Shown here: one piece after another, positions 1 to 64,000 of the stretch
Layout: each line of letters starts with the position of its first letter
Numbering within the stretch: position 1 is the stretch's first letter
Program-made: the position numbers and the translations under genes
The notes under the pieces: generated by a model
The model's input: only the letters and a program-made list of their open reading frames with translations
Databases searched by the model: none
What the model was told of the DNA's origin: nothing
Assembly (NCBI GenBank): GCA_965242725.1
Contig: CBDESZ010000030.1
Coordinates: 64,001-128,000 of the forward strand
Source: Alkalispirochaeta sp.
GTDB taxonomy: Bacteria > Spirochaetota > Spirochaetia > DSM-27196 > Alkalispirochaetaceae
DNA length: 64,000 nucleotides
Reading direction: 5' to 3'

Positions 1-362
1 AGAATGGCACGACCGGCATCATATCCGTCCATCGCCTGGGTCACCTTGAACTCGGGATAGCGTTTGTCCAGAAACTGTTTGATCAGGTCATTGAGCGCCT
101 GATCATCGTCCACGATGAGGACCTGCTCGATTCTCGCCTGCTCCGCAAGGATTTCCCTCACTTCGTCGGGCATGCGCATGCCCTGTTTCTGCATGAACTT
201 TGCCAGTACGTCCGCATAGACGCGATACTGTCCGCCCGGCGTTGTATAAGCCTCAAGATGTCCCTGTCGTATCCAATTTATTGCCGTCTGGTTGACGACG
301 TCACAAAAGTTCGCGACCTCGTGAGCCGAAAAGACGCGCTTCTTTTTCTTCACTTTAGCCAT
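1..362 (-). CDS. Response regulator with N-terminal excisionase/MerR-like HTH and C-terminal receiver domain (runs off window start)
   Basis: Hand translation from ATG at 362: MAKVKKKKRVFSAHEVANFCDVVNQTAINWIRQGHLEAYTTPGGQYRV (HTH_17-like TPGGxxR), then VLIVDDD receiver motif. SD-like AAGGTGG upstream. Not in the ORF track because it is truncated. Confidence 0.85.
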   Translation of the reverse strand, partial: MAKVKKKKRVFSAHEVANFCDVVNQTAINWIRQGHLEAYTTPGGQYRVYADVLAKFMQKQGMRMPDEVREILAEQARIEQVLIVDDDQALNDLIKQFLDKRYPEFKVTQAMDGYDAGRAI

Positions 363-418
363 GGTTCCACCTTATGTAACCGTTCTACACATATTTTACT
401 CAAAAAATGTCTATAATG

Positions 419-1012
419 TCAACGAAAATGTTTACGAATATCATTCGTGGAGAAACCGCGTCGCAAGAGTCGAGTAATAACAGTTTTTCTTTGTTCCGGC
501 GTAAGGTCTTCCACGCCCCTCCCGCCCTCGCCGATAAGGGGCCGGGTCACTTTTTCAATTGTACGTTCCAGGGCTTTTTCAAAACAGCGGGGATGCTCGT
601 CCTCATACCGTGCAATCGCGTCAGAGGCGACTTCCCGGGAGAACCCCCGTTCAGCCAGGCGGGAGAGGAGAAAGGATCGGCTTTTACCGGATCCCTTCAT
701 CGCTGCGCGTATCCAGCTCTCCGCTGCCGCCTCGTCGTTCTGATATCCCCGGCGTGCGAGCGTTTCTATCGCAGTGTCCGCCCCGTCGCGGGAAAACCCC
801 TTCCGGAGGAGCTTTCTTCGGAGCTCAGCTTGTCCGTGGTCTCTTCGTGAGAGCAGATCCACCGCTGCGGGAAGCACGAAAAGGTGTTCACTTTTCCGGA
901 CCAGCAGTCGCAGTCGTCCCACAGGTAACGCGACATCCGCCTCGATAGGTACATCGCTTGCATTACAGACGTCCCGGGCTATATCAAATCGAATTTTTTT
1001 GACGCGCTCCAT
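419..1012 (-). CDS. recX: Regulatory protein RecX
   Basis: LLSRRDH..ELRRKLLRKGF, GYQND..AAESWI, RLAERGF, C-terminal LLRRGF repeats. Start placed at MERVKK (1012). Confidence 0.8.
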   Translation of the reverse strand: MERVKKIRFDIARDVCNASDVPIEADVALPVGRLRLLVRKSEHLFVLPAAVDLLSRRDHGQAELRRKLLRKGFSRDGADTAIETLARRGYQNDEAAAESWIRAAMKGSGKSRSFLLSRLAERGFSREVASDAIARYEDEHPRCFEKALERTIEKVTRPLIGEGGRGVEDLTPEQRKTVITRLLRRGFSTNDIRKHFR

Positions 1013-1091
1013 CGCCGTTCGTTCCGAGCGGGGAACAGATGGAGAGGACTCACCCTTACCGTTGAGGGGGTCGTACCACGCATAAACACAA

Positions 1092-1121
1092 ACGCCCGCA
1101 GCGATATGCGCATGCGGGCGT
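1092..1121 (-). terminator. Probable intrinsic terminator after rpsI
   Basis: Stem ACGCCCGCA/TGCGGGCGT followed on the minus strand by TTGTGTTT. Confidence 0.55.
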
Positions 1122-1160
1122 ATTGATTGTACCGTGACCACGTGGTCCGGCGGTATGTTT

Positions 1161-1547
1161 TTAACGCTTGGAGAACTGGAACTTACGGCGCGCACCACGC
1201 TGCCCGTACTTCTTCCGTTCAACCATCCGGGGATCCCGAGTGAGAAATCCGTTCACTCGCAGCGCTTTCACGAGGGTATCGTCAAAGTCAACAAGTGCAC
1301 GGGCGACGCCGTGACGAATCGCTCCCGCCTGGCCGCTCTCGCCGCCTCCACGTACCGTGACAAGCACGTCAAAGTCGCCATCTTTTTCAAGGACGCTCAA
1401 CGGCTGTCGGGCGATAATACGATTCTCTTCCCGATGAAAATAGTCGCTCAACTCACGACCATTGATGGTCATCTTTCCGCTACCCGGCCGAAGATAAACG
1501 CGGGCTACCGACGTCTTCCGACGTCCCGTTCCGAGATACTGATCCAT
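1161..1547 (-). CDS. rpsI: 30S ribosomal protein S9
   Basis: [50 protein letters not shown]. Confidence 0.99.
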
Positions 1548-1550
1548 CCG

Positions 1551-2003
1551 TTACGCCTCCTTTACCTTCGGAAGAGTAACTTCTTCCGGCTTCTGTGCCG
1601 CATGGGGGTGTTCATTACCGGCATACACTTTCAAATTGGTGAACAGTTTCCGACCAAGACGGTTTCGCGGCAGCATACCCCGTACCGCGTGTTCAAGGGG
1701 ATACTCGGGTTTCCGTGCGATCATCTTCTCGAACGATTCCGATCGCAATGAGCCGAGATACCCGCTATGGCGGTAGTACGTCTTCTGCGTGGATTTGCGT
1801 CCGGTCACGACGACCTTGTCGGCGTTAATGATGATAACGTAATCACCCACTTCCTGATGCGGGGTGTACTCGGGCTTTTTCTTTCCCCGAAGCAGATCCG
1901 CCGCTTCCGTGGCGACACGACCGAGCCGTTGTCCGGCTGCGTCGATAACGTACCACTTACGTTCTATCTCTTTTGGTTTAACGAAAATTGTCTTCATAGT
2001 CAT
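1551..2003 (-). CDS. rplM: 50S ribosomal protein L13
   Basis: [47 protein letters not shown]. Canonical rplM-rpsI pair. Start at 2003 or 1997. Confidence 0.99.
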
Positions 2004-2077
2004 ACTCAACCTGCGTAGCGAGGCGGTAATTTCTCATAGCGGCGGAGAAATGTCAAGATCCGCGTTCGTCGACGGCG

Positions 2078-2371
2078 TCAGTCCTCTTTTTTTTCCTCGC
2101 TTTTTGCCCCGCTCTGCTCCGATTTTTCCGCTTCTGCCGCAGCGCGAGCTTCTTCTTCCTCTTCCTTCTTGGCTTCTATCTTGTCCTTGATATCGGCGAT
2201 GCCGATCATGATGGCAATGAGCCCGATAAACACGGCGAGGAGAGGTATTCCCCCTGCCAGGACCACCTTCACCTGTTCCCACCAGTTAAGGAGAGCAAAC
2301 GGTAAACTCGCGGGGAGTATCGCGTAAACGGCAAAGAGAACAAAAACAATTCCGACAAGCAGTGCACCCAT
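2078..2371 (-). CDS. Small membrane protein, two TM helices plus charged tail
   Basis: Two hydrophobic segments, then E/K-rich tail. SD GGAGG upstream. Confidence 0.75.
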   Translation of the reverse strand: MGALLVGIVFVLFAVYAILPASLPFALLNWWEQVKVVLAGGIPLLAVFIGLIAIMIGIADIKDKIEAKKEEEEEARAAAEAEKSEQSGAKSEEKKED

Positions 2372-2391
2372 GTGTTATTCCTCCATCCAAA

Positions 2392-2691
2392 TCATATACG
2401 TACATTTTTTATCATCGTGCTGATGCCTGCGATGATAAAAAGTAACGGAGTCGCCCGTAGAAGCATCCAGAACAGCGAAATACCGCCAATTTGGACGTCA
2501 ATGACCGAGATAATACCAAAGCGATGCAAAGTTTGGAAGGCCACATCGCCAAAACGAATTACCAATCCGATGATCAACAGCATCCACGCCGGTTCACGCG
2601 TCAATGACCAGAGCATGATTGCCGTAAATGCCACGACACCGGAGAGTACAAGATCAATAAGGAGTATACCCATATCACCGGGTCCAACCAT
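2392..2691 (-). CDS. Small hypothetical membrane protein (3 TM)
   Basis: Hydrophobic 99-aa ORF overlapping the upstream gene, in the same operon. Confidence 0.7.
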   Translation of the reverse strand: MVGPGDMGILLIDLVLSGVVAFTAIMLWSLTREPAWMLLIIGLVIRFGDVAFQTLHRFGIISVIDVQIGGISLFWMLLRATPLLFIIAGISTMIKNVRI

Positions 2692-3475
2692 GACACATCC
2701 TTTCCCAGTTGCGCTGATCGGCCGAATTCATACCGTCCGGAATCACCAGTGGGGTCCAGGGGTCCGGCGGAAGAAGGATACCCAGGGTAAGGGCATCGTT
2801 TCTGTGTGATTCCCACTGCGTCGCATGGTCTCCGCTATTTCGGGCCGCAATATCCGGAAGAAACCACACTCCTTCCCGCCGGTACCCCGGCGGAACGGAG
2901 AGGCGCGCTGCCACATCTTCCCGCGCGTACCGTTCATCCCGCGACAGATACGCCGTCAGGGCGTGTGCCCCCTGGGTCAGCAGCGCAATCGCCGCAGCGG
3001 GCAGTCCTTCCACTACGGCGTTCCGGGGTACCACGACACCCGGTACCGGCAGCGTCACTTCGATCGCCGCGGGAACGGTCTCACCGCCGTGCGTGCCACC
3101 TGATGACGTTTCAAATGTCCCGGCGGGAAGCCACCGAAGGGAGCCCCCCTCCGGCACGGGTGAATACCTGCCGTTGATGAGGCGGATCTCATCGACCGGG
3201 AGCGCTGCGGCTCGGGAAAGCTCTCGGAGAGCTTTCCCGAGCCGCGCCTGCCACTGTGTGGGAAACGGCCCCCACAACCCGCGGTCGGTCTCTTCTTTCA
3301 CCAGCCGCCCGTATCCCCGAGGCCTGTGTCCGAGAAAGGCGGTACCGTCGGCCAGCCAGACATCGAGATACCGCTCGCCGGTCTGGTCATACAGATACCG
3401 CTCACGGGCTCGCCGAACGATTCGCCCCGGTGGCAATCGATATGTCCGTTGCGATGTATCCTGTCGTGAGACCAT
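2675..3475 (-). CDS. Hypothetical protein with class-III aminotransferase-like N-terminus
   Basis: RARERYLYDQTGERYLDVW...FLGH matches the start of class-III PLP aminotransferases, but the protein is only 266 aa. Confidence 0.6.
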   Translation of the reverse strand: MVSRQDTSQRTYRLPPGRIVRRARERYLYDQTGERYLDVWLADGTAFLGHRPRGYGRLVKEETDRGLWGPFPTQWQARLGKALRELSRAAALPVDEIRLINGRYSPVPEGGSLRWLPAGTFETSSGGTHGGETVPAAIEVTLPVPGVVVPRNAVVEGLPAAAIALLTQGAHALTAYLSRDERYAREDVAARLSVPPGYRREGVWFLPDIAARNSGDHATQWESHRNDALTLGILLPPDPWTPLVIPDGMNSADQRNWERMCHGWTR

Positions 3476-3477
3476 AC

Positions 3478-5742
3478 TCAGATATCTCCCATATAGTCGT
3501 CGCTCCCGGCGATTCGTTCCAGGGGTGTATACGCCGGAAGAAATTGCGCAGTCGCTCCCGTCTCAAAGCGAACCAGAACGACCGCTTCCGTTCCGGAGTA
3601 CCACGCCTTGGTGACGATGCCCTGACCGTAATTGTCATGGTATACAGCCGTACCCCGGGGAAAGGGATGGTCAACGTCTCCGGCACCCCGGCCTGCACGG
3701 AGTGCGGAAAGGGCCCGTCTCTGCGCATTGTGAGCGGATCCGTATCCCCCTGCTGAATCGGTTTCCACCGTCACGAGTTCCGGGGGAATTTCCGAGAGGA
3801 ACCGCGACGGAAGCAGGTCGGTCATACGGCCGTGGACACGGCGATACCGGCATGAGGTGAGGTGCAGATCGTGTTTTGCCCGGGTAATGGCGACATAAAA
3901 GAGACGTCTCTCCTCCTCAAGTTCCTCCGGGTCGTCGTCCCGGGGAAAGAGCGTCTCCTCCAGGCCGGTGATGACGACCCGGTCAAATTCGAGCCCCTTG
4001 GTATTATGCATGGTTATGAGAATAACCCTGGCGTCGGCGTTTTCCCCCTGTTCCCGGGCACTATCGAGTTCAATTCCTTCCAGGAACTCGCTCAACCCGG
4101 CGGCCGTTGCCGGATAGAGGGAGGCGGCATTCACGAGTTCTTCAAGGTTTTGTATTTTCTGCGTTCCGGAAACTTCGTCCTGTTCCTGATGATACCGGGC
4201 GAGTCCGCTCCTATCCAGCATCTCCTCAACGATTGCGGCCAATCCGGACGGCGCGTTTTCTTCCTCTTCGTCGGCATCTGACTCCGGAACCGTCGGGGAC
4301 TCAGTCTCATCTGGAATTTCAGCGTCGGAATCGCCTGGCGCCATACCCATGCCGTTCCGTATGGATTCGACCGTCTTCAGAAACTCGGCAAGTGCTGCGG
4401 CCGCCTTCTTTGAAAGTCGGGGAATCGCGTAGTCCGCGGCGGCGGAGAGGTCGCCCCGTGCGGCGGCAAGATTGGCAAGAATTGTCTCCAGGCCCTTATT
4501 CCCGATACCCCGGGCCGGTTTGTTCACAATTCGTCTGAAACTGACTTCATCGCGGGGGTTTGCAAGAAACTTGAGGAATGCAACCGCATCTTTCACTTCC
4601 TCCCGATCGTAAAACCGAACCGCACCGATAATGCGATAAGGGATTCCCTCCCGCAACAGCGCCGTTTCAAAGGGGCGGGACTGGGCGTTGGTGCGGTAGA
4701 GGACGGCTATCTCCCCCTCCCGTCCCCGTCGTTCGTCCTCACGGACAAGTTGTATGACGTAGTCGACCTCGCTTTCGTGGTCCTCCAGGAGGACAAGGCG
4801 GGGCCGCTCACCGTCACGGCGATCGGTGAAGAGCGTCTTTCCCAGACGTCCGGCGTTGTTGGCCACCACGGCGCCGGCGAGATCGAGAATGGGCGCCGTG
4901 GAGCGATAGTTCTGCTCAAGCCTGACCACATGGGTATGGGGAAATGTCTCGGGAAAGGTCAGAATATTCTGCACTTCCGCACCGCGAAACCGATAAATCG
5001 ACTGGTCGTCGTCGCCCACGACACATACAAAGGATTCGGGATCGCTCAGTCCGTGCAGGAGCCGGTACTGGGCGACATTGGAGTCCTGATATTCATCGAC
5101 CAGAATGTAGCGAAAGCGGCTCCTGATCCGATCGGCTACAGGCGAGTCCGACTCAAGAAGCTGTACCGGTTTCATGATGAGGTCGCCGAAATCGACATTC
5201 CCGATCTCCTCCAGGCGACTCTGATACTTGCGGTACACCTCCACAAGTTCGGGGTCGTGACTGATTTCCGACAGATCGTCGTCCGGTCCGAGGCAGTAGT
5301 CTTTCGCCCTGCTGATGAGATGATAAAAGCGGGCCATCACCGCACGTTTCTGTTCGGGGTATAAGGACCGCAGCAGCGTTATCGAGTCGTCATCGTCGTA
5401 TATTGAAAATCCCCGGGGTAACCCCATCAGTGAGGCGTTTCGCCTCAGCAGCCACGCCCCGAAGGAGTGGAAGGTGCGAATCGTGACATCCGAGGCGTGT
5501 TCGACGAGTGCCGCCGCGCGCTCCCGCATCTCTCCCGCCGCCTTGTTTGTAAATGTGACGGCAAGTATGGAGCGGGGATCCACTCCCATTTCGCCTATGA
5601 GATAGGCGATCTTGACGGTTACGACCCGCGTCTTGCCGCTGCCGGCTCCTGCAAGTATCAACAGCGGTCCCGACTGATAGAGAACCGCCTCCCGCTGTGC
5701 GGGATTGAGCCCGGTAAACGCTTCCTGAAGCTCAGGCGTCAC
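3478..5742 (-). CDS. pcrA: ATP-dependent DNA helicase PcrA/UvrD (SF1)
   Basis: LNPAQ, AGAGSGKT, TFTNKAA, VDEYQD, VGDDDQSIYRFRGA, QNYRS, TMHNTKGLEF, EERRLFYVAITRA, C-terminal Tudor-like domain. Confidence 0.95.
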   Translation of the reverse strand: MTPELQEAFTGLNPAQREAVLYQSGPLLILAGAGSGKTRVVTVKIAYLIGEMGVDPRSILAVTFTNKAAGEMRERAAALVEHASDVTIRTFHSFGAWLLRRNASLMGLPRGFSIYDDDDSITLLRSLYPEQKRAVMARFYHLISRAKDYCLGPDDDLSEISHDPELVEVYRKYQSRLEEIGNVDFGDLIMKPVQLLESDSPVADRIRSRFRYILVDEYQDSNVAQYRLLHGLSDPESFVCVVGDDDQSIYRFRGAEVQNILTFPETFPHTHVVRLEQNYRSTAPILDLAGAVVANNAGRLGKTLFTDRRDGERPRLVLLEDHESEVDYVIQLVREDERRGREGEIAVLYRTNAQSRPFETALLREGIPYRIIGAVRFYDREEVKDAVAFLKFLANPRDEVSFRRIVNKPARGIGNKGLETILANLAAARGDLSAAADYAIPRLSKKAAAALAEFLKTVESIRNGMGMAPGDSDAEIPDETESPTVPESDADEEEENAPSGLAAIVEEMLDRSGLARYHQEQDEVSGTQKIQNLEELVNAASLYPATAAGLSEFLEGIELDSAREQGENADARVILITMHNTKGLEFDRVVITGLEETLFPRDDDPEELEEERRLFYVAITRAKHDLHLTSCRYRRVHGRMTDLLPSRFLSEIPPELVTVETDSAGGYGSAHNAQRRALSALRAGRGAGDVDHPFPRGTAVYHDNYGQGIVTKAWYSGTEAVVLVRFETGATAQFLPAYTPLERIAGSDDYMGDI

Positions 5743-6577
5743 CGCCGGCTGCTCCTTTTAGGTCACCCTCCGCCTCGACGGGTTTCCCATCCGCACGATT
5801 CTCTTCGTCACGAGTCTCCTCGTCACGAGTCTCCTCGTCACGAGTCTCCTCGTCACGATTCTCTTTGTCGGGATGCGCTCCCACAACGGCGCCCTTCCCC
5901 GATCCTGCGGCGTATGCCGTCTCTTCCAGCCAGTCCCGGAACGCCGTCATCTTTTCTGCGACGGTACCGACCCTGGGAATCACAAAAAGATACGCCCGTT
6001 CCTCCTGGGGAATGACCGCGGCGTGACGAATCGTTCCGGCATCTCCGAGGCGATTCATAAGGTTTTCCATCCACTTCCGTGACCGTTCCGATGTGGTGTA
6101 GAGGTGGAAGCGCCGAGTCCCCCACGTCACCTCTTCCTTCCGTAACGCTGCGGCGTTTTCAATCCGGTTACCCATCATTCGCTCAAAGCGCGGCTCCACG
6201 AGATGTGCTTCCTCGTTTATTGCCTTGCCCCTCTTACTGTAAAAAAAGAAGGTTTGCATACGGTCAAAGCGGCGCGTCAGCAGCGATACCGGCAGGTAAA
6301 GAAGGCTCTGCCGGGGAAGGATCGTCAACGTCGCGTCGATGCGTCGAATCGATCGCATGTTTCCGGGAACGATATTTGCGTGATACCCCGTCTGACCGCC
6401 GATATTGGTGAATTGCTGATCCTTCGCTTTAAAGACCTGCAGGAGCGGATCGAGGGCGTCCATGACGACGCGCCGATTGTATTTGCGGCCAAAGAGATAG
6501 CCGAAGGTCAATAAAAGGGAAAAGGCGATCAGAAAGTAGAACGCCGGTGTATAGACGAGATTTTCATACTGAAACAT
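5732..6577 (-). CDS. Uncharacterised protein with N-terminal TM anchor, paralog of 9699..10349, acidic repeat tail
   Basis: TM followed by GRKYNRR. LTILPRQSLLYLPV motif shared with 9699..10349. SD GAGGAG. Confidence 0.8.
   Translation of the reverse strand: MFQYENLVYTPAFYFLIAFSLLLTFGYLFGRKYNRRVVMDALDPLLQVFKAKDQQFTNIGGQTGYHANIVPGNMRSIRRIDATLTILPRQSLLYLPVSLLTRRFDRMQTFFFYSKRGKAINEEAHLVEPRFERMMGNRIENAAALRKEEVTWGTRRFHLYTTSERSRKWMENLMNRLGDAGTIRHAAVIPQEERAYLFVIPRVGTVAEKMTAFRDWLEETAYAAGSGKGAVVGAHPDKENRDEETRDEETRDEETRDEENRADGKPVEAEGDLKGAAGGDA
5794..5865. repeat. 15-bp coding tandem repeat CGTCACGAGTCTCCT (3 perfect + 2 degenerate units), encodes RDEET
   Basis: Perfect units at 5806, 5821 and 5836; degenerate units at about 5791 and 5851. 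Confidence 0.95.
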
Positions 6578-6586
6578 CGGTTCTCC

Positions 6587-7510
6587 TCACGGAAACAAAG
6601 TGGTCAGGTCGTATCCTATTTCATAGGACTTTTCCCGTCGATAGGGTTCCCAGGGAATGCGGGCAAGGACGGGACGCTGTTCCATACCGTTGAAGAGCTC
6701 AGCCTCCATTTCATCGGCAATTTCTTGCAGTCCCGACGTGTACTTGTTGTTCAGCGCAACATCCACACCGATTTTCAGATCGCTCAGCCCGGTAAAAATC
6801 CGCTGGCTTTCCCGGAGACTCAGGTAATCGGGGTTGAATACGACGGCGACGCGGCTGTTCGGTCCTTCCAGGTGCTGGGCTACCGCCACGTACCGGTCAA
6901 ACAGCTCCTTCAACTTTTTCATGACCGAGTCGTCGGCCTCGTCGTAGACGAGCTTCTCCCCCTCTTCCTTGAAGACACCGGTAATGGAGTGCACCGTATG
7001 GCGTTTATCCAGAATATCCCGGCGGATGCGTCGCAGCCGATCGATCCAGGTTATGGTAATCCGCGGAAGCGCCAGAATTCGCAGAGTCAGACCGGTGGGT
7101 GGCGTATCGACAATCACCACGTCATAGTCGTCGGACGTCCTGAGCATCTTTTCCATTGTCGTCAGTGCGGCATACTCTTCAACCCCGGGCGAATACCGGA
7201 GCACCTTGAAGTAGCGATCAAGATTGAACGCCTTGGTGTAGCTGTAGACTTCGGTGAGAATATCGGTATTGCTCTGAATATACTCCTGCGCCGCCTGGTC
7301 GAGGTCCGCCTCCTGGAGGTCCAGATTCTCGGAAAAGCGCTTCCGCTTGTGAGTGAGCGTCATGCCGAAAATATCGCCCAGATTGTGGGCGGGATCAAAG
7401 GAAATGGCGAGCACTTTTTTACCCTGTCGGGAGAGCTGCCACGCCGTCGCGGCGGACATGGTGGATTTCCCGACGCCGCCTTTACCCGTAAAAAATATCG
7501 TGTTTATCAC
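6587..7510 (-). CDS. Single-domain ArsA/Get3(TRC40)-family ATPase
   Basis: GKGGVGKS, SFDPAHNL, PGVEE, DTPPTGLTLRIL. No cysteines. Start likely GTG 7510 (AAAGGA upstream); the ORF extends to 7546. Confidence 0.9.
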   Translation of the reverse strand: MINTIFFTGKGGVGKSTMSAATAWQLSRQGKKVLAISFDPAHNLGDIFGMTLTHKRKRFSENLDLQEADLDQAAQEYIQSNTDILTEVYSYTKAFNLDRYFKVLRYSPGVEEYAALTTMEKMLRTSDDYDVVIVDTPPTGLTLRILALPRITITWIDRLRRIRRDILDKRHTVHSITGVFKEEGEKLVYDEADDSVMKKLKELFDRYVAVAQHLEGPNSRVAVVFNPDYLSLRESQRIFTGLSDLKIGVDVALNNKYTSGLQEIADEMEAELFNGMEQRPVLARIPWEPYRREKSYEIGYDLTTLFP

Positions 7511-7529
7511 AATTATTCCTTTCTTCCGC

Positions 7530-7820
7530 CTACGCGTCGGCGTCAAGAGTTCCCATTATTTCGGCCAGGGCGTCGGAGGCGCTCTCCGCACGCCGGTTGA
7601 GTACCTTGATCTCCCGCTCGAGATAGGGGAGAAGTTCCACGGCGATAAAAGAGGGCGGTGACGGCATCCCGGTAAAGGAGCCGAGCAGCAACAGGACAAA
7701 CATGTTCTCCAGTTCCCGGGCTTCATAATTGGTGAGGGCGACAACCCGCTCCCGGTGTGCCTGGTCTATGCCCCGTACCAACGCCCGGACCAATCGAAAA
7801 AAGCGTCGGATCAAATTCAT
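7530..7820 (-). CDS. Small CstA-associated protein
   Basis: 96 aa with ELENMFVLLLLGSFTGMPSPP..ELLPYL, lying between cstA and an ArsA-type ATPase gene. Confidence 0.75.
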   Translation of the reverse strand: MNLIRRFFRLVRALVRGIDQAHRERVVALTNYEARELENMFVLLLLGSFTGMPSPPSFIAVELLPYLEREIKVLNRRAESASDALAEIMGTLDADA

Positions 7821-7943
7821 GGCTGGATCCTTCCCTGTGTGGATAAAAATAGGGCATCGGTTCCGTCCGGCAATGATCCGGATGACGCCGATGCCCGGAG
7901 GGACTCCCGGCCGGCTCGCATCGCCGCACCGGGAGTAATGCTT

Positions 7944-9671
7944 CTACGCTTCTGAAGTCTCGGCGTAGGGGTTATTGCGGGTCTTCACGAAGTCTATGAT
8001 GAAGACGACGTTCAACACGAGCATAACCGCTTCAATGATGAATACAACAGTGTTGGTCAGCGCATTATTCTGAATAGCCGGCAGCACAACGACAAACATG
8101 TGCCAGATGATGGCGGCGGTAACGGTGATCCATAGGAGATACGCCGGAATAAGTGCCATCGTCGCATTGCTCTTCAGCCGTTTGGTGACCCATGCCGTTC
8201 CGGTAAGAAGGGCGATGGAGGCGATCAGCTGGTTACCGGCGCCAAAGCTGGGCCAGAGAATGCTGAAGGCGCCGCTGTAGCCGAGGTACACACCAATGGC
8301 TGCGGGAATAATCGACGCGGTCCAGCGGTTGGAGAGGAAATTGTACGCAGCGTCGGCGCGTCCCTTCAGGGGCAGCGCGATCTCCGCCAGGGTGTACCGG
8401 GCGAGACGATTGGTAGTATCCAGGGTAGTCATGGCAAACCCTGCGACCCACATACCCGCGACGAGCTTCACAAACTCGGTCGGGATAAAGCGCAGCCACG
8501 TATCGGCAACCATCGCGGCGTAGGAGTTGGTGAACATGGAAGCCCCACCAAGACCGGCGGCGGCGCTGGCAGGAGTGTACATGTCACCCCAGTTAGCGGC
8601 GGTGATTTCCTGGCCCGCACCCTGCATGAGACCGAGACCGTAACCGGCAACGGCGACAACGACGATGGTGGAAAGGAACCCTTCAACGAGCATACCGCCG
8701 TATCCGATGACGAGACCGGAGGTCTCCTTGGAAATCTGCTTACTTGTCGTCCCTGACCCGACCAGGGCGTGGAACCCGCTCAGGCTTCCGCAGGCGATGA
8801 TCAGCGGAATGACCGGCCAGAAGGGACTCGGCTTGCCGCCGGAAACGATCGGCGCAAAGCGGGTAAACGCGGGAGCGGAGAAACCGGTGAAGCTTGACAG
8901 TGCGGCTACACCACCAAGAATGAGACCGATGTACAGCAGGTAGCTGTTCAGGTAGTCCCGGGGCTGGAGAAGCACGTTCACCGGAATCGCCGCGGCGATG
9001 ATGATGTAGGCAAACATGATGAAGAACCACGCTTCCCGGCTGGCGACGATGGGCATCTTGTCGGCGAGGTAGATGGTGAGCAGCAGCATCACCAGACCGA
9101 TCGCCGAGGCGAGTGCGAAATTCATCTTCACCCGGTAAATGAGCACACCCAGAATGAGGGCGGCAACGAGGAGGAGGACGAAGTTCGTCGGAATCGCGGG
9201 ATTGTTCAGGAAGAGTCCGCCGATAACCGCGGAGAACGCACCGACGATGAGGATGAGAATCATGAAGACGAGCCAGTAAAAGAGCTTGCCCGTACGCTTC
9301 GTGATCAGGTCGGAGGCGACAAATTGAATCGACTTGCCGTCGTATCGGACGGAAGCCATGATCGCCAGATAATCGTGGACGGCGCCGATAAAAATGTTAC
9401 CGAACCATATCCACGCCAGAGAGGGTAACCATCCCCATGCCATGGCGATAACGGGACCCACGATAGGTGCGGCACCCGCCACGGATGCAAAATGGTGACC
9501 AAACAGTACCGGAGTCTTGGCCGGGATGTAATCAACCCCGTCAAACAACCGGCTGGCCGGAGTTTCGATCTTGTCGTCCGCCTTGACTACACTGGTCTCC
9601 AGCTTCTTTCCGTACAGAAAGTAGAGCGCAATGTACACCACGACGGCGACAACAACAATTATTGAGGACAT
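7944..9671 (-). CDS. cstA: Carbon starvation protein A family transporter
   Basis: TPA..DGVDY.P, LFGHHFASVAGAAPIVGP, GAVHDY, LLQPRDY, IACGSLSGFHA, TTLDT..R, LWPSFGAGNQL. Confidence 0.95.
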   Translation of the reverse strand: MSSIIVVVAVVVYIALYFLYGKKLETSVVKADDKIETPASRLFDGVDYIPAKTPVLFGHHFASVAGAAPIVGPVIAMAWGWLPSLAWIWFGNIFIGAVHDYLAIMASVRYDGKSIQFVASDLITKRTGKLFYWLVFMILILIVGAFSAVIGGLFLNNPAIPTNFVLLLVAALILGVLIYRVKMNFALASAIGLVMLLLTIYLADKMPIVASREAWFFIMFAYIIIAAAIPVNVLLQPRDYLNSYLLYIGLILGGVAALSSFTGFSAPAFTRFAPIVSGGKPSPFWPVIPLIIACGSLSGFHALVGSGTTSKQISKETSGLVIGYGGMLVEGFLSTIVVVAVAGYGLGLMQGAGQEITAANWGDMYTPASAAAGLGGASMFTNSYAAMVADTWLRFIPTEFVKLVAGMWVAGFAMTTLDTTNRLARYTLAEIALPLKGRADAAYNFLSNRWTASIIPAAIGVYLGYSGAFSILWPSFGAGNQLIASIALLTGTAWVTKRLKSNATMALIPAYLLWITVTAAIIWHMFVVVLPAIQNNALTNTVVFIIEAVMLVLNVVFIIDFVKTRNNPYAETSEA

Positions 9672-9698
9672 ATAACCTCCTGAAAGAGTAGGTGTGGT

Positions 9699-10349
9699 TT
9701 AACCTAGCGTACCCCCCCTTTCTGCTCCGGTCAAGAAAAAAACAATCGAGTCCACCCGTTCCAGGTCCAATTTTGTCAAATCCGGATGAGGTGTCAGAAA
9801 AAACGTCACAATATGTTTGCGGGAATCCAGAGTAATTTGGTTGAGATTTTTGATAGAACTGATATTCGGCACGATCGAACGCAAGCGTTCCGCGATGATC
9901 GGATTGAAATAGTAGAGATTGTAGACCGCTCCATTCTGCTCTACCACCTCCTCCTGCCAGTCGTCGTCATGTTCCACGGCGGACCAGCGGGAAACCTGAC
10001 AACTGGTGTGCACGAGCGTTCCCACGCCCGGAGGGAGCATATCGGCGCAGTGATAGGTAAGTTTCAGCAGGTCCTGTCTGCCGATCATACGGGCGATCGG
10101 CAGGTACAGGGGCGCATACCGGGGCAGCAGCGTCAGGACGCCTTCCACCAGTTCTATCGGTCCGGCAAGATGGTACTCAAAGCCGTACCCCAGGTCCCGG
10201 CCGAGGGTCGCATACTCCGCGGACACCGGCGCAAAATGTTCTTCAAGCATGGAAATGTGGCGGCGGGCCCTGAGCTGATTGCGCCGACGGCCCATACCCA
10301 CCCCAATGACGAGGGCAATTGTGAACACGATAAGTATTGAGAATCCCAC
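9699..10349 (-). CDS. Uncharacterised protein with N-terminal TM anchor, paralog of 5732..6577
   Basis: TM followed by GRRRNQ. LTLLPRYAPLYLPIARMIGRQD aligns by eye with LTILPRQSLLYLPVSLLTRRFD. Confidence 0.75.
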   Translation of the reverse strand: MGFSILIVFTIALVIGVGMGRRRNQLRARRHISMLEEHFAPVSAEYATLGRDLGYGFEYHLAGPIELVEGVLTLLPRYAPLYLPIARMIGRQDLLKLTYHCADMLPPGVGTLVHTSCQVSRWSAVEHDDDWQEEVVEQNGAVYNLYYFNPIIAERLRSIVPNISSIKNLNQITLDSRKHIVTFFLTPHPDLTKLDLERVDSIVFFLTGAERGGTLG

Positions 10350-10389
10350 TGAACCATCCTACACCCGATCAAATAGCTTGACACGATGA

Positions 10390-12054
10390 ATGATGCGACC
10401 CATTCTCAAAAAAATGGACCATCCTGCCCTCTCGACGGGGCTTATCACCTACATTGGTAATAAACGCTCCCTCATTCCATTCATTTCAGGTGCGCTGGAC
10501 CGTATCGAATCCGAGCGCGGACCGACCGAAACGATGGCAGACCCCTTTGCAGGTTCCGGCGTTGTGGCGCGCCTGGGTCGCCTGCGAGGGTATCGCGTCG
10601 CGGCGGGGGACCTGGAAGTCTATACCCGTCCCTTTGGAAGGGCCTTTCTTGAAGTAGATCGGGACGAGGTGGACGCCGTCTTCTCCGAATCGGGAGGGTA
10701 TCAGGAGACCATTTCATACCTCAACAGCCTCACCCGTCCCGAGAGGAGCGACGATTGCCTCTTTTCCGCGCATTACGCTCCGTCGGAGACACAATCGGCC
10801 GATCCGGAACGTGAGCGCATGTTCTTCACGAGGGAAAACGCCCTTCGCATTGACGCAATGCTTGCGGCGATTCATCGCGATCTGCCCCTCACACCGCAGG
10901 GACGGGACATTCTCCTGGCAAGCCTCCTCGTGGAAATGAGCATACACAACAACACCTCGGGAGTGATGAAGGGTTTTCATCACGGATGGGGCGGGAGAGG
11001 GGGCGACGCCCTCGCCAGGATCATGGCGCCGGTCATGCTGGAAGAACTACCCTTCATCGACGGCCCGCGGGGTTATACCCATGTCGGACCGGCTGATTCC
11101 CTCGCGACGGCGGCGCGGGACTCCATGGGTATCGATTCTTTTGACGTGGTCTACGCCGACCCTCCCTACAACATCCACCAGTACGGCGCCAATTATCACC
11201 TTCTCACGACGGCGGTCCGATGGGACTTTTACGATCCCGGTCCGGTGGAACGGGGAGCCCGGGCGGGGATCAGACGTGACCATAACAAGTCCGACTTCTG
11301 CAGCCGCCGCGGTGACCGCGCACGGGTCGCCTTTGAGAGCTTCCTTGATTCCATTACGACCCGGACCGTACTCGTTTCATACAATAACGACGGTATCATC
11401 GACGCGCCGACGATGGCCGAAATCCTTATGGAGGATGGAATTAATACCGTTATTCCTCTCGTGCGGGAGCACCACAAGTTCCGCGGCGGTAAAGCGACAC
11501 AGAGCGCCCTTCGGACAGACGAGTATCTTTTTATTGTCTATCGGGGGAAGCGTCAGAGCAGCACTGAACGGGACGGACTGCGGCGATACATGGAAGACCT
11601 CGCACTGCGGCGGGAGCTCAATGACCGGTTCATCCTTCCTTCACGATGGCAGGGGCAGGACCGGTCCGCCCGCTACAATAAGGACTCTTCCACGTGGATT
11701 CTGAAAACCGGCAGCGGCGGTCACATTCAGCTGTCCGACGATTTTCGGGTGCGTCACGTCTCCCGGGACAATGCTGATACGGGACAATCCGACGAATGGC
11801 ACCGAATCGTGAAGGTCGCGCGATTAAGCAGCGGCACAATGGTGGAGACTGTGGATGAACTCATACGACATGAAATGTATGACGCCGCAATCAGACAGCT
11901 TCGCCGATTGAAGATAAAGAAGTATCGCAGCGACTTCCTCCGGATCGTCCGGGAGCTGCGCCACAGGGAGCTGACATCGGCGGGCAGGCGGCGTCTGTCC
12001 GCCCTCTATACCCGCGTCACCGGCGAGGTCCTGGAGGATGATGGGATTTACTGA
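10390..12054 (+). CDS. N6-adenine DNA methyltransferase (Dam/FokI-like alpha class) with C-terminal extension
   Basis: YIGNKRSL, motif I DPFAGSGVV, motif IV YADPPYN..QYGANYHLL, SYNNDG. Confidence 0.88.
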   Translation: MMRPILKKMDHPALSTGLITYIGNKRSLIPFISGALDRIESERGPTETMADPFAGSGVVARLGRLRGYRVAAGDLEVYTRPFGRAFLEVDRDEVDAVFSESGGYQETISYLNSLTRPERSDDCLFSAHYAPSETQSADPERERMFFTRENALRIDAMLAAIHRDLPLTPQGRDILLASLLVEMSIHNNTSGVMKGFHHGWGGRGGDALARIMAPVMLEELPFIDGPRGYTHVGPADSLATAARDSMGIDSFDVVYADPPYNIHQYGANYHLLTTAVRWDFYDPGPVERGARAGIRRDHNKSDFCSRRGDRARVAFESFLDSITTRTVLVSYNNDGIIDAPTMAEILMEDGINTVIPLVREHHKFRGGKATQSALRTDEYLFIVYRGKRQSSTERDGLRRYMEDLALRRELNDRFILPSRWQGQDRSARYNKDSSTWILKTGSGGHIQLSDDFRVRHVSRDNADTGQSDEWHRIVKVARLSSGTMVETVDELIRHEMYDAAIRQLRRLKIKKYRSDFLRIVRELRHRELTSAGRRRLSALYTRVTGEVLEDDGIY

Positions 12055-13373
12055 AGAAATTGACCCTGCATATCCACACCGGTTACACCGGTGACCTTCA
12101 CCCGGATGATCTGCCCGGGGGTGACGGAATCGGGGACACCGTGAACAACCACCAGCCCGTCCACGTCGGGCGCCTGCAGGGGCGACCTTCCAAGCACAAC
12201 CGGGACGCCGTCCATGCATTCTTCAACGAGAACGGGAAGAGCCCGTCCCTCAAACCGTGACAATCTGCGATAGACTACTGCCTCCTGGGCGTGTTCTATC
12301 GACCGCTTCCGCTCCCGCGCGAGGGAAACAGGCACTTTCGGCTTCATTTTTGCCGCGGCCGTTCCCGTCTGGGGGCTGAATTCAAATACACCGACCCACT
12401 CAAGTTCCGCCCGGTCGATAAAGTCCATGAGCTCCTGGATGTCGTTTTCGCCCTCTCCGGGAAAACCGACGATAAAGCTCGAACGCAGGGCGACATCGGG
12501 CAATACCGAGCGGATACGTTCAATCAAACGCAGATATGAATCGGCACTGCCGGGACGTCCCATACGACGAAGGACATCCCGCGATGCATGCTGAAAGGAA
12601 AGATCGAAATAGGGGAGAAACCGCCCGTCCGAGGATGCGATCTCAAGAATCTCGTCGGGGAAGGTATCGGGATAGAGGTAGAGCGGCCGCAACCAGAACT
12701 CACCCTCTTCCCGCAGCAGCGTCCGGATCAGAGTGGTAAACTCCGCATCGTCGTCGCGCCACGCCGCCAGATCCTGAGCGATCAGATTAAACTCGTATAT
12801 ACCCCGCTCCCGAAAATGTCGAAACTCTTCAACGACGTCGGAGATCGTTCGTGTCCGCAGGCGGCCACGAATTGACGGAATGGCGCAGAAGCTGCAGTTG
12901 TGCTCACACCCTTCCGCGATTTTCATATAGGCAGATCCCGGGTGGGAGAGGAGACGGTCCCGCCGACCGCCGACAAGTCGTGGCTCTCCATCGGGCAGCA
13001 GTGAATACGGCGGGGCGCCGGGGGCCCGGCCAAGGACCCCCTCCACAAACCGCACGACTTCGCCGGGCTGACGGTTCCCGAAAACCCCGGCGATCTCGGG
13101 CATTCCCCTGACAAGATCATCGGCAAAGCGCTGTGCCATACATCCCGCCATCGCCACCGGGGTGTCCGGATATGCGTGGATGAGGGACAGTGTCGTGTCT
13201 ATGGATTCCTGCTGTGCCGGCTCTATGAATCCACATGTATTTACGATGATGAAATCCGCCGAATCGGCCTCTCCGGTCCACTCCCATCCATGGAGCTGCA
13301 TGTGTCGACCCATGACTTCGGCGTCGACCTGGTTTTTTGCACACCCAAGATTTTCGATGTAAAAGGCAGGCAT
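12048..13373 (-). CDS. rimO: Ribosomal protein S12 methylthiotransferase
   Basis: LGCAKNQVDAE, NTCGFI, GC..QR, radical SAM CxxxCxxC (CEHNCSFC), RPLYLYP, TRAM domain APDVDG. Start set at MPAFY. Confidence 0.92.
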   Translation of the reverse strand: MPAFYIENLGCAKNQVDAEVMGRHMQLHGWEWTGEADSADFIIVNTCGFIEPAQQESIDTTLSLIHAYPDTPVAMAGCMAQRFADDLVRGMPEIAGVFGNRQPGEVVRFVEGVLGRAPGAPPYSLLPDGEPRLVGGRRDRLLSHPGSAYMKIAEGCEHNCSFCAIPSIRGRLRTRTISDVVEEFRHFRERGIYEFNLIAQDLAAWRDDDAEFTTLIRTLLREEGEFWLRPLYLYPDTFPDEILEIASSDGRFLPYFDLSFQHASRDVLRRMGRPGSADSYLRLIERIRSVLPDVALRSSFIVGFPGEGENDIQELMDFIDRAELEWVGVFEFSPQTGTAAAKMKPKVPVSLARERKRSIEHAQEAVVYRRLSRFEGRALPVLVEECMDGVPVVLGRSPLQAPDVDGLVVVHGVPDSVTPGQIIRVKVTGVTGVDMQGQFLQ

Positions 13374-13389
13374 AGGACTGGTACGTACC

Positions 13390-14514
13390 CTAGTAGAGGG
13401 GAAGGACTTCCAGCTGATACTGTCCCGACGCCGCATCGTTCCAGTGAACGACTGCCGTCGCGATTTCGCCCTGGCCACCGAGCTCCACAGGTGTTCCGGC
13501 GATCTCGATGCGGGTATTACCGGCGTTGGAGATCCACAGACGGGCGATTTCATTGACCCTGACGGATAGACTCTCACCGTTCTGTACCATCCGCTCTACC
13601 CGCGGCTCTTCATCGATTTCCCATCGGAAGAGCGTCGTTCCGCGAAAGTCGATCTCAAGCAGATAGTCTTCAATCTCCGGGAACTGGCCCACCACGATCG
13701 CATCCCGCCTCCGACTCGGCTGATTGGTCTGGCCGAGGGCGAGATCGATACGTCGCGATTCCGATATTTCTCCTGCAGGAGGCGCCTCCTGACTTCCCTG
13801 GTCCAGGACCCTGTCGATTCGCACAACCGCCGAAGCGGCTTCGCCGTCGGAAGCGGGATAGATCTGCCGTACCGCGATGGTGACGTCTCCACCGCCTTCA
13901 CCGGTGAGGTCCACCAACCGTCGTTCTCCGTTGTCTATGTGAACGATGCCACCCTCACTGCCGAGAGCGACTCGTTCGGATATTTCCAGAAATTCCAGAA
14001 GAACTTCTTCTTCATCGATGGGTACCGCAACACGCTCACCCACCGCGAATCGGCGCTCCACAAACTGCTCATCAAGAACGATTGGAGCGACCGCATTTTC
14101 AGCACGTACAGAGCCGTCTGTCGTCGCTTCACCTCGCCGGGGGAGGGAAATGACGCCGGTCACGAACAGGGCAACGATTCCTCCCACGAGTAGCACGGCC
14201 AGAAAGAGGATAATCAGCCCCACAGGCGGCGGGCGCCGTCTCTTCCTATCCAGGAGTTCATCTATCGGGGCCGGTTGTTCCTGAAGACGAAGGTTGTGGT
14301 AAAGCGTAACGATCTCTTCACCTTCCAGCCCGAGATAGGAGGCGTAATTGCGCAGGAATCCGAGAAGATAGGCCTCACCGGGAAACTGGTCGAAATCCTC
14401 CGCCTCCATCGCTTCAATGAACCGTTTGGTGATATGGGTATCACGCACGGCTTGTTCGATCGACAAGTCCTTGGATTCACGAGCGGATTTGAGCTTGTTC
14501 CCGATTGATTCCAT
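13390..14514 (-). CDS. RodZ-like HTH membrane protein
   Basis: N-terminal HTH (IGNKLKSARE, GFLRNYASYLGL), single TM, C-terminal SNAG motif. Sits next to rimO. Confidence 0.8.
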   Translation of the reverse strand: MESIGNKLKSARESKDLSIEQAVRDTHITKRFIEAMEAEDFDQFPGEAYLLGFLRNYASYLGLEGEEIVTLYHNLRLQEQPAPIDELLDRKRRRPPPVGLIILFLAVLLVGGIVALFVTGVISLPRRGEATTDGSVRAENAVAPIVLDEQFVERRFAVGERVAVPIDEEEVLLEFLEISERVALGSEGGIVHIDNGERRLVDLTGEGGGDVTIAVRQIYPASDGEAASAVVRIDRVLDQGSQEAPPAGEISESRRIDLALGQTNQPSRRRDAIVVGQFPEIEDYLLEIDFRGTTLFRWEIDEEPRVERMVQNGESLSVRVNEIARLWISNAGNTRIEIAGTPVELGGQGEIATAVVHWNDAASGQYQLEVLPLY

Positions 14515-14516
14515 TG

Positions 14517-15191
14517 TCAGCCCTCACCCTCAAAGAGAAAGTTTTCAAAGAAATTCGCCGAGGGTGGAGGATCGTATTCAAATCGACTCTCGGGTATTCC
14601 GTTGTTGACTACGATATTCTCAAAATCAAATTGCAATTCCTCATAATTGGCGGTCACACCGATGATCCGTCTGATCATCATGTCATCGTCGATCGAGAGA
14701 ATGAGCTGTCGATACCCTTCGTTGCTGGCACGCCAGTCGAGGCGGAGTTTAGTCACCAGCTCCTCCGACCCCTCTTCGAGAGGAGTCGGTTCCGGAGAGT
14801 CAAGGTAGGCAATGCTGTAGTTGCGACGCAGAAGGTTGAGCCCCTGTTCGCTGGCGAGCGTCGCAAGGGATTCATCGCTCCGGCGACGCAGCTGCTGCTG
14901 CAAGACGACATTGTATTGAGGGATATAGACCTGAAGAATTTCTCCGTCGGAGACGAGGATCTGACCTTCCGGCTCGGTATAGTCGATACGAATCAAATTG
15001 GGTAAAAGGTATTCGATCGTTCCGGTGGTCGTCGTTTCTTCCCGGGTAATGGTTATGTCCGCAGTATAGTCTTCCACCTGCCCGTACCGGGCGGAAACCC
15101 GTTCAAAAAAGGCAACTGCCGTGAGGATCTCCTGGGCCGGCGTTGAGAATACCGGTATTAGCAGCAATGCTAGAATAGTTAGTTTACGCAA
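14517..15191 (-). CDS. lolA: Outer-membrane lipoprotein carrier LolA-family protein
   Basis: Signal peptide, PNLIRIDYTEPEGQILVSDG, IPESRFEYDPP. Confidence 0.8.
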   Translation of the reverse strand: MRKLTILALLLIPVFSTPAQEILTAVAFFERVSARYGQVEDYTADITITREETTTTGTIEYLLPNLIRIDYTEPEGQILVSDGEILQVYIPQYNVVLQQQLRRRSDESLATLASEQGLNLLRRNYSIAYLDSPEPTPLEEGSEELVTKLRLDWRASNEGYRQLILSIDDDMMIRRIIGVTANYEELQFDFENIVVNNGIPESRFEYDPPPSANFFENFLFEGEG

Positions 15192-15265
15192 TGTCCCCTG
15201 TCCATCGTATTGGTCTTTTCGTAGTCTAATAACTTGTTCCCGTTTGTCAACAACCGGAAGCAGCG

Positions 15266-16021
15266 CTACTCCCGCCGGCGGAGTAAGTCGCGGATCCGCG
15301 CCGCCCGTTCATAGTCTTCCGTTTCCACGGCATTTCTGAGCTCCCGTTCCAGTTGGGACCGCTCATCGGGGTCTTCCGCCTTGACATCGTCACCCGATAG
15401 CTTCCGCTGCAGGGCTCGCAGGTAGTTGACCGAACGTATGCGTTCAAACTGAAATGCAGGACTGTCGATCTCCTCAAGCTCTTCTATCCGGACAATTCCT
15501 TCATGGATTACCGCCTGGGCATTCCCCGCCATCGAACCTTCGGCAATTGCCATCGCCCGGGCGGCGGAATACATGCGGATGATGTACGGTCGAAACTGGA
15601 GGACACCGTTACGCGCCTCTTCGTTCTCGCAATACCGTTCCAGGAGATCGCATAGATTGAGATTATGGGTGGTATCCCGTACGACCCGCTCATAGTGACT
15701 GAGTTGAAAAAGGAGGAGATAGCGGTAGTAAAAGAGAACGCCCTCCCCCTGGAGGAGTGCCGCATCCTCCACTGAAACGTGAAAACCTGCGTCGCCTCCG
15801 GTGTCAACAATATGCTGTTTCAGACGATCCTGAACATATTCAAGGATGGTCCCGTACCCGTGGGGATGGGTTCCATCGGGACGGCCGTCGAGTTCGTACT
15901 GCTCTATACCCAGCGGCTGGCGAACCTGCAGGACACTTCTACCGTCCAGGGCGGTAATTATTCGCATTGCGTGTTCAGGATCATACGGCCAGGCGTTGAG
16001 AATTTCCGTAAGGTCTTCCAT
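15266..16021 (-). CDS. UvrB/UvrC (UVR) motif-containing protein
   Basis: C-terminal LRNAVETEDYERAARIRDLL; N-terminal GRPDG..PHG block. Confidence 0.8.
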   Translation of the reverse strand: MEDLTEILNAWPYDPEHAMRIITALDGRSVLQVRQPLGIEQYELDGRPDGTHPHGYGTILEYVQDRLKQHIVDTGGDAGFHVSVEDAALLQGEGVLFYYRYLLLFQLSHYERVVRDTTHNLNLCDLLERYCENEEARNGVLQFRPYIIRMYSAARAMAIAEGSMAGNAQAVIHEGIVRIEELEEIDSPAFQFERIRSVNYLRALQRKLSGDDVKAEDPDERSQLERELRNAVETEDYERAARIRDLLRRRE

Positions 16022-16084
16022 AGCGTCTATCTTCTAAAGTATCACCCCCGACGCCTCACCGACTACTGAAGGAGGAGCGTAACG

Positions 16085-16113
16085 TTGTCGGAGCGGCGGT
16101 TTTGCCATACCAT
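16085..16113 (+). promoter_or_regulatory. Sigma70-type promoter for leaderless pyrH
   Basis: TTGTCG-17 bp-TACCAT, then 6 nt to ATG 16120; no SD. Confidence 0.55.
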
Positions 16114-16119
16114 ACCGCC

Positions 16120-16803
16120 ATGTTTGTCATATCACTAGGCGGGTCTATCGTTGTACCCGACGAGCCGGACGCGGGGTTGATTGCGGCGTACAGGGACCTT
16201 CTTTTCGAATATCTCGAAGAGACGGAGGAAAAACTCATCGTCGTCGTAGGCGGCGGCGCAACGGCGCGAAAATACCAGGGCGCTCTCCGGGATGTTGCCG
16301 GATCGGCGGGGGGCCCCGACGCCCAGGACTGGATTGGCATCATGGCGACGCGGCTCAACGCAGAACTGCTTCGTCACGCCCTTGCACCGGTCTGCAGCGA
16401 CCCCGTCGTCTACGATCCAACGGGACCGATCGCCTTTGAGGGACGTATCCTCGTAGCGGCGGGATGGAAACCGGGATTCAGTACGGACAATGACGCGGTG
16501 CTTCTGGCGGAACGCTACGGAGCGGATACGGTCATCAATTTAAGCAATATCGCCCAGGTCTATACCGACGATCCCCGGACCAACCCCTCTGCCCGCCCGC
16601 TGGAACACGTAACGTGGGAGGAGTTTCGAAGTATCGTCGGGAGTGAGTGGACACCGGGCAAGAACCTTCCCTTCGATCCCGTCGCGACACAGAGAGCCGC
16701 CGAGCTGGGGTTGCGGGTCATCGCGGCCGACGGAAAAAGCATCGAAAACACCAAGGCACTGTTGCGGGGGGAATCCTTTTTCGGAACCACTATCGGCGAC
16801 TGA
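16120..16803 (+). CDS. pyrH: UMP kinase, archaeal/spirochaete type
   Basis: VISLGGS, VVVGGG..ARKYQ, DWIGIMATRLNA, PGFSTD, VYTDDP, PG.N.PFDP. Confidence 0.9.
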   Translation: MFVISLGGSIVVPDEPDAGLIAAYRDLLFEYLEETEEKLIVVVGGGATARKYQGALRDVAGSAGGPDAQDWIGIMATRLNAELLRHALAPVCSDPVVYDPTGPIAFEGRILVAAGWKPGFSTDNDAVLLAERYGADTVINLSNIAQVYTDDPRTNPSARPLEHVTWEEFRSIVGSEWTPGKNLPFDPVATQRAAELGLRVIAADGKSIENTKALLRGESFFGTTIGD

Positions 16804-16818
16804 CGTCGACTGAATCGA

Positions 16819-18474
16819 TCACCCTCCGGCGATGCGGGCAAGGACGGCGTTGCTTGCGGGATTGGGAAGGAAATCGGCAGGGAGCGAGACGAGAACGCGG
16901 GCGGTTTCCATCGCATTCAGGCCGTCCACGGTCGCTACGGCGCGATCAAAGTCCCCCAATCGGCGGTATATCGTCGCAGTCCGGTATCGCGGAGAGACAT
17001 CGTCCATGAAACCTGCTTCAGGTATGTCGCTCATTGCGGACAGGGCGGTTCGGGCGTCTTCCGGCCGCTCTGCCTCTTCCATGTACTCCGCAACAGAAAG
17101 CAGGACCCTGTTGTATTCGTCGATACTTCCGATCAACCCTCTCAGACGACTGAACTCGTCAAATCTCTCGGAAAAATAGTAGGACGCCCCCAGATCTGCG
17201 AGAACCTGCACCCGGACCGTCGGTTCCATGCCCGATAAAGACGCGCTTCCCAGCAGTCTGGAAACTGCCTCTCCCGGATTCCATTCAGGATGAAGCCGTG
17301 ACCGCTTCCGAATGAATTCGGCGGAGACCGTTGTCCGGGCGGAATCATCGGTCAACGCAAGCATCCGGCCGTATACGTCGCCAAGGGTGTTGGATCCGGT
17401 TACCAGGGCGATAGCCCCGGTGGCGCGGACGCGCATGCTGAGGGGACTTACATTGGCAACAATGGTTTCGAGGACGGCGCCGGCGTCGTCGGGAAGATCC
17501 GCGGTTTCCCGCGCTTCGAGGTGCAAAATGCCGTCGATGATCGCCGTTATTCGGTGGAAGTCGGAAGGTTCCACAATAAGGCCGCTTTCGGCACGCTCCA
17601 TAGCCTGACCAACCAGATATGCAACGTCTCCCGGTCGTCCCAATTGATCACTCAGGACGGCGAGGCGGATACCGAGGCTGGCCGCCGTCAATGAGGGTTC
17701 AATGATGGGCAGTACCGCAATGCTCTGCTGCACCACGGGATTCAGTGTCCGGTTGTCGTTCATGCGGGCAATGCTCTCCGCGGCGTAGACCAGAGTATCA
17801 ACCCGTGCCGTGTCGTCATCGATCAGGTACATTTCGTCGAGGGTGTGCCGGACCGAGTCCTCTTCCAGGTTGGGATTCTCAAGCTGTGCATCCAGAATTC
17901 CCCGTAACGATGAAACGATGTCACCTGAACCGTCTCCGCCGTTCCCGGCAGCCTGGTCGATCGTATCGGAGGTTACCTCTCGTGCCACAGGAACGTACCT
18001 GTCGTCCGCTCCGGCAAGGGCATGCCACGCCCGCACCCGTTCAACTTTCGCCTGGAGGGTTGGTTCAGTGTCCCGCGCGAGGATATGCTCATCAGCAGCC
18101 CTCAGGACCGCTTCCGCCCGGTCGAGGCGGGACATCTCCGTAAACCGGCGCGAAGCGTTGCTGTAGACGATGAGGAGATCGTCTATCGGTCCGTCCTGAA
18201 CGAGAGAAAAGGCGACATCAAAGTGATTTACACCGGAGAAAAACGGTTCGACGACGGCAGGTGCTCCCTGGGCGCTGCGACAACCGACGGTTATCGAAAA
18301 CACGACGATCACGGCAACAATCGTACGTATGAGAGATGCAGGGGAAGAAACGATTACCGATTCAGGACAACGGGCATCGCAACCGACGGGTGTATCTTTC
18401 CAGTAGCAAAATTCGGCGTCTCCGCGGTCATTCATCGTCCAAACGAACATAGGCGATTCCATTCTTTTGGTCAA
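16819..18474 (-). CDS. Large helical (TPR-like) putative lipoprotein; start uncertain
   Basis: Hydrophobic stretch ending ITVG-C (lipobox-like) at about residue 65, then a long alpha-helical repeat-like body. Confidence 0.6.
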   Translation of the reverse strand: MTKRMESPMFVWTMNDRGDAEFCYWKDTPVGCDARCPESVIVSSPASLIRTIVAVIVVFSITVGCRSAQGAPAVVEPFFSGVNHFDVAFSLVQDGPIDDLLIVYSNASRRFTEMSRLDRAEAVLRAADEHILARDTEPTLQAKVERVRAWHALAGADDRYVPVAREVTSDTIDQAAGNGGDGSGDIVSSLRGILDAQLENPNLEEDSVRHTLDEMYLIDDDTARVDTLVYAAESIARMNDNRTLNPVVQQSIAVLPIIEPSLTAASLGIRLAVLSDQLGRPGDVAYLVGQAMERAESGLIVEPSDFHRITAIIDGILHLEARETADLPDDAGAVLETIVANVSPLSMRVRATGAIALVTGSNTLGDVYGRMLALTDDSARTTVSAEFIRKRSRLHPEWNPGEAVSRLLGSASLSGMEPTVRVQVLADLGASYYFSERFDEFSRLRGLIGSIDEYNRVLLSVAEYMEEAERPEDARTALSAMSDIPEAGFMDDVSPRYRTATIYRRLGDFDRAVATVDGLNAMETARVLVSLPADFLPNPASNAVLARIAGG

Positions 18475-18492
18475 CGAGATACAATTCGGGCA

Positions 18493-18858
18493 ATGTTTCG
18501 ATCACAGAATTTTCTCGCCCAGGAACAGAACCTGCATAAGAGCCATACCGTTGATTCCGATGGGTACTTCAATGCGCTCAGGGACGTCCTGCGACGGCAT
18601 CTGCCCCGCTTCAATGAAGAGTTTATCGCGGAAGTATTCGATTTTGCCATGGGACGCGGCGAAGACACCGAAGGGTCCGTTCAATTCATGGCTGACACGG
18701 TAGATTTGTTGTGGATGCAGTATGACGACCACAATGATCCCTACACCACGGAGGACTGGGTTTTTATACGGGATCTCATTAACGAAAACGCTCTTGAACT
18801 CGATATGGATCTCGTTCAGTACGTAATGGAACGTGTCGTCGCACACCATGCAATTTGA
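18493..18858 (+). CDS. Hypothetical acidic protein (121 aa)
   Basis: Protein-like 3' part of ORF 18022..18858. ATG 18493 is preceded by a TACAAT -10 box. Confidence 0.7.
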   Translation: MFRSQNFLAQEQNLHKSHTVDSDGYFNALRDVLRRHLPRFNEEFIAEVFDFAMGRGEDTEGSVQFMADTVDLLWMQYDDHNDPYTTEDWVFIRDLINENALELDMDLVQYVMERVVAHHAI

Positions 18859-18996
18859 AGTATTGAGAAGCCTGTTGATAACTGCACCGTAACCGCCGAC
18901 AGCATAAGGACCTTTTCAATCAATGGGTAGCGACCGGAGGTAACTTGTTCTCCGGGAAAGAGCTGCCTCCGGAATATCAACACTCTTGTGAATACT
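18859..18996. mobile_element. 138-bp MITE-like element with terminal inverted repeats matching the IS at 53541..54823
   Basis: Left AGTATTGAGAAGCCTGTTGATA. Right (revcomp) AGTATTCACAAGAGTGTTGATA, 20/22 identical to the IS right end. Confidence 0.7.
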
Positions 18997-19005
18997 GGAG
19001 AGACC

Positions 19006-19034
19006 TTGCACCGGGTTGGCAATGCGTGTAGTAT
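19006..19034 (+). promoter_or_regulatory. Sigma70 promoter of tRNA-Leu
   Basis: TTGCAC-17 bp-TAGTAT, 17 nt upstream of the tRNA. Confidence 0.6.
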
Positions 19035-19051
19035 AGCGACGCTTTTCTCGG

Positions 19052-19135
19052 GCCGGCGTGGCGGAATTGGTAGACGCAGCAGACTCAAAATCTGCCGCCC
19101 GCAAGGGTGTGGGAGTTCGAGTCTCCCCGCCGGCA
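19052..19135 (+). tRNA. tRNA-Leu(CAA), CCA not encoded
   Basis: Acceptor GCCGGCG/CGCCGGC, D-loop GGAATTGGTAGAC, anticodon stem GCAGA-CTCAAAA-TCTGC, long variable arm, T-loop GTTCGAG. Confidence 0.97.
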
Positions 19136-19138
19136 TAC

Positions 19139-19218
19139 GATGCGTACCGGACCGGCGAAGCCGGGAGGAACGCGTCGAAATAAGATGCGTACCTTACCGG
19201 CGAAGCCGGGAGAAACGC
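19139..19218. repeat. Tandem pair of 35-bp palindromic (REP-like) repeats
   Basis: GATGCGTACCGGACCGGCGAAGCCGGGAGGAACGC (19139) and GATGCGTACCTTACCGGCGAAGCCGGGAGAAACGC (19184); each has a CCGGC-GAA-GCCGG hairpin. Confidence 0.8.
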
Positions 19219-19578
19219 AACGGCACATTACGATTCAGCTTTTTTAACCGTGTGCGGAACAATGCCTTCCGCGGCTGAGATTCCCTGATTCCATTCTGTC
19301 ATGATTCTATTCTCATCGATATTGCCCCTGAAATCGGGAGCAGGACCGTTGCCTCATTGTATCTGAACACCATTCTACATTTTCATGAACCGGTCGGTTT
19401 AAATATCACTTCCAACTATTCAGATTGAGACCCGAGTTTGTAAGTACAATGATATGCAGTAAGTAAAATAATATGTTTCACAATATTTATATTTTATTCT
19501 CATTTTATGATTGACAATTCGACAAAACCTGATAAGAATCACGTAAACATATATGACTTGTCTTTTCAGGAGGGCAAT

Positions 19579-20298
19579 ATGACCAAAAAACTGTTGGTGC
19601 TTTTTGTAATGCTGTCGGTGATCGCCGGAGTCGCTGCCGCACAGGACCTGACGATTGACTATCGGTACAATGTGAACCGAAACGACAATCGGAGTTATCT
19701 GACCTTCACCGGACCGATCCGATACATGGCAGTGGAACAGGACCACGTCGACACGACGTCGGGCGCATCGGTTAAGCAGTCTACAGAGCTGTTTCAACCG
19801 TACCGTGTAGACGTACTGGGAAAACCCGTCATTCCCCAGGGCTTCCGCGGTCTACTTCTCTTTGCCGTTGCGGTTCCGGAGCAGCGGGAGTTGGATAATC
19901 TGACGGTTACCAAGGAACGGAACGGCGTCATCACCATTCAGTATTCCCACCGGGGGACCGCCTACCGGATGATCACCGATTCTCAAGGTCGCCTCAGCTT
20001 CCCGAACGGTCGCTTCGAGCAGAGAAAAATCGGGTATATTGTCGGCGGTGATCCTCAAGTGATCAGTCGCGATTTTTCGAGCAACGGTACCGCCGCACGC
20101 ATCGATTTTGACAAGGTTTGGAACGCAAGCATTCCCGGCGGAACGGTCATTGACTCAAGCCGCTCGGACACGACCGGAGATATCGTTTCCGATGTTGCCG
20201 CCGCGGATTCCATGTTTTACTGGGATGGGCGTCTGCAGGTTGCGTTTGATCGGAACATACTCACGATCACGGGCGGGCTGAACGCCGTCAAGCGGTAA
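19579..20298 (+). CDS. Secreted hypothetical protein, beta-rich
   Basis: SD AGGAGG, signal peptide MTKKLLVLFVMLSVIAGVAAA, followed by a terminator. Confidence 0.8.
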   Translation: MTKKLLVLFVMLSVIAGVAAAQDLTIDYRYNVNRNDNRSYLTFTGPIRYMAVEQDHVDTTSGASVKQSTELFQPYRVDVLGKPVIPQGFRGLLLFAVAVPEQRELDNLTVTKERNGVITIQYSHRGTAYRMITDSQGRLSFPNGRFEQRKIGYIVGGDPQVISRDFSSNGTAARIDFDKVWNASIPGGTVIDSSRSDTTGDIVSDVAAADSMFYWDGRLQVAFDRNILTITGGLNAVKR

Positions 20299-20317
20299 TG
20301 TCTGTTGCGATGATTTG

Positions 20318-20349
20318 AAAAAAGCCACCCTCCGGGGTGGCTTTTTTTT
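20318..20349. terminator. Bidirectional rho-independent terminator
   Basis: AAAAAAGCCACCC-TCCG-GGGTGGCTTTTTTTT. Confidence 0.9.
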
Positions 20350-20532
20350 GGGGGATTTTCACCTCCCATTGAACTCCCATTGAGCGCCATGGTCCGAGTT
20401 TCTTTCGGCAGTACTTCCCTCCGCCGGACGCGAAATCGCACCTCAGTCTGTATTTCGAAATCAAAATCCGCTACTGTGTAGATATCAATGGGATCCCACG
20501 GATAAAGGACTGCGCGGAGGGAGAAAAAGGAA

Positions 20533-21732
20533 GTGAAGAAAAGCCTGCAGGTTGCGACACCGTCGCGGATAGGGTTCCTCAAGGATGTCCTGATTTGTTC
20601 TCTCGGCGCCTACGGTGGTCCTGAAACACACATCAGTGTCTTTCTGAACCAGATGGTTCACCGGAAGAAGTATCTTTCGGAAGAGGAGCTTATAGAGCTT
20701 CTCGCACTCAACGGAATCCTTCCCGGCCCGACGAGTACTCAGACAATCGTCTCCATAGGGTACAAGGTTGGCGGCCGTCTCCTCGCGCTCTATACGCTAA
20801 TGGTCTGGGCGCTGCCGGTCATCTCGCTCATGACCCTCGCATCCTTTGCCTACACCTTTCTCGAACGGCGGGGGCTCTCAGGCTCCGTTCTCCGGTTTAT
20901 CGGGCCGATGGCGGTAGGATTTATCATATACGCTGCAACCAGGATCGGAAGGAAGGTCATCATCGACAAGGTGACGGCTGCTCTCTTTCTGTTCAGTGCA
21001 GTGACGACATTTTTCTTTAGACAACCATGGGTCTTTCCGGTCGTCCTCCTCTGCGGCGGTGTCGTGACGGCCACCGTCAACCGAGAACCTGGAATGTGGA
21101 AGTCCGTGTCCCTTCGTCCACCGTGGATATTTCTCGTACTCTTTGTCGGTATCGCCGTCGGCGCGGCCGTGATGGCAGGCCTTTCGTCGGCAAAACCGAT
21201 CCAGCTTTTCGAGAGCTTTTATCGATATGGATACCTTGTCTTTGGAGGGGGCCAGGTGGTGGTCCCGATCATGCAAAGCGAACTGGTTGACCTCCGTCAT
21301 TTTATGACCAATCAGGAATTTCTGACCGGCTACGGCCTTGTCCAGGGGCTTCCGGGACCAATGTTCAGCTTTGCCGCCTATGCCGGTGGTATGGCGAGTC
21401 GAGACATGGGCGTGACAATGCAAATTGTTGGCGCCGCCATCGGAGGCCTCGGTATCTTTCTGCCGGGAATTCTACTCATCTATTTTGTCTATCCCGTCTG
21501 GGAACGGCTGAAAGTAATCGGCGCGATACGTCTTGCACTGACAGGCATTAATGCAATTGCCGGAGGGCTCATCGCCGTGTCCATCGTTGTATTGGCGATT
21601 TCGACGGGACTTACCGCTCTCAATGTCGTCATCATGGGTGTCACGGCATCTCTGCTCACTTTTACCAGAATACCGGCGCCGGTGATTGTGGTGGTGACAC
21701 TCCTTGGGGGCATCCTTCTTCCGCCCTTTTAA
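20533..21732 (+). CDS. chrA: Chromate efflux transporter (long-chain CHR)
   Basis: GAYGGP, LPGPTSTQ, second half VFGGG, QGLPGP.F.FAAY.G, GIFLP. Confidence 0.92.
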   Translation: MKKSLQVATPSRIGFLKDVLICSLGAYGGPETHISVFLNQMVHRKKYLSEEELIELLALNGILPGPTSTQTIVSIGYKVGGRLLALYTLMVWALPVISLMTLASFAYTFLERRGLSGSVLRFIGPMAVGFIIYAATRIGRKVIIDKVTAALFLFSAVTTFFFRQPWVFPVVLLCGGVVTATVNREPGMWKSVSLRPPWIFLVLFVGIAVGAAVMAGLSSAKPIQLFESFYRYGYLVFGGGQVVVPIMQSELVDLRHFMTNQEFLTGYGLVQGLPGPMFSFAAYAGGMASRDMGVTMQIVGAAIGGLGIFLPGILLIYFVYPVWERLKVIGAIRLALTGINAIAGGLIAVSIVVLAISTGLTALNVVIMGVTASLLTFTRIPAPVIVVVTLLGGILLPPF

Positions 21733-21773
21733 GACACGAAGAAATGACATAGGCTGGACGAAGCTGGACCAAA

Positions 21774-22394
21774 ATGAAGACAAAACAGCAGAATACGATC
21801 CCCATAGAACCCCTGTACACCGAGTTGCACGACGATCTTCATGTCTATTTTGCCAGGCGGGTGGAATCGTCGGAGGCGGCGGAAGACCTCGTCCAGGAGA
21901 CATTTCTGAAGTTCCTCCGCGCCCTTGAACAAGGGCGCACCGTTTCAAACGCGGAAGCGTATCTGTTTCGACTCGCACGAAATCTGGTCATAGACCATTA
22001 CCGGACACGGCGGCACAGTTCCCCGCCTCCGGAGCTGCTCGACGAGTCCCAGGAAGATGCGCGGAACGAGGAAACCCGGCGGGTTATCGCCGGATGGATG
22101 AGAGACTTCATTTCCACCCTCCCTTCGCCCTATCGGGAAACGTTGCTGTTGAGTGAATTTCACGGCCTTCCCTACTCCGAAATTGCCGGACGGACGGGAG
22201 GTACCGTGGGAACGGTCAAGAGCCGTGTTCACCGAGGCAGGAAGCTCCTGCGGGAGCGACTCATCACCTGCTGCCGTTTCCATTTTGATGCCGCGGGGCG
22301 TGTGGTTGACTACGAACCTCACCACTGGACGCCTGCAAAAAACGAGGAACGGCCCGACGGGTCGAACCGTTCCCGCTGTTCCGATTGCGAATAG
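21774..22394 (+). CDS. sigZ: ECF RNA polymerase sigma factor, SigZ-like
   Basis: AEDLVQETFLK, YLFRLARN..IDHYR, region 4 TVKSRVHRGR, followed by CC.F.FD..G typical of SigZ. Confidence 0.8.
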   Translation: MKTKQQNTIPIEPLYTELHDDLHVYFARRVESSEAAEDLVQETFLKFLRALEQGRTVSNAEAYLFRLARNLVIDHYRTRRHSSPPPELLDESQEDARNEETRRVIAGWMRDFISTLPSPYRETLLLSEFHGLPYSEIAGRTGGTVGTVKSRVHRGRKLLRERLITCCRFHFDAAGRVVDYEPHHWTPAKNEERPDGSNRSRCSDCE

Positions 22395-22416
22395 ACGCCG
22401 GAAGCATCGTCGGACT

Positions 22417-23178
22417 TTACGGTTTGTGTGCCGAAATGGTCGCCGAAAATACCGCCACGACCGGCGCGTCCGGATCACCCCAGTTGAACGGCGTCGAGTT
22501 CACCTCTATGAGTATGTCCGTGAAGCCTGCGCCTTCAAGCAACCCCCTGATCACCTCTCCCGTCTCCGCTCCGCTCACACAGGCACTGTAGAGATCCATG
22601 TCGGAGCGTTCCGCGTCGGTCGGTTTGCGTTCTGCGACAAGGTCGGAGACGACAAGCCGTCCGCCCCGTTTCAGCACCCGGTGGGCTTCCCCAAATACAC
22701 GCCCCTTGTCCGGAGAGAGGTTGATGACGCAGTTGGATATGATGAGATCGACGCTTTCATCGGGAAGTGGAAGCTCTTCTATTGCTCCGAGAAGAAACTC
22801 AACATTTCCGTAGCCTCCCTCCCGGGCATTGTTCCGCGCCTTCTCCACCATTTCCGGGGTCATATCGACACCGATTACGTGCCCTTCAGGACCTACTTTC
22901 CCGGCGGCGAGAAAACAATCGACCCCGGCGCCGCTGCCGAGATCCAGAACCGTCTCTCCCTCAACCGGTTCCGCGGCCACTGTGGGGTTACCGCATCCGA
23001 GACCGAGATCGGCGCCGTCCGGCAGCGTCTGCAACTGCTCAAAGGTATAGCCGCCGCCGCAACTCCCGGTGGAGCAATCGCTCAGAGGATCACCGCAACA
23101 ACTGGTGCTTGCTTCCCGTGCCCTGGCTGCGTAGCGATCCTTGACCGCCGTTCTGATTTCGTCATGTGAATAGTTCAT
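22417..23178 (-). CDS. arsM: Arsenite S-adenosylmethionine methyltransferase
   Basis: [38 protein letters not shown]. Confidence 0.92.
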
Positions 23179-23270
23179 AAGGACTCTCCCGTTTGTAGAT
23201 TTCATTCTCTATGACGAACGGGCGCGTCCGAGGTTGCATTGGCGGTGAAATTTCTCCGTATGATTTCTTT

Positions 23271-24527
23271 TCAGGAGACAATTGCCCCGTAGAACAGACC
23301 CGCCGCTGTGGACATGCTCACGACCAGGAAGATGTAGGTAGCCGTTTTCTTCATACCAAGTTCACTGCCGATCACCATGATTGAGGGCAGTGAAAGGGAG
23401 GGACCGGCCAGCAGCAGGGCCAGTGCGGGGCCGTCGTTCATACCCGCGCCGAGAAGGCCCTGCATGATGGGTACCTCCGTCAGCGTGGCAAAGTACATGA
23501 GAGCACCGGCGAGGGCTGCGATAAGATTGCTTCCGAGCGAGTTGGTTCCCACCAGATCGGCGATCCACTCTTCCGGGATGAGGGCCGCGTGACCCGGGCG
23601 CCCCAGAAGGAAGCCCGCCACAAGTACTCCGGCAAAAAGCAGCGGCAGGATCTGAACGGCAAAATCTCTGGTTGCCGAGACCCAGTCAGTAAGCTCACTC
23701 CTGCTGAACCATCGCAGGAGCGTATAGCCCAGGATCACGGTAAAGACTCCAGTGATTGGCCACTTCCATCGATAGATGACATCCCACCATGTGACGGAAC
23801 CGCCGGACGGCGCCCAGTTCACGAAGAGGAGTATCCCGACCATGGATGCCATGTAGAGCGCCATTTGCGGGAGAGTGCGGCCCCTGGTATCGTCAAAGGG
23901 CTGAAACATCGCGGCGTTCGTCGTACGGTCTTTGTCCTCCCGGAGGTAGACCATCTGCATGACAACTCCAATGACAAAGGCAAAAAGGATCGCTCCCACG
24001 GCTCGGGCGACTCCGAGCCGTACTCCCAGCACCTTGGCGGTGAGAATAATCGCGAGGATGTTAATCGCCGGACCAGAGTAGAGAAAGCTTACCGCCGGGC
24101 CAAGACCGGCACCTTTCCTGTAGATGCCTTTGAACAGCGGCAGGACGGTACAGGAACAGACCGCCAGGATCGTACCCGATACCGATGCAACTCCGTATGC
24201 CGTGAGTCTTGGCGCATCGGGTCCAAGGTAGCGAATGACCGCCTGCTGATTGAGGAAGATCGTAATCGCGCCGGCGATGAAAAATGCGGGAACGAGACAA
24301 AGCAGCACATGTTCCCGGGCATACTCCCCGAGCATGAGGAACGCCTCGTTTACCGCCGAGGAAACTCTTGGTGCCGACCAGGGGACAAAAAAGGCAACAA
24401 GAAAGACAAGAGCCATCGCCGTGAGGATTCGGTTCTTGTCCTCCCCCCAGAACGCATTGATTCGCCGAATGATAACCCGTCCGGAGGACCCACCGGCTTC
24501 ATCGGGCGCTGACGTCGTCGTGTTCAT
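23271..24527 (-). CDS. arsP: ArsP/DUF318-family permease
   Basis: HVLLCLVPAFFIAGAI, AVCSCTVLPLF, GPAIN, MYFATLTEVP, GPSLSLP; within the ars cluster. Confidence 0.85.
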   Translation of the reverse strand: MNTTTSAPDEAGGSSGRVIIRRINAFWGEDKNRILTAMALVFLVAFFVPWSAPRVSSAVNEAFLMLGEYAREHVLLCLVPAFFIAGAITIFLNQQAVIRYLGPDAPRLTAYGVASVSGTILAVCSCTVLPLFKGIYRKGAGLGPAVSFLYSGPAINILAIILTAKVLGVRLGVARAVGAILFAFVIGVVMQMVYLREDKDRTTNAAMFQPFDDTRGRTLPQMALYMASMVGILLFVNWAPSGGSVTWWDVIYRWKWPITGVFTVILGYTLLRWFSRSELTDWVSATRDFAVQILPLLFAGVLVAGFLLGRPGHAALIPEEWIADLVGTNSLGSNLIAALAGALMYFATLTEVPIMQGLLGAGMNDGPALALLLAGPSLSLPSIMVIGSELGMKKTATYIFLVVSMSTAAGLFYGAIVS

Positions 24528-24590
24528 CGTTCTTTCTCCCCCATATCATCGATCAGAGAAATCTCCTGGACCGGTACTGAAGGCTTCAGC

Positions 24591-24836
24591 CTATCCGGCG
24601 GTGTAGGCTCTCAGAGACTCGGCTATCTGTGCAGGTGAGTAGACTTTGCCGAACTTCTGCACCACGCCGTCAAAGGCGTAACCCGGTGTCCTCAAAACAC
24701 CCATCTCGAGAATCCGATCACTGTCAGTCACTTTTTCTATCGTCACATCGATACCCAGTTGTGTTGCAGCTTCGATCGCGTTCTCCTCGAGTTTTTTACA
24801 GTTTGGACACCCCCCACCCAGTATTTGTATGGTCAT
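24591..24836 (-). CDS. Small redox-active disulfide protein (thioredoxin-like)
   Basis: IQILGGGCPNC, GVLRTP; typical ArsP partner. Confidence 0.88.
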   Translation of the reverse strand: MTIQILGGGCPNCKKLEENAIEAATQLGIDVTIEKVTDSDRILEMGVLRTPGYAFDGVVQKFGKVYSPAQIAESLRAYTAG

Positions 24837-24933
24837 GGCGGACTCTCCTTTCTGAATTTATTGTTTATTTGTCTATATAACCAAGTTTACATCAACATCG
24901 TACACCCGTCAATTCGTTTTCCCGACATCAGAG

Positions 24934-24970
24934 TTGACATGGCGGAATATTTGCTTATATTTGCAAGTAT
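24934..24970 (+). promoter_or_regulatory. arsR promoter with overlapping ArsR-type inverted-repeat operator
   Basis: TTGACA-16 bp-TATATT. Imperfect IR ATATTTGC-N8-GCAAGTAT covers the -10 box and start codon. Confidence 0.7.
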
Positions 24971-25304
24971 GCAGCAAACAGCCAGATTCAAGGCCGAAGC
25001 GCGCTCGGAGATTCTGAAAGCCCTCGCTCACCCGACCCGCATTTACATCGTAGATCTCCTCGATCGGGAAGGCCCCCGCTGCGTCTGCGAGCTCGCCAAA
25101 GAGATCGGCGCGGACATGTCCACCGTTTCCCGGCATCTTTCGCTCCTGAGAAATGCGGGCATCCTCGAAGATGAAAAGAAGGGTACCACCGTCTACTACT
25201 CTCTTGCCTGCGACTGCATCTCGGAGTTCATGAAGGGACTCGAGAAAATCCTTCGTTCAAAGCATCAGCGGGAAAACAGGCGTTTCCAGGCGCTGGTCGA
25301 GTAG
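24969..25304 (+). CDS. arsR: ArsR/SmtB family transcriptional regulator
   Basis: LKALAHPTR, CVCEL, STVSRHL..LRNAG, YYSL.CDC. Confidence 0.92.
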   Translation: MQQTARFKAEARSEILKALAHPTRIYIVDLLDREGPRCVCELAKEIGADMSTVSRHLSLLRNAGILEDEKKGTTVYYSLACDCISEFMKGLEKILRSKHQRENRRFQALVE

Positions 25305-25426
25305 CGCAGGAATCCCCTAGGTCACAATATCAGCATGAGTGTTTCCGACACCTCCGGCTGATGACAACCCTTGTCCCTGAAGACGCAAGTCGGACATACC
25401 GCAATCATGAAGAATTCAGGAGGAGA

Positions 25427-25906
25427 ATGGTGAACAAGAAACCAAGAGTACTCGCAATTTGTATCCATAACAGCGCCAGAAGCCAGATGACCGAGGAGTT
25501 TATCAGACAGGCCGCAGGTGATCGGGTGGAAGTCATGAGCGCGGGGATCGAGCCGGGAAAAATCAACCCCGTCGTCGTCGAGCTTCTGAAAGAGGACGGA
25601 ATCAATATCGAGGGGAAGGGGACACAAAGTGTCTTTGAACTACACCAACGGGGAGAACGTTTTGACTACGTCATCGCCGTGTGCGACAAAGAAGCCGCCG
25701 ATCGTTGCCCTATATTTCCCGCCGAGAAAAAACGACTTCACTGGCCGTTTCCTGATCCATCGAAAGCAGAGGGGACCATGGAAGAGAAGCTCTCGTATGT
25801 GCGTCCCATCCGGGATCAAATACGGGACCAGGCACGCCGGTTTGTACAAGACACACTTTTTGCAGAACCGCAACCGCACGACACCACACAGGTGAACGAC
25901 CAATGA
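25427..25906 (+). CDS. arsC: Arsenate reductase (LMW-PTP fold)
   Basis: CIHNSARSQM, VIAVCD, CPIFP, HWPFPDPS, IRDQI. SD AGGAGG. Confidence 0.9.
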   Translation: MVNKKPRVLAICIHNSARSQMTEEFIRQAAGDRVEVMSAGIEPGKINPVVVELLKEDGINIEGKGTQSVFELHQRGERFDYVIAVCDKEAADRCPIFPAEKKRLHWPFPDPSKAEGTMEEKLSYVRPIRDQIRDQARRFVQDTLFAEPQPHDTTQVNDQ

Positions 25907-26985
25907 ATGAACAGCACAGCTCCAGGCAGATAGATGGTCTCGGTCTGTTCGGAAAATATCTATCGGTCTGGGTCGCCCTCTGTATCGTAGCAGGTGTCGC
26001 GGTCGGTCGGTTTATGCCGGCGGTGCCGAATTTTCTCAGCCGCTTTGAATACGCCCACGTCTCCATTCCGGTTGCACTACTGATCTGGGTGATGATCTAC
26101 CCGATGATGCTCAAGGTCGATTTTTCGAGTGTCCTTGGTGCATTGAAAGCACCGAAAGGGCTCACCATCACTACCGTCACCAATTGGCTGATCAAGCCCT
26201 TCACCATGTTCTTCTTCGCGTGGCTCTTTTTCACCGTCGTCTTCCGATCTATCATTCCGGAAAAACTTGCACGGGAGTATCTTGCCGGTGCAGTCCTTCT
26301 CGGTGCCGCTCCGTGCACGGCAATGGTCTTTGTATGGAGCCACCTGACCAGCGGGAATCCCGGTTACACGCTCGTGCAGGTCGCCGTAAATGATCTCATC
26401 CTGATCGTCGCCTTCGCTCCCATCGTCATGTTTCTCCTTGGTATCTCCGACGTTGTCATTCCTTACGACACACTTTTCCTTTCAGTGGTGATATTCATCG
26501 TCATTCCTTTGACCGCCGCCGCGCTGACGAGACGGTTTCTCATTCGCCGGCGGGGGACAGCCTACTTTGAACACGTCTTTCTTCCGAGATTTGACGGTAT
26601 CACCACCACAGGACTGCTGGCCACGCTTATCCTGCTGTTCTCATTTCAGGGTGAGACGATTCTCAATAATCCATTTCACATCGTGTTGATCGCGGTTCCG
26701 TTGATCATCCAGACATTTTTTATTTTCGGGCTTGCATACGGATGGGCAAGGTTGTGGCGTGTACCGCATGATATCGCCTCTCCCGCGGCGATGATCGGAG
26801 CGAGTAATTTTTTCGAACTTGCCGTTGCGGTGGCCGTTTCTCTCTTCGGACTCTCATCGGGTGCCGCCCTGGCAACGGTAGTCGGGGTTCTTGTGGAAGT
26901 TCCTGTCATGCTCGCGTTGGTGAGTATCGCCAATTCGACACGGGATCGCTTTCCGCGGTCTTATTCGTCGATCGATTCCGGATAG
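25903..26985 (+). CDS. acr3: ACR3-family arsenite efflux transporter
   Basis: YLSVWV, IWVMIYPMM, NWLIKPF, APCTAMVFVW, GASNFFELAVA, GVLVEVPVML. Confidence 0.95.
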   Translation: MNEQHSSRQIDGLGLFGKYLSVWVALCIVAGVAVGRFMPAVPNFLSRFEYAHVSIPVALLIWVMIYPMMLKVDFSSVLGALKAPKGLTITTVTNWLIKPFTMFFFAWLFFTVVFRSIIPEKLAREYLAGAVLLGAAPCTAMVFVWSHLTSGNPGYTLVQVAVNDLILIVAFAPIVMFLLGISDVVIPYDTLFLSVVIFIVIPLTAAALTRRFLIRRRGTAYFEHVFLPRFDGITTTGLLATLILLFSFQGETILNNPFHIVLIAVPLIIQTFFIFGLAYGWARLWRVPHDIASPAAMIGASNFFELAVAVAVSLFGLSSGAALATVVGVLVEVPVMLALVSIANSTRDRFPRSYSSIDSG

Positions 26986-27149
26986 GATTCCTCGGTCAGG
27001 CGGGTCAGTTCGTTGATTCTGTCACGCAAATCGGCGGCACGTCGCGTATCTGCCTCTAATTTTTCCTTGTCGGCGGCGATTGTTTCCCTGAGTTGATCGT
27101 ACTCGGCCGTTAGATCAGCCAGCTGAGACTGAATTGTCATGTGTTTCAC
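26961..27149 (-). CDS. Small coiled-coil hypothetical protein
   Basis: Strong SD AAGGAGGAG before GTG 27149; heptad-like helix; convergent overlap with the acr3 3' end. Confidence 0.6.
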   Translation of the reverse strand: MKHMTIQSQLADLTAEYDQLRETIAADKEKLEADTRRAADLRDRINELTRLTEESYPESIDE

Positions 27150-27286
27150 CGTTCTCCTCCTTTCGCTGCTTGAATGCCAACCCATTACAATGTGCTGCGC
27201 CGCCGGTGCGAGGTCAAGTGCAACAGTTTACCCCGAAGTCGACGAGCCCCTTGACCTCAGACCGGATATCCTCATGTAGTTACCGT

Positions 27287-28465
27287 ATGCAAGGGAACGG
27301 ACGGGAAGAGGACTATCCTCGGAGAATTGACCGGGACGGGGAGAAAGCAAACCCCGACGCATTCCGATCGCCAAATGACCCTGACGAACCGACAACCGTT
27401 TTTCAGCGCCATTTCCATCGCGTTTTTCGAGCATCCGCCGGAAAAACACTTCGACGATTCCGTATCATTCGTCCGTTGCTTATTCTGGTTTCGGCGGGCG
27501 TCGGATTTGTGGTTGTCGTGGTCACTCTCAACAGTGCACATCTATTCAGATTGACCCACCCGATACCCCCGAATAACTCCGCCCCGACGCCGAAACTCAT
27601 CGCACATCGCGGCGTCCACCAGCCCTTTGATACAACAGGACTGACAAACGATACGTGTACCGCGGCACGAAGCCTTCCTTCATCCCACGGATTTCTTGAA
27701 AACACGATTCCCTCGATGGCGGCCGCCTTTCGTATGGGTGCAGACGTCGTTGAGCTTGATGTTCACCTCACCAGGGACGGCCGATTCGCCGTTTTTCACG
27801 ATTGGACTCTGGAATGCCGAACCGACGGCGCAGGGGTGACCCGGGAATCCGATTGGGAAGAACTCAAATCGCTGGACGTGGGATATGGTTATACACGTGA
27901 CGGCGGCGGATCATTCCCTTTTCGCGGAACAGGTGTCGGCATGATGCCGAATCTCCGGGAGGTATTTGAAGCGTTCCCGGATGGAAAGTTTCTTATTGAC
28001 ATCAAAAGCAACGTGGCGTCCGACGGCGACGGTCTTGTGCGGTTTTTCCGGGACAATCCGAACTGGCTCAACAAGGTCTGGGGGGTCTATGGAGGCCCCG
28101 TCCCGGTCGAACGATTCTCAGACGTCTACCCGGACATTCCAACGTTCACCGCCGGGAGTGTCGTGAACTGCCTGAAAGATTATTTGATGACGGGGTGGAC
28201 CGGACGCATACCGGAATCCTGCACCGGAACGACGGTGTACATTCCGGTCAATTTTGCGCCGATTCTCTGGGGGTGGCCCGACCGTTTCCTGTGGCGTATG
28301 GAGAACGCCGGGACAACGGTTGTACTTATCGGTCCGCATACATGGGGCAATACGGGAACCCGCGGTTTCGATGATACCGTACTCCTCGAAAAAATTCCCC
28401 GGACATATACCGGTTACATTCAGACCGATCGTATCGAGCTCCTCGGTCCCGCGCTGAGAAACTGA
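27287..28465 (+). CDS. Glycerophosphodiester phosphodiesterase family protein
   Basis: IAHRG, ENTIPSM, ELDVHLT.DG..VFHD, IDIKS, IQTD; TM before the catalytic domain. Start uncertain. Confidence 0.88.
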   Translation: MQGNGREEDYPRRIDRDGEKANPDAFRSPNDPDEPTTVFQRHFHRVFRASAGKTLRRFRIIRPLLILVSAGVGFVVVVVTLNSAHLFRLTHPIPPNNSAPTPKLIAHRGVHQPFDTTGLTNDTCTAARSLPSSHGFLENTIPSMAAAFRMGADVVELDVHLTRDGRFAVFHDWTLECRTDGAGVTRESDWEELKSLDVGYGYTRDGGGSFPFRGTGVGMMPNLREVFEAFPDGKFLIDIKSNVASDGDGLVRFFRDNPNWLNKVWGVYGGPVPVERFSDVYPDIPTFTAGSVVNCLKDYLMTGWTGRIPESCTGTTVYIPVNFAPILWGWPDRFLWRMENAGTTVVLIGPHTWGNTGTRGFDDTVLLEKIPRTYTGYIQTDRIELLGPALRN

Positions 28466-28563
28466 CGGTACTCTCCGGCGGTACAGAATTTCGTCGAAAT
28501 CGCGCTATCACGGTAAATGAGGATTCTTGTGTCGCCGTTCGGGATATACTACACTCGCCTATT

Positions 28564-29826
28564 ATGCCGTCGGATCAACAAAATGTAGATTACCCTGTCC
28601 AGGATGATACGATTTCGCTGCTTGATTTGGTTGCCGTACTGGTCCGACACAAATGGCTCATTGTCGGCACAACGTTTGCCGCGGCGATCGGTATTTTGAT
28701 ATTTTCGATCATTTCGCTGGTCCTGCCGTCCGATATTTCCCCCCTGCCGAACTACTTCAAGGCGACCGCAGAGGTCCTCATTACGGAGGAGAGCGGCACC
28801 AATCTGCAGTCGGTCCTCGGGAATTCCCAGCTTGCAAGCCTGGCGGGACTGTCCGGAGCGGGCGGCGGATCGAGTAACGGCGAGCTGGCCCTCTCCCTCC
28901 TCACCAGTCGCACGGTTCTGGATCAGATCGTCAACGAGTTCAACATCATTGAACGATACGAAATCGAAGAATCACCGCGGGCACGAAGCAGACAAGTGGT
29001 GCGGGAGATGATGGAGAGCAACCTTGAGCCGGAAACGGGAATTCTGTCGGTCTCCATTCAGCATATCGATCCCGCCTTTGCCCGGGATGTGACCAATCGC
29101 CTCGTTGAAATTCTCAATGGCCGTTTCCAGGAACTGGGTGTCGACCAGAACCGAAGTCGCGCAAATCTTCTGGAACGCAAGATATCTGAAGTGGATGAGG
29201 AAATCCTGCAGCTGGAGCAGCAAATCAAAGAGTTTCAGCGTCGGTACGGAGCGTTCAACGTCCAGAGTATGGTGGAAGAGCAGGTCGCCATGCGGGGTCG
29301 TATTCGAAGCGATCTCGTTCTCAAGGAGATTGAAATCAGCACCTACGAAGATTTTTCGACGATAAACGATCCTGTTCTTCAACGCCTCAGGACGGAGCGC
29401 GACAACCTGCGTCAGCTTCTACGGGAAATGGAAGAGGGTTTCTCCGAATTTTCCACAGGACTGCCGTCACAGCAGGAGCTGCCGGAACTGGCGGCGGAGT
29501 TTGCACGACTCCAGCGGGAAGCGCAGGTGCAGCAACAGATTTATACGACCCTTCGTCAGCAGTATGAACTGGCTCAACTGTCACTGGAGGGTGAAGAGCG
29601 AACGTTTCAGATTCTGGAGCTCGCGGAAGTCCCCGACCAAAAGGCGGGACCGAGCCGTGCGATGATTTCAATCATTACGACAATTACCGCGTTCTTTGTA
29701 AGTGTATTTCTCGCCTTTGTTCTGGAGTACTTCTCCAGGGTGAAGGAAGATCCGGAAGAAGGCAGGAAACTCAAAGAGATCGAACAGGGTCTCCGGATAT
29801 TCCACCGGAGAGCACAAGGGAGATAG
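28564..29826 (+). CDS. Wzz/GumC-type polysaccharide co-polymerase (no kinase domain)
   Basis: D.ISLLDL..VL, N-terminal TM, coiled coil, A.VP..K.GPSR plus C-terminal TM. Confidence 0.85.
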   Translation: MPSDQQNVDYPVQDDTISLLDLVAVLVRHKWLIVGTTFAAAIGILIFSIISLVLPSDISPLPNYFKATAEVLITEESGTNLQSVLGNSQLASLAGLSGAGGGSSNGELALSLLTSRTVLDQIVNEFNIIERYEIEESPRARSRQVVREMMESNLEPETGILSVSIQHIDPAFARDVTNRLVEILNGRFQELGVDQNRSRANLLERKISEVDEEILQLEQQIKEFQRRYGAFNVQSMVEEQVAMRGRIRSDLVLKEIEISTYEDFSTINDPVLQRLRTERDNLRQLLREMEEGFSEFSTGLPSQQELPELAAEFARLQREAQVQQQIYTTLRQQYELAQLSLEGEERTFQILELAEVPDQKAGPSRAMISIITTITAFFVSVFLAFVLEYFSRVKEDPEEGRKLKEIEQGLRIFHRRAQGR

Positions 29827-29843
29827 CCCTCCGGCGAGTGGAG

Positions 29844-30221
29844 TCATGAAAAACTCGCCCAAAGGATTTTCAGGTTCTCGGAAATTGACAATACGGTTTC
29901 ATCCGCAGTGGGGAGTGCCAGTGTCTCAATAATCCCCATTGATTCTCCGGGCAGGACCGCTACCGATTCGACGATCCGCCGATAGAAGACCTGTTCCCCC
30001 GCGGACAATCGAAAGACAAAATCCACATGAGAAATCGTCTCACCGCCGACGTTGGTGATCGAAAAAACGACATCACAGAGCCCTTCGGCGTCGACACTCA
30101 GCGCTTCCGCCCTTACAACGCCTTCCGGGACCGGAGGCTCGTCCAGGGGACACCCGGACAGCATCAGAGCTGCAACGATACACATGCCGATGACCGCGAC
30201 TCCTACGATTCTGGTTTCCAT
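29844..30221 (-). CDS. Putative lipoprotein, Ig-like beta sandwich
   Basis: Lipobox MLSG-C, ITNVG..I, V.PGES. SD GGAGG; overlaps the upstream gene. Confidence 0.75.
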   Translation of the reverse strand: METRIVGVAVIGMCIVAALMLSGCPLDEPPVPEGVVRAEALSVDAEGLCDVVFSITNVGGETISHVDFVFRLSAGEQVFYRRIVESVAVLPGESMGIIETLALPTADETVLSISENLKILWASFS

Positions 30222-30925
30222 AGCCATCCTCCACGAACATTCAATTCCGATGGGCCTTCCATATGGTGCATCACGGTCGACGCGCCGACGTGAAATCGGT
30301 CCCATCCCCATCTCATGGAGATAACTGCGGCAAATGAAACCTGCGTAAATGTCGGCCCGTTGCGAATGAGCGGTACAATTTCGAATTGGATTGAGGTTAT
30401 GTCGTTTGTCACCAGCACCGAAGAAAGCGGCATTTGCAGGACCATCTCCTCGGGAGATTCCGTCGAAAATATCGCCACGACTCCGCATCCGTGAACCATC
30501 GGATCTCTGATGAACATCACATTTGCCGATCCGGTGACCGCCCTCCCCGTATCGAGGGAAGCGGCAATGCGGCTTTTTCGAAAAGCCGGACCGAAGGTAT
30601 ATCCCGTCTCAAACGAAACGACACCGTCGGCGGTATATCCAAGAACCAACCCGTCCGCAGTTGTACGATGGGCTCCTATCGGAACGCGCCCTTCCACGGA
30701 GAAATCGTACCGCTGGCGCACCTTCCCGCCGATTTCAATGTTAACGTCTCCTTCAAAGACGGACACGACACTGCGATAGTAACGTTCTGTCTGTGGCAGG
30801 ATAGATAGACCGCCGTTGAAAAAAAGTTCGATCCGGCGATGGGTTTCAACTGCGATGCGCTGGTGATCGGATTGTTCCTCGGAAAAGGTTGATATGCCAG
30901 GAACAATCACGAGCAGAATCAGCAT
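30203..30925 (-). CDS. Putative outer-membrane beta-barrel (FapF-like)
   Basis: Signal peptide, amphipathic beta strands, IRDPMV and TNDITS motifs, aromatic C-terminal strand VRGGWLW. Confidence 0.6.
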   Translation of the reverse strand: MLILLVIVPGISTFSEEQSDHQRIAVETHRRIELFFNGGLSILPQTERYYRSVVSVFEGDVNIEIGGKVRQRYDFSVEGRVPIGAHRTTADGLVLGYTADGVVSFETGYTFGPAFRKSRIAASLDTGRAVTGSANVMFIRDPMVHGCGVVAIFSTESPEEMVLQMPLSSVLVTNDITSIQFEIVPLIRNGPTFTQVSFAAVISMRWGWDRFHVGASTVMHHMEGPSELNVRGGWLWKPES

Positions 30926-30929
30926 CGTC

Positions 30930-31475
30930 CTACCTGCCGTCACGGACCGCCTCCAGCCGCTTCCATCGAGAGCGTGCAGCATCCATTGCCGCCGCAAATG
31001 CCTCCGTGCGGACCTGCCCGTCAATAACAATGGCAGCACCCGACGCGCGACGTGCCCACCAGATCGGTGTCACGATAATCATGCCCCGTGCGGGATCTCC
31101 CAACAGCATTGTCTCCTTGTCTTCGTCAACCGCTCCGAAAGCAAGCGCGTAGTGTCCGTAGGGACGGTCAAAGTGCACGATGACTGGACCAAACCTCGTC
31201 GTACCCTCATGAACCAGCTCCCAGGTAAGCCAATATGCCCTGTTTGACAATCCGATCTGCCGGAGAATGTCGGTTACCTCTCGAACGGAGAGGCTGTAAT
31301 CCCCGCTCACGTCATCCCGGGAGAGCTCGAGATCCGTCACCCAGAACGACTCCACAGCCGACTCGATAACGGCGTGAGCGCAATCGGTGTCGTACTGTTG
31401 TTCATTCATAAAGGTGAAAAGGAGCGCCTCCATGGAGACAACGCCTGCCAACGCAGTCGAAAGAAGTATATTCAT
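30930..31475 (-). CDS. Stand-alone C39-family cysteine peptidase
   Basis: QQYDTDCA (Q-x-C), SVREV, GHYALA (His), LLGDPARG (Asp), N-terminal hydrophobic signal, no ABC domain. Confidence 0.82.
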   Translation of the reverse strand: MNILLSTALAGVVSMEALLFTFMNEQQYDTDCAHAVIESAVESFWVTDLELSRDDVSGDYSLSVREVTDILRQIGLSNRAYWLTWELVHEGTTRFGPVIVHFDRPYGHYALAFGAVDEDKETMLLGDPARGMIIVTPIWWARRASGAAIVIDGQVRTEAFAAAMDAARSRWKRLEAVRDGR

Positions 31476-32254
31476 CGTGGTTTTGGTAAATAGTCACCTT
31501 CCCAGGGCCCAAGGCTTTCTCTCAGCTGGGGAAAGCGCCGATATACCGGCGGGAGCGCATAGAGCGGTGATATATTGATCTCGGATACGCCCGCCAGAGC
31601 CTCAAGCTCTTTGGGAATCGGTCGTATTTCCAGTCTGTAGTTATAGCGAAGCGACACGGTGCGAAGGGTCGGGGGAATGTGGTTTATCAGGGGCAGTTCC
31701 TCTTGGAAGTAGAAGGTGATCGCAAACTCCGCCAGAGACGGAAAACTCTTGAGTGAGATATACGAAAGGTTGCCCGACCATAGACTGTCCTGGATGGTGA
31801 GTCGCTTCAGGTTCTTTGAACCGAAGTAAAAAAGGCGCAAATCTTCAAACCACATCCCCGTGATAGTCAGCTCCTCCAGATTTGGAAAACTTCTGAGGAT
31901 GGTCCAGTCATACGGTTCAGTGAGATTCCAGAGATGCAGAGAACGGACATTGACCGTCGTTTCGGATCTTCGAATCGAAGAAATCCGTGACCGCGTCAAT
32001 ATCCCGGCGTCATAGATATTCCACACCGAAATCGTCGCCTCCCGGGGATTGGCCGCGGGAAGGATGGGAATGATCCCCTCCTCGCCGATGGAGGTGGCGA
32101 CATACAGGACTGGGTTGTCGGCGGCGTCGGGATCCACGGCGTAAACGGACAACGAACAGGCGATGAAGAGCGTAACGTACAGTCGAACCGGACGCAGCCG
32201 GGCGGAACCTGAACCGGTTTTCATTGAATCGGAATCGGCTGCCGCGGACTTCAT
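31472..32254 (-). CDS. Secreted leucine-rich-repeat-like protein (paralog 2)
   Basis: FPNLEELTI, NLKRLTI, FPSLAEF, PPTLRTVSL repeats; signal-like segment; ATGA overlaps on both sides. Confidence 0.75.
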   Translation of the reverse strand: MKSAAADSDSMKTGSGSARLRPVRLYVTLFIACSLSVYAVDPDAADNPVLYVATSIGEEGIIPILPAANPREATISVWNIYDAGILTRSRISSIRRSETTVNVRSLHLWNLTEPYDWTILRSFPNLEELTITGMWFEDLRLFYFGSKNLKRLTIQDSLWSGNLSYISLKSFPSLAEFAITFYFQEELPLINHIPPTLRTVSLRYNYRLEIRPIPKELEALAGVSEINISPLYALPPVYRRFPQLRESLGPWEGDYLPKPR

Positions 32255-32988
32255 CGATCCCTCCGTCGCGAACCGTCCCAGGGGCCTGCACCGTCGGCCA
32301 ACTGCGGAAACTGAAGCCGTACCTCATCCGAGGCCTGAAGCGGCCATACGTTAATCGTTTTGAGTCCGGATAGTGCGATAAGTCGCGGCGTTGCCCGCTC
32401 GAAGACAATGGTCCTGTTCATATGGAATGTCACTGTTTCCAGAGAGGGCGGGATGTCGACCAGGAGCGGGATATCCTCAGCTCCACTGCACATGTACCCC
32501 AATTCCACCAGCGCAGGAAAGCGTTTGAGAGAAATGACGGGTCGGCGGTCGCAGCCGTAGGTTTCGCTGATGACAAGAATCTCGACTTTTGGCGCTCCGT
32601 GGTCAAAAAGACGATCTCGTTCAAACCGCATCCCAGTAATTGTAAGACTTTTAAGGTTTGGAAAACTGTTCAATATGGACCATTCCATGGGTTCTATGAC
32701 ATGCCATAGATGTAAGGACTGGATTCTCTCGGTAAATGTCGTTCGCCTGACGGCAGAAATGCGGGCTCTCCCGGTAATCCCGTTTTCCTGCATCGCCCAG
32801 AGGGCAATTGAAGCGTGATTCGCTTCAATTTCACGAATCGGAATTATGGCTGTCTCTCCGGTGGCCGCCGTGACATAGAGCGACCGTTCTTCCGGTACTA
32901 AGGGTAATATAGCGACTACGGTGTAAATGAATATCGCAATACTCAGATAGCTTCGCCGAGGCCGCCGCACATGCGGCGGCCTCCTCAT
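32251..32988 (-). CDS. Secreted leucine-rich-repeat-like protein (paralog 1)
   Basis: FPNLKSLTI, FPALVEL, PPSLETVTF, LSGLKTINV; full-length similarity to 31472..32254. Start uncertain (32988, 33009 or GTG 32970). Confidence 0.75.
   Translation of the reverse strand: MRRPPHVRRPRRSYLSIAIFIYTVVAILPLVPEERSLYVTAATGETAIIPIREIEANHASIALWAMQENGITGRARISAVRRTTFTERIQSLHLWHVIEPMEWSILNSFPNLKSLTITGMRFERDRLFDHGAPKVEILVISETYGCDRRPVISLKRFPALVELGYMCSGAEDIPLLVDIPPSLETVTFHMNRTIVFERATPRLIALSGLKTINVWPLQASDEVRLQFPQLADGAGPWDGSRRRDR
32958..32983. other. Perfect 12-bp inverted repeat just downstream of the precursor gene
   Basis: GAGGCCGCCGCA-CA-TGCGGCGGCCTC. Confidence 0.85.
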
Positions 32989-32999
32989 GAAGGATTTAA

Positions 33000-33611
33000 T
33001 TACTCCCATGACAGTATTGTATTGTGATCGCGCCGGGGAAGAGGCACAAAAGCCTGCTGTGTTGTATTCGGCGGCATTCGTTCGGGTTCCCACTGTTGCA
33101 TTTCCTGCAAATGGTCGTAACTACCGTTGATATACCGATCATACAACGCCCCTCCGGCGCGATTGTCGTATACCTGGAGGTGAGTTTTTCCCTCGTCATT
33201 ACCGGTAAAGATATACCCCGCAGTGCCTGGAGGCGGTGTGGGAGATGCATTGGAGCGATGTTGCTGGTAGATCTCGTTGACCGTTACCCGGTCATAATCG
33301 AGAAACCCTCCCGTCGGTGTGGATGTGTCGAGCCCCATACCTTCCGCCCGGTTCCGGGCGATGAAGTCGCAGTGGACGGCACTGCTGTTTGATGTCTCCC
33401 GTTTCCAGGAAATCCGGCGTAACCGTCTGCGAAGACTTGCAAACCGGGGAAAGAGGGCCCCCTCAGTTTCATCCATCTCCGACACACTCATTGTCGGAGC
33501 GTCAAAGCCAATAAATCCGTCGACGGGAGATTCCGTCGATTCCCATGCGCCAACTGCCGCGAGTCCGCCGATGACGAACCCGACAATCAAGAGAGGAACG
33601 TACTTGTGCAT
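33000..33611 (-). CDS. Secreted precursor: Sec signal + double-glycine-like leader + putative Cys/His hydrolase domain
   Basis: SD GGAGG; signal MHKYVPLLIVGFVIGGLAAVGA; FDAPTMSVSEMDETEGA; HCD...PPPG..YIF...THLQVY. Confidence 0.75.
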   Translation of the reverse strand: MHKYVPLLIVGFVIGGLAAVGAWESTESPVDGFIGFDAPTMSVSEMDETEGALFPRFASLRRRLRRISWKRETSNSSAVHCDFIARNRAEGMGLDTSTPTGGFLDYDRVTVNEIYQQHRSNASPTPPPGTAGYIFTGNDEGKTHLQVYDNRAGGALYDRYINGSYDHLQEMQQWEPERMPPNTTQQAFVPLPRRDHNTILSWE

Positions 33612-33808
33612 GGCAACCTCCTATGCACGTAAGCCGAGATCCGCATTGCTGCGTCCTTCTGCTCCTCCCTACCGGTAAATATGTCTTCCCGCTTTATTTA
33701 ATTCGTCTTTTCTATTCGCTTTTATTGACCTGCTGATGCATGAAGGGCGGAGGCCACCAATGGTACGCCTCCGCCTTACGCTTGTTCCTGCGTTAGTTCC
33801 GGCACATC

Positions 33809-34384
33809 CTATTCAGCCGGACCGGGCCGCACCGGATCGAGCATTGTGTGAATATGGTCGACGATATCCGCCGGCCATAATCCGATTATCGCATCGAATA
33901 CGTCCCATCGCCGGGCGTACAGCGCGCGTACCGCCTCCTCAAATCCAGAGCGGTTTCCGGCGGTCACCCACATGAATCGTTGCGTCGCCTCGATGCGCTC
34001 CAGCTCCCGTTCTTCAGGAGTCATGTTTTTCATCGCCCCTTCCACCAGTCGGCGCAGCGTCGCGGATGCTCGTTTCGGCTGCCGTTCCAGCCACTGCCAG
34101 TGACGCGGCATGAGGCATACCTCACCACACTGTACGCCCATCCGCGGGCGGCCCGGACCTTTCTGTGACTGCTTCGGAAGGGCTCGTTCAAGCGATTCTT
34201 CCAGCGTGCCGTGGAGCGCAAAATCAACCTGTTCGCCCGTATCGTCCCGAAAGAAGAGGAGGTTCGCCGTATCTTCACCACGTTCCTGGCGGGCGTGATG
34301 ATACGCGGCGGTCAGGACCACCTCGAGACTCCCCGATGCGATTTTCTTTTCTCCCGCAAATGCGGTGTATGTCGTGTCATTCAT
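33809..34384 (-). CDS. DUF2239 family protein
   Basis: TAF.G...IASG, F.D.TG.QVD, GPGRP.MGV...EV.L.PRHWQWL, ASATLRRLV, AGN..GFEEA.RALY, WPAD. Confidence 0.9.
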   Translation of the reverse strand: MNDTTYTAFAGEKKIASGSLEVVLTAAYHHARQERGEDTANLLFFRDDTGEQVDFALHGTLEESLERALPKQSQKGPGRPRMGVQCGEVCLMPRHWQWLERQPKRASATLRRLVEGAMKNMTPEERELERIEATQRFMWVTAGNRSGFEEAVRALYARRWDVFDAIIGLWPADIVDHIHTMLDPVRPGPAE

Positions 34385-34571
34385 GGGCATATTTTATCCG
34401 GGTTTAATTACCATGTCTATATATACCGGGTTAATTTCTTGAGAAGACCCGCAATCATTACACTGATCGTTTCCGTTTTTGCAGCACGATTCTATACACA
34501 GCCCGAAGCTTCACAGATACTCTCTATCTTCTTCACATTCTATTCACATTTTTCTGTATATTATTTTTCAT

Positions 34572-35960
34572 ATGAAGAAGCGTTATGGAACGCGATTGCG
34601 AAAAACATTATTCGGCATGCTCCTCCTCGTTGCAGCGTTGTACATACCGGCCGAAATCGCCGCCCTGTCCTTTGATGAGGTGACGGCGCACATGAACGCC
34701 GCGCCGGCGGTAAAGGCGGCGCAATGGAATCGCTATGAGGCGGAAGACCGCCTGCTCCTCTCCATGTTTCCCGGTGACCCGGAGCTGACGCTGACACCGG
34801 CAACATCGTTTGAGACGGCGGAAGGTAACGCATTTACGGACGTCACAACGATCGGTGCTACCGCCGCACTTTCCATTCCGATAGCGTTGTCTCAGGACCG
34901 ACGTGTCGCGGTCGATGCCGCTTCGATGGCACTGTCCCGTGCCCGTACTACCGAAATTCACGCCCGGGCGGAAGTGTATGCGACCCTTCTCAACGCCTAT
35001 CGACGCGCATGGCTCGCCCAGCGGGAGCTGGAAGTACTGCAACGCGAATTGGAGGCACTGTCGGAAGTCGCCCGCGTAACGAACGAGCGCTACCGGCGCG
35101 GAGCCGCCTCCCTGCAGGAGGTAAACGATGCAGAAGACGATCTGGTACGGGCGAGGACGGCACTCCGCGAGGGAACGCTGGCGCGCCGTTTACGTTCCCT
35201 TGAACTCCTGTATGCAGCGGGATTGGAACGGAGTCGAACGGATGACCTGCAACCCCTTACCGTCGTCCTGCCGGACATACCCCGTCCGCCGGAACTCACA
35301 GAATGGGCGGTGGAACACGATCCCCGTATTGTCGCTCTGAACGATGACGCGACACTGTTTTCCCTGGAAGAGACGGCACTGGACGGTCCCGTCGGAATGC
35401 CGACGTTTCGTGCCGGTTTTTCCGGTTGGGACCAGAGCGCGTCGCTGACGGTCATGACCGAAAATCCCGCCCTCTCTCTCTCCTATACCCTTCCGGTCGC
35501 ATCATATGGTGAAATTCCGGAGAGCAGAAGCGGCGCCTCCAATGAGGAGACGTGGGAACTGTCCTTCTCGCTCGCCCTCCCCCTGCAGACGACAAAAGAC
35601 AGACGCATAAACTCGGAAATTCTGACAACCAACCGGGCGCAGGCGGTGGTTGCACGAGAGGAAATTGAACGGGAGCTGGCGCTGGCAATACGGTCGCAGT
35701 ACCAGAAACTGGAGCTTTCCCGGGAGACGATCGCCGACGCGCAGCGATCGGTGGAGGCGACCCTTGAGATCCTGAATACCGTCACCGGGCGACTCGCCGA
35801 GGACCGGGCAACGACGGCGGACCTCCTCCTTGCGGAGGCGCAATACCATCGTGCCCTGTACCGGCTGGATGCGGCACTGGCGGAACGGGAAGAGGCCAAA
35901 ATCCTCACCGCCGCCGCGGCCACATATTTACACGTCTTACTAGGAACACTGGATCAATGA
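34572..35960 (+). CDS. TolC-family outer-membrane efflux protein
   Basis: Signal peptide, two helical repeats (YRRGAAS, TADLLLAE); first gene of the efflux operon. Confidence 0.8.
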   Translation: MKKRYGTRLRKTLFGMLLLVAALYIPAEIAALSFDEVTAHMNAAPAVKAAQWNRYEAEDRLLLSMFPGDPELTLTPATSFETAEGNAFTDVTTIGATAALSIPIALSQDRRVAVDAASMALSRARTTEIHARAEVYATLLNAYRRAWLAQRELEVLQRELEALSEVARVTNERYRRGAASLQEVNDAEDDLVRARTALREGTLARRLRSLELLYAAGLERSRTDDLQPLTVVLPDIPRPPELTEWAVEHDPRIVALNDDATLFSLEETALDGPVGMPTFRAGFSGWDQSASLTVMTENPALSLSYTLPVASYGEIPESRSGASNEETWELSFSLALPLQTTKDRRINSEILTTNRAQAVVAREEIERELALAIRSQYQKLELSRETIADAQRSVEATLEILNTVTGRLAEDRATTADLLLAEAQYHRALYRLDAALAEREEAKILTAAAATYLHVLLGTLDQ

Positions 35961-37168
35961 AAAGACAAAACAAAGTCATTGCGACGATCATCGTCGCGGT
36001 CATTATCATTGCGGGATGGCTCGTCATGGGCGGCTATTTCCAGGCCGGAACGGAAGACGGGCGGGAACGCGCACCGTCTCCCGAAGCGGCCACGGCGGAG
36101 GGTGAGATTCCCACCGTCGCCGCGAGACCGGGCTCAATCTCCATCCGGGTGGAAGGTCCCGCGGTGGTGGAACCGCTGCGGCAGCTTTCCGTACGCAGCA
36201 GCATCTCCGGAACCGTTACCGCCGCCGTCGGAGTTGGAACGCTCCTCACTGCAGGGGATACCCTGATCCAATTTGAAGGGAGGACCTTTCAGACGGCGCT
36301 GCGACAGGCCCAACTCAACCTTGAGGAGGCGCGGGTCAACCTCCAGCGGGCAAACCTCGCCGTGCAACGGGCGCAACGGGACCTCGATGATCGGGAAAGT
36401 CTCTTTGCCTCGGGTTCGATTACGAGAACCGAGCGGGACGCCGCCCGTGAAGCCCTCTCAACGGCGGAGCTGGAACGGCGATCCGCGGAAATCAGGGTGG
36501 ACCAGGGCGTTCTCGCCGTCGAGACGGCGGAGGAGAACGTCGCCGCAACGACGATCGAGGCGCCCTATACCGGGGTGGTGCTGGAATCAAACGTGGGTAT
36601 CGGTGATGTGGTATCGTCGGGATCGGTGCTCATGGTATTTGCCGACGTGAGCCGGCTCCGCGTCCGGGCGGAGGTTGATGAGTTTGACGTGGGTACCCTA
36701 CAGCCGGGTATGGCCGTGCTCATCACCGCCGATGCGTTGGGAGAGCAGGAGGTTTCGTCAACGGTGGAAACGGTCAGCCCCTCGGCAGAGGTGGTCAACA
36801 ATATTTCCATTTTTACCGTGTCCGCCGTCATACGCGCTGATCAGTCGCCCCTGAGACCCGGAATGAGCGCCGATCTCACCGTCCTCGTCAGTGACGACAC
36901 AGGGCTCATCGTACCAAGCAGCGCCCTTTCCACCGTACGCGGCCGCTCCTATATCGACGTGTTTGAAAACGGCGAAATCGTGACGAAACGCGTTACCGCC
37001 GGAACCGATGACGGTCGCAATACCGTCGTTCTTGAAGGGCTTGATGAGGGTGCCCTCGTCGTCCTGCCGGAGACGGCGGCCTTCACACTGGGTACCACAG
37101 GCGGCACTTCGAACACCGGATCATCCATTATTCCCGTGACCATTCCCGGCTCCGGGGGGGCACGCTGA
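35957..37168 (+). CDS. Efflux periplasmic adaptor subunit (MacA-like)
   Basis: N-terminal TM, alpha hairpin, IEAPYTGVV, VDEFD, LRPGMSA, LIVP. Confidence 0.9.
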   Translation: MKRQNKVIATIIVAVIIIAGWLVMGGYFQAGTEDGRERAPSPEAATAEGEIPTVAARPGSISIRVEGPAVVEPLRQLSVRSSISGTVTAAVGVGTLLTAGDTLIQFEGRTFQTALRQAQLNLEEARVNLQRANLAVQRAQRDLDDRESLFASGSITRTERDAAREALSTAELERRSAEIRVDQGVLAVETAEENVAATTIEAPYTGVVLESNVGIGDVVSSGSVLMVFADVSRLRVRAEVDEFDVGTLQPGMAVLITADALGEQEVSSTVETVSPSAEVVNNISIFTVSAVIRADQSPLRPGMSADLTVLVSDDTGLIVPSSALSTVRGRSYIDVFENGEIVTKRVTAGTDDGRNTVVLEGLDEGALVVLPETAAFTLGTTGGTSNTGSSIIPVTIPGSGGAR

Positions 37169-37169
37169 G

Positions 37170-37898
37170 ATGACACCATACCATCCGGCACCTTCCGGAG
37201 ACGTACCGGTCATTGAGCTACAGGACGTTACCCGCCATTACCAGATGGGTCCTACCACGGTGAAAGCGGTCGACGGCGTCTCCTTTTCCGTCAGGCAGGG
37301 CGAGTTTGTCGCGGTCATCGGTCCCAGCGGATCGGGAAAGTCGACGCTTATGAATATCATCGGGTGTCTCGACTCGCCCACCTCGGGGAGCTACTTTCTC
37401 AACGGTGTCGACGTCTCCCGGATGAATCGGTCTCAACTCGCGGCGATACGCAACCGCTCCATCGGCTTCGTCTTTCAGACCTTCAACCTCCTGGGTCGGG
37501 AGACGGCGGTGGAAAACGTCGAGCTCCCCCTCATTTATGCCGGTATTTCACCGAGAGAACGAAAGGAGACGGCACTGCGCATGCTCGCTCGCGTTCAACT
37601 TGAAGACCGATCGGACCACGTCCCCAATCAGCTCTCGGGAGGCCAGCGACAGCGCGTGGCAATTGCCCGGGCGCTGGCGACACAGCCGGCGATCATCCTT
37701 GCCGACGAGCCGACAGGCGCCCTGGACAGCAAGACCGGGGTAGAAATCATGAACCTCTTTCACGAACTGAACGCGGAAGGGGTGACCCTCATCATGGTAA
37801 CCCACGACAACGACCTCGCAAGGCAGGCGCGGCGGGTCGTGCAAATACGGGACGGACGGGTCCTGCAGGACGTTGCCGCCGAAGAGTTTACGCCATGA
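37170..37898 (+). CDS. ABC transporter ATP-binding protein (MacB/LolD-like)
   Basis: [48 protein letters not shown]. Confidence 0.95.
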
Positions 37899-39121
37899 AG
37901 TGGTTTGCCTTTCGGGAAAGCCTCATGATGAGCCTCAGAAGTATCGCGTCCAACAAGATCCGCTCCTTTCTTACCGCACTGGGAGTTATGATCGGTGTCG
38001 CCGCCGTCATCGCCCTGGTCGCCCTCGGAAACGGCGCGCAACGGTCGGTGGAAGCGAGTCTGGAATCCCTCGGGTCCAATCTGCTTCTCGTCTACTCCGG
38101 TGAACCCCGGGGCGGGAGCCTCGTGCGCCGCAATACCACGAGCATTCGGCCCACCCTGACCGAAGAGGATCTGGAACTTGTCCGCTCTTTTGGACCGAAC
38201 TATGTCACGGCGGCAACCCCGGAATCGACCGCCACGGGGCAGCTGAAATACGGGAATACCAACACCACCGCCACGGTAGTTGGTACGGGTGTGGAATACC
38301 CGGAGATTCGCAACTTCCACCCCGTCTACGGTGAGTTCCTGTCTGCCCTCGATGTGGAGACGCGGAAGACGAACGTCGTCATCGGGATGCAGGTCTACCG
38401 CGACCTCTTTCCGGACGGGACGGATCCGGTGGGTGAACGAATCCGCATTGACGGTATCAACTATCGTGTCGTCGGTATCATGGAGGAAAAGGGCAATTCC
38501 ACAGCGGATGCTTCCGTATTCATACCCATTACCACCTATCAGCGATACGTTTCAGGTGAACGAGCATACGCGGTGATTAACGTGCAGGCGGCGTCCACGG
38601 AGGTCATGCGTGATCTTCAAAAGGTGATTGAGGACGGTATTCTCCGCACCCATCGACTCCCCTCCATGGAGACTGCCGATTTCTACGTCGCCAACCAGCT
38701 GGATCTCCTGGATACGATGCAGGGCGTGACGGAAACGTTCACCGTTCTCCTGGCGAGCATTGCGGCGATCAGCCTCGTCGTCGGCGGAATCGGGATCATG
38801 AACATCATGCTCGTCTCCGTTACCGAGCGTACCAGGGAGATCGGTGTCCGCATGGCCCTTGGGGCGACGGGTTCCGATATTCTGCGGCAGTTTATCACCG
38901 AAGCGGTGATTATTTCCCTCATCGGAGGGATCGTCGGTATCGCCCTCGGCGTCGGTGCCGCCTGGGGGGCCGTCCGTTTCGGTGGTATGGCCGCCGAGGT
39001 ATCGGGTGGCTCGGTGGTACTCGCCTTCGGTTTCGCCTTTATGATCGGTCTGTTTTTTGGTGGCTATCCCGCCTATCGGGCATCCCGGCTGGATCCCATT
39101 GAGGCGCTGCGATATGAGTAA
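37895..39121 (+). CDS. ABC transporter permease (MacB-like)
   Basis: RSFLT.LG..IGV, GGIGIMNIMLVSVTERTREIG, PA.RA.RLDPIEALRYE. Confidence 0.95.
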   Translation: MKWFAFRESLMMSLRSIASNKIRSFLTALGVMIGVAAVIALVALGNGAQRSVEASLESLGSNLLLVYSGEPRGGSLVRRNTTSIRPTLTEEDLELVRSFGPNYVTAATPESTATGQLKYGNTNTTATVVGTGVEYPEIRNFHPVYGEFLSALDVETRKTNVVIGMQVYRDLFPDGTDPVGERIRIDGINYRVVGIMEEKGNSTADASVFIPITTYQRYVSGERAYAVINVQAASTEVMRDLQKVIEDGILRTHRLPSMETADFYVANQLDLLDTMQGVTETFTVLLASIAAISLVVGGIGIMNIMLVSVTERTREIGVRMALGATGSDILRQFITEAVIISLIGGIVGIALGVGAAWGAVRFGGMAAEVSGGSVVLAFGFAFMIGLFFGGYPAYRASRLDPIEALRYE

Positions 39122-39146
39122 AATTTCGATTCACATGGAGAGAACG

Positions 39147-39692
39147 ATGAAACACGTACACGTACAAACCAGACGCCGTCCCGTCGCGGCAGTCGTCATC
39201 CTGGCGATCGCCGTGGTTGGGATCACCGCGCTTTTTGCGCCGTCCCTGCTCTGGGGGCAGACGACGCCTGAGATGCAGCAGGCCCGGGAAGAGACGCAGG
39301 TCGTCTACGATCTTGGCCGCTTTTTCGGCTACGTTCACGGGATGGTCACCGAGAAGGCCAACCTCGCCCTGACGGCGGCGCAAAAACGGGAAATCAAGTT
39401 GGTCATGGATGAAATCCTCAGTATGACCAGAATCGAGCCGCGATGGGCGGCGGAGAAACTGGAACACCTGGAACTCGACGTCCTGACGCCGGCGCAGCTC
39501 ATGGAGGTGGACCGCCGGGCCATCGCGTGGCAGGAGAGTCGGGAAACGACGACGCCCGGTACAGGCGCGGGGGGCGGTACCGGAACCGGTCCGCTGAGCA
39601 CCTACGTCGCCGGCGGCGCATTCAATCCGATCATTGATGCCGGCCGGACGATCGGCCAGGGGTTTCACGGGCTCTATGATATGTTGAAGTAG
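39147..39692 (+). CDS. Secreted helical hypothetical protein, last gene of efflux operon
   Basis: SD GGAGAG, signal/TM, LTAAQ and VLTPAQ motifs, FNP near the C-terminus. Confidence 0.7.
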   Translation: MKHVHVQTRRRPVAAVVILAIAVVGITALFAPSLLWGQTTPEMQQAREETQVVYDLGRFFGYVHGMVTEKANLALTAAQKREIKLVMDEILSMTRIEPRWAAEKLEHLELDVLTPAQLMEVDRRAIAWQESRETTTPGTGAGGGTGTGPLSTYVAGGAFNPIIDAGRTIGQGFHGLYDMLK

Positions 39693-39783
39693 GGACATAC
39701 CGAAACAGATCCTGCCCCGCCGGTTGCCACAGCCGCGCCTGTCGCCACAGTACCACAGCGGCAGGCGGCGACACCGCCGCAAC

Positions 39784-39825
39784 TTGACGTAGGTCAATTC
39801 TGACGACTCCTGAATCCGGTACACT
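39784..39825 (+). promoter_or_regulatory. CRP/FNR-family (HcpR/Dnr-like) site with class II promoter of hcp
   Basis: Perfect palindrome TTGAC-GTAG-GTCAA (39784..39797); -10 TACACT at 39820..39825 puts the site near -41.5. Confidence 0.75.
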
Positions 39826-39859
39826 GCCCCGGTAAATTCAACGATTAACAGGAGTCACC

Positions 39860-41578
39860 ATGAGTATGTTTTGTTTTCAATGTCAGGAAGCGGCGGCCAA
39901 CGTCGGATGCACGGTGCGCGGGGTCTGCGGGAAGCAGGAGTCCACGGCAAACCTGCAGGACGTCCTCGTCTATTCCGCCCGCGGCCTCGCCCTTGCAGTG
40001 GACATGCTGCATCGGGCGGTAGAGATGAACGCCCGGGAGGACAACGGAGCCGGCGATGACCTCTACGGTGGAACAAGCCTCAGGGAAATTACCACAGAAA
40101 GCGGCAGAACGATCCTGCGGGCCCTCTTCACGACGGTCACCAACGTCAGTTTTGACGACAAGCGCATAGCCGGGGTGATCGGACAGGTATTGCGGCAGAA
40201 GGACCTCGTAGTCCGACAGCTCCAGGCGGTATGCAAACAGGACCACGAGCTTCCCCGCCCGGTGCAGTGGCACGCCGATGAAAAGGACCTCGCCGCGTTG
40301 TACGCCATGATTCCGGAAGCGACGGTCAAGGCGGACACCAATGAGGACACCCGGGCACTGCGGGAGCTGGCAACCTATGGCCTCAAGGGAATCGCCGCCT
40401 ACGGCGACCACGCCCTCATTCTGGGATATGAGGATTACGATCTGTACCGTGAGATTGCGCGCCTCCTGGGAGCCACTGTGGAACTGGAGGATGCGGATGC
40501 TCTTACCCAGCTTGTCATGGATACGGGAAAGGCGGCCATTCGGGTAATGGCACTCCTGGACAAAGCCAATACGGAAACATACGGTAATCCGGAAATCACC
40601 GAGGTCAACATCGGCGTCCGGAATAACCCGGCCATCCTCATCTCCGGTCACGACCTGAAGGATATGCAGGAGCTTCTGGAACAGACTGAAGGCACCGGCG
40701 TGGACGTCTACACCCACGGCGAAATGCTGCCCGCCAACTATTACCCCGCTTTCAAGAAGTACGACCACTTTGTGGGGAACTACGGCAACTCATGGTGGCT
40801 GCAGGACAAGGAATTTGCCGCCTTTAACGGCCCCATTCTCATGACCACCAACTGCATCACGCCCCCGAAGGATACCTACAAGGACCGAATCTTCACGACC
40901 GGACTTGTCGCCTTTCCCGGGGTCAAACACATCGCCGACCGGTCGGACAAGCCGGGCGCAGGGAAAGACTTTTCCGAAATCATCGACATGGCGAAAGGGT
41001 GCCCTTCCCCGACGGAACTGGAAACGGGCTCCATCGTCGGCGGATTTGCCCACGCCCAGGTGACGGCCCTGGCCGACAAGGTGGTTGAAGCGGTAAAGTC
41101 CGGGGCGATCAGGAAGTTTGTCGTCATGGGCGGGTGTGACGGTCGTCAGAAAGGCAGAAGCTATTTCACCGACATGGCCGAGGCACTCCCCCGGGATACG
41201 GTGATCCTCACCGCCGGGTGCGCCAAATTCCGGTACAACAAGCTCGATCTGGGCGATATCGGCGGCATTCCCCGCGTCCTGGACGCAGGCCAGTGCAACG
41301 ACAGCTACTCCCTGGCGATGATCGCCCTCAAGCTCAAGGAAGTCTTTGAACTGGAAGACATTAACGACCTGCCCATAGACTTCGACATCGCCTGGTACGA
41401 GCAGAAGGCGGTCACCGTCCTCCTGGCTCTGCTGGCGCTGGGATTCAAGGGCGTGCGCATCGGCCCCACCCTGCCCGCCTTTGTCAGTCCCGCGGTAGCC
41501 GACGTTCTGGTCAGGAACTTTGATCTGAAGGTTATTACGACGGTGGAAGAGGACCTGCAGGCGATAATGGGAGCGTAA
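39860..41578 (+). CDS. hcp: Hybrid cluster protein (hydroxylamine reductase)
   Basis: MFCFQCQE...[44 protein letters not shown]. Confidence 0.97.
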
Positions 41579-41602
41579 AGGGGAAGGCCGGGGGCGACGG
41601 AT

Positions 41603-41628
41603 CGGCAGGGCGGCGAAACGCCCTGCCG
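41603..41628. terminator. GC-rich hairpin between convergent genes
   Basis: CGGCAGGGCG-GCGAAA-CGCCCTGCCG; no clear U tract. Confidence 0.5.
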
Positions 41629-41677
41629 CCACCCGGTGTACCCCCTGTACCACCCGGTGAGCCGGTTTTCAACGGGC

Positions 41678-42655
41678 CTATTGCCAGCGTATCACACCCT
41701 TTACATATCCATTTTCTTTGGAAAGGCCGTCGGCGTACAACGCGGCGGCCTCTTCCGGTCCGCCCACATGGGTCACCAGCGGTGCAAGATCCACCCGACC
41801 CGACTCGATGAGGGGGACGCTCCGACGAAAACAATCGGCAAAATCGGGGGCTGCGGCGGGAGAGGTGTTGAGCACGGTAATTCCCCGGACGTGCCAATCG
41901 CCGAAATCAAAGGTCATGTCGTGATGGTGCCACGAAAAGATCCCCAGGGTACCGCCTGTACGCACCAGGGAGTTTGCCAGTCGAAATGCGGGCTCAACGG
42001 CGGCTGTCTCAAAGACGATGTCAAAACTCCCCATGAGCTCGTCGGGGACGGCGCCGTCGTTCAGATCGTAGACCTCCACCAGCCCGTCGGGGCCGACGGT
42101 GCGGGCAAACTCGAGGGATTCCTTTTTCAGATCAAAGACGGCAATACGGGACGCCGGACTCATTGCCAGAAGCTGCAACAGAATACTTCCCATGAATCCG
42201 CTGCCCACGAGGGCAACACGCATACCCGGACGAATCGGCGCCAGATCCACCGCGTTGACGCAGCACGCGACCGGCTCGATCATCCAGTGCTCGGCGGGCT
42301 TTCCGTCATCAGGCAGCGGAATGACTTCGTTTTCCCGCTGAATTGCGTACTCCGCCATATGTCCCGTTCCGAGGGCGCCGATATCCCGGCTCTCCCGGAG
42401 GGCGATACGGTCTCCCCGCTTGAATCGCGTGACCTGGGGGCCCGTCTTCTCCACGGTGCCCACTCCCTCGTGACCGAAGTAGAAGGGGTAGTCCTTGAAG
42501 GAACGGAATCCGCCGCTGTAAATGAAAAGATCCCACGTACATATTCCGCACGCGTCCACCTTCACAAGCAGCTCATACGGTCCCGGTTCGGGGATATCAA
42601 TCTCCCGGAGCTCCAGCTTCCGCTCCCCGACATACCAGAGGGTCTTTGACTTCAT
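41678..42655 (-). CDS. Zinc-binding (MDR) sugar/alcohol dehydrogenase
   Basis: CGICTWD, GHEGVG, EPVAC, GSGFMG; lacks the structural-zinc loop. Confidence 0.88.
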   Translation of the reverse strand: MKSKTLWYVGERKLELREIDIPEPGPYELLVKVDACGICTWDLFIYSGGFRSFKDYPFYFGHEGVGTVEKTGPQVTRFKRGDRIALRESRDIGALGTGHMAEYAIQRENEVIPLPDDGKPAEHWMIEPVACCVNAVDLAPIRPGMRVALVGSGFMGSILLQLLAMSPASRIAVFDLKKESLEFARTVGPDGLVEVYDLNDGAVPDELMGSFDIVFETAAVEPAFRLANSLVRTGGTLGIFSWHHHDMTFDFGDWHVRGITVLNTSPAAAPDFADCFRRSVPLIESGRVDLAPLVTHVGGPEEAAALYADGLSKENGYVKGVIRWQ

Positions 42656-42658
42656 GGA

Positions 42659-43591
42659 TTACTGCTCCCGCAATCGGTCGATGTAGACGGCGCCGATAAT
42701 GATCACACCCCGGGCAAGTTCCTGAAAGTAGGGAGAGATACCGAGGAGGTTCATACCGTTGTTGATGACGGCGATGAGAAGGGCGCCGACCAGTGATCCC
42801 CACACGCTTCCCCGTCCACCGCTGAGGCTCGTTCCTCCGATGACGACGGCGGCGATGACGGTCAGTTCATAGGTGAGTCCCGCAGTCGGACCGGCGGAGT
42901 TCAACCGGGACGTCAATATCAGGGCACTGATCGCCGCAGTGGCACCGGAAATGACGTAAACCATGGTCTTGTAAAAATTGCTCTTGATACCGGAAAGCTT
43001 GACCGTCTCCTCGTTGCCGCCGATGGCGTAGGTGTACCGACCGAGACGCGTCTGCGTCAGTACCAGCCAGGCGAGAAATACGACGAGGAGTAGCATGAAT
43101 ACCGGAAAGGGCAGACCCAGAATCGCGCCGCCGCCGATATACCGGAACGCGTCGGTAAATCCGCTGATGGGATATCCCTGACTGTAAATGAGGGTGACAC
43201 CCCGCGCGATACTCATCATACCGAGGGTGACGACAAAGGGCGTGATGCCCGCCCTGGTCACCAGCAGTCCGTTGATCAGGCCCGCAACGATACCGACGGC
43301 GAGACCGATGAGGATGGCGACAAACATGCTGCCCCCATTTTGCATCGACCCTGCCGCGATCATACCGGAAACGGCGAGGATGGAACCGACGGAAAGGTCG
43401 ATTCCCCCGGAGAGTATGACGAAGGTCACTCCCACCGCCATTATCCCGATGATGGAAGACTGCCGTACCACGTTGAGGAGGTTGGAGGGCGTAAGAAAGT
43501 GGGGAGTAAGAATCGTCAGTACAATACAGACCAGCACAAAGGCGATGATCATTCCATAGTTCTTGAGTATATGTGTCATTCGTTCCTTCAT
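42659..43591 (-). CDS. Sugar ABC transporter permease (RbsC-like)
   Basis: GGIDLSVGS, PFVVTLG, YAIGGNEE, IAAVVIGGTSLSGG.G. Confidence 0.93.
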   Translation of the reverse strand: MKERMTHILKNYGMIIAFVLVCIVLTILTPHFLTPSNLLNVVRQSSIIGIMAVGVTFVILSGGIDLSVGSILAVSGMIAAGSMQNGGSMFVAILIGLAVGIVAGLINGLLVTRAGITPFVVTLGMMSIARGVTLIYSQGYPISGFTDAFRYIGGGAILGLPFPVFMLLLVVFLAWLVLTQTRLGRYTYAIGGNEETVKLSGIKSNFYKTMVYVISGATAAISALILTSRLNSAGPTAGLTYELTVIAAVVIGGTSLSGGRGSVWGSLVGALLIAVINNGMNLLGISPYFQELARGVIIIGAVYIDRLREQ

Positions 43592-43610
43592 CGACTTGCT
43601 CCTGTTAAGG

Positions 43611-45107
43611 TTATGAGGCGTCCTGGGTCAGGCCGAAAGCCGCCCGCATAATCATCTCCTCCGTCGCCTGTCCGTGGAGAAATTCACCGGTAATCCTGCC
43701 GTTATGAACGACGATGATCCGGTCGCTTATATTCATGACTTCCGGGAGTTCTGAAGAGATCATAATGATTGCAGCCCCTTCCTTCGCGAGACGCTGCATC
43801 AGTTTGTAAATCTCAACTTTCGCGCCGACGTCGATACCCCGGGTGGGCTCGTCAAAAATGTAGATCTTCGCCTTGCGAATGAACCATTTTGACAACACGA
43901 CCTTCTGCTGATTTCCGCCGGAGAGGTTCTTTACCGTCTGACGCAACGACGGCGTTCGCACGCCGATGAGCTCAACGATCTCCCGGATCGCCTTGCCCAG
44001 TCTGGAATAGTTGATGCGCCCCAGTTTGCTGAAGCTGTTCAGAACAGGAAGCGCCACGTTATCAAAGACCGACTGGCCGAGAACGAGGCCCTGTTCCTTT
44101 CGCTCTTCAGGGATGAGGGCAATACCGTTTCGAACGGCGTCGGATGTACCGGTTATGCGCGCTTCCGTCTCTTCAAGGAACACCTTCCCGCCGTCTTTCT
44201 TCAGATATCCGAAAATAAGCTGGGCAATCTCGGTGCGTCCCGCTCCGACGAGGCCGGATATTCCGAGAATTTCCCCTTTCTGTACGGAGAAGGAGACGTC
44301 ATGACAGATACCCGTCTTTGTAAGACCTTCAACACGCAGGGCTTCACCGCCGGTCTCTATCTTCTCCTTGGGATACTGTTCATCAAGGTTCCGTCCCACC
44401 ATGTCGGTGATAATTCCGTCGATCGTCACCTCTTCAAGAGGCTTTGACGAGACTTTCCTGCCGTCACGCAGGACGGTGACGCGATTTGCCACCCGCCAGA
44501 TCTCCTCCAGCCGGTGAGAGATATAGACGAGCGATACTCCGTCACCCTGCAGTTTTTTAATGACCGCAAAGAGGCGGTCCACCTCATGCCCGGTCAACGC
44601 CGCCGTCGGCTCGTCCATGACAAGAATTTCCGCGTTGAGGGAAAGCGCTTTGACGATCTCCACAACCTGCTGATACGCCGGGCCGATGGAGGATACCCGG
44701 GTAAACGGTTTAAGGGGAACATCAAAGGGCTCTATCAGGTCGGTAAAATTCCGGGCCATCGTTTTCCAGTCGATCAACCCCGAGGGTAACAGAGGCTCCC
44801 TTCCAAGAAAGACGTTTTCTGCAAGCGTCAAATGGGGAATAAGGTTCAGTTCCTGATAAATGACGGCAACTCCCGCCTCGATCATCGAACGCGTCCCCGT
44901 CGGCTCAACAACATCACCCTTGAGTCGAATGATTCCCGAGTCGGCCCGGTGCACCCCCGCGAGAATTTTCATAAGCGTCGATTTCCCGGCGCCGTTCTCG
45001 CCGACGAGGGCGTGAACATCACCTTTCTCAAGATCGAAATCGACTTCTTCAAGGGCCTTTACTCCAGGAAAGGACTTTGTTATCCCTTCCATACTCAATA
45101 ACGGCAC
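43611..45107 (-). CDS. Sugar ABC transporter ATP-binding protein (RbsA-like, two NBDs)
   Basis: GENGAGKSTL, MDEPTAAL, LSGGNQQK, DEPTRGIDVGAK. Confidence 0.95.
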   Translation of the reverse strand: MPLLSMEGITKSFPGVKALEEVDFDLEKGDVHALVGENGAGKSTLMKILAGVHRADSGIIRLKGDVVEPTGTRSMIEAGVAVIYQELNLIPHLTLAENVFLGREPLLPSGLIDWKTMARNFTDLIEPFDVPLKPFTRVSSIGPAYQQVVEIVKALSLNAEILVMDEPTAALTGHEVDRLFAVIKKLQGDGVSLVYISHRLEEIWRVANRVTVLRDGRKVSSKPLEEVTIDGIITDMVGRNLDEQYPKEKIETGGEALRVEGLTKTGICHDVSFSVQKGEILGISGLVGAGRTEIAQLIFGYLKKDGGKVFLEETEARITGTSDAVRNGIALIPEERKEQGLVLGQSVFDNVALPVLNSFSKLGRINYSRLGKAIREIVELIGVRTPSLRQTVKNLSGGNQQKVVLSKWFIRKAKIYIFDEPTRGIDVGAKVEIYKLMQRLAKEGAAIIMISSELPEVMNISDRIIVVHNGRITGEFLHGQATEEMIMRAAFGLTQDAS

Positions 45108-45295
45108 TCATACCTCCTTATACGAAAACAGACGGCGTCGGCCGAATATTCTCGATTATTTCGGGTGCCGCAAGGCGGCATGCGAAACAAAACGGGAACG
45201 GCCGACACACGGTCGGCCGCCGGCGTAAGGAGGCGCCGCACGGCCGGTCGCGAGGGACCGGCGTGCATGCGCCGCCTTCACATTCGCCGATTCGA

Positions 45296-46222
45296 TTACC
45301 GGCTCGTTACCGGCTCGGGACTGATGTAAATGACATCGTTTTCCGGGTCGGTTCCGTTGTTGATCTTCTCTACCAGATAGCGTAATGCCTGTCCCGCCTG
45401 CTGGCCAGGAAACTGGTCGATCGTCGCGTCAAGAAGGCCTTCTTCGATATAGGAAAAGGCGTCCGGTGTTGCGTCAAATCCGACGGTTACCTTGCTCGCT
45501 GCGTCGATCCCGCTTCCGCGCATCGCTTCGATCGCACCGATGATCATCTCGTCGTTTGCACCGAAAACCGCGTCAAAATCGGGATTCGCCTGAATGAGGT
45601 TTTCCATGACCGTTTGCGCCTGGGCGCGGTTGAAGTCTGCGGGCTGGCTTGCGATGACTTCCACATCGGACTGGCTCATCACTTCGTTGAATCCCTGTGA
45701 GCGGTCGATAGCCGCAGAGGCGCCGGGAGTTCCTTCGAGTTCGATGACCCGTCCTGAGCCGCCGAGCTGTTCGATGATATAACGCGCTGCGGCACGGCCG
45801 CCCTCGACGTTGTCCGCACCGACGTGTACGAGAATCCTGTCAGTATTGGCTTTGCGGTCGACGGAAGCAACGGGAATGCCCGCTTCAACGGCGCGCTCCA
45901 TCACGGGGACCTGAGAGTCTACGGTGATGGGTGAGATCAGGATGGCGTCCACGCCCCGGGAGATGAAACTCTCGATGTCGGCAGTCTGCTTTGCCGAGTC
46001 ATTTTGACCGTCCGCAAAGACGATACGGGCACCGAGTTCCGCGGCAGCTTCTTCCGCCTGATCACGCATGGTGACGAAGAACGGAAACTGCAGGCCCGGT
46101 ACGGACATGCCGATCACAATTTCGCCGTCGTCGGCTTGTTCGCCGCGACCCGCTGCAAATGCTCCGAGGGGAGCCAACATTGCCAATACAATAGTGAGTA
46201 GAAGGATTTTCTTCATATTCAT
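45296..46222 (-). CDS. Sugar ABC transporter substrate-binding protein (RbsB-like)
   Basis: Signal peptide, PFF, DNVEGG, DRSQGF, NDEM..G, GFD, TIDQ.P. Confidence 0.93.
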   Translation of the reverse strand: MNMKKILLLTIVLAMLAPLGAFAAGRGEQADDGEIVIGMSVPGLQFPFFVTMRDQAEEAAAELGARIVFADGQNDSAKQTADIESFISRGVDAILISPITVDSQVPVMERAVEAGIPVASVDRKANTDRILVHVGADNVEGGRAAARYIIEQLGGSGRVIELEGTPGASAAIDRSQGFNEVMSQSDVEVIASQPADFNRAQAQTVMENLIQANPDFDAVFGANDEMIIGAIEAMRGSGIDAASKVTVGFDATPDAFSYIEEGLLDATIDQFPGQQAGQALRYLVEKINNGTDPENDVIYISPEPVTSR

Positions 46223-46334
46223 CTCCTTTTTTGATCTGAAAAATAGTACCTACAACCGTTACACGTTGCGATGACGCGTCAATTCAACACATCACCTATG
46301 TTTCTCTGCACTCTCCGTTCCGGCATCACCTCCT

Positions 46335-47537
46335 TTACGCCTTTGGTCCGAAGTGTTTCAGGATAACCAGATTTTCATATTCGCTCTTGTTTGTTATGAC
46401 GACGCCCTTTCCTGCGGCGTCTGCAGTGACGAAGAACTCGTCTTCCGTCATTTCACCAAATCGAATCATCGACGGCGAGTTGGTGGTGAGTGGTCCGAAC
46501 GAGCCGTACCCCTGTATGACGATCGCGCCGTAGGCGGCGTCATCGACTATTTTTACGGACCGCCCGGGCAGCACCGTCAACTCCTTGGCGCTGAAGTATT
46601 CGCTCTTGTAGGTGATCCACATCTCTTCATAGCCGGCCTCACGCATCTCCTCGATGTCCGACACCGGCTTGGGCGGGCTGAAACGGTTCTGGTAGAGATC
46701 GGGATCTACATTGAGGTCCCACTCGATGAGACTCATGATGAAATCGAGATCGTGCTTCTTGTCCTGGGGGACGTTTTTGACAAGCAGCTCCCAGGGTGTG
46801 TAGGAATCCCACACGATGGACTGGAACATCGCAAATACGTCGGACGCGCGCTGCGGTTCATAGGTCAGGAATGAACCGGGTGCGTGCAGGAGCCCCGGCG
46901 GAACGTCCCAGCCCGTTCCGGGAACGAGCTTGTATGCCCGTGAAAGATCAAGAATTCCGTTGTCACCGGTGTGCCAGTTTTCAAGGGTCTTCCTCACCTG
47001 GTCGGGAGTGACGCCGGGATTGAATCCAAAGAATGTATAGGGGAAATATCCCCGCTTGTTGTTCAGCTGCTTCGGGAAGTAATAGGCTTCCGGTTTTCCC
47101 CGCATTCCGACAAGGGCCGCTTTTTCATCGGTCTGATGCAGGTGATGCGGCAGTGGCTCGAGGTTGTCAAAAAATTTGCTGTACATCGTCCATCCGCCGT
47201 GCGCGGACATGACATCCTGACCGAGTATTTCATCTCCGATCTCGTCAATCACTTCCTTGAGGAGGACTTTGTTCCCGTCCCCTTCCGAACCGGTGACGAC
47301 ATAGCTTAACCCCTCGTCTTCAAGGGTCTCCGGACCGTTGTCGGCGCGGGTCGTCGATGCGAACCACCGCTCGTCTATGCCACCGCGATGGGCGCCGAAT
47401 GCATAGTAGTCATCGGGGTGCAATTTCAGACGCTTCCCGGGGATGCAAAAGGAGCGGGGCACCCACGTCGGTGCCAGACGGACAACACCTTCGCCCCGTT
47501 TCAGCGATTCCCTGACGCGTTCAATCTTGTTGGCCAT
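46335..47537 (-). CDS. Uncharacterised cupin / phosphomannose-isomerase-like protein (paralog A)
   Basis: KFFD..PHHLH..GKPEAYYF..LHAPG..YEPQ metal-binding motif set. Confidence 0.8.
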   Translation of the reverse strand: MANKIERVRESLKRGEGVVRLAPTWVPRSFCIPGKRLKLHPDDYYAFGAHRGGIDERWFASTTRADNGPETLEDEGLSYVVTGSEGDGNKVLLKEVIDEIGDEILGQDVMSAHGGWTMYSKFFDNLEPLPHHLHQTDEKAALVGMRGKPEAYYFPKQLNNKRGYFPYTFFGFNPGVTPDQVRKTLENWHTGDNGILDLSRAYKLVPGTGWDVPPGLLHAPGSFLTYEPQRASDVFAMFQSIVWDSYTPWELLVKNVPQDKKHDLDFIMSLIEWDLNVDPDLYQNRFSPPKPVSDIEEMREAGYEEMWITYKSEYFSAKELTVLPGRSVKIVDDAAYGAIVIQGYGSFGPLTTNSPSMIRFGEMTEDEFFVTADAAGKGVVITNKSEYENLVILKHFGPKA

Positions 47538-47572
47538 GATTCTCTCCCCTCAACCTGTCGTCGAAACTGTTT

Positions 47573-47588
47573 GTGAAAACGATACCAC
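47573..47588. promoter_or_regulatory. LacI-type operator candidate
   Basis: GTGAAAACGATACCAC upstream of the cupin A-ABC operon. Confidence 0.55.
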
Positions 47589-47633
47589 GACCCAAAATGG
47601 CTGTCAAATTTTTTCTCCCTATCTTTTTCGCGT

Positions 47634-48512
47634 TTAATACACCGGTATTTCCCGATCCGCCTGATCCATAAGATTTTTCAGCCACGTTCTGGCTGCCGGG
47701 AGGAACGCGACGTCGCCGTCACGGTTCCACATCTCCATGAGGAAGTGACCGGCGTAATTCCACCGTTTCAGGACGCGGAAGAGACGGAGAAAATCCACAC
47801 AACCCTCGCCAAAGGGGACGTCCCGGAACTTCCCCGCCGATGATGCGGTTACCGGATGGGTATCCTTGAGATGGATCGCCGAAATGATTCCCTCCGTGAG
47901 TCCCAGTTCCAGTTCTTCCGCCGCATTGTCGTTCCAGGCGGAGAGATTTCCAAGGTCGGGGTAGACCGTCAGCCAGGGAGACGGGATGCGTCGTTTCACG
48001 TAGAGAAAACGGGAGATTGAGCTCATGTACCGGGTGTCCATGATCTCCACCGCGAGGGTCACGCCCCGGGTCGCCGCGTAGGCGACCGCTTCCGCAAGAT
48101 GGACGACAAATCGTTCCCGTGACTCGGGGGTGCTTTCCTCGTCGTAATAGACGTCGTATCCGGCGACCTGAATGATTCTCACGCCGATATCGCCGGCGAG
48201 GTCAATCGCCCGGTACATGAGTCCCACCCCTTCCGCGGCGATTTTCGGATCGCCGCTTCCCATGGGAAAGCGGCGGTTTCCGCTGAGGCATATGGAGGGA
48301 ACACGCACTCCGCTTGTTGCCACGACATCGCGGAACGCCTGGCGTTCGACCTGCGTCCACCGGAGTCTTGAGAGCCGTTGGTCCGACTCATCTATGGACA
48401 TTTCCAGAAAGTCGAAACCCAGGTCGCGGGTCTGTCGCAACAGGACGGGCCACTTCGCCGGCGGCAACGCCTTCTCGTAGAGACCGAAGGGAAGCGTGGC
48501 GAGATCAGGCAT
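47634..48512 (-). CDS. ulaE: L-ribulose-5-phosphate 3-epimerase (UlaE/SgbU family)
   Basis: GLYEKALP, EMSIDESD.RL.RL, CLSG.RRFP.GS, AGYDVYY, EIMDT, YPDLGN, HLKDT, EMW. Confidence 0.9.
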   Translation of the reverse strand: MPDLATLPFGLYEKALPPAKWPVLLRQTRDLGFDFLEMSIDESDQRLSRLRWTQVERQAFRDVVATSGVRVPSICLSGNRRFPMGSGDPKIAAEGVGLMYRAIDLAGDIGVRIIQVAGYDVYYDEESTPESRERFVVHLAEAVAYAATRGVTLAVEIMDTRYMSSISRFLYVKRRIPSPWLTVYPDLGNLSAWNDNAAEELELGLTEGIISAIHLKDTHPVTASSAGKFRDVPFGEGCVDFLRLFRVLKRWNYAGHFLMEMWNRDGDVAFLPAARTWLKNLMDQADREIPVY

Positions 48513-50001
48513 AGCGTCTCCAGACGGGATCCATGAGCGTTACCAGCTCCGCAAAGCGGGCCTGCTTTTTCCGCAGCATTGCTCCCCGCTCAGGATCGGG
48601 CGTGTAGGTATCCCTGATGGAGGTCATCCCTTTCATCGCGGCGGGATATCCGTCGTACGCACCAACCCCGACGGCAGCGCAAATCGCCGCTCCCAGCGCG
48701 CCGAGTTCCGACGCCGACGAGACTTTCAGGGGCAGTCCGAAGGTGTCGGCAAACATTTGCATCCAAACGGCGCTGCGGGTGGCGCCGCCGGCAAAGCGAA
48801 CGTGGTCGGGTTGTTCCGCGACGGAGAGGAGCTTGTTCATATGCCGGGCGTGCTGAAAAACAACACCTTCGTATATACCCCGAATTATCTGCTCCCGGCT
48901 TGTACCGGCACGAATGCCGAGAAAGGTACCCGACGCATCGGCACCGAGGTCGTCACCGAAGAGATAGGGGAAGAAGGTTACCCCCGTCTCCGGCGTTTCC
49001 GCGGCGGCGGTATTGCAGAAGGCGTAACGTTCGTCCACGGGAATCTCGGGCAGGAGTTTTTCCGTGAACCATTCCAGGTTGCTCGCCGATGTGGGGCTTG
49101 CCTCGTGGACAAGGCGCTGTCCCGGTACACAGTGCTCCTGAATGACGTACCGTTCCGCCGCTGCTATCGCGCGACTCACATCGGACGAGACAAAGGCGCT
49201 TATGCCCCACGTCCCGATCGTGCCCTGTATCTGGTTGGACGTTTCGACGCCCGTGGCGAGGGTACATGCGTTGACATCAAAGAGTCCGCCCATCACGGGA
49301 GTTCCCGCGACAAGACCGGTGGCGGCGGCGGCTTCCGCCGAGACCGTCCCTCCCCGATCGTGCGAATGGAGGATCGGCGGTATGGCGCCGTAGATTTCCC
49401 CGATACCGAGACGGTCAAGGATGTCCCGATCCACCCGGGACTCCAGATTGTTCCAGAATCCGGTGCCGGAGATATCGGTCCGTTCCGTCGCGGCCGTACC
49501 GGTGAGGAAGAAACGCAGCATGTCCTTGGCAAGGAGTACGGTACCGATCTTTTGATATCGCTCGGGGTGCCGTTCCTTGAGCCACACGAGAATGGGTGCC
49601 GTATGCCCCGGCCAGAAGGGCTGGAAGGTCCGAGCGTAAAAGAACTCATCGTAGTCGTCCTCGTTCATGAAGGACTCACCGAACTCCCAGCTCCGGGTAT
49701 CCATCGACAGAATCCCCTCCCCCGGCGTTCCGTCCCTGTCCAGGGTATAGAGCCCCTTTCCGTGACCGGTGGTGGCGATTCCGGCGATATCGCCGGCGGA
49801 GATCGCCGCTTTTTCAAGAGACTCCCGGACGGCGGTATAGGTGAGGCTTCGCAACTCGTCAAGGTCACGCTCCGCCTGCCCCGGCTCATCGGCGATGAGC
49901 CGGGTTCTCCGTCCGGCGGTACCGACCTCATTGCCGGAGGCGTCGAAAATCGACGCCTTCACCACCGTTCCGCCGATATCGATACCCATGAAGTAGGTCA
50001 T
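48505..50001 (-). CDS. FGGY carbohydrate kinase (L-xylulokinase/LyxK-like)
   Basis: GIDIGGT..K, TGHGKGLY, GTWGI, SPTSASNLEW, FAGGA.RS.VWMQMFAD. Confidence 0.88.
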   Translation of the reverse strand: MTYFMGIDIGGTVVKASIFDASGNEVGTAGRRTRLIADEPGQAERDLDELRSLTYTAVRESLEKAAISAGDIAGIATTGHGKGLYTLDRDGTPGEGILSMDTRSWEFGESFMNEDDYDEFFYARTFQPFWPGHTAPILVWLKERHPERYQKIGTVLLAKDMLRFFLTGTAATERTDISGTGFWNNLESRVDRDILDRLGIGEIYGAIPPILHSHDRGGTVSAEAAAATGLVAGTPVMGGLFDVNACTLATGVETSNQIQGTIGTWGISAFVSSDVSRAIAAAERYVIQEHCVPGQRLVHEASPTSASNLEWFTEKLLPEIPVDERYAFCNTAAAETPETGVTFFPYLFGDDLGADASGTFLGIRAGTSREQIIRGIYEGVVFQHARHMNKLLSVAEQPDHVRFAGGATRSAVWMQMFADTFGLPLKVSSASELGALGAAICAAVGVGAYDGYPAAMKGMTSIRDTYTPDPERGAMLRKKQARFAELVTLMDPVWRRYA

Positions 50002-50012
50002 GCTCGACTCCT

Positions 50013-51218
50013 TTACAGCCCGTTACTCAGCTGTTCCCGGGCATTGTCGGGACCAAAATGCTTCAGGATCACCATCGGTTCGTGGAGGCTGCGGTTGTGG
50101 ATGCGCACCCCTGACGTCGCCGCCGGATAGGTCACAAAGAACTCGTCCGAACTCATCTGTCCGAATCGAAGCATCGTCGCCGATTCGGCCTGTACGTCGT
50201 TGATTGTTCCGTACCCCTGTATGACAATCGCGCCATATGCGGCGGGATCCTTCACGGTCACCGTCGTGTTCGGCGGAACCGTCAGTTCCGTCGCGGAGAA
50301 GTATTCATTTCCGTAGACGATCCACCGCTCGGTGAAATCGGGACCCTTTTCCTCATCCGTGATGGGCGGCCGGAAATAATGACGACGGTAGTCGGGATCG
50401 ACATTCCTGTCCCAGTCCAGAAGGCTCATGATGTAGTCCATATCCCGTTTTTTGTCGTCCGGACAGCTTTCGACGAGAAAATCCCAGGGGTATATCTCAC
50501 CGGCAACGATGTTCTCGTGGACTGAGTTTACGTCGGCGTTCCACTGCGGTTCATAGGTCAGGTAACTTCCCGGCGCATGAGCGACTCCGGGTGGCGTGTA
50601 CCAGCCGGTGCCGAGCTGAAGGCGAAACGCCCTGGAGAGCTCGGTAATCCGGTTGTCTCCCTTTTCGAACATCTCCAGACGACGCCGCACTTCATCTCTG
50701 GTTACGCTCATGTCGTACCCGAAGTAGGTGTGGGGGAAGGTGCCTGGATGGTTGTTGAGCTGGGGCGGGAAAAAGTACGCCTCGGGTTTTCCAAGAAGGT
50801 TGATCGTTTCGGCATCCGCAAAGGAGAGATGCAGGTGGTGAAAGAGAGCGTCATTGTAGTCAAAGAACTTTGAGTACATCGGCCAGCCGCCGTGTTCCTT
50901 CAGAAGCCGTTCACCGATGAGATCGGCTTTCCCTTCCGCGACGACGTCCCGGAAGAGGACCCGTTTTTTTGCCTGATCATCAACGGCGACGTAACTCAGC
51001 CCTTCGTTTTCGGGAGCAAGGGGGCCGTTGTTGGCGGGGATCGTCGCGGTAAACCACCTTTCCTTCATCGCTCCCCGCTGCATTCCCAGAGCGAAATAAT
51101 CGTCGGGATGGAGTCGAAGGCGGCGACCCGCCACGCCGTTGCGCCGGGGTACGAAGGTAGGGACCATACGCAGGACACCGCTTTTCCGGTTGAGTACTGC
51201 TTCGATTTCGTTATTCAT
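50013..51218 (-). CDS. Uncharacterised cupin / phosphomannose-isomerase-like protein (paralog B)
   Basis: RLHPDDYFA, ERWF, MYSKFFD, HHLH, GKPEAY, HAPGSYLTYEPQ, ILKHFGP shared with 46335..47537. Confidence 0.8.
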   Translation of the reverse strand: MNNEIEAVLNRKSGVLRMVPTFVPRRNGVAGRRLRLHPDDYFALGMQRGAMKERWFTATIPANNGPLAPENEGLSYVAVDDQAKKRVLFRDVVAEGKADLIGERLLKEHGGWPMYSKFFDYNDALFHHLHLSFADAETINLLGKPEAYFFPPQLNNHPGTFPHTYFGYDMSVTRDEVRRRLEMFEKGDNRITELSRAFRLQLGTGWYTPPGVAHAPGSYLTYEPQWNADVNSVHENIVAGEIYPWDFLVESCPDDKKRDMDYIMSLLDWDRNVDPDYRRHYFRPPITDEEKGPDFTERWIVYGNEYFSATELTVPPNTTVTVKDPAAYGAIVIQGYGTINDVQAESATMLRFGQMSSDEFFVTYPAATSGVRIHNRSLHEPMVILKHFGPDNAREQLSNGL

Positions 51219-51245
51219 ATTCTCTCCTCCAAATAAAAAGTATTT

Positions 51246-52253
51246 CTATGTAAGATTTCTGAAGCTTTCGCGAATCACGATACTCGTGGGTATTTGAACG
51301 AGCGTTTCCGGCGGTGCGTAGGTCGGATCCTCCAGCTGTTCATGGATTATGTAAAATGCGCGCCGACAGAACTCTTCAAAGGACTGATCCACCGTGGTCA
51401 GTGACGGGGTAACCATTTTTGCGATCGGAACGTTGTCCATTCCCACGAGGGAAACGTCTTCGGGCACCCGTATTCCCTCCCGGGAAAAGACGTTGAGAAT
51501 ACCGATTGCCATCATGTCCGACTGCGCCCAGATCGCCGTCGGCAGAGGGTCGAGCCGGGCAAAGGCCTTCCCCGCTTCCAGCCCGCCGGCGTATTCAAAA
51601 TCCCCTTCCACATGGCAGGCGGCGGGCACTTCAATACCCGCCTCGGCGAGGGTATCCAGAAATCCCCTGTCCCGCTCACGGACGAGCTTTATGTTCTGTG
51701 GTCCCGTCACCGTGGCAATCGACCGATGACCGCCGTTGAGAAACATGGTTGCAACCATTTTCCCGGCGCCGTAATTGTTTGACTCTATGGAGGGGATCGT
51801 TTCGTGTTCAATGCCGCGGTCGATCACGACTATCGGCAACCCCCGTTCCTCGATGCGGTCCGGCAGATGGCTCGCATCGGAGACGCGGGAAAAGATGATT
51901 GCATCGACGTGACGGGACAGGAGGTCCTGGATGAATGCCCGTTCCCGTTCCGGGTCGTCTCCGGTATTTCCGATGATGAGGCCATATCCCATTTTTGCCG
52001 CTTCTTTCTCGGCGTAGTGGATGATCGTGGAAAAGGTGTCGTGGACGATTTTGGGCAGGGCCAGCCCGACCAGTTGTCCACTCCGGGAACGCAGACTGCG
52101 GGCGTTGAGATTGGGCCGATATCCGGTCTGCCCGATCGCATCGAGCACCCGCTGGCGAGTTGAAGGTTCAACATTGGCGCTGCCGCTTACAACCCGGGAA
52201 ACCGTTGAGATGGAGACGCCCGCCAGTTTGGCTACGTCACGAATCGACGCCAT
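51246..52253 (-). CDS. LacI-family transcriptional regulator
   Basis: SIRDVAKLAGVSISTVSRV, YRPNLNARSL, VPEDVSLVG.D, PSLTTV. Confidence 0.95.
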   Translation of the reverse strand: MASIRDVAKLAGVSISTVSRVVSGSANVEPSTRQRVLDAIGQTGYRPNLNARSLRSRSGQLVGLALPKIVHDTFSTIIHYAEKEAAKMGYGLIIGNTGDDPERERAFIQDLLSRHVDAIIFSRVSDASHLPDRIEERGLPIVVIDRGIEHETIPSIESNNYGAGKMVATMFLNGGHRSIATVTGPQNIKLVRERDRGFLDTLAEAGIEVPAACHVEGDFEYAGGLEAGKAFARLDPLPTAIWAQSDMMAIGILNVFSREGIRVPEDVSLVGMDNVPIAKMVTPSLTTVDQSFEEFCRRAFYIIHEQLEDPTYAPPETLVQIPTSIVIRESFRNLT

Positions 52254-52275
52254 GGAAAACTCCTGAGAACGACGT

Positions 52276-52289
52276 TGACAACGTTTTCA
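52276..52289. promoter_or_regulatory. LacI-type operator
   Basis: Near-perfect palindrome TGACAACGTTTTCA upstream of the LacI gene. Confidence 0.7.
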
Positions 52290-52391
52290 TCCTTCGAGAA
52301 TACCATAAATACGAGAATTGACAAGGGTGAAAGGAAAAAGCGCACTACTCCGATTTGCAGGAACTGCATTTCTCGGCATACCATAATGAGT

Positions 52392-53540
52392 ATGGATACA
52401 GGGACCACACAAATCATCGACGGACAGGAATCATGGACCATCGCGACCGGCGCGGTATCGGCGGCAGTCACCGTGAACGGCGGAATGATCGCACCGGTCA
52501 CCTTTACGCTTCACGACGGCAGGGGTGTCAGACCGTACTACGTCAATCCGTGGAAAGATGAAGCGGGTACGCGGGACGGCTCGATCGAACCTCCCGTGCT
52601 TCGTCCACTCAGGGGCGACTTCCTTTGCCTCCCCTTCGGTGCGAACAATGCCGCAGGCAGTGAGGACCACCTGCCCCACGGCGAGTCCGCCTGGGCGGCA
52701 TGGAATCTCGCCGAATCCTATGATGACGGACTCACCCTTGAAATGAAGTACACGGCGTGCTCCGGTACCGTGCGGCGGAATATACAGATCGGTACCGACG
52801 CTCCATGGATTCTCAGTCGCCATGAAATTACCGGTTTCTCCGGAGCGTATCCATTGGGAATGCACGCCATTCTCCACGGCGGCGAGAACGGGGCGATCTG
52901 GACGATTCAGACCAAGGCGTTCGACTTCGGCATGGTCGACCCCGAGTTCATACCGCCCTACGCAGACGGCGAGTATACCTCTCTCGCGCCGGGAGCGTTT
53001 TTCAACGATCTCAGAGAGATTCCGACGCGATGGAAAGACCCTCAAACGGCGGACTGTTCTCAATTTCCCGCACGTCGCGGATTTGTGGACATAATCGCTC
53101 TTTTTCGCCGCGCCGAAAGCGGGATTGCCTGGACGGTTGCAATCAACAATGAAGAAAATTACCTGTGGTATTCACTCAAGGACGCCTCTGTGTTGCCGGC
53201 GACGGTACTCTGGATGGAGGACAGCGGTCGCTACGGTGCTCCCTGGTCGGGACGGAACAGCTGCATCGGTATCGAGGAGACCTGTTCTTTCCTCTCAACC
53301 GGCCGGGCAGGCTCCATTCGTGGTAATGCAGTGAATCGACGGGGTATTCCCACTACGATCAACCTCTCGAAGGAAGATCCGACGGTGGTTTCCACCCTTC
53401 AGGGCGTTCTCCCGTTGGAGAACGTTGATATCTCGGTCGTCGATCTCGTCCGGGATGCGGGGCCGTCCGGGAACGGGTGGGCCTTTCTCCTATCCGACGG
53501 CAGGAAACTACCCCTGAACGCACCGGTGGACAGCTTGTGA
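52392..53540 (+). CDS. Hypothetical protein, probable galactose-mutarotase-like fold
   Basis: LRGDFLCLPFG, PHGE, LWM...GR..APW.GR..CIGIEE; divergent from lacI. Start 52392 or 52386. Confidence 0.65.
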   Translation: MDTGTTQIIDGQESWTIATGAVSAAVTVNGGMIAPVTFTLHDGRGVRPYYVNPWKDEAGTRDGSIEPPVLRPLRGDFLCLPFGANNAAGSEDHLPHGESAWAAWNLAESYDDGLTLEMKYTACSGTVRRNIQIGTDAPWILSRHEITGFSGAYPLGMHAILHGGENGAIWTIQTKAFDFGMVDPEFIPPYADGEYTSLAPGAFFNDLREIPTRWKDPQTADCSQFPARRGFVDIIALFRRAESGIAWTVAINNEENYLWYSLKDASVLPATVLWMEDSGRYGAPWSGRNSCIGIEETCSFLSTGRAGSIRGNAVNRRGIPTTINLSKEDPTVVSTLQGVLPLENVDISVVDLVRDAGPSGNGWAFLLSDGRKLPLNAPVDSL

Positions 53541-54823
53541 AGTACTCACAACCCTGTTGATACGGCCGCCAGGAGATCCCGGGCCGCATACCTGGGTACC
53601 CTGACGGTCGTACCTTTCTGCCCCTTCTTCCACCGCACCGGCGGCGTCGCGACCTGTGCAAGAAAGACCTCCCGGATCGAGTCCGGTATCGCCTGCCGGG
53701 TCACCCGGTATCGTCGGGTATAGAACCGTTCATTCAACCCGCGGATCAATTCCGACGAGATCCCCGCCGCAGAGGCGTGACTTCCCATCTCTGCCCGCTT
53801 CTCCCGCCACGGCCGCACGCAGTTATGGTTCCACCCGAATACCCACGCCCGATGCATCTGGATCGTTCCATGACGCCCGAAGGCGATCGTCTCCCGGGTA
53901 TGTTCCTTCTCCCGGTGCCGCAACAGCCGGTCAACATAGTTTACCGGAAACAACCGGTTCTCCATCGTCCGCGGGGCACTCCCCGCGGTCCGGATATGCG
54001 TCAGCTGCCCCGCCGACCGGAGATGCCGGTAACAGTCGTTCGACCGGAGAACCGATCGATACACCGGGTGTTCGTCGGTGTCGATAACAATCGGTGCCGT
54101 GCAGGTATATCGGACATAGTCGAGTATTTCACGACACAACAGAGAGATAGCGCTCCCCACCGCCCCCTTCGTCGGGGACCATACGGCGTACTTTCGCCGC
54201 CGTCGTCGCCGTTGTCGGGATGTCATGGTACCGCCCCGACGGGTGATGGTATGGGTCATAGTCAGGATCATCTCACCGGTTCGACTGACCACCGTGGTGA
54301 TATCGCAGGGGTAGTCCTGGGAGGTCACGAATGACCGCAGGCCGTCGAAGACGACATTCCGGAGGGGTGGCATGGTATCCAGCAGATGGATATGCCCGAT
54401 CATTGCCTGACGACCGAGGCGCAGAACGGCGTTTCGTATCGCTGCCGGAGAGACGTGGTAGCGGGTCGCCGCTTCGCGCATGGAGGCGCCGCCGGTGAGG
54501 GTGGTGGAGATCGCCTTGAGGGGGAGGCGTCGTTTGGCGTAGTAGTGCATGGATTCGGTCTGATCACTGAAGGTCTTGCCGCAGGCGATACAGCGATAGC
54601 GCGGGACGGTTCCGTGGGCCACTGTATCGTAGGAGCCGAAGCGGACGCGCCAACGGGGCGGCGGATGGTGGAAATGGCGACAGGCAGGATTGGAACAATG
54701 GGTCGGAATGGGCATGAGGGATACCTCCGGGGGACGGATCGGGAACCCGCAAAGTTGGGTTCCCGTCATAACTCCCTACACACCAATGACTACTGTCACT
54801 TTTTCAACACGCTTGTGAATACT
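53541..54823. mobile_element. Insertion sequence (~1.28 kb) with 22-bp imperfect terminal inverted repeats
   Basis: Left AGTACTCACAACCCTGTTGATA vs right revcomp AGTATTCACAAGCGTGTTGAAA (18/22; 21/25 if the flanking TGA/TCA is included). Single transposase ORF inside. Confidence 0.8.
53546..54715 (-). CDS. Putative transposase (IS1/IS1595-like: Zn ribbon, HTH, DDE-type core)
   Basis: CSNPAC...RYRCIACGKTFS, SMREAA HTH, VVFDG, IDTDEH..Y, RET.AF, HN..RP. SD GGAGGT. Confidence 0.78.
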   Translation of the reverse strand: MPIPTHCSNPACRHFHHPPPRWRVRFGSYDTVAHGTVPRYRCIACGKTFSDQTESMHYYAKRRLPLKAISTTLTGGASMREAATRYHVSPAAIRNAVLRLGRQAMIGHIHLLDTMPPLRNVVFDGLRSFVTSQDYPCDITTVVSRTGEMILTMTHTITRRGGTMTSRQRRRRRRKYAVWSPTKGAVGSAISLLCREILDYVRYTCTAPIVIDTDEHPVYRSVLRSNDCYRHLRSAGQLTHIRTAGSAPRTMENRLFPVNYVDRLLRHREKEHTRETIAFGRHGTIQMHRAWVFGWNHNCVRPWREKRAEMGSHASAAGISSELIRGLNERFYTRRYRVTRQAIPDSIREVFLAQVATPPVRWKKGQKGTTVRVPRYAARDLLAAVSTGL

Positions 54824-54829
54824 TCAAAC

Positions 54830-55264
54830 TTACTCCACCACCCCTTTCTTCAGGATGACGTTGGCGTAGAGCGCCGATTCGCCAGTTGCAAGAATGGCGA
54901 ATGCCTTTTGGGAGCGCTCGTAAAATGCAAAGCGTTCAACCATGTCAAACCCTTCCGCAATCCTGGCCGGCTGATGTCGCGTTACGATTTCCCGATAGCG
55001 GTCCCAGACGGTGGGCACCGTCTTGTCGCCGGGAACCACTTCCATAAGGGCAACCGGCTTGGGTACAAACCTGTCGAGGGGGAAAAGGGGCAGAATCGCC
55101 TCAAGCAGATCGGCGACTCCATGTCCATCCGCACGGATCAATCGAGCGGCCATTGAAGCGGCGGGGAAATTGCCGTCTCCGATCACCAGTTCGTCGCCAT
55201 GTCCCATTTCAGCAATCACCTTCAACAGCTCCGGGCTGAGCAGCGGAGAAATTCCTGTGAGCAT
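54830..55264 (-). CDS. fucU: RbsD/FucU family mutarotase
   Basis: LSPELL...EMGHGDELVIGDGNFP, PLD, ERFAFYER, TGE...YAN.ILKKGV. Confidence 0.9.
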   Translation of the reverse strand: MLTGISPLLSPELLKVIAEMGHGDELVIGDGNFPAASMAARLIRADGHGVADLLEAILPLFPLDRFVPKPVALMEVVPGDKTVPTVWDRYREIVTRHQPARIAEGFDMVERFAFYERSQKAFAILATGESALYANVILKKGVVE

Positions 55265-55285
55265 CGTTACCTCCTGTCGGATCGT

Positions 55286-56134
55286 TTAACCGAAAATTTT
55301 TTCCAAAGCGGCACGCATGACCGTCGGGTCGGGGTCGACACCGGTCCAGTACTGAATGCCGATTCTTCCCTGGTTTATCAACATGCCCAGTCCATCTATG
55401 GTCGTACATCCCGCAGCTTTTGCCCGTTGCAGAAACGGCGTGCGCGGCGGGTTGGGAATGACGTCGGCTACGATCGTTTCCCGGGAGAGCGAATCAAAGT
55501 CGACGGGGGCGCATCCATCCACATCGGGATACAGTCCCAGGGAGGTTGCATTAATGAGCACGTCCACGCCGTCTGGTAGAGGAATCGGATCGGACCACTC
55601 TTTTCCCTCTACCTTCACACTGAGACGGGAAGTGAGATGGTTCACCAACTCCTGAAGACGGTGGGGATCCCGATTGACGATTGTCAGTTTTGAAACACCC
55701 GCGAGGGCGAGTTCCACGGCGATCGCCCGGGACGCGCCGCCGGCGCCGATGATCATCGCGTGCCTGCCCTTTGGATCGGTCAATTCCCGAAGAGATTCAA
55801 GAAAGCCGCGACCGTCTGTGTTTTCGCCGATAAGTGACGAATCGCGGCGGACGACACAATTGACGGCGCCGATCAATTCGGCGGACTCTCCCAGACCGTC
55901 GAGGTGGGGTATTACCGATACTTTGTGAGGAATGGTGAGGTTGAAACCGCCGAAACCCATTGCTCGCGCGCCCTCTACTGCCGCCTTGAGCTCGTCCGGT
56001 ACCACTTCAATCGTCAAATATCGCCAGTCCAGGTTGTGGTGCCGATAGGCAGCTTCCACCATGACCTGTGTGGGATTTTCCGCAACGGGATGCCCGAAGA
56101 CGGCGGTGAGTCCCTGTTTGAAATTCAGTTCCAT
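55286..56134 (-). CDS. aroE: Shikimate dehydrogenase family protein
   Basis: GFNLTIPHK, IGAVN, GENTDG.GF, GAGGA.RA, NATSLG, DGLGML..QG; N-terminal HPVAENPT differs from canonical HS.SP. Confidence 0.8.
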   Translation of the reverse strand: MELNFKQGLTAVFGHPVAENPTQVMVEAAYRHHNLDWRYLTIEVVPDELKAAVEGARAMGFGGFNLTIPHKVSVIPHLDGLGESAELIGAVNCVVRRDSSLIGENTDGRGFLESLRELTDPKGRHAMIIGAGGASRAIAVELALAGVSKLTIVNRDPHRLQELVNHLTSRLSVKVEGKEWSDPIPLPDGVDVLINATSLGLYPDVDGCAPVDFDSLSRETIVADVIPNPPRTPFLQRAKAAGCTTIDGLGMLINQGRIGIQYWTGVDPDPTVMRAALEKIFG

Positions 56135-56144
56135 ATGTCGCTCC

Positions 56145-57287
56145 TTATCGCTGTGTTTTGTCCGACGGCCAGTCCAGCCAGGTGCCGCCTTCAACGCCGC
56201 TGCGTATGACCAGATCGGAAAAGATCATACCCGTCACTCCGTCTGCGATACCGGGTACGTTGGGAACGTCGGTTTCCCGCACCCCCTTGCGGATGCTTTC
56301 GAAGGTATCGGCGTAAATATTGGCAAATGCCTCAATGAGTCCTTCCGGATGACCTGGAGGCAGACGAAATCGGTAATTCGATGCACCCGATGCGACGGTC
56401 ATACCTGAATCGTACACGACCTGAGATAGGTCCCGGTTCCTGATTGTCAACTGGTTTGGTTGCTCCTGCCGCCATTCAAGTGACGCCTTCTCGCCGTATA
56501 TGCGTATTTTCAGGGCGTTCCGTTCACCCGTCGCGACCTGGGAGGCAAGAAACACGGCATCCACACCGCCCTCCAGCTCCGCCATCACCGTCATGTCGTC
56601 ATCCAGCTCGTTCGCCTCCAGATAGGTCCTGGTCCGTGCGGACAGACGCCGAATGGATCGGCCGGTGATGTACCGGGAGAGATTTTCCGCGTGTGTGCCG
56701 ATGTCGGCAGTGGTACATGCGATACCGCTGACCGCCCGCTGTGTCCTCCACGGCATCTGTGACCGGTCTGTCACGCCATGGTACGCACTGAGCCATCCCT
56801 GCAGATACTCCACCACCACTTTGTACACCCGTCCAAGTTTCCCCTCAGCGACCAGATCGCGGGCCTGACGAACCATTGGATATCCGGTGTACGCGTGGGT
56901 GACTGCAAACGGTCGTTTTCCCCGGTGCACAAGCTCTGCCAGCTTCAACGCTTCTTCCACCGTTGCCGTCAAAGGCTTGTCGGCGACAACGGGAATGCCC
57001 GCGTTCACAAAAGGAACGATTTGCTCATAGTGAGCGTTGTTGGGGGTCATGACGGAGACCCAGTCCAGCTCAGTCTGGGCAAGAAGCTCTTCCACGGATG
57101 CGTAACACCTCTCCGCCGGAACTCCGTGGAGCGCGCCGGATTCCTCGTTCCGACGGGCATCGCGGGAAAACACGCCCGCTACTATCTCTGTGTTCCCATC
57201 CATCGCGATGGCGGTGGTGTGGACCGAACCTATGAGAGATCCAATACCGCCGCCGATCACCGCTCCACGCAACCGTCTTCCGGTCAT
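56145..57287 (-). CDS. Gfo/Idh/MocA family oxidoreductase
   Basis: IGGG.GS.IG..H, TPN..H, DKP, YTGYPMV, EY.QGW, DIGTHA, PPGHPEG. Confidence 0.9.
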   Translation of the reverse strand: MTGRRLRGAVIGGGIGSLIGSVHTTAIAMDGNTEIVAGVFSRDARRNEESGALHGVPAERCYASVEELLAQTELDWVSVMTPNNAHYEQIVPFVNAGIPVVADKPLTATVEEALKLAELVHRGKRPFAVTHAYTGYPMVRQARDLVAEGKLGRVYKVVVEYLQGWLSAYHGVTDRSQMPWRTQRAVSGIACTTADIGTHAENLSRYITGRSIRRLSARTRTYLEANELDDDMTVMAELEGGVDAVFLASQVATGERNALKIRIYGEKASLEWRQEQPNQLTIRNRDLSQVVYDSGMTVASGASNYRFRLPPGHPEGLIEAFANIYADTFESIRKGVRETDVPNVPGIADGVTGMIFSDLVIRSGVEGGTWLDWPSDKTQR

Positions 57288-57310
57288 GAATTCGTACCCC
57301 CAATCGTTTC

Positions 57311-57324
57311 TGAAATCGATTACA
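57311..57324. promoter_or_regulatory. LacI-type operator candidate
   Basis: Near-palindrome TGAAATCGATTACA in the divergent Gfo/PfkB intergenic region. Confidence 0.6.
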
Positions 57325-57431
57325 GTTAATACGTAGTATGGTAATTTCGAATATCCCCGTTGTCAAAGGGTACCTGGGCTCCGATGACGGGGACGGTGAG
57401 CATCCTGTACAATCCACTGCGGAGGATACAC

Positions 57432-58643
57432 GTGAGTACAACAAGGTCGATCCTGTCGGGTACGGGATGTGCGCTCATTGACTATCTGTTTACCGATATC
57501 AATTTTGATTCACCGCCCTTCCAACGCTACATATCCCGTACGCCCGGCGACGGCGGTCTGCGTCCGGGACATCTCGTGTTCGTGGAAGGGATTGAACGAT
57601 TTTCCGGATTGTCCTATCAGGACGTTCTGGAGGAGGTCACCGGAGGGAGCCGGCCTTTTTCAAGCAATCTCGGAGGTCCCTCAATCGTCTCCCTTGTACA
57701 CGCTGCACAGCTGCTTGCGGGGCGGGACGTGGAGGTTCCTTTTTTCGGCGTCCGGGGCAGCGATACAGCGGGAGAGCGGATCGCCGAGATCATCGCAGGG
57801 ACGCCCCTTTGTACCGACCATTATGACGTATGGGACGGGACAACCCCCTTTACCCACGTCCTTTCCGATCCGACCTGGGACGACGGTGCGGGGGAACGAT
57901 CGTTCATCAACGGCACCGGTGTCGCCGGTCGATACGCAACTGCCCATATCCCCTCCTCATTTTATGATCACGAAATAGTCGCATTCGGCGGAACGGCTCT
58001 CGTCCCTGCGCTGCACGATGAACTGCATGTTCCTGTACGCCGCGCCCGGAAGGGCGGATCGCTGACCGTGGTCAATACGGTCTATGATTTCCATAACGAG
58101 TCCCGCGCCCCCGACAGGCCGTGGCCGCTTGGAGAAAGCAACGAGACCTACAGACATACGGACCTTCTCGTCGTCGATGCCGAGGAGGCCCGTCGACTGA
58201 GCGGCGTTGAATCTATTGAGAAAAGCGCACAACGCTTTGTAGAAGCCGGTGTTTCGGCGGTCATCATCACCAACGGTCCTGACGATCTTTTCGTGATATC
58301 AACGGGAGGGCGGTTTCATCGTCTCGAAGGACAGCGTTTTCCGACGAGCCGTCGTGTACGGGAAGAGCTGAAGAGCACACCTGCGGCCCGGCGGGACACC
58401 ACGGGGTGCGGTGACAACTTTGTCGGCGGCGTCCTGTACTCACTGGCTGAGCAGATCTCCGCCGGCGAGAAGCGGCTGGATATGCGCCACGCAACGGCCT
58501 GGGGCGTTGCGTCAGGCGGCTTCGCCTGCTTCTCCGTCGGGGGTACGACGATAGAATCATATCCAGGCGAAAAGCGGGAACAGATTATCCCCTACGTGCG
58601 GGCGTATCAACGTCAGCTGGGAGGCGTTGTTGACGACGCATAA
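57432..58643 (+). CDS. PfkB family carbohydrate kinase
   Basis: NLGGP, ERSF, EEA, DTTGCGDNF.GG; SD GGAGG before GTG. Confidence 0.88.
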   Translation: MSTTRSILSGTGCALIDYLFTDINFDSPPFQRYISRTPGDGGLRPGHLVFVEGIERFSGLSYQDVLEEVTGGSRPFSSNLGGPSIVSLVHAAQLLAGRDVEVPFFGVRGSDTAGERIAEIIAGTPLCTDHYDVWDGTTPFTHVLSDPTWDDGAGERSFINGTGVAGRYATAHIPSSFYDHEIVAFGGTALVPALHDELHVPVRRARKGGSLTVVNTVYDFHNESRAPDRPWPLGESNETYRHTDLLVVDAEEARRLSGVESIEKSAQRFVEAGVSAVIITNGPDDLFVISTGGRFHRLEGQRFPTSRRVREELKSTPAARRDTTGCGDNFVGGVLYSLAEQISAGEKRLDMRHATAWGVASGGFACFSVGGTTIESYPGEKREQIIPYVRAYQRQLGGVVDDA

Positions 58644-59862
58644 CGACACCGACGGACAACTGATCGTCATATTCGGCGCAGGCAATATCGGACGTTCCTT
58701 TATCGGTCAGATCTTCGGCCGCAGCGGATACCGGGTCGTATTCGTCGACGTCGATACCGCTCTTGTGAAACGGCTGAATCGGGACCACCGGTATCACGTC
58801 GTTCACCGACATCCCGACGGGAGTGAAGAGCGACTCATCATCCCCAACGTTTCAGCTGTCGATGGAAATGATAAGAACGCCGTGGGGCAATATCTAGGGT
58901 CTGCACGGACGGTGGCAACCGCCGTCGGTGCCGCCGTTCTGCCCCGGCTGCTGCCGCTCCTCACCGATGAAGCTTCCCGCCGTATACGGAACGGCGAAGA
59001 GCCCTTTGACATTATCCTTGCGGAAAACATGCACGGCGCGGGCGACCTCGTACGCGCATCCTTTGAAAGGGCGGCAATCGACGCGGGCGTTCCCGCCCGG
59101 TACGACAGGACAAGACCAACCGGAAATCTCCCCGGCGTCGTTGAGTGCAGCGTCGGTAAAATGGTCCCCATCGTCTCACGTGAACGTCGAACCGCGGAGC
59201 CGACGACGGTGTGGGCGGAAGGATTCAACACGCTCCTGGTCGATGCAGACGGATGGAGCGGCGCGGTTCCGGACGTTCCTGAGCTCCGTCCCGTACGACC
59301 GATCGCCGCATGGGTAGACCGGAAGCTCTATATTCACAATCTCGGCCATGTGGCGTGTGCCTATCTCGGCCATCAGGCAATGTCGGAAGGCACCTATATA
59401 TGGGAGGTTGTTTCCCGCAACGATATCGCCCCGGCGGTACGACGCGTTATGTCCGCCGCCGCAACGGGGCTGAGGAGAGAATACCCCGCCGTATTTACCT
59501 CTGAGGATCTGGATGATCACATTGAGGATCTCCTCAGGCGCTTTGCCAACAGAGGTCTGGGAGACACGATATTCAGAGTGGGTCGGGATATACACCGGAA
59601 GCTCGGCCCCCGGGAGCGGGTGGTCGGCGCGCTGAGAATGCTGCAAAAACAGAATCTCGATACGACGCCCGTCGAAGCGGTCTATCGCGCCGCCCTTGGA
59701 TTCCACGCCGTCGACGGCTCGGGACGCCCTTTTCCCGCCGACGAGGAGTTTCATCGCACCCTTGCGGAAACGGAGGACCCCGCGGGCGTCCTGGCCGGGA
59801 TATCCGGTTTTGATGTCACCGGCGATCGGGCGTTACTTGAACGCCTGCTTCAACCGATGTGA
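58627..59862 (+). CDS. Mannitol-1-phosphate 5-dehydrogenase-like protein
   Basis: FGAGNIGRSFIG, TAVG, AEN, VGKMVP, RKLYIHNLGH, RFAN..L.D...RVGRD..RKL. Confidence 0.85.
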   Translation: MLTTHNDTDGQLIVIFGAGNIGRSFIGQIFGRSGYRVVFVDVDTALVKRLNRDHRYHVVHRHPDGSEERLIIPNVSAVDGNDKNAVGQYLGSARTVATAVGAAVLPRLLPLLTDEASRRIRNGEEPFDIILAENMHGAGDLVRASFERAAIDAGVPARYDRTRPTGNLPGVVECSVGKMVPIVSRERRTAEPTTVWAEGFNTLLVDADGWSGAVPDVPELRPVRPIAAWVDRKLYIHNLGHVACAYLGHQAMSEGTYIWEVVSRNDIAPAVRRVMSAAATGLRREYPAVFTSEDLDDHIEDLLRRFANRGLGDTIFRVGRDIHRKLGPRERVVGALRMLQKQNLDTTPVEAVYRAALGFHAVDGSGRPFPADEEFHRTLAETEDPAGVLAGISGFDVTGDRALLERLLQPM

Positions 59863-59870
59863 TCTGCCGG

Positions 59871-61388
59871 CTATCCTCTTTGAAGGGCTTCGAGAAATGC
59901 CCGCCGGTATTCATCGATACCGGGAATGGAAACTGCATCCACCGGAACGGTATTCAGCTCGACGGTATCCGCCAGATCCGCCAGCGGTCGACCCGTCAGC
60001 ACCGACTGTCCGCAGAGGGCGGCACCAAAGGCGGTCGCCTCTTCCACCGAGGTCAAAAAGATCGGATTATCCGGCAGGAGTGCGGAGAGCACGGCGAGAT
60101 AGGTCTCATTGTTTCTGAATCCGCCCTCTATGAAAATTTCGGTTCCCTTCCGCATACCCACCCGCTGCAGCGCAATCACCGACTGTATGGCGACGGAAAT
60201 ATCAACAAGCGCGAAAGCACGGGCATACTCGTTGAATGCTGCGGGAAAGGCGTCTTCCCTGTGTATTGACTCGAGACTGATCGTCATGAAGGTCCCGCCC
60301 TCCCCTTTCTCGACGACCCGCGCCTCCGAATCGGGAAACTGTCCGGATCCGCGTACCACCGACGGGAGAATAAACGCATCCCGCCGGGCCGCGATGTCCG
60401 TCAGGAGGCCGGTGTTGAGGGGCGGTTCATCGGAACGGTCATGACGCCGGGAGAGAATTTTCCGGTACGTCTCATACTCCAGCCCCCCCATGAGGATCGA
60501 CGTTTTGACCGGCCTGCCGTCATACCCGAGGTTGAAGAAAACCATTTTCCCGATTTCATCCGGTCGAAACGCAACGGTGTCGGTTGGGCGCATGGCAACA
60601 CACCACGTTCCCGTCGAATTGAGGACGAAATCCCGGTCCCTGGTAATGAGATAGGGAATGAGACTGGAGTTGGAGTCGTGAATCCCGGCGGTTACGACCG
60701 TTTGCGGGTCCAGACCGGTATGTTCCGCCACATCGGGAGTAATTGTTCCAATGGCCTCCGTCGGCAGCACCGGCCGCACGGGCAGGGCGTGACGCAGACC
60801 GAGTCGATCGACCACGTGGGACCAGTCGTTTTTCTCGTGATCCCACAGGTAGGTATGACATCCTGTATAGGTGATATCTGCGGTGGCCTTCCCGGTGAGG
60901 AGATAGGCGAAGTATTGGGGATAGAGGAGGAGGTGTCTGGTGGCATCAAAGCGGTCGGGGTAGCGTTCTTTCAGAAAAAAGAGAAGCTTTCCCACGTTTA
61001 TCAACGGCTGGACTTCCGCGGTCGCCGTCTTCTGCTGCAACTCCTCGGGTGAACCCATGGCGGCGAAGAAGCGTTTCCGGACCTCCTCATCCACTTCCTG
61101 GGTGTAGTCAAGAGGCGGCACCGACGGTTTCCCGTCGGCACCGACACATACCGCCGCCGCCCCGTGGGTGGCGATGGATATGACCTTGATGTCCCAGGCA
61201 GCGGCGAGATCGGTAAGCTGATCCAGAAACCACCGCTCGATACCCGCGACGTCCTCGACGCGAAACCCGTCAACAGTGACTGGTTCAATCTTGGTACGCC
61301 GGGCGTCCCGCATGCGCATGTCTTGATCAAAGATCGCAACTTTCTTGTTCGTCTTTCCGATATCCAGGACCGCGACTACCTGTTCCAT
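59871..61388 (-). CDS. FGGY carbohydrate kinase (probable L-fuculokinase role)
   Basis: VLDIGKTNKK, THGAA, GCHTYLW, GIHDSN.S, STGTW, EGGF; directly downstream of fucI. Confidence 0.82.
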   Translation of the reverse strand: MEQVVAVLDIGKTNKKVAIFDQDMRMRDARRTKIEPVTVDGFRVEDVAGIERWFLDQLTDLAAAWDIKVISIATHGAAAVCVGADGKPSVPPLDYTQEVDEEVRKRFFAAMGSPEELQQKTATAEVQPLINVGKLLFFLKERYPDRFDATRHLLLYPQYFAYLLTGKATADITYTGCHTYLWDHEKNDWSHVVDRLGLRHALPVRPVLPTEAIGTITPDVAEHTGLDPQTVVTAGIHDSNSSLIPYLITRDRDFVLNSTGTWCVAMRPTDTVAFRPDEIGKMVFFNLGYDGRPVKTSILMGGLEYETYRKILSRRHDRSDEPPLNTGLLTDIAARRDAFILPSVVRGSGQFPDSEARVVEKGEGGTFMTISLESIHREDAFPAAFNEYARAFALVDISVAIQSVIALQRVGMRKGTEIFIEGGFRNNETYLAVLSALLPDNPIFLTSVEEATAFGAALCGQSVLTGRPLADLADTVELNTVPVDAVSIPGIDEYRRAFLEALQRG

Positions 61389-61411
61389 ATCGCTCCTTGC
61401 CTCTCGGTCCC

Positions 61412-63220
61412 TTACCGATACAACGGGCCGTAGGTATCGCACGCCCGGTAGTCAGCGCCTTCCAGATCGGATCCAAAGAGTTTCCACGCCTGGGGGCGGA
61501 ACACCTGTTCCTTCGGAACGTTGTGCATATTGACCGGTATACGCAGCATCGACGCCAGTGTAATGAGGTCCGCGCCGATATGGCCGAAACTGATTGCGCC
61601 GTGGTTTGCGCCCCATGCACCCATGACCGAGTACACGTCGGTGAAATAGCCCTCGCCGGTTACACGCGGGACGAACCAGGTCGTCGGCCACGTCGGGTTG
61701 GTCCGGAGGTCCAGTTTTTCGTGAACCTCTTCAGGAAGATCCACAGTCCAGCCTTCCGCGATTTGCAGCACCGGCCCCTGCCCCTTCACGAGATTAACCC
61801 TGCACATCGTCACAGGCATGTCGCCGCGGGTAAGGAAGTCCGTTGAAAAACCGCCGCCCCTGAAGTAGCCGAGATCGGCGGGACAGAACTCGGTGTTGTT
61901 CACACACGCCGCCGCTTCTTCTCCGGTTATCTCCCAGAACGGTTTGATCGCCGGTTTTCCCTCTTTTTCCTGCCGTCCCGTCCCGTCGAGACAGGTGGAA
62001 CCACTGTTAATGAGGTGAATGATGCCGTCTTTGGCCGTTCCGGATAGGGTATGGCCGGTAACCCGCTTCACCGCTTCGGGGCTCCAGAATGTCCGTACAT
62101 CGCTGAATATCTGCGCCGTCCCCGTCAGGAGATGGCCGAAGAGCATGACCGCGCCGTTGAGGCTGTCGTTTTCGGTGGCGAAGATATAGGGGGCCCGTAA
62201 TCCGTCCCAGTCGAAGGAGGAATTGAGCATCGTCTCCATGAAATCGCCGTTGGGGAGGTAGTCCGTCCACTGTCGCTGGCCCTGGAACCCGGCGGCTATG
62301 GCGTTAAAACCGAGGGCTTCCTCGCCAAACCCGCGTTTTTCGAGCACAGGGTTGCCCTTCATGAGATCCTTGCCGATGAGCGTCATTTTCACCGACGTCT
62401 CCCATTCCCGGTCTTTCTCTTCCCGCGAGTGCTGCACCGACGGATCGTTGAAGTCACGACCTTCCTTCAGGTTTTCCTTCACCCATTTGATCGCCCGCTT
62501 GTACTCTTCAGGATCGTAAATATCCTGTTCGATCCGGCGGGAAACTTCACTCATGTCGACGTACTCGTTCCGCATGCCCAGGTATCTCTGGAAGAAATCG
62601 GGATCGACGATGGACCCGCCGATACCCATGGAGACCGATCCAATGGAGAGATATGATTTCCCGCGCATCACGATGACCGCCGTCGCCGCCCTGGCAAAGC
62701 GCAGTATCTTTTCCTGTACATCCGCCGGTATTGAATCGTCGTCAAGATCCTGGACGTCGTGTCCGTAAATGCCGAATGCGGGCAGCCCTTTCTGGGCGTG
62801 CGCCGCGAGTACGGCGGCGAGATAGACCGCGCCGGGACGCTCCGTTCCGTTGAATCCCCATACCGCCTTGACGGTCATGGGATCCATATCCATCGTCTCC
62901 GAGCCGTAACACCAGCAGGGCGTCACGGTCAGGGTCGCGCCGACGCCCTCCCGTTCAAATTTAGCCTGACACGCCGCGGATTCCGCGACGCGCCCGATCG
63001 TCGTATCGGCGATGACCACTTCCACCGGCGTTCCGTCGGGATAGCGGAGATTCTTTGTGATGAGATCCGCCGCGGCCCGCGCCATTTTCATCGTCTTGTC
63101 TTCCAGCGACTCCCGGACGCCGCCGAGGCGACCATCTATAGTCGGACGGATACCGATTTTCGGCTTTTCGCCGGCAAATCGCCACTCATCGGTTTTTTTG
63201 GGTTGTGGTTTCCAGTTCAT
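61412..63220 (-). CDS. fucI: L-fucose isomerase
   Basis: [64 protein letters not shown]. Confidence 0.97.
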
Positions 63221-63241
63221 CTGCTCCTCCTGTAGGTCTGA

Positions 63242-63676
63242 TTATTCCTCAATGACTACGCCCTTTTTCAAAATGATATTGGCATATAACGCTTTTTCAC
63301 TCGTCTGAATCGTCGCCACCGCCCGACGCGCCCGCTCATAGAAGGAAAAGCGTTCCATATGTTCAAAATGCGCGTGATCGGGTTCATGCTTTTCAACGAT
63401 CTTCCGATACGTCTCCCAGATCGGCGTCTCCACCGGATCACCCGGCGAAACTTCCATGAGCACCACCGGACTCTCCACATATCCGTCCAGAGGAAAGAAC
63501 CGGAGAATCGCATCGAGAAGGGGCGGAATCCCCACCCCGTCGGTGCGTATGACCCGGTCTGCACGCCCGCCGACAAAATAGTTCCCGTCGGCAATGACGA
63601 GCTCGTCGCCGTGGCCCATTTCCATCAGGGTGGAGAGAATTGCCGGAGACAATACGGAAGGGATTTTTTTCAACAT
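63242..63676 (-). CDS. fucU: L-fucose mutarotase (RbsD/FucU)
   Basis: EMGHGDELVIADGN, PLDGYV, ERFSFYER, YANIILKKGV; upstream of fucI. Confidence 0.9.
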   Translation of the reverse strand: MLKKIPSVLSPAILSTLMEMGHGDELVIADGNYFVGGRADRVIRTDGVGIPPLLDAILRFFPLDGYVESPVVLMEVSPGDPVETPIWETYRKIVEKHEPDHAHFEHMERFSFYERARRAVATIQTSEKALYANIILKKGVVIEE

Positions 63677-63708
63677 AGGCGCTCCTGTTGTTCCGGGACC
63701 ATTGTACC

Positions 63709-64000
63709 CTAAGATGAAATCTTCGGCGCGTGGGTGAGGACGTATTTTTCCGCCTCGCCGTTCCACAATCCGTTGTGCCGTTCCACGATCTTCGCAAGAT
63801 CCGCCATGAACTGATCATTTCGACCGAGTTTTTTCATGTCTGCTATGGCAGTGAGGGGCATCTCCACGTGGGTGTATATAAGCTTCTTTCCGCCGGGGAT
63901 CTTCGGCAGATTGAGGGTGGTCTCCACGACGGCGTTGAGCCCGCCGATGTGAGTAATCATGATCGAGGGATTGATCCGTCCCTCTTCCATCAACTCGAGA
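63709..64000 (-). CDS. C-terminus of a zinc-binding dehydrogenase (L-sorbose-1-phosphate reductase-like), partial
   Basis: INPSIMITHIGGL...LP.IPGGKKLIY...GLWN.EAE; the ORF continues beyond the window. Confidence 0.75.
   Translation of the reverse strand, partial: LELMEEGRINPSIMITHIGGLNAVVETTLNLPKIPGGKKLIYTHVEMPLTAIADMKKLGRNDQFMADLAKIVERHNGLWNGEAEKYVLTHAPKISS

Follow-up and report, generated by a model that had tools for sequence, protein, structure and literature searches.

The gene at 33000-33611 on the minus strand of the window, by which we mean the whole 64,000-nucleotide stretch of Alkalispirochaeta DNA analysed here, very probably encodes a toxin accompanied by its own immunity proteins, and the locus that it heads is likely a variant of Fap-type export with a toxin/immunity cargo. 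The 203-residue product, hereafter the cargo, is a precursor in which a Sec-type signal and an acidic leader of the double-glycine (GG) type precede a Cys/His domain of predicted papain-like fold, the likely toxin. The cargo gene is the first of a six-gene cassette that also encodes two LRR proteins, a standalone C39 peptidase, a predicted outer-membrane β-barrel and a small predicted lipoprotein, in frames that overlap or abut. Neither the FapF-like barrel nor the LRR immunity candidates had been noted in the first-pass annotation of this DNA.

Eight homologues at 43-56% identity indicate that the cargo gene is real. At E ≤ 0.001 there are 25 cargo representatives, of which 24 are homologues; P0032 was dropped as a chance match to a repeat protein. 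A ribosome-binding site, AGGAGG (33617-33622, minus strand), lies 5 nt ahead of the ATG at 33611, and a promoter and terminator scan returned counts at chance level. The gene is single-copy in its own genome (G000; 4.3 Mb, 92% complete). Residues 1-22 (33546-33611, minus strand, as are all cargo coordinates that follow) form a predicted Sec signal of the length proposed earlier, with an n/h/c pattern and an Ala at about position 22 that is kept in close homologues. They are followed by an acidic pro-region, residues 23-52 (33456-33545), the last 12 residues of which, 41-52 (33456-33491), make up the core GG-type leader with a predicted cut after A52. The predicted mature protein, residues 53-203 (33003-33455), contains Cys81 (codon 33369-33371) and His144 (codon 33180-33182). 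The acidic-to-basic switch that had been described for the cargo is borne out by a net charge of −8 over residues 23-52 and +7 over residues 53-75. Not every homologue has the basic patch: over the 27 residues that precede the Cys, 4 of the 17 scored have a charge of −1 to +1. In close homologues the switch goes up to +12. The clade with Sec signal and leader also carries an aromatic-rich C-terminal tail (W-S-W, W-Y-R or Y-Y-R type; 33003-33030 in the window) that is absent from the RHS and GG forms of the domain and is possibly a second export or folding feature.

Canonical GG leaders have hydrophobic residues at −12, −7 and −4, an acidic residue at −8, Gly at −2 and Gly or Ala at −1. In the cargo, M41, E45, M46, T49, G51 and A52 fall in this register, and the segment M41-A52 shares its 12-residue register with the VNGG leaders found before the same domain elsewhere. 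We compared 27 leaders that follow a Sec signal, 21 of them from rows of the cargo-domain family (some near-duplicates) and six from unrelated cargoes. Position −8 is E or Q in 26, −7 is M or L in 23 and −4 is T, V or I in 24, while the search pattern itself set −12 and −2. Position −1 is variable (A in 9, S in 7, N in 4, R in 3, then D, E and others); it is Ala in the Alkalispirochaeta cargo, and a true GG ends the leader of one Sec+leader protein of genome G385, but R, N, D and E at this position are unlike canonical GG/GA sites. The double-glycine pattern noted in the first-pass annotation is thus upheld for its register, but because position −1 varies, its 'G(G/A)' ending is not a rule of the family.

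A pattern combining signal and leader matched one of 45,709 ATG starts in the genome of origin, namely the cargo gene itself; the pattern was built on the cargo family, and this count therefore shows just that chance matches are rare. A leader HMM likewise gave one match in this genome and none in each of two cassette-less relatives. The search of this genome for other ORFs with signal and leader that had been suggested gave none, either by the pattern over those ATG starts or by the HMM. In the earlier view a double-glycine leader normally replaces a Sec signal; the stacking of the two is less anomalous than stated there, because Fap pairs a Sec-exported C39 with processed Sec cargo, according to the available text of PMC5557850. 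That the neighbouring C39 reads the leader, also proposed earlier, agrees at the level of sequence with its being the sole C39 found in the genome, with its intact Q26, C32, H108 and D127 and with its presence in 6/6 Sec+leader loci. We hold with good confidence that the cassette C39 reads the cargo leader, and we lean slightly towards a cut exactly after A52.

Residues C81, D82, N87, G132, F135 and H144 are invariant in 43/43 aligned homologues, an alignment that left out five His-less, membrane-anchored relatives handled apart. In a model of residues 54-203 (pLDDT 87.9), C81 opens the first helix and the second core strand carries H144. Foldseek with this model gave a best E of 0.07 (probability 0.91). 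The top VIA rows were CHAP, NlpC/P60 and Tse1 peptidoglycan hydrolases (Z 7.5, 7.2 and 7.0), the best having an rmsd of 3.8 over 108 aligned residues, with 8-14% identity to neighbours; a clear VIA match was taken as Z ≥ 8, which no row reached for the domain, and unrelated proteins often score Z 7-8. Lower down, at Z of about 5, are C39 domains, staphopains and deamidase toxins, and ESM Atlas was uninformative for the cargo domain (best 0.76). In each of the three fold searches, most of the highest-ranked rows are peptidoglycan enzymes of the CHAP, NlpC or Tse1 type. The papain-like fold of CHAP/NlpC type that had been proposed is therefore favoured by the predicted structure, at modest scores (E 0.07, Z ≤ 7.5); the modelling and Foldseek comparison suggested along with it put CHAP/NlpC on top, but with a match below the clear level.

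The order of NlpC/P60 motifs read earlier from the sequence is partly retained, as the quoted motifs are present but the match to 'PGDxxF' is loose, with the Asp missing and G132 and F135 as the invariant residues. The NlpC/CHAP 'GD' motif is absent: the cargo reads G129-T-A-G132-Y-I-F135, and that column holds no Asp in any of the 43 homologues. The same set has no invariant third catalytic residue (N, T or S at position 162), and 0/43 members match the NlpC/P60 (PF00877) or CHAP (PF05257) profiles at E ≤ 1. Comparison of the cargo domain with Pfam, NCBIfam and PDB sequences matched no family. The domain probably works like a CHAP/NlpC enzyme without being filed as a member.

The domain also occurs in 10/400 sampled genomes of the phylum and 13/400 sampled genomes of the class besides the genome of origin, the two samples overlapping. 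In two full-length RHS proteins it stands right at the C-terminal end (residues 1722-1837 of 1839 in one, 1788-1906 of 1907 in the other), and it lies behind an RHS core in five genome loci (TIGR03696 above cutoff) and in four database proteins (three above cutoff). In L018:1501-2373 (G250) it is fused to a T4 gp19/CIS-type tail tube (PF06841, E 6e-35), and an LRR gene follows. Signal-less VNGG leaders precede it in six loci of four genomes, with an ABC-C39 exporter right downstream in G420 and G452. The G420 array contains the domain three times and combines one leader with several C-termini, each with its own partner. At L042 (G420:C1:2456000-2475999), eight genes for GG-leader proteins stand in an array; their C-termini are of four kinds, of which at least three bear a Cys, each comes with a partner gene of its own, and an ABC-C39 exporter split by an IS and a HlyD-like gene lie downstream. 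The N-terminus of L019 runs off its contig and this locus, first taken as RHS, was left unclassified; L064 has no recognisable leader.

In a tree of the domain alone, 20 Sec+leader rows lie on one side of a branch (99/94) and the RHS and GG forms are intermixed, so the link between domain and cassette likely arose once and has been stable since. The Sec+leader forms are single-copy, with no swapping of C-terminal domains in the six cassettes. P0031, in which the domain stands behind a plain signal peptide with no leader, forms a long branch beside the Sec+leader branch. The His-less relatives (L023, L024, L025, L029 and L031) have membrane segments at the N-terminus and lack an LRR neighbour; three genomes of one genus carry near-identical copies, and the group is likely an inactive, domesticated offshoot.

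Two LRR genes follow the cargo gene on the minus strand. LRR protein A (32251-32988; longest ORF starting at 33093) has an N-terminal hydrophobic signal and is likely a periplasmic immunity protein, and LRR protein B (31472-32254), a paralogue 40% identical to A, is likely a second immunity copy. An 11-bp perfect G+C hairpin (32958-32983, minus strand; z −4.7) lies 3 nt after the LRR-A start codon; its exact sequence is found in no other locus compared, and it could tune immunity translation or mRNA stability. A related LRR gene lies less than 4 kb downstream in 20/21 loci with intact Cys/His (18 genomes; the one intact locus without it is in G142), in 6/7 intact loci outside the profile-building set and in 0/5 His-less loci (~1.5 kb downstream covered), counts that are not independent events because the genomes are related. 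Cassette LRRs and LRRs from other contexts align beyond the repeats (97.3% probability, E 2e-11), and a profile of non-cassette LRRs picks LRR-B as the best of 16,130 ORFs of the genome of origin (E 1.6e-6). The LRR partners carry N-terminal signals and therefore point to a periplasmic target. A predicted complex of the domain with LRR-B scored 0.01, a value that says nothing for or against the pairing. The toxin role that had been proposed for the cargo fits, as far as sequences can tell, with the RHS, GG-leader and tail-tube fusions and with the co-travelling LRR partner. By the logic set out in the available part of PMC3482391, we judge it highly probable that domain and LRR protein behave as a polymorphic toxin/immunity pair.

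The order cargo-LRR-C39-barrel is found in 6/6 Sec+leader loci with context (the window, L001-L004 and L059). L059 belongs to another family (G542), and the other five loci fed the C39 or barrel profiles. In L059, outside those profiles, the C39 is matched at E 2e-39 and the barrel weakly, at E 3.8e-6 and below threshold in a second search. The cargo is found in 4/60 relatives and full-strength C39 matches in 4/98 genomes of the order, and these are the same four genomes; 3/16 other genomes of the genus have the cassette cargo. Beyond the cassette, the 92%-complete genome of origin yielded neither a further C39 nor a further barrel of this kind. The C39 match in G024 was rejected as a cassette, being a fragment with stops and no cargo match, and a single metagenome locus matching the C39 alignment was rejected because it lies on the opposite strand of a membrane-protein gene.

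The standalone C39 peptidase (30930-31475, minus strand) is FapD/FilB-like, and its Q26, C32, H108 and D127 are invariant in 6/6 aligned sequences. It scores 21.5 bits with PF03412, just below the cutoff of 22, and no NCBIfam model matched it. Three related C39s pass PF03412, with FapD as their best NCBIfam match (E 7e-14 to 7e-17) and FilB (NF050078) among their top three (E 1e-11 to 1e-13), both far below cutoff. The N-terminus is a hydrophobic stretch of ~10 residues with no basic residue in 4/4 sequences scored, on account of which a periplasmic location is weakly supported; the C39 of G122 has a long signal-like stretch.

The predicted outer-membrane β-barrel, FapF/COG4313-like, is encoded at 30203-30925 (minus strand; start inferred, longest ORF from 31039). 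Its model, built with eight sequences, is all-β (pLDDT 74), Foldseek ranks 1-10 are all FapF (E 1.3e-7, TM 0.58), and VIA gives a tie among KdgM (Z 17.4), COG4313 (16.6) and FapF (16.4). The barrel begins ~35 residues into the model, after a short low-confidence N-terminus and with no FapF coiled-coil part. Comparison with Pfam, NCBIfam and PDB sequences matched no family, and a homologue search returned, among the matches listed, the barrel itself and one relative. In ESM Atlas the barrel falls near unnamed clusters at 0.94-0.95, and the nearest named ones include PF13557 in 33% of members, which we take as a lead only. The small predicted lipoprotein (29844-30227, minus strand; lipobox LSG|C, Cys codon ending at 30152) is present in 5/6 cassettes and is accessory. 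None of the cassette genes encodes a FapA, FapB, FapC or FapE amyloid subunit. A wzz-like gene adjoins the cassette in four same-genus loci (the window, at 28564-29826, and L001-L003) in differing orientations, and a wza-like gene is also present in L001 and L003; wzz and wza are directly adjacent in two cassette-less relatives. A functional wzz/wza link was not adopted, wzz being absent near the L004 and L059 cassettes. Judged by eye, window positions 23271-26985 hold an arsenic-resistance-like group (permease, thioredoxin-like, ArsR-like, ArsC-like and ACR3-like).

Other spirochaetes with a C39+barrel pair, G420 and G122, have Sec+leader cargo bearing different C-termini. In G420, L037:9501-9869 encodes a Sec+leader glycine-zipper, bacteriocin-like protein divergent from the C39/barrel pair, and a gene for a 60-aa two-helix membrane protein follows; a CAAX label for a gene near the G420 cargo was unconfirmed by Pfam. 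G122 has 17 Sec+leader matches, whose N-termini are nearly identical while the C-termini differ, and 3′ fragments of the barrel gene recur among them. This G122 family, spread over the whole genome (L040, L073, L079, L084 and L088), is interleaved with membrane proteins, CAAX proteases and HExxH proteins. The CAAX matches beside cargo in G122 and G385 are real and constitute weak evidence of immunity, both outcomes on immunity having been reported for CAAX proteins in the available text of PMC9298176. No Sec+leader cargo was found in G189, whose C39 gene is interrupted by a stop and is close to the end of a contig.

The cassette resembles the Pseudomonas Fap system, as presented in the available text of PMC5557850 and PMC6173800, in that an intact standalone C39 stands beside a FapF-like barrel and the Sec cargo has a predicted removable N-terminal part. 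In those sources secretion depends on the Cys of FapD, a periplasmic C39, FapE is N-terminally processed, fapD/fapF pairs occur in five further phyla, and the substrate and recognition site of FapD itself are left open; the accessible part of a preprint (10.64898/2026.10.01.755530) adds no FapD site. Unlike Fap, the cassette has no FapA/B/C amyloid subunits, and a small, folded enzyme that comes with immunity-like partners is its cargo. Its barrel (~240 aa) differs from FapF in having no long periplasmic N-terminal coiled-coil part, and its C39 differs from FapD in scoring far below the FapD model cutoff and in its atypical signal. In Acinetobacter Fil, FilB resembles the related C39s, whereas the cassette has no pilus subunit.

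As in the polymorphic toxin systems with papain-like C-terminal domains (Tox-NLPC/P60, Tox-PL1-3, Imm-LRR) described in the available portion of PMC3482391, the domain is a C-terminal one shuffled over RHS, contractile-tube and other N-termini and followed by an immunity-like gene. The entries of that portion for Tox-NLPC/P60 and Tox-PL1-3 list neither a spirochaete range nor LRR immunity, its export-pathway entries do not include a C39/FapF route, and the cargo domain matches no Pfam or NCBIfam family. Different C-termini on one N-terminus, a polymorphic trait, are not seen in the six cassettes but do occur in the Sec+leader cargo of G122 and G420. The cassette shares its 12-residue register with GG-leader/PCAT export, and the same Cys/His domain uses the ABC-C39 route in G420 and G452, but in contrast to PCAT systems the cassette leader follows a Sec signal, its −1 position is variable and its C39 has no ABC transporter. 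For the GG-leader proteins and PCATs (TepA) of Treponema denticola, no killing was detected according to the available text of PMC4947327 and PMC11879956, where these proteins appear as different and larger cargo than that of the cassette. With CHAP, NlpC/P60 and Tse1 (Tae1), as covered in the available text of PMC10318531, the cargo domain shares a predicted helix-Cys, strand, strand-His topology, and these are its top structural neighbours, but unlike them it has no GD motif, invariant third residue or profile match. We found no published account of toxin cargo for FapD/FapF-type systems, or of the cargo domain, in a mostly open literature that excluded the supplements of PMC3482391 and PMC6173800.

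The explanation that we favour is that the cargo is an antibacterial toxin that uses Sec, C39 leader cleavage and barrel export, attacks peptidoglycan and is countered at home by the LRR proteins, a complete mechanism to which we give a somewhat better than even chance. The cargo would enter the periplasm by Sec and lose its signal there, the FapD-type C39 would recognise and cut the acidic double-glycine-type leader, probably after A52, and, by analogy with FapF (available text of PMC5557850), the FapF-like barrel would pass the cargo out of the cell. The released papain-fold Cys/His domain would then fold and attack the peptidoglycan of rivals, and the two adjacent LRR proteins would protect the producer. 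Entry into the periplasm of a Gram-negative victim is left unaccounted for by the features of the locus. Of the individual parts, export of the cargo through the barrel seems to us probable, and peptidoglycan as the substrate of the predicted enzyme reasonably so.

Several of the same observations would suit a cassette-exported toxin with LRR immunity whose target is not peptidoglycan, the cargo then being a protease, deamidase or amidase of papain fold with some other envelope component as its substrate, and the leader a chaperone tag or one cut at another bond. The fold scores are low, papain-fold protease and deamidase toxins appear at Z 4.7-5.0, the GD motif and third residue are missing, the leader −1 position is variable, and the substrate of FapD itself is left open in the available text of PMC6173800. 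We nevertheless consider this reading unlikely, as the top fold rows are mostly CHAP/NlpC/Tse1 peptidoglycan enzymes, the C39 catalytic residues are invariant in 6/6 sequences and FapD needs its Cys (available text of PMC5557850). That the acidic segment is instead a charge-masking propeptide for the basic mature N-terminus, removed by general proteases while C39 and barrel serve other cargo, would account for the strong switch in the cargo (−8, then +7) and for the charge of up to +12 in close homologues. It is very improbable given that homologues lacking the basic patch keep the leader register, as do unrelated cargoes next to other C39/barrel pairs, and that the genome of origin yielded no second leader-bearing protein.

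The cargo could also be a domesticated former toxin, a periplasmic or surface zymogen that the C39 activates and the LRR proteins restrain and that remodels the producer's own wall or envelope. Such a role is kept open because the cassette link likely arose once and is stable, and it would be in line with a single clade, a single copy and the same cargo across two families, with the clade-specific N- and C-terminal extensions and with the wzz- and/or wza-like polysaccharide-export genes that adjoin the cassette in four same-genus loci. We think it quite unlikely, since presence is patchy (3/16 other genomes of the genus), unlike that of a housekeeping gene, the immunity-like gene is duplicated in the Alkalispirochaeta window, L004 and L059 have no wzz link, and a periplasmic enzyme would need no outer-membrane pore.

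One domain family occurs in two settings, behind a canonical GG leader next to an ABC-C39 exporter and behind Sec signal and leader next to a standalone C39 and barrel, and this natural swap supports the role of the tag. The cargo offers a small soluble reporter for FapD-type recognition with a simple read-out, toxicity and rescue. Since the cargo adjoins immunity candidates, a C39 and a predicted pore of the amyloid-export type, such machinery likely also delivers toxins. A broader proposal, for and against which we see the chances as evenly balanced, is that toxins are secreted in two steps by FapD/FapF-type cassettes in general. In spirochaetes, wall hydrolases and bacteriocin-like proteins would be marked by a Sec signal together with a GG-type tag and so directed to a C39 in the periplasm and a small barrel, which would do for this toxin domain what RHS cages, contractile tubes and ABC-C39 exporters do for it elsewhere; the domain would form, with the LRR protein as its inhibitor, an unclassified toxin/immunity family; and the tag would be the sought substrate of FapD. 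If our preferred reading, an exported wall-attacking toxin with LRR immunity, is right, Fap-type export would be extended from amyloid to antibacterial toxins, and a toxin/LRR-immunity family spread over many spirochaete genomes would be added.
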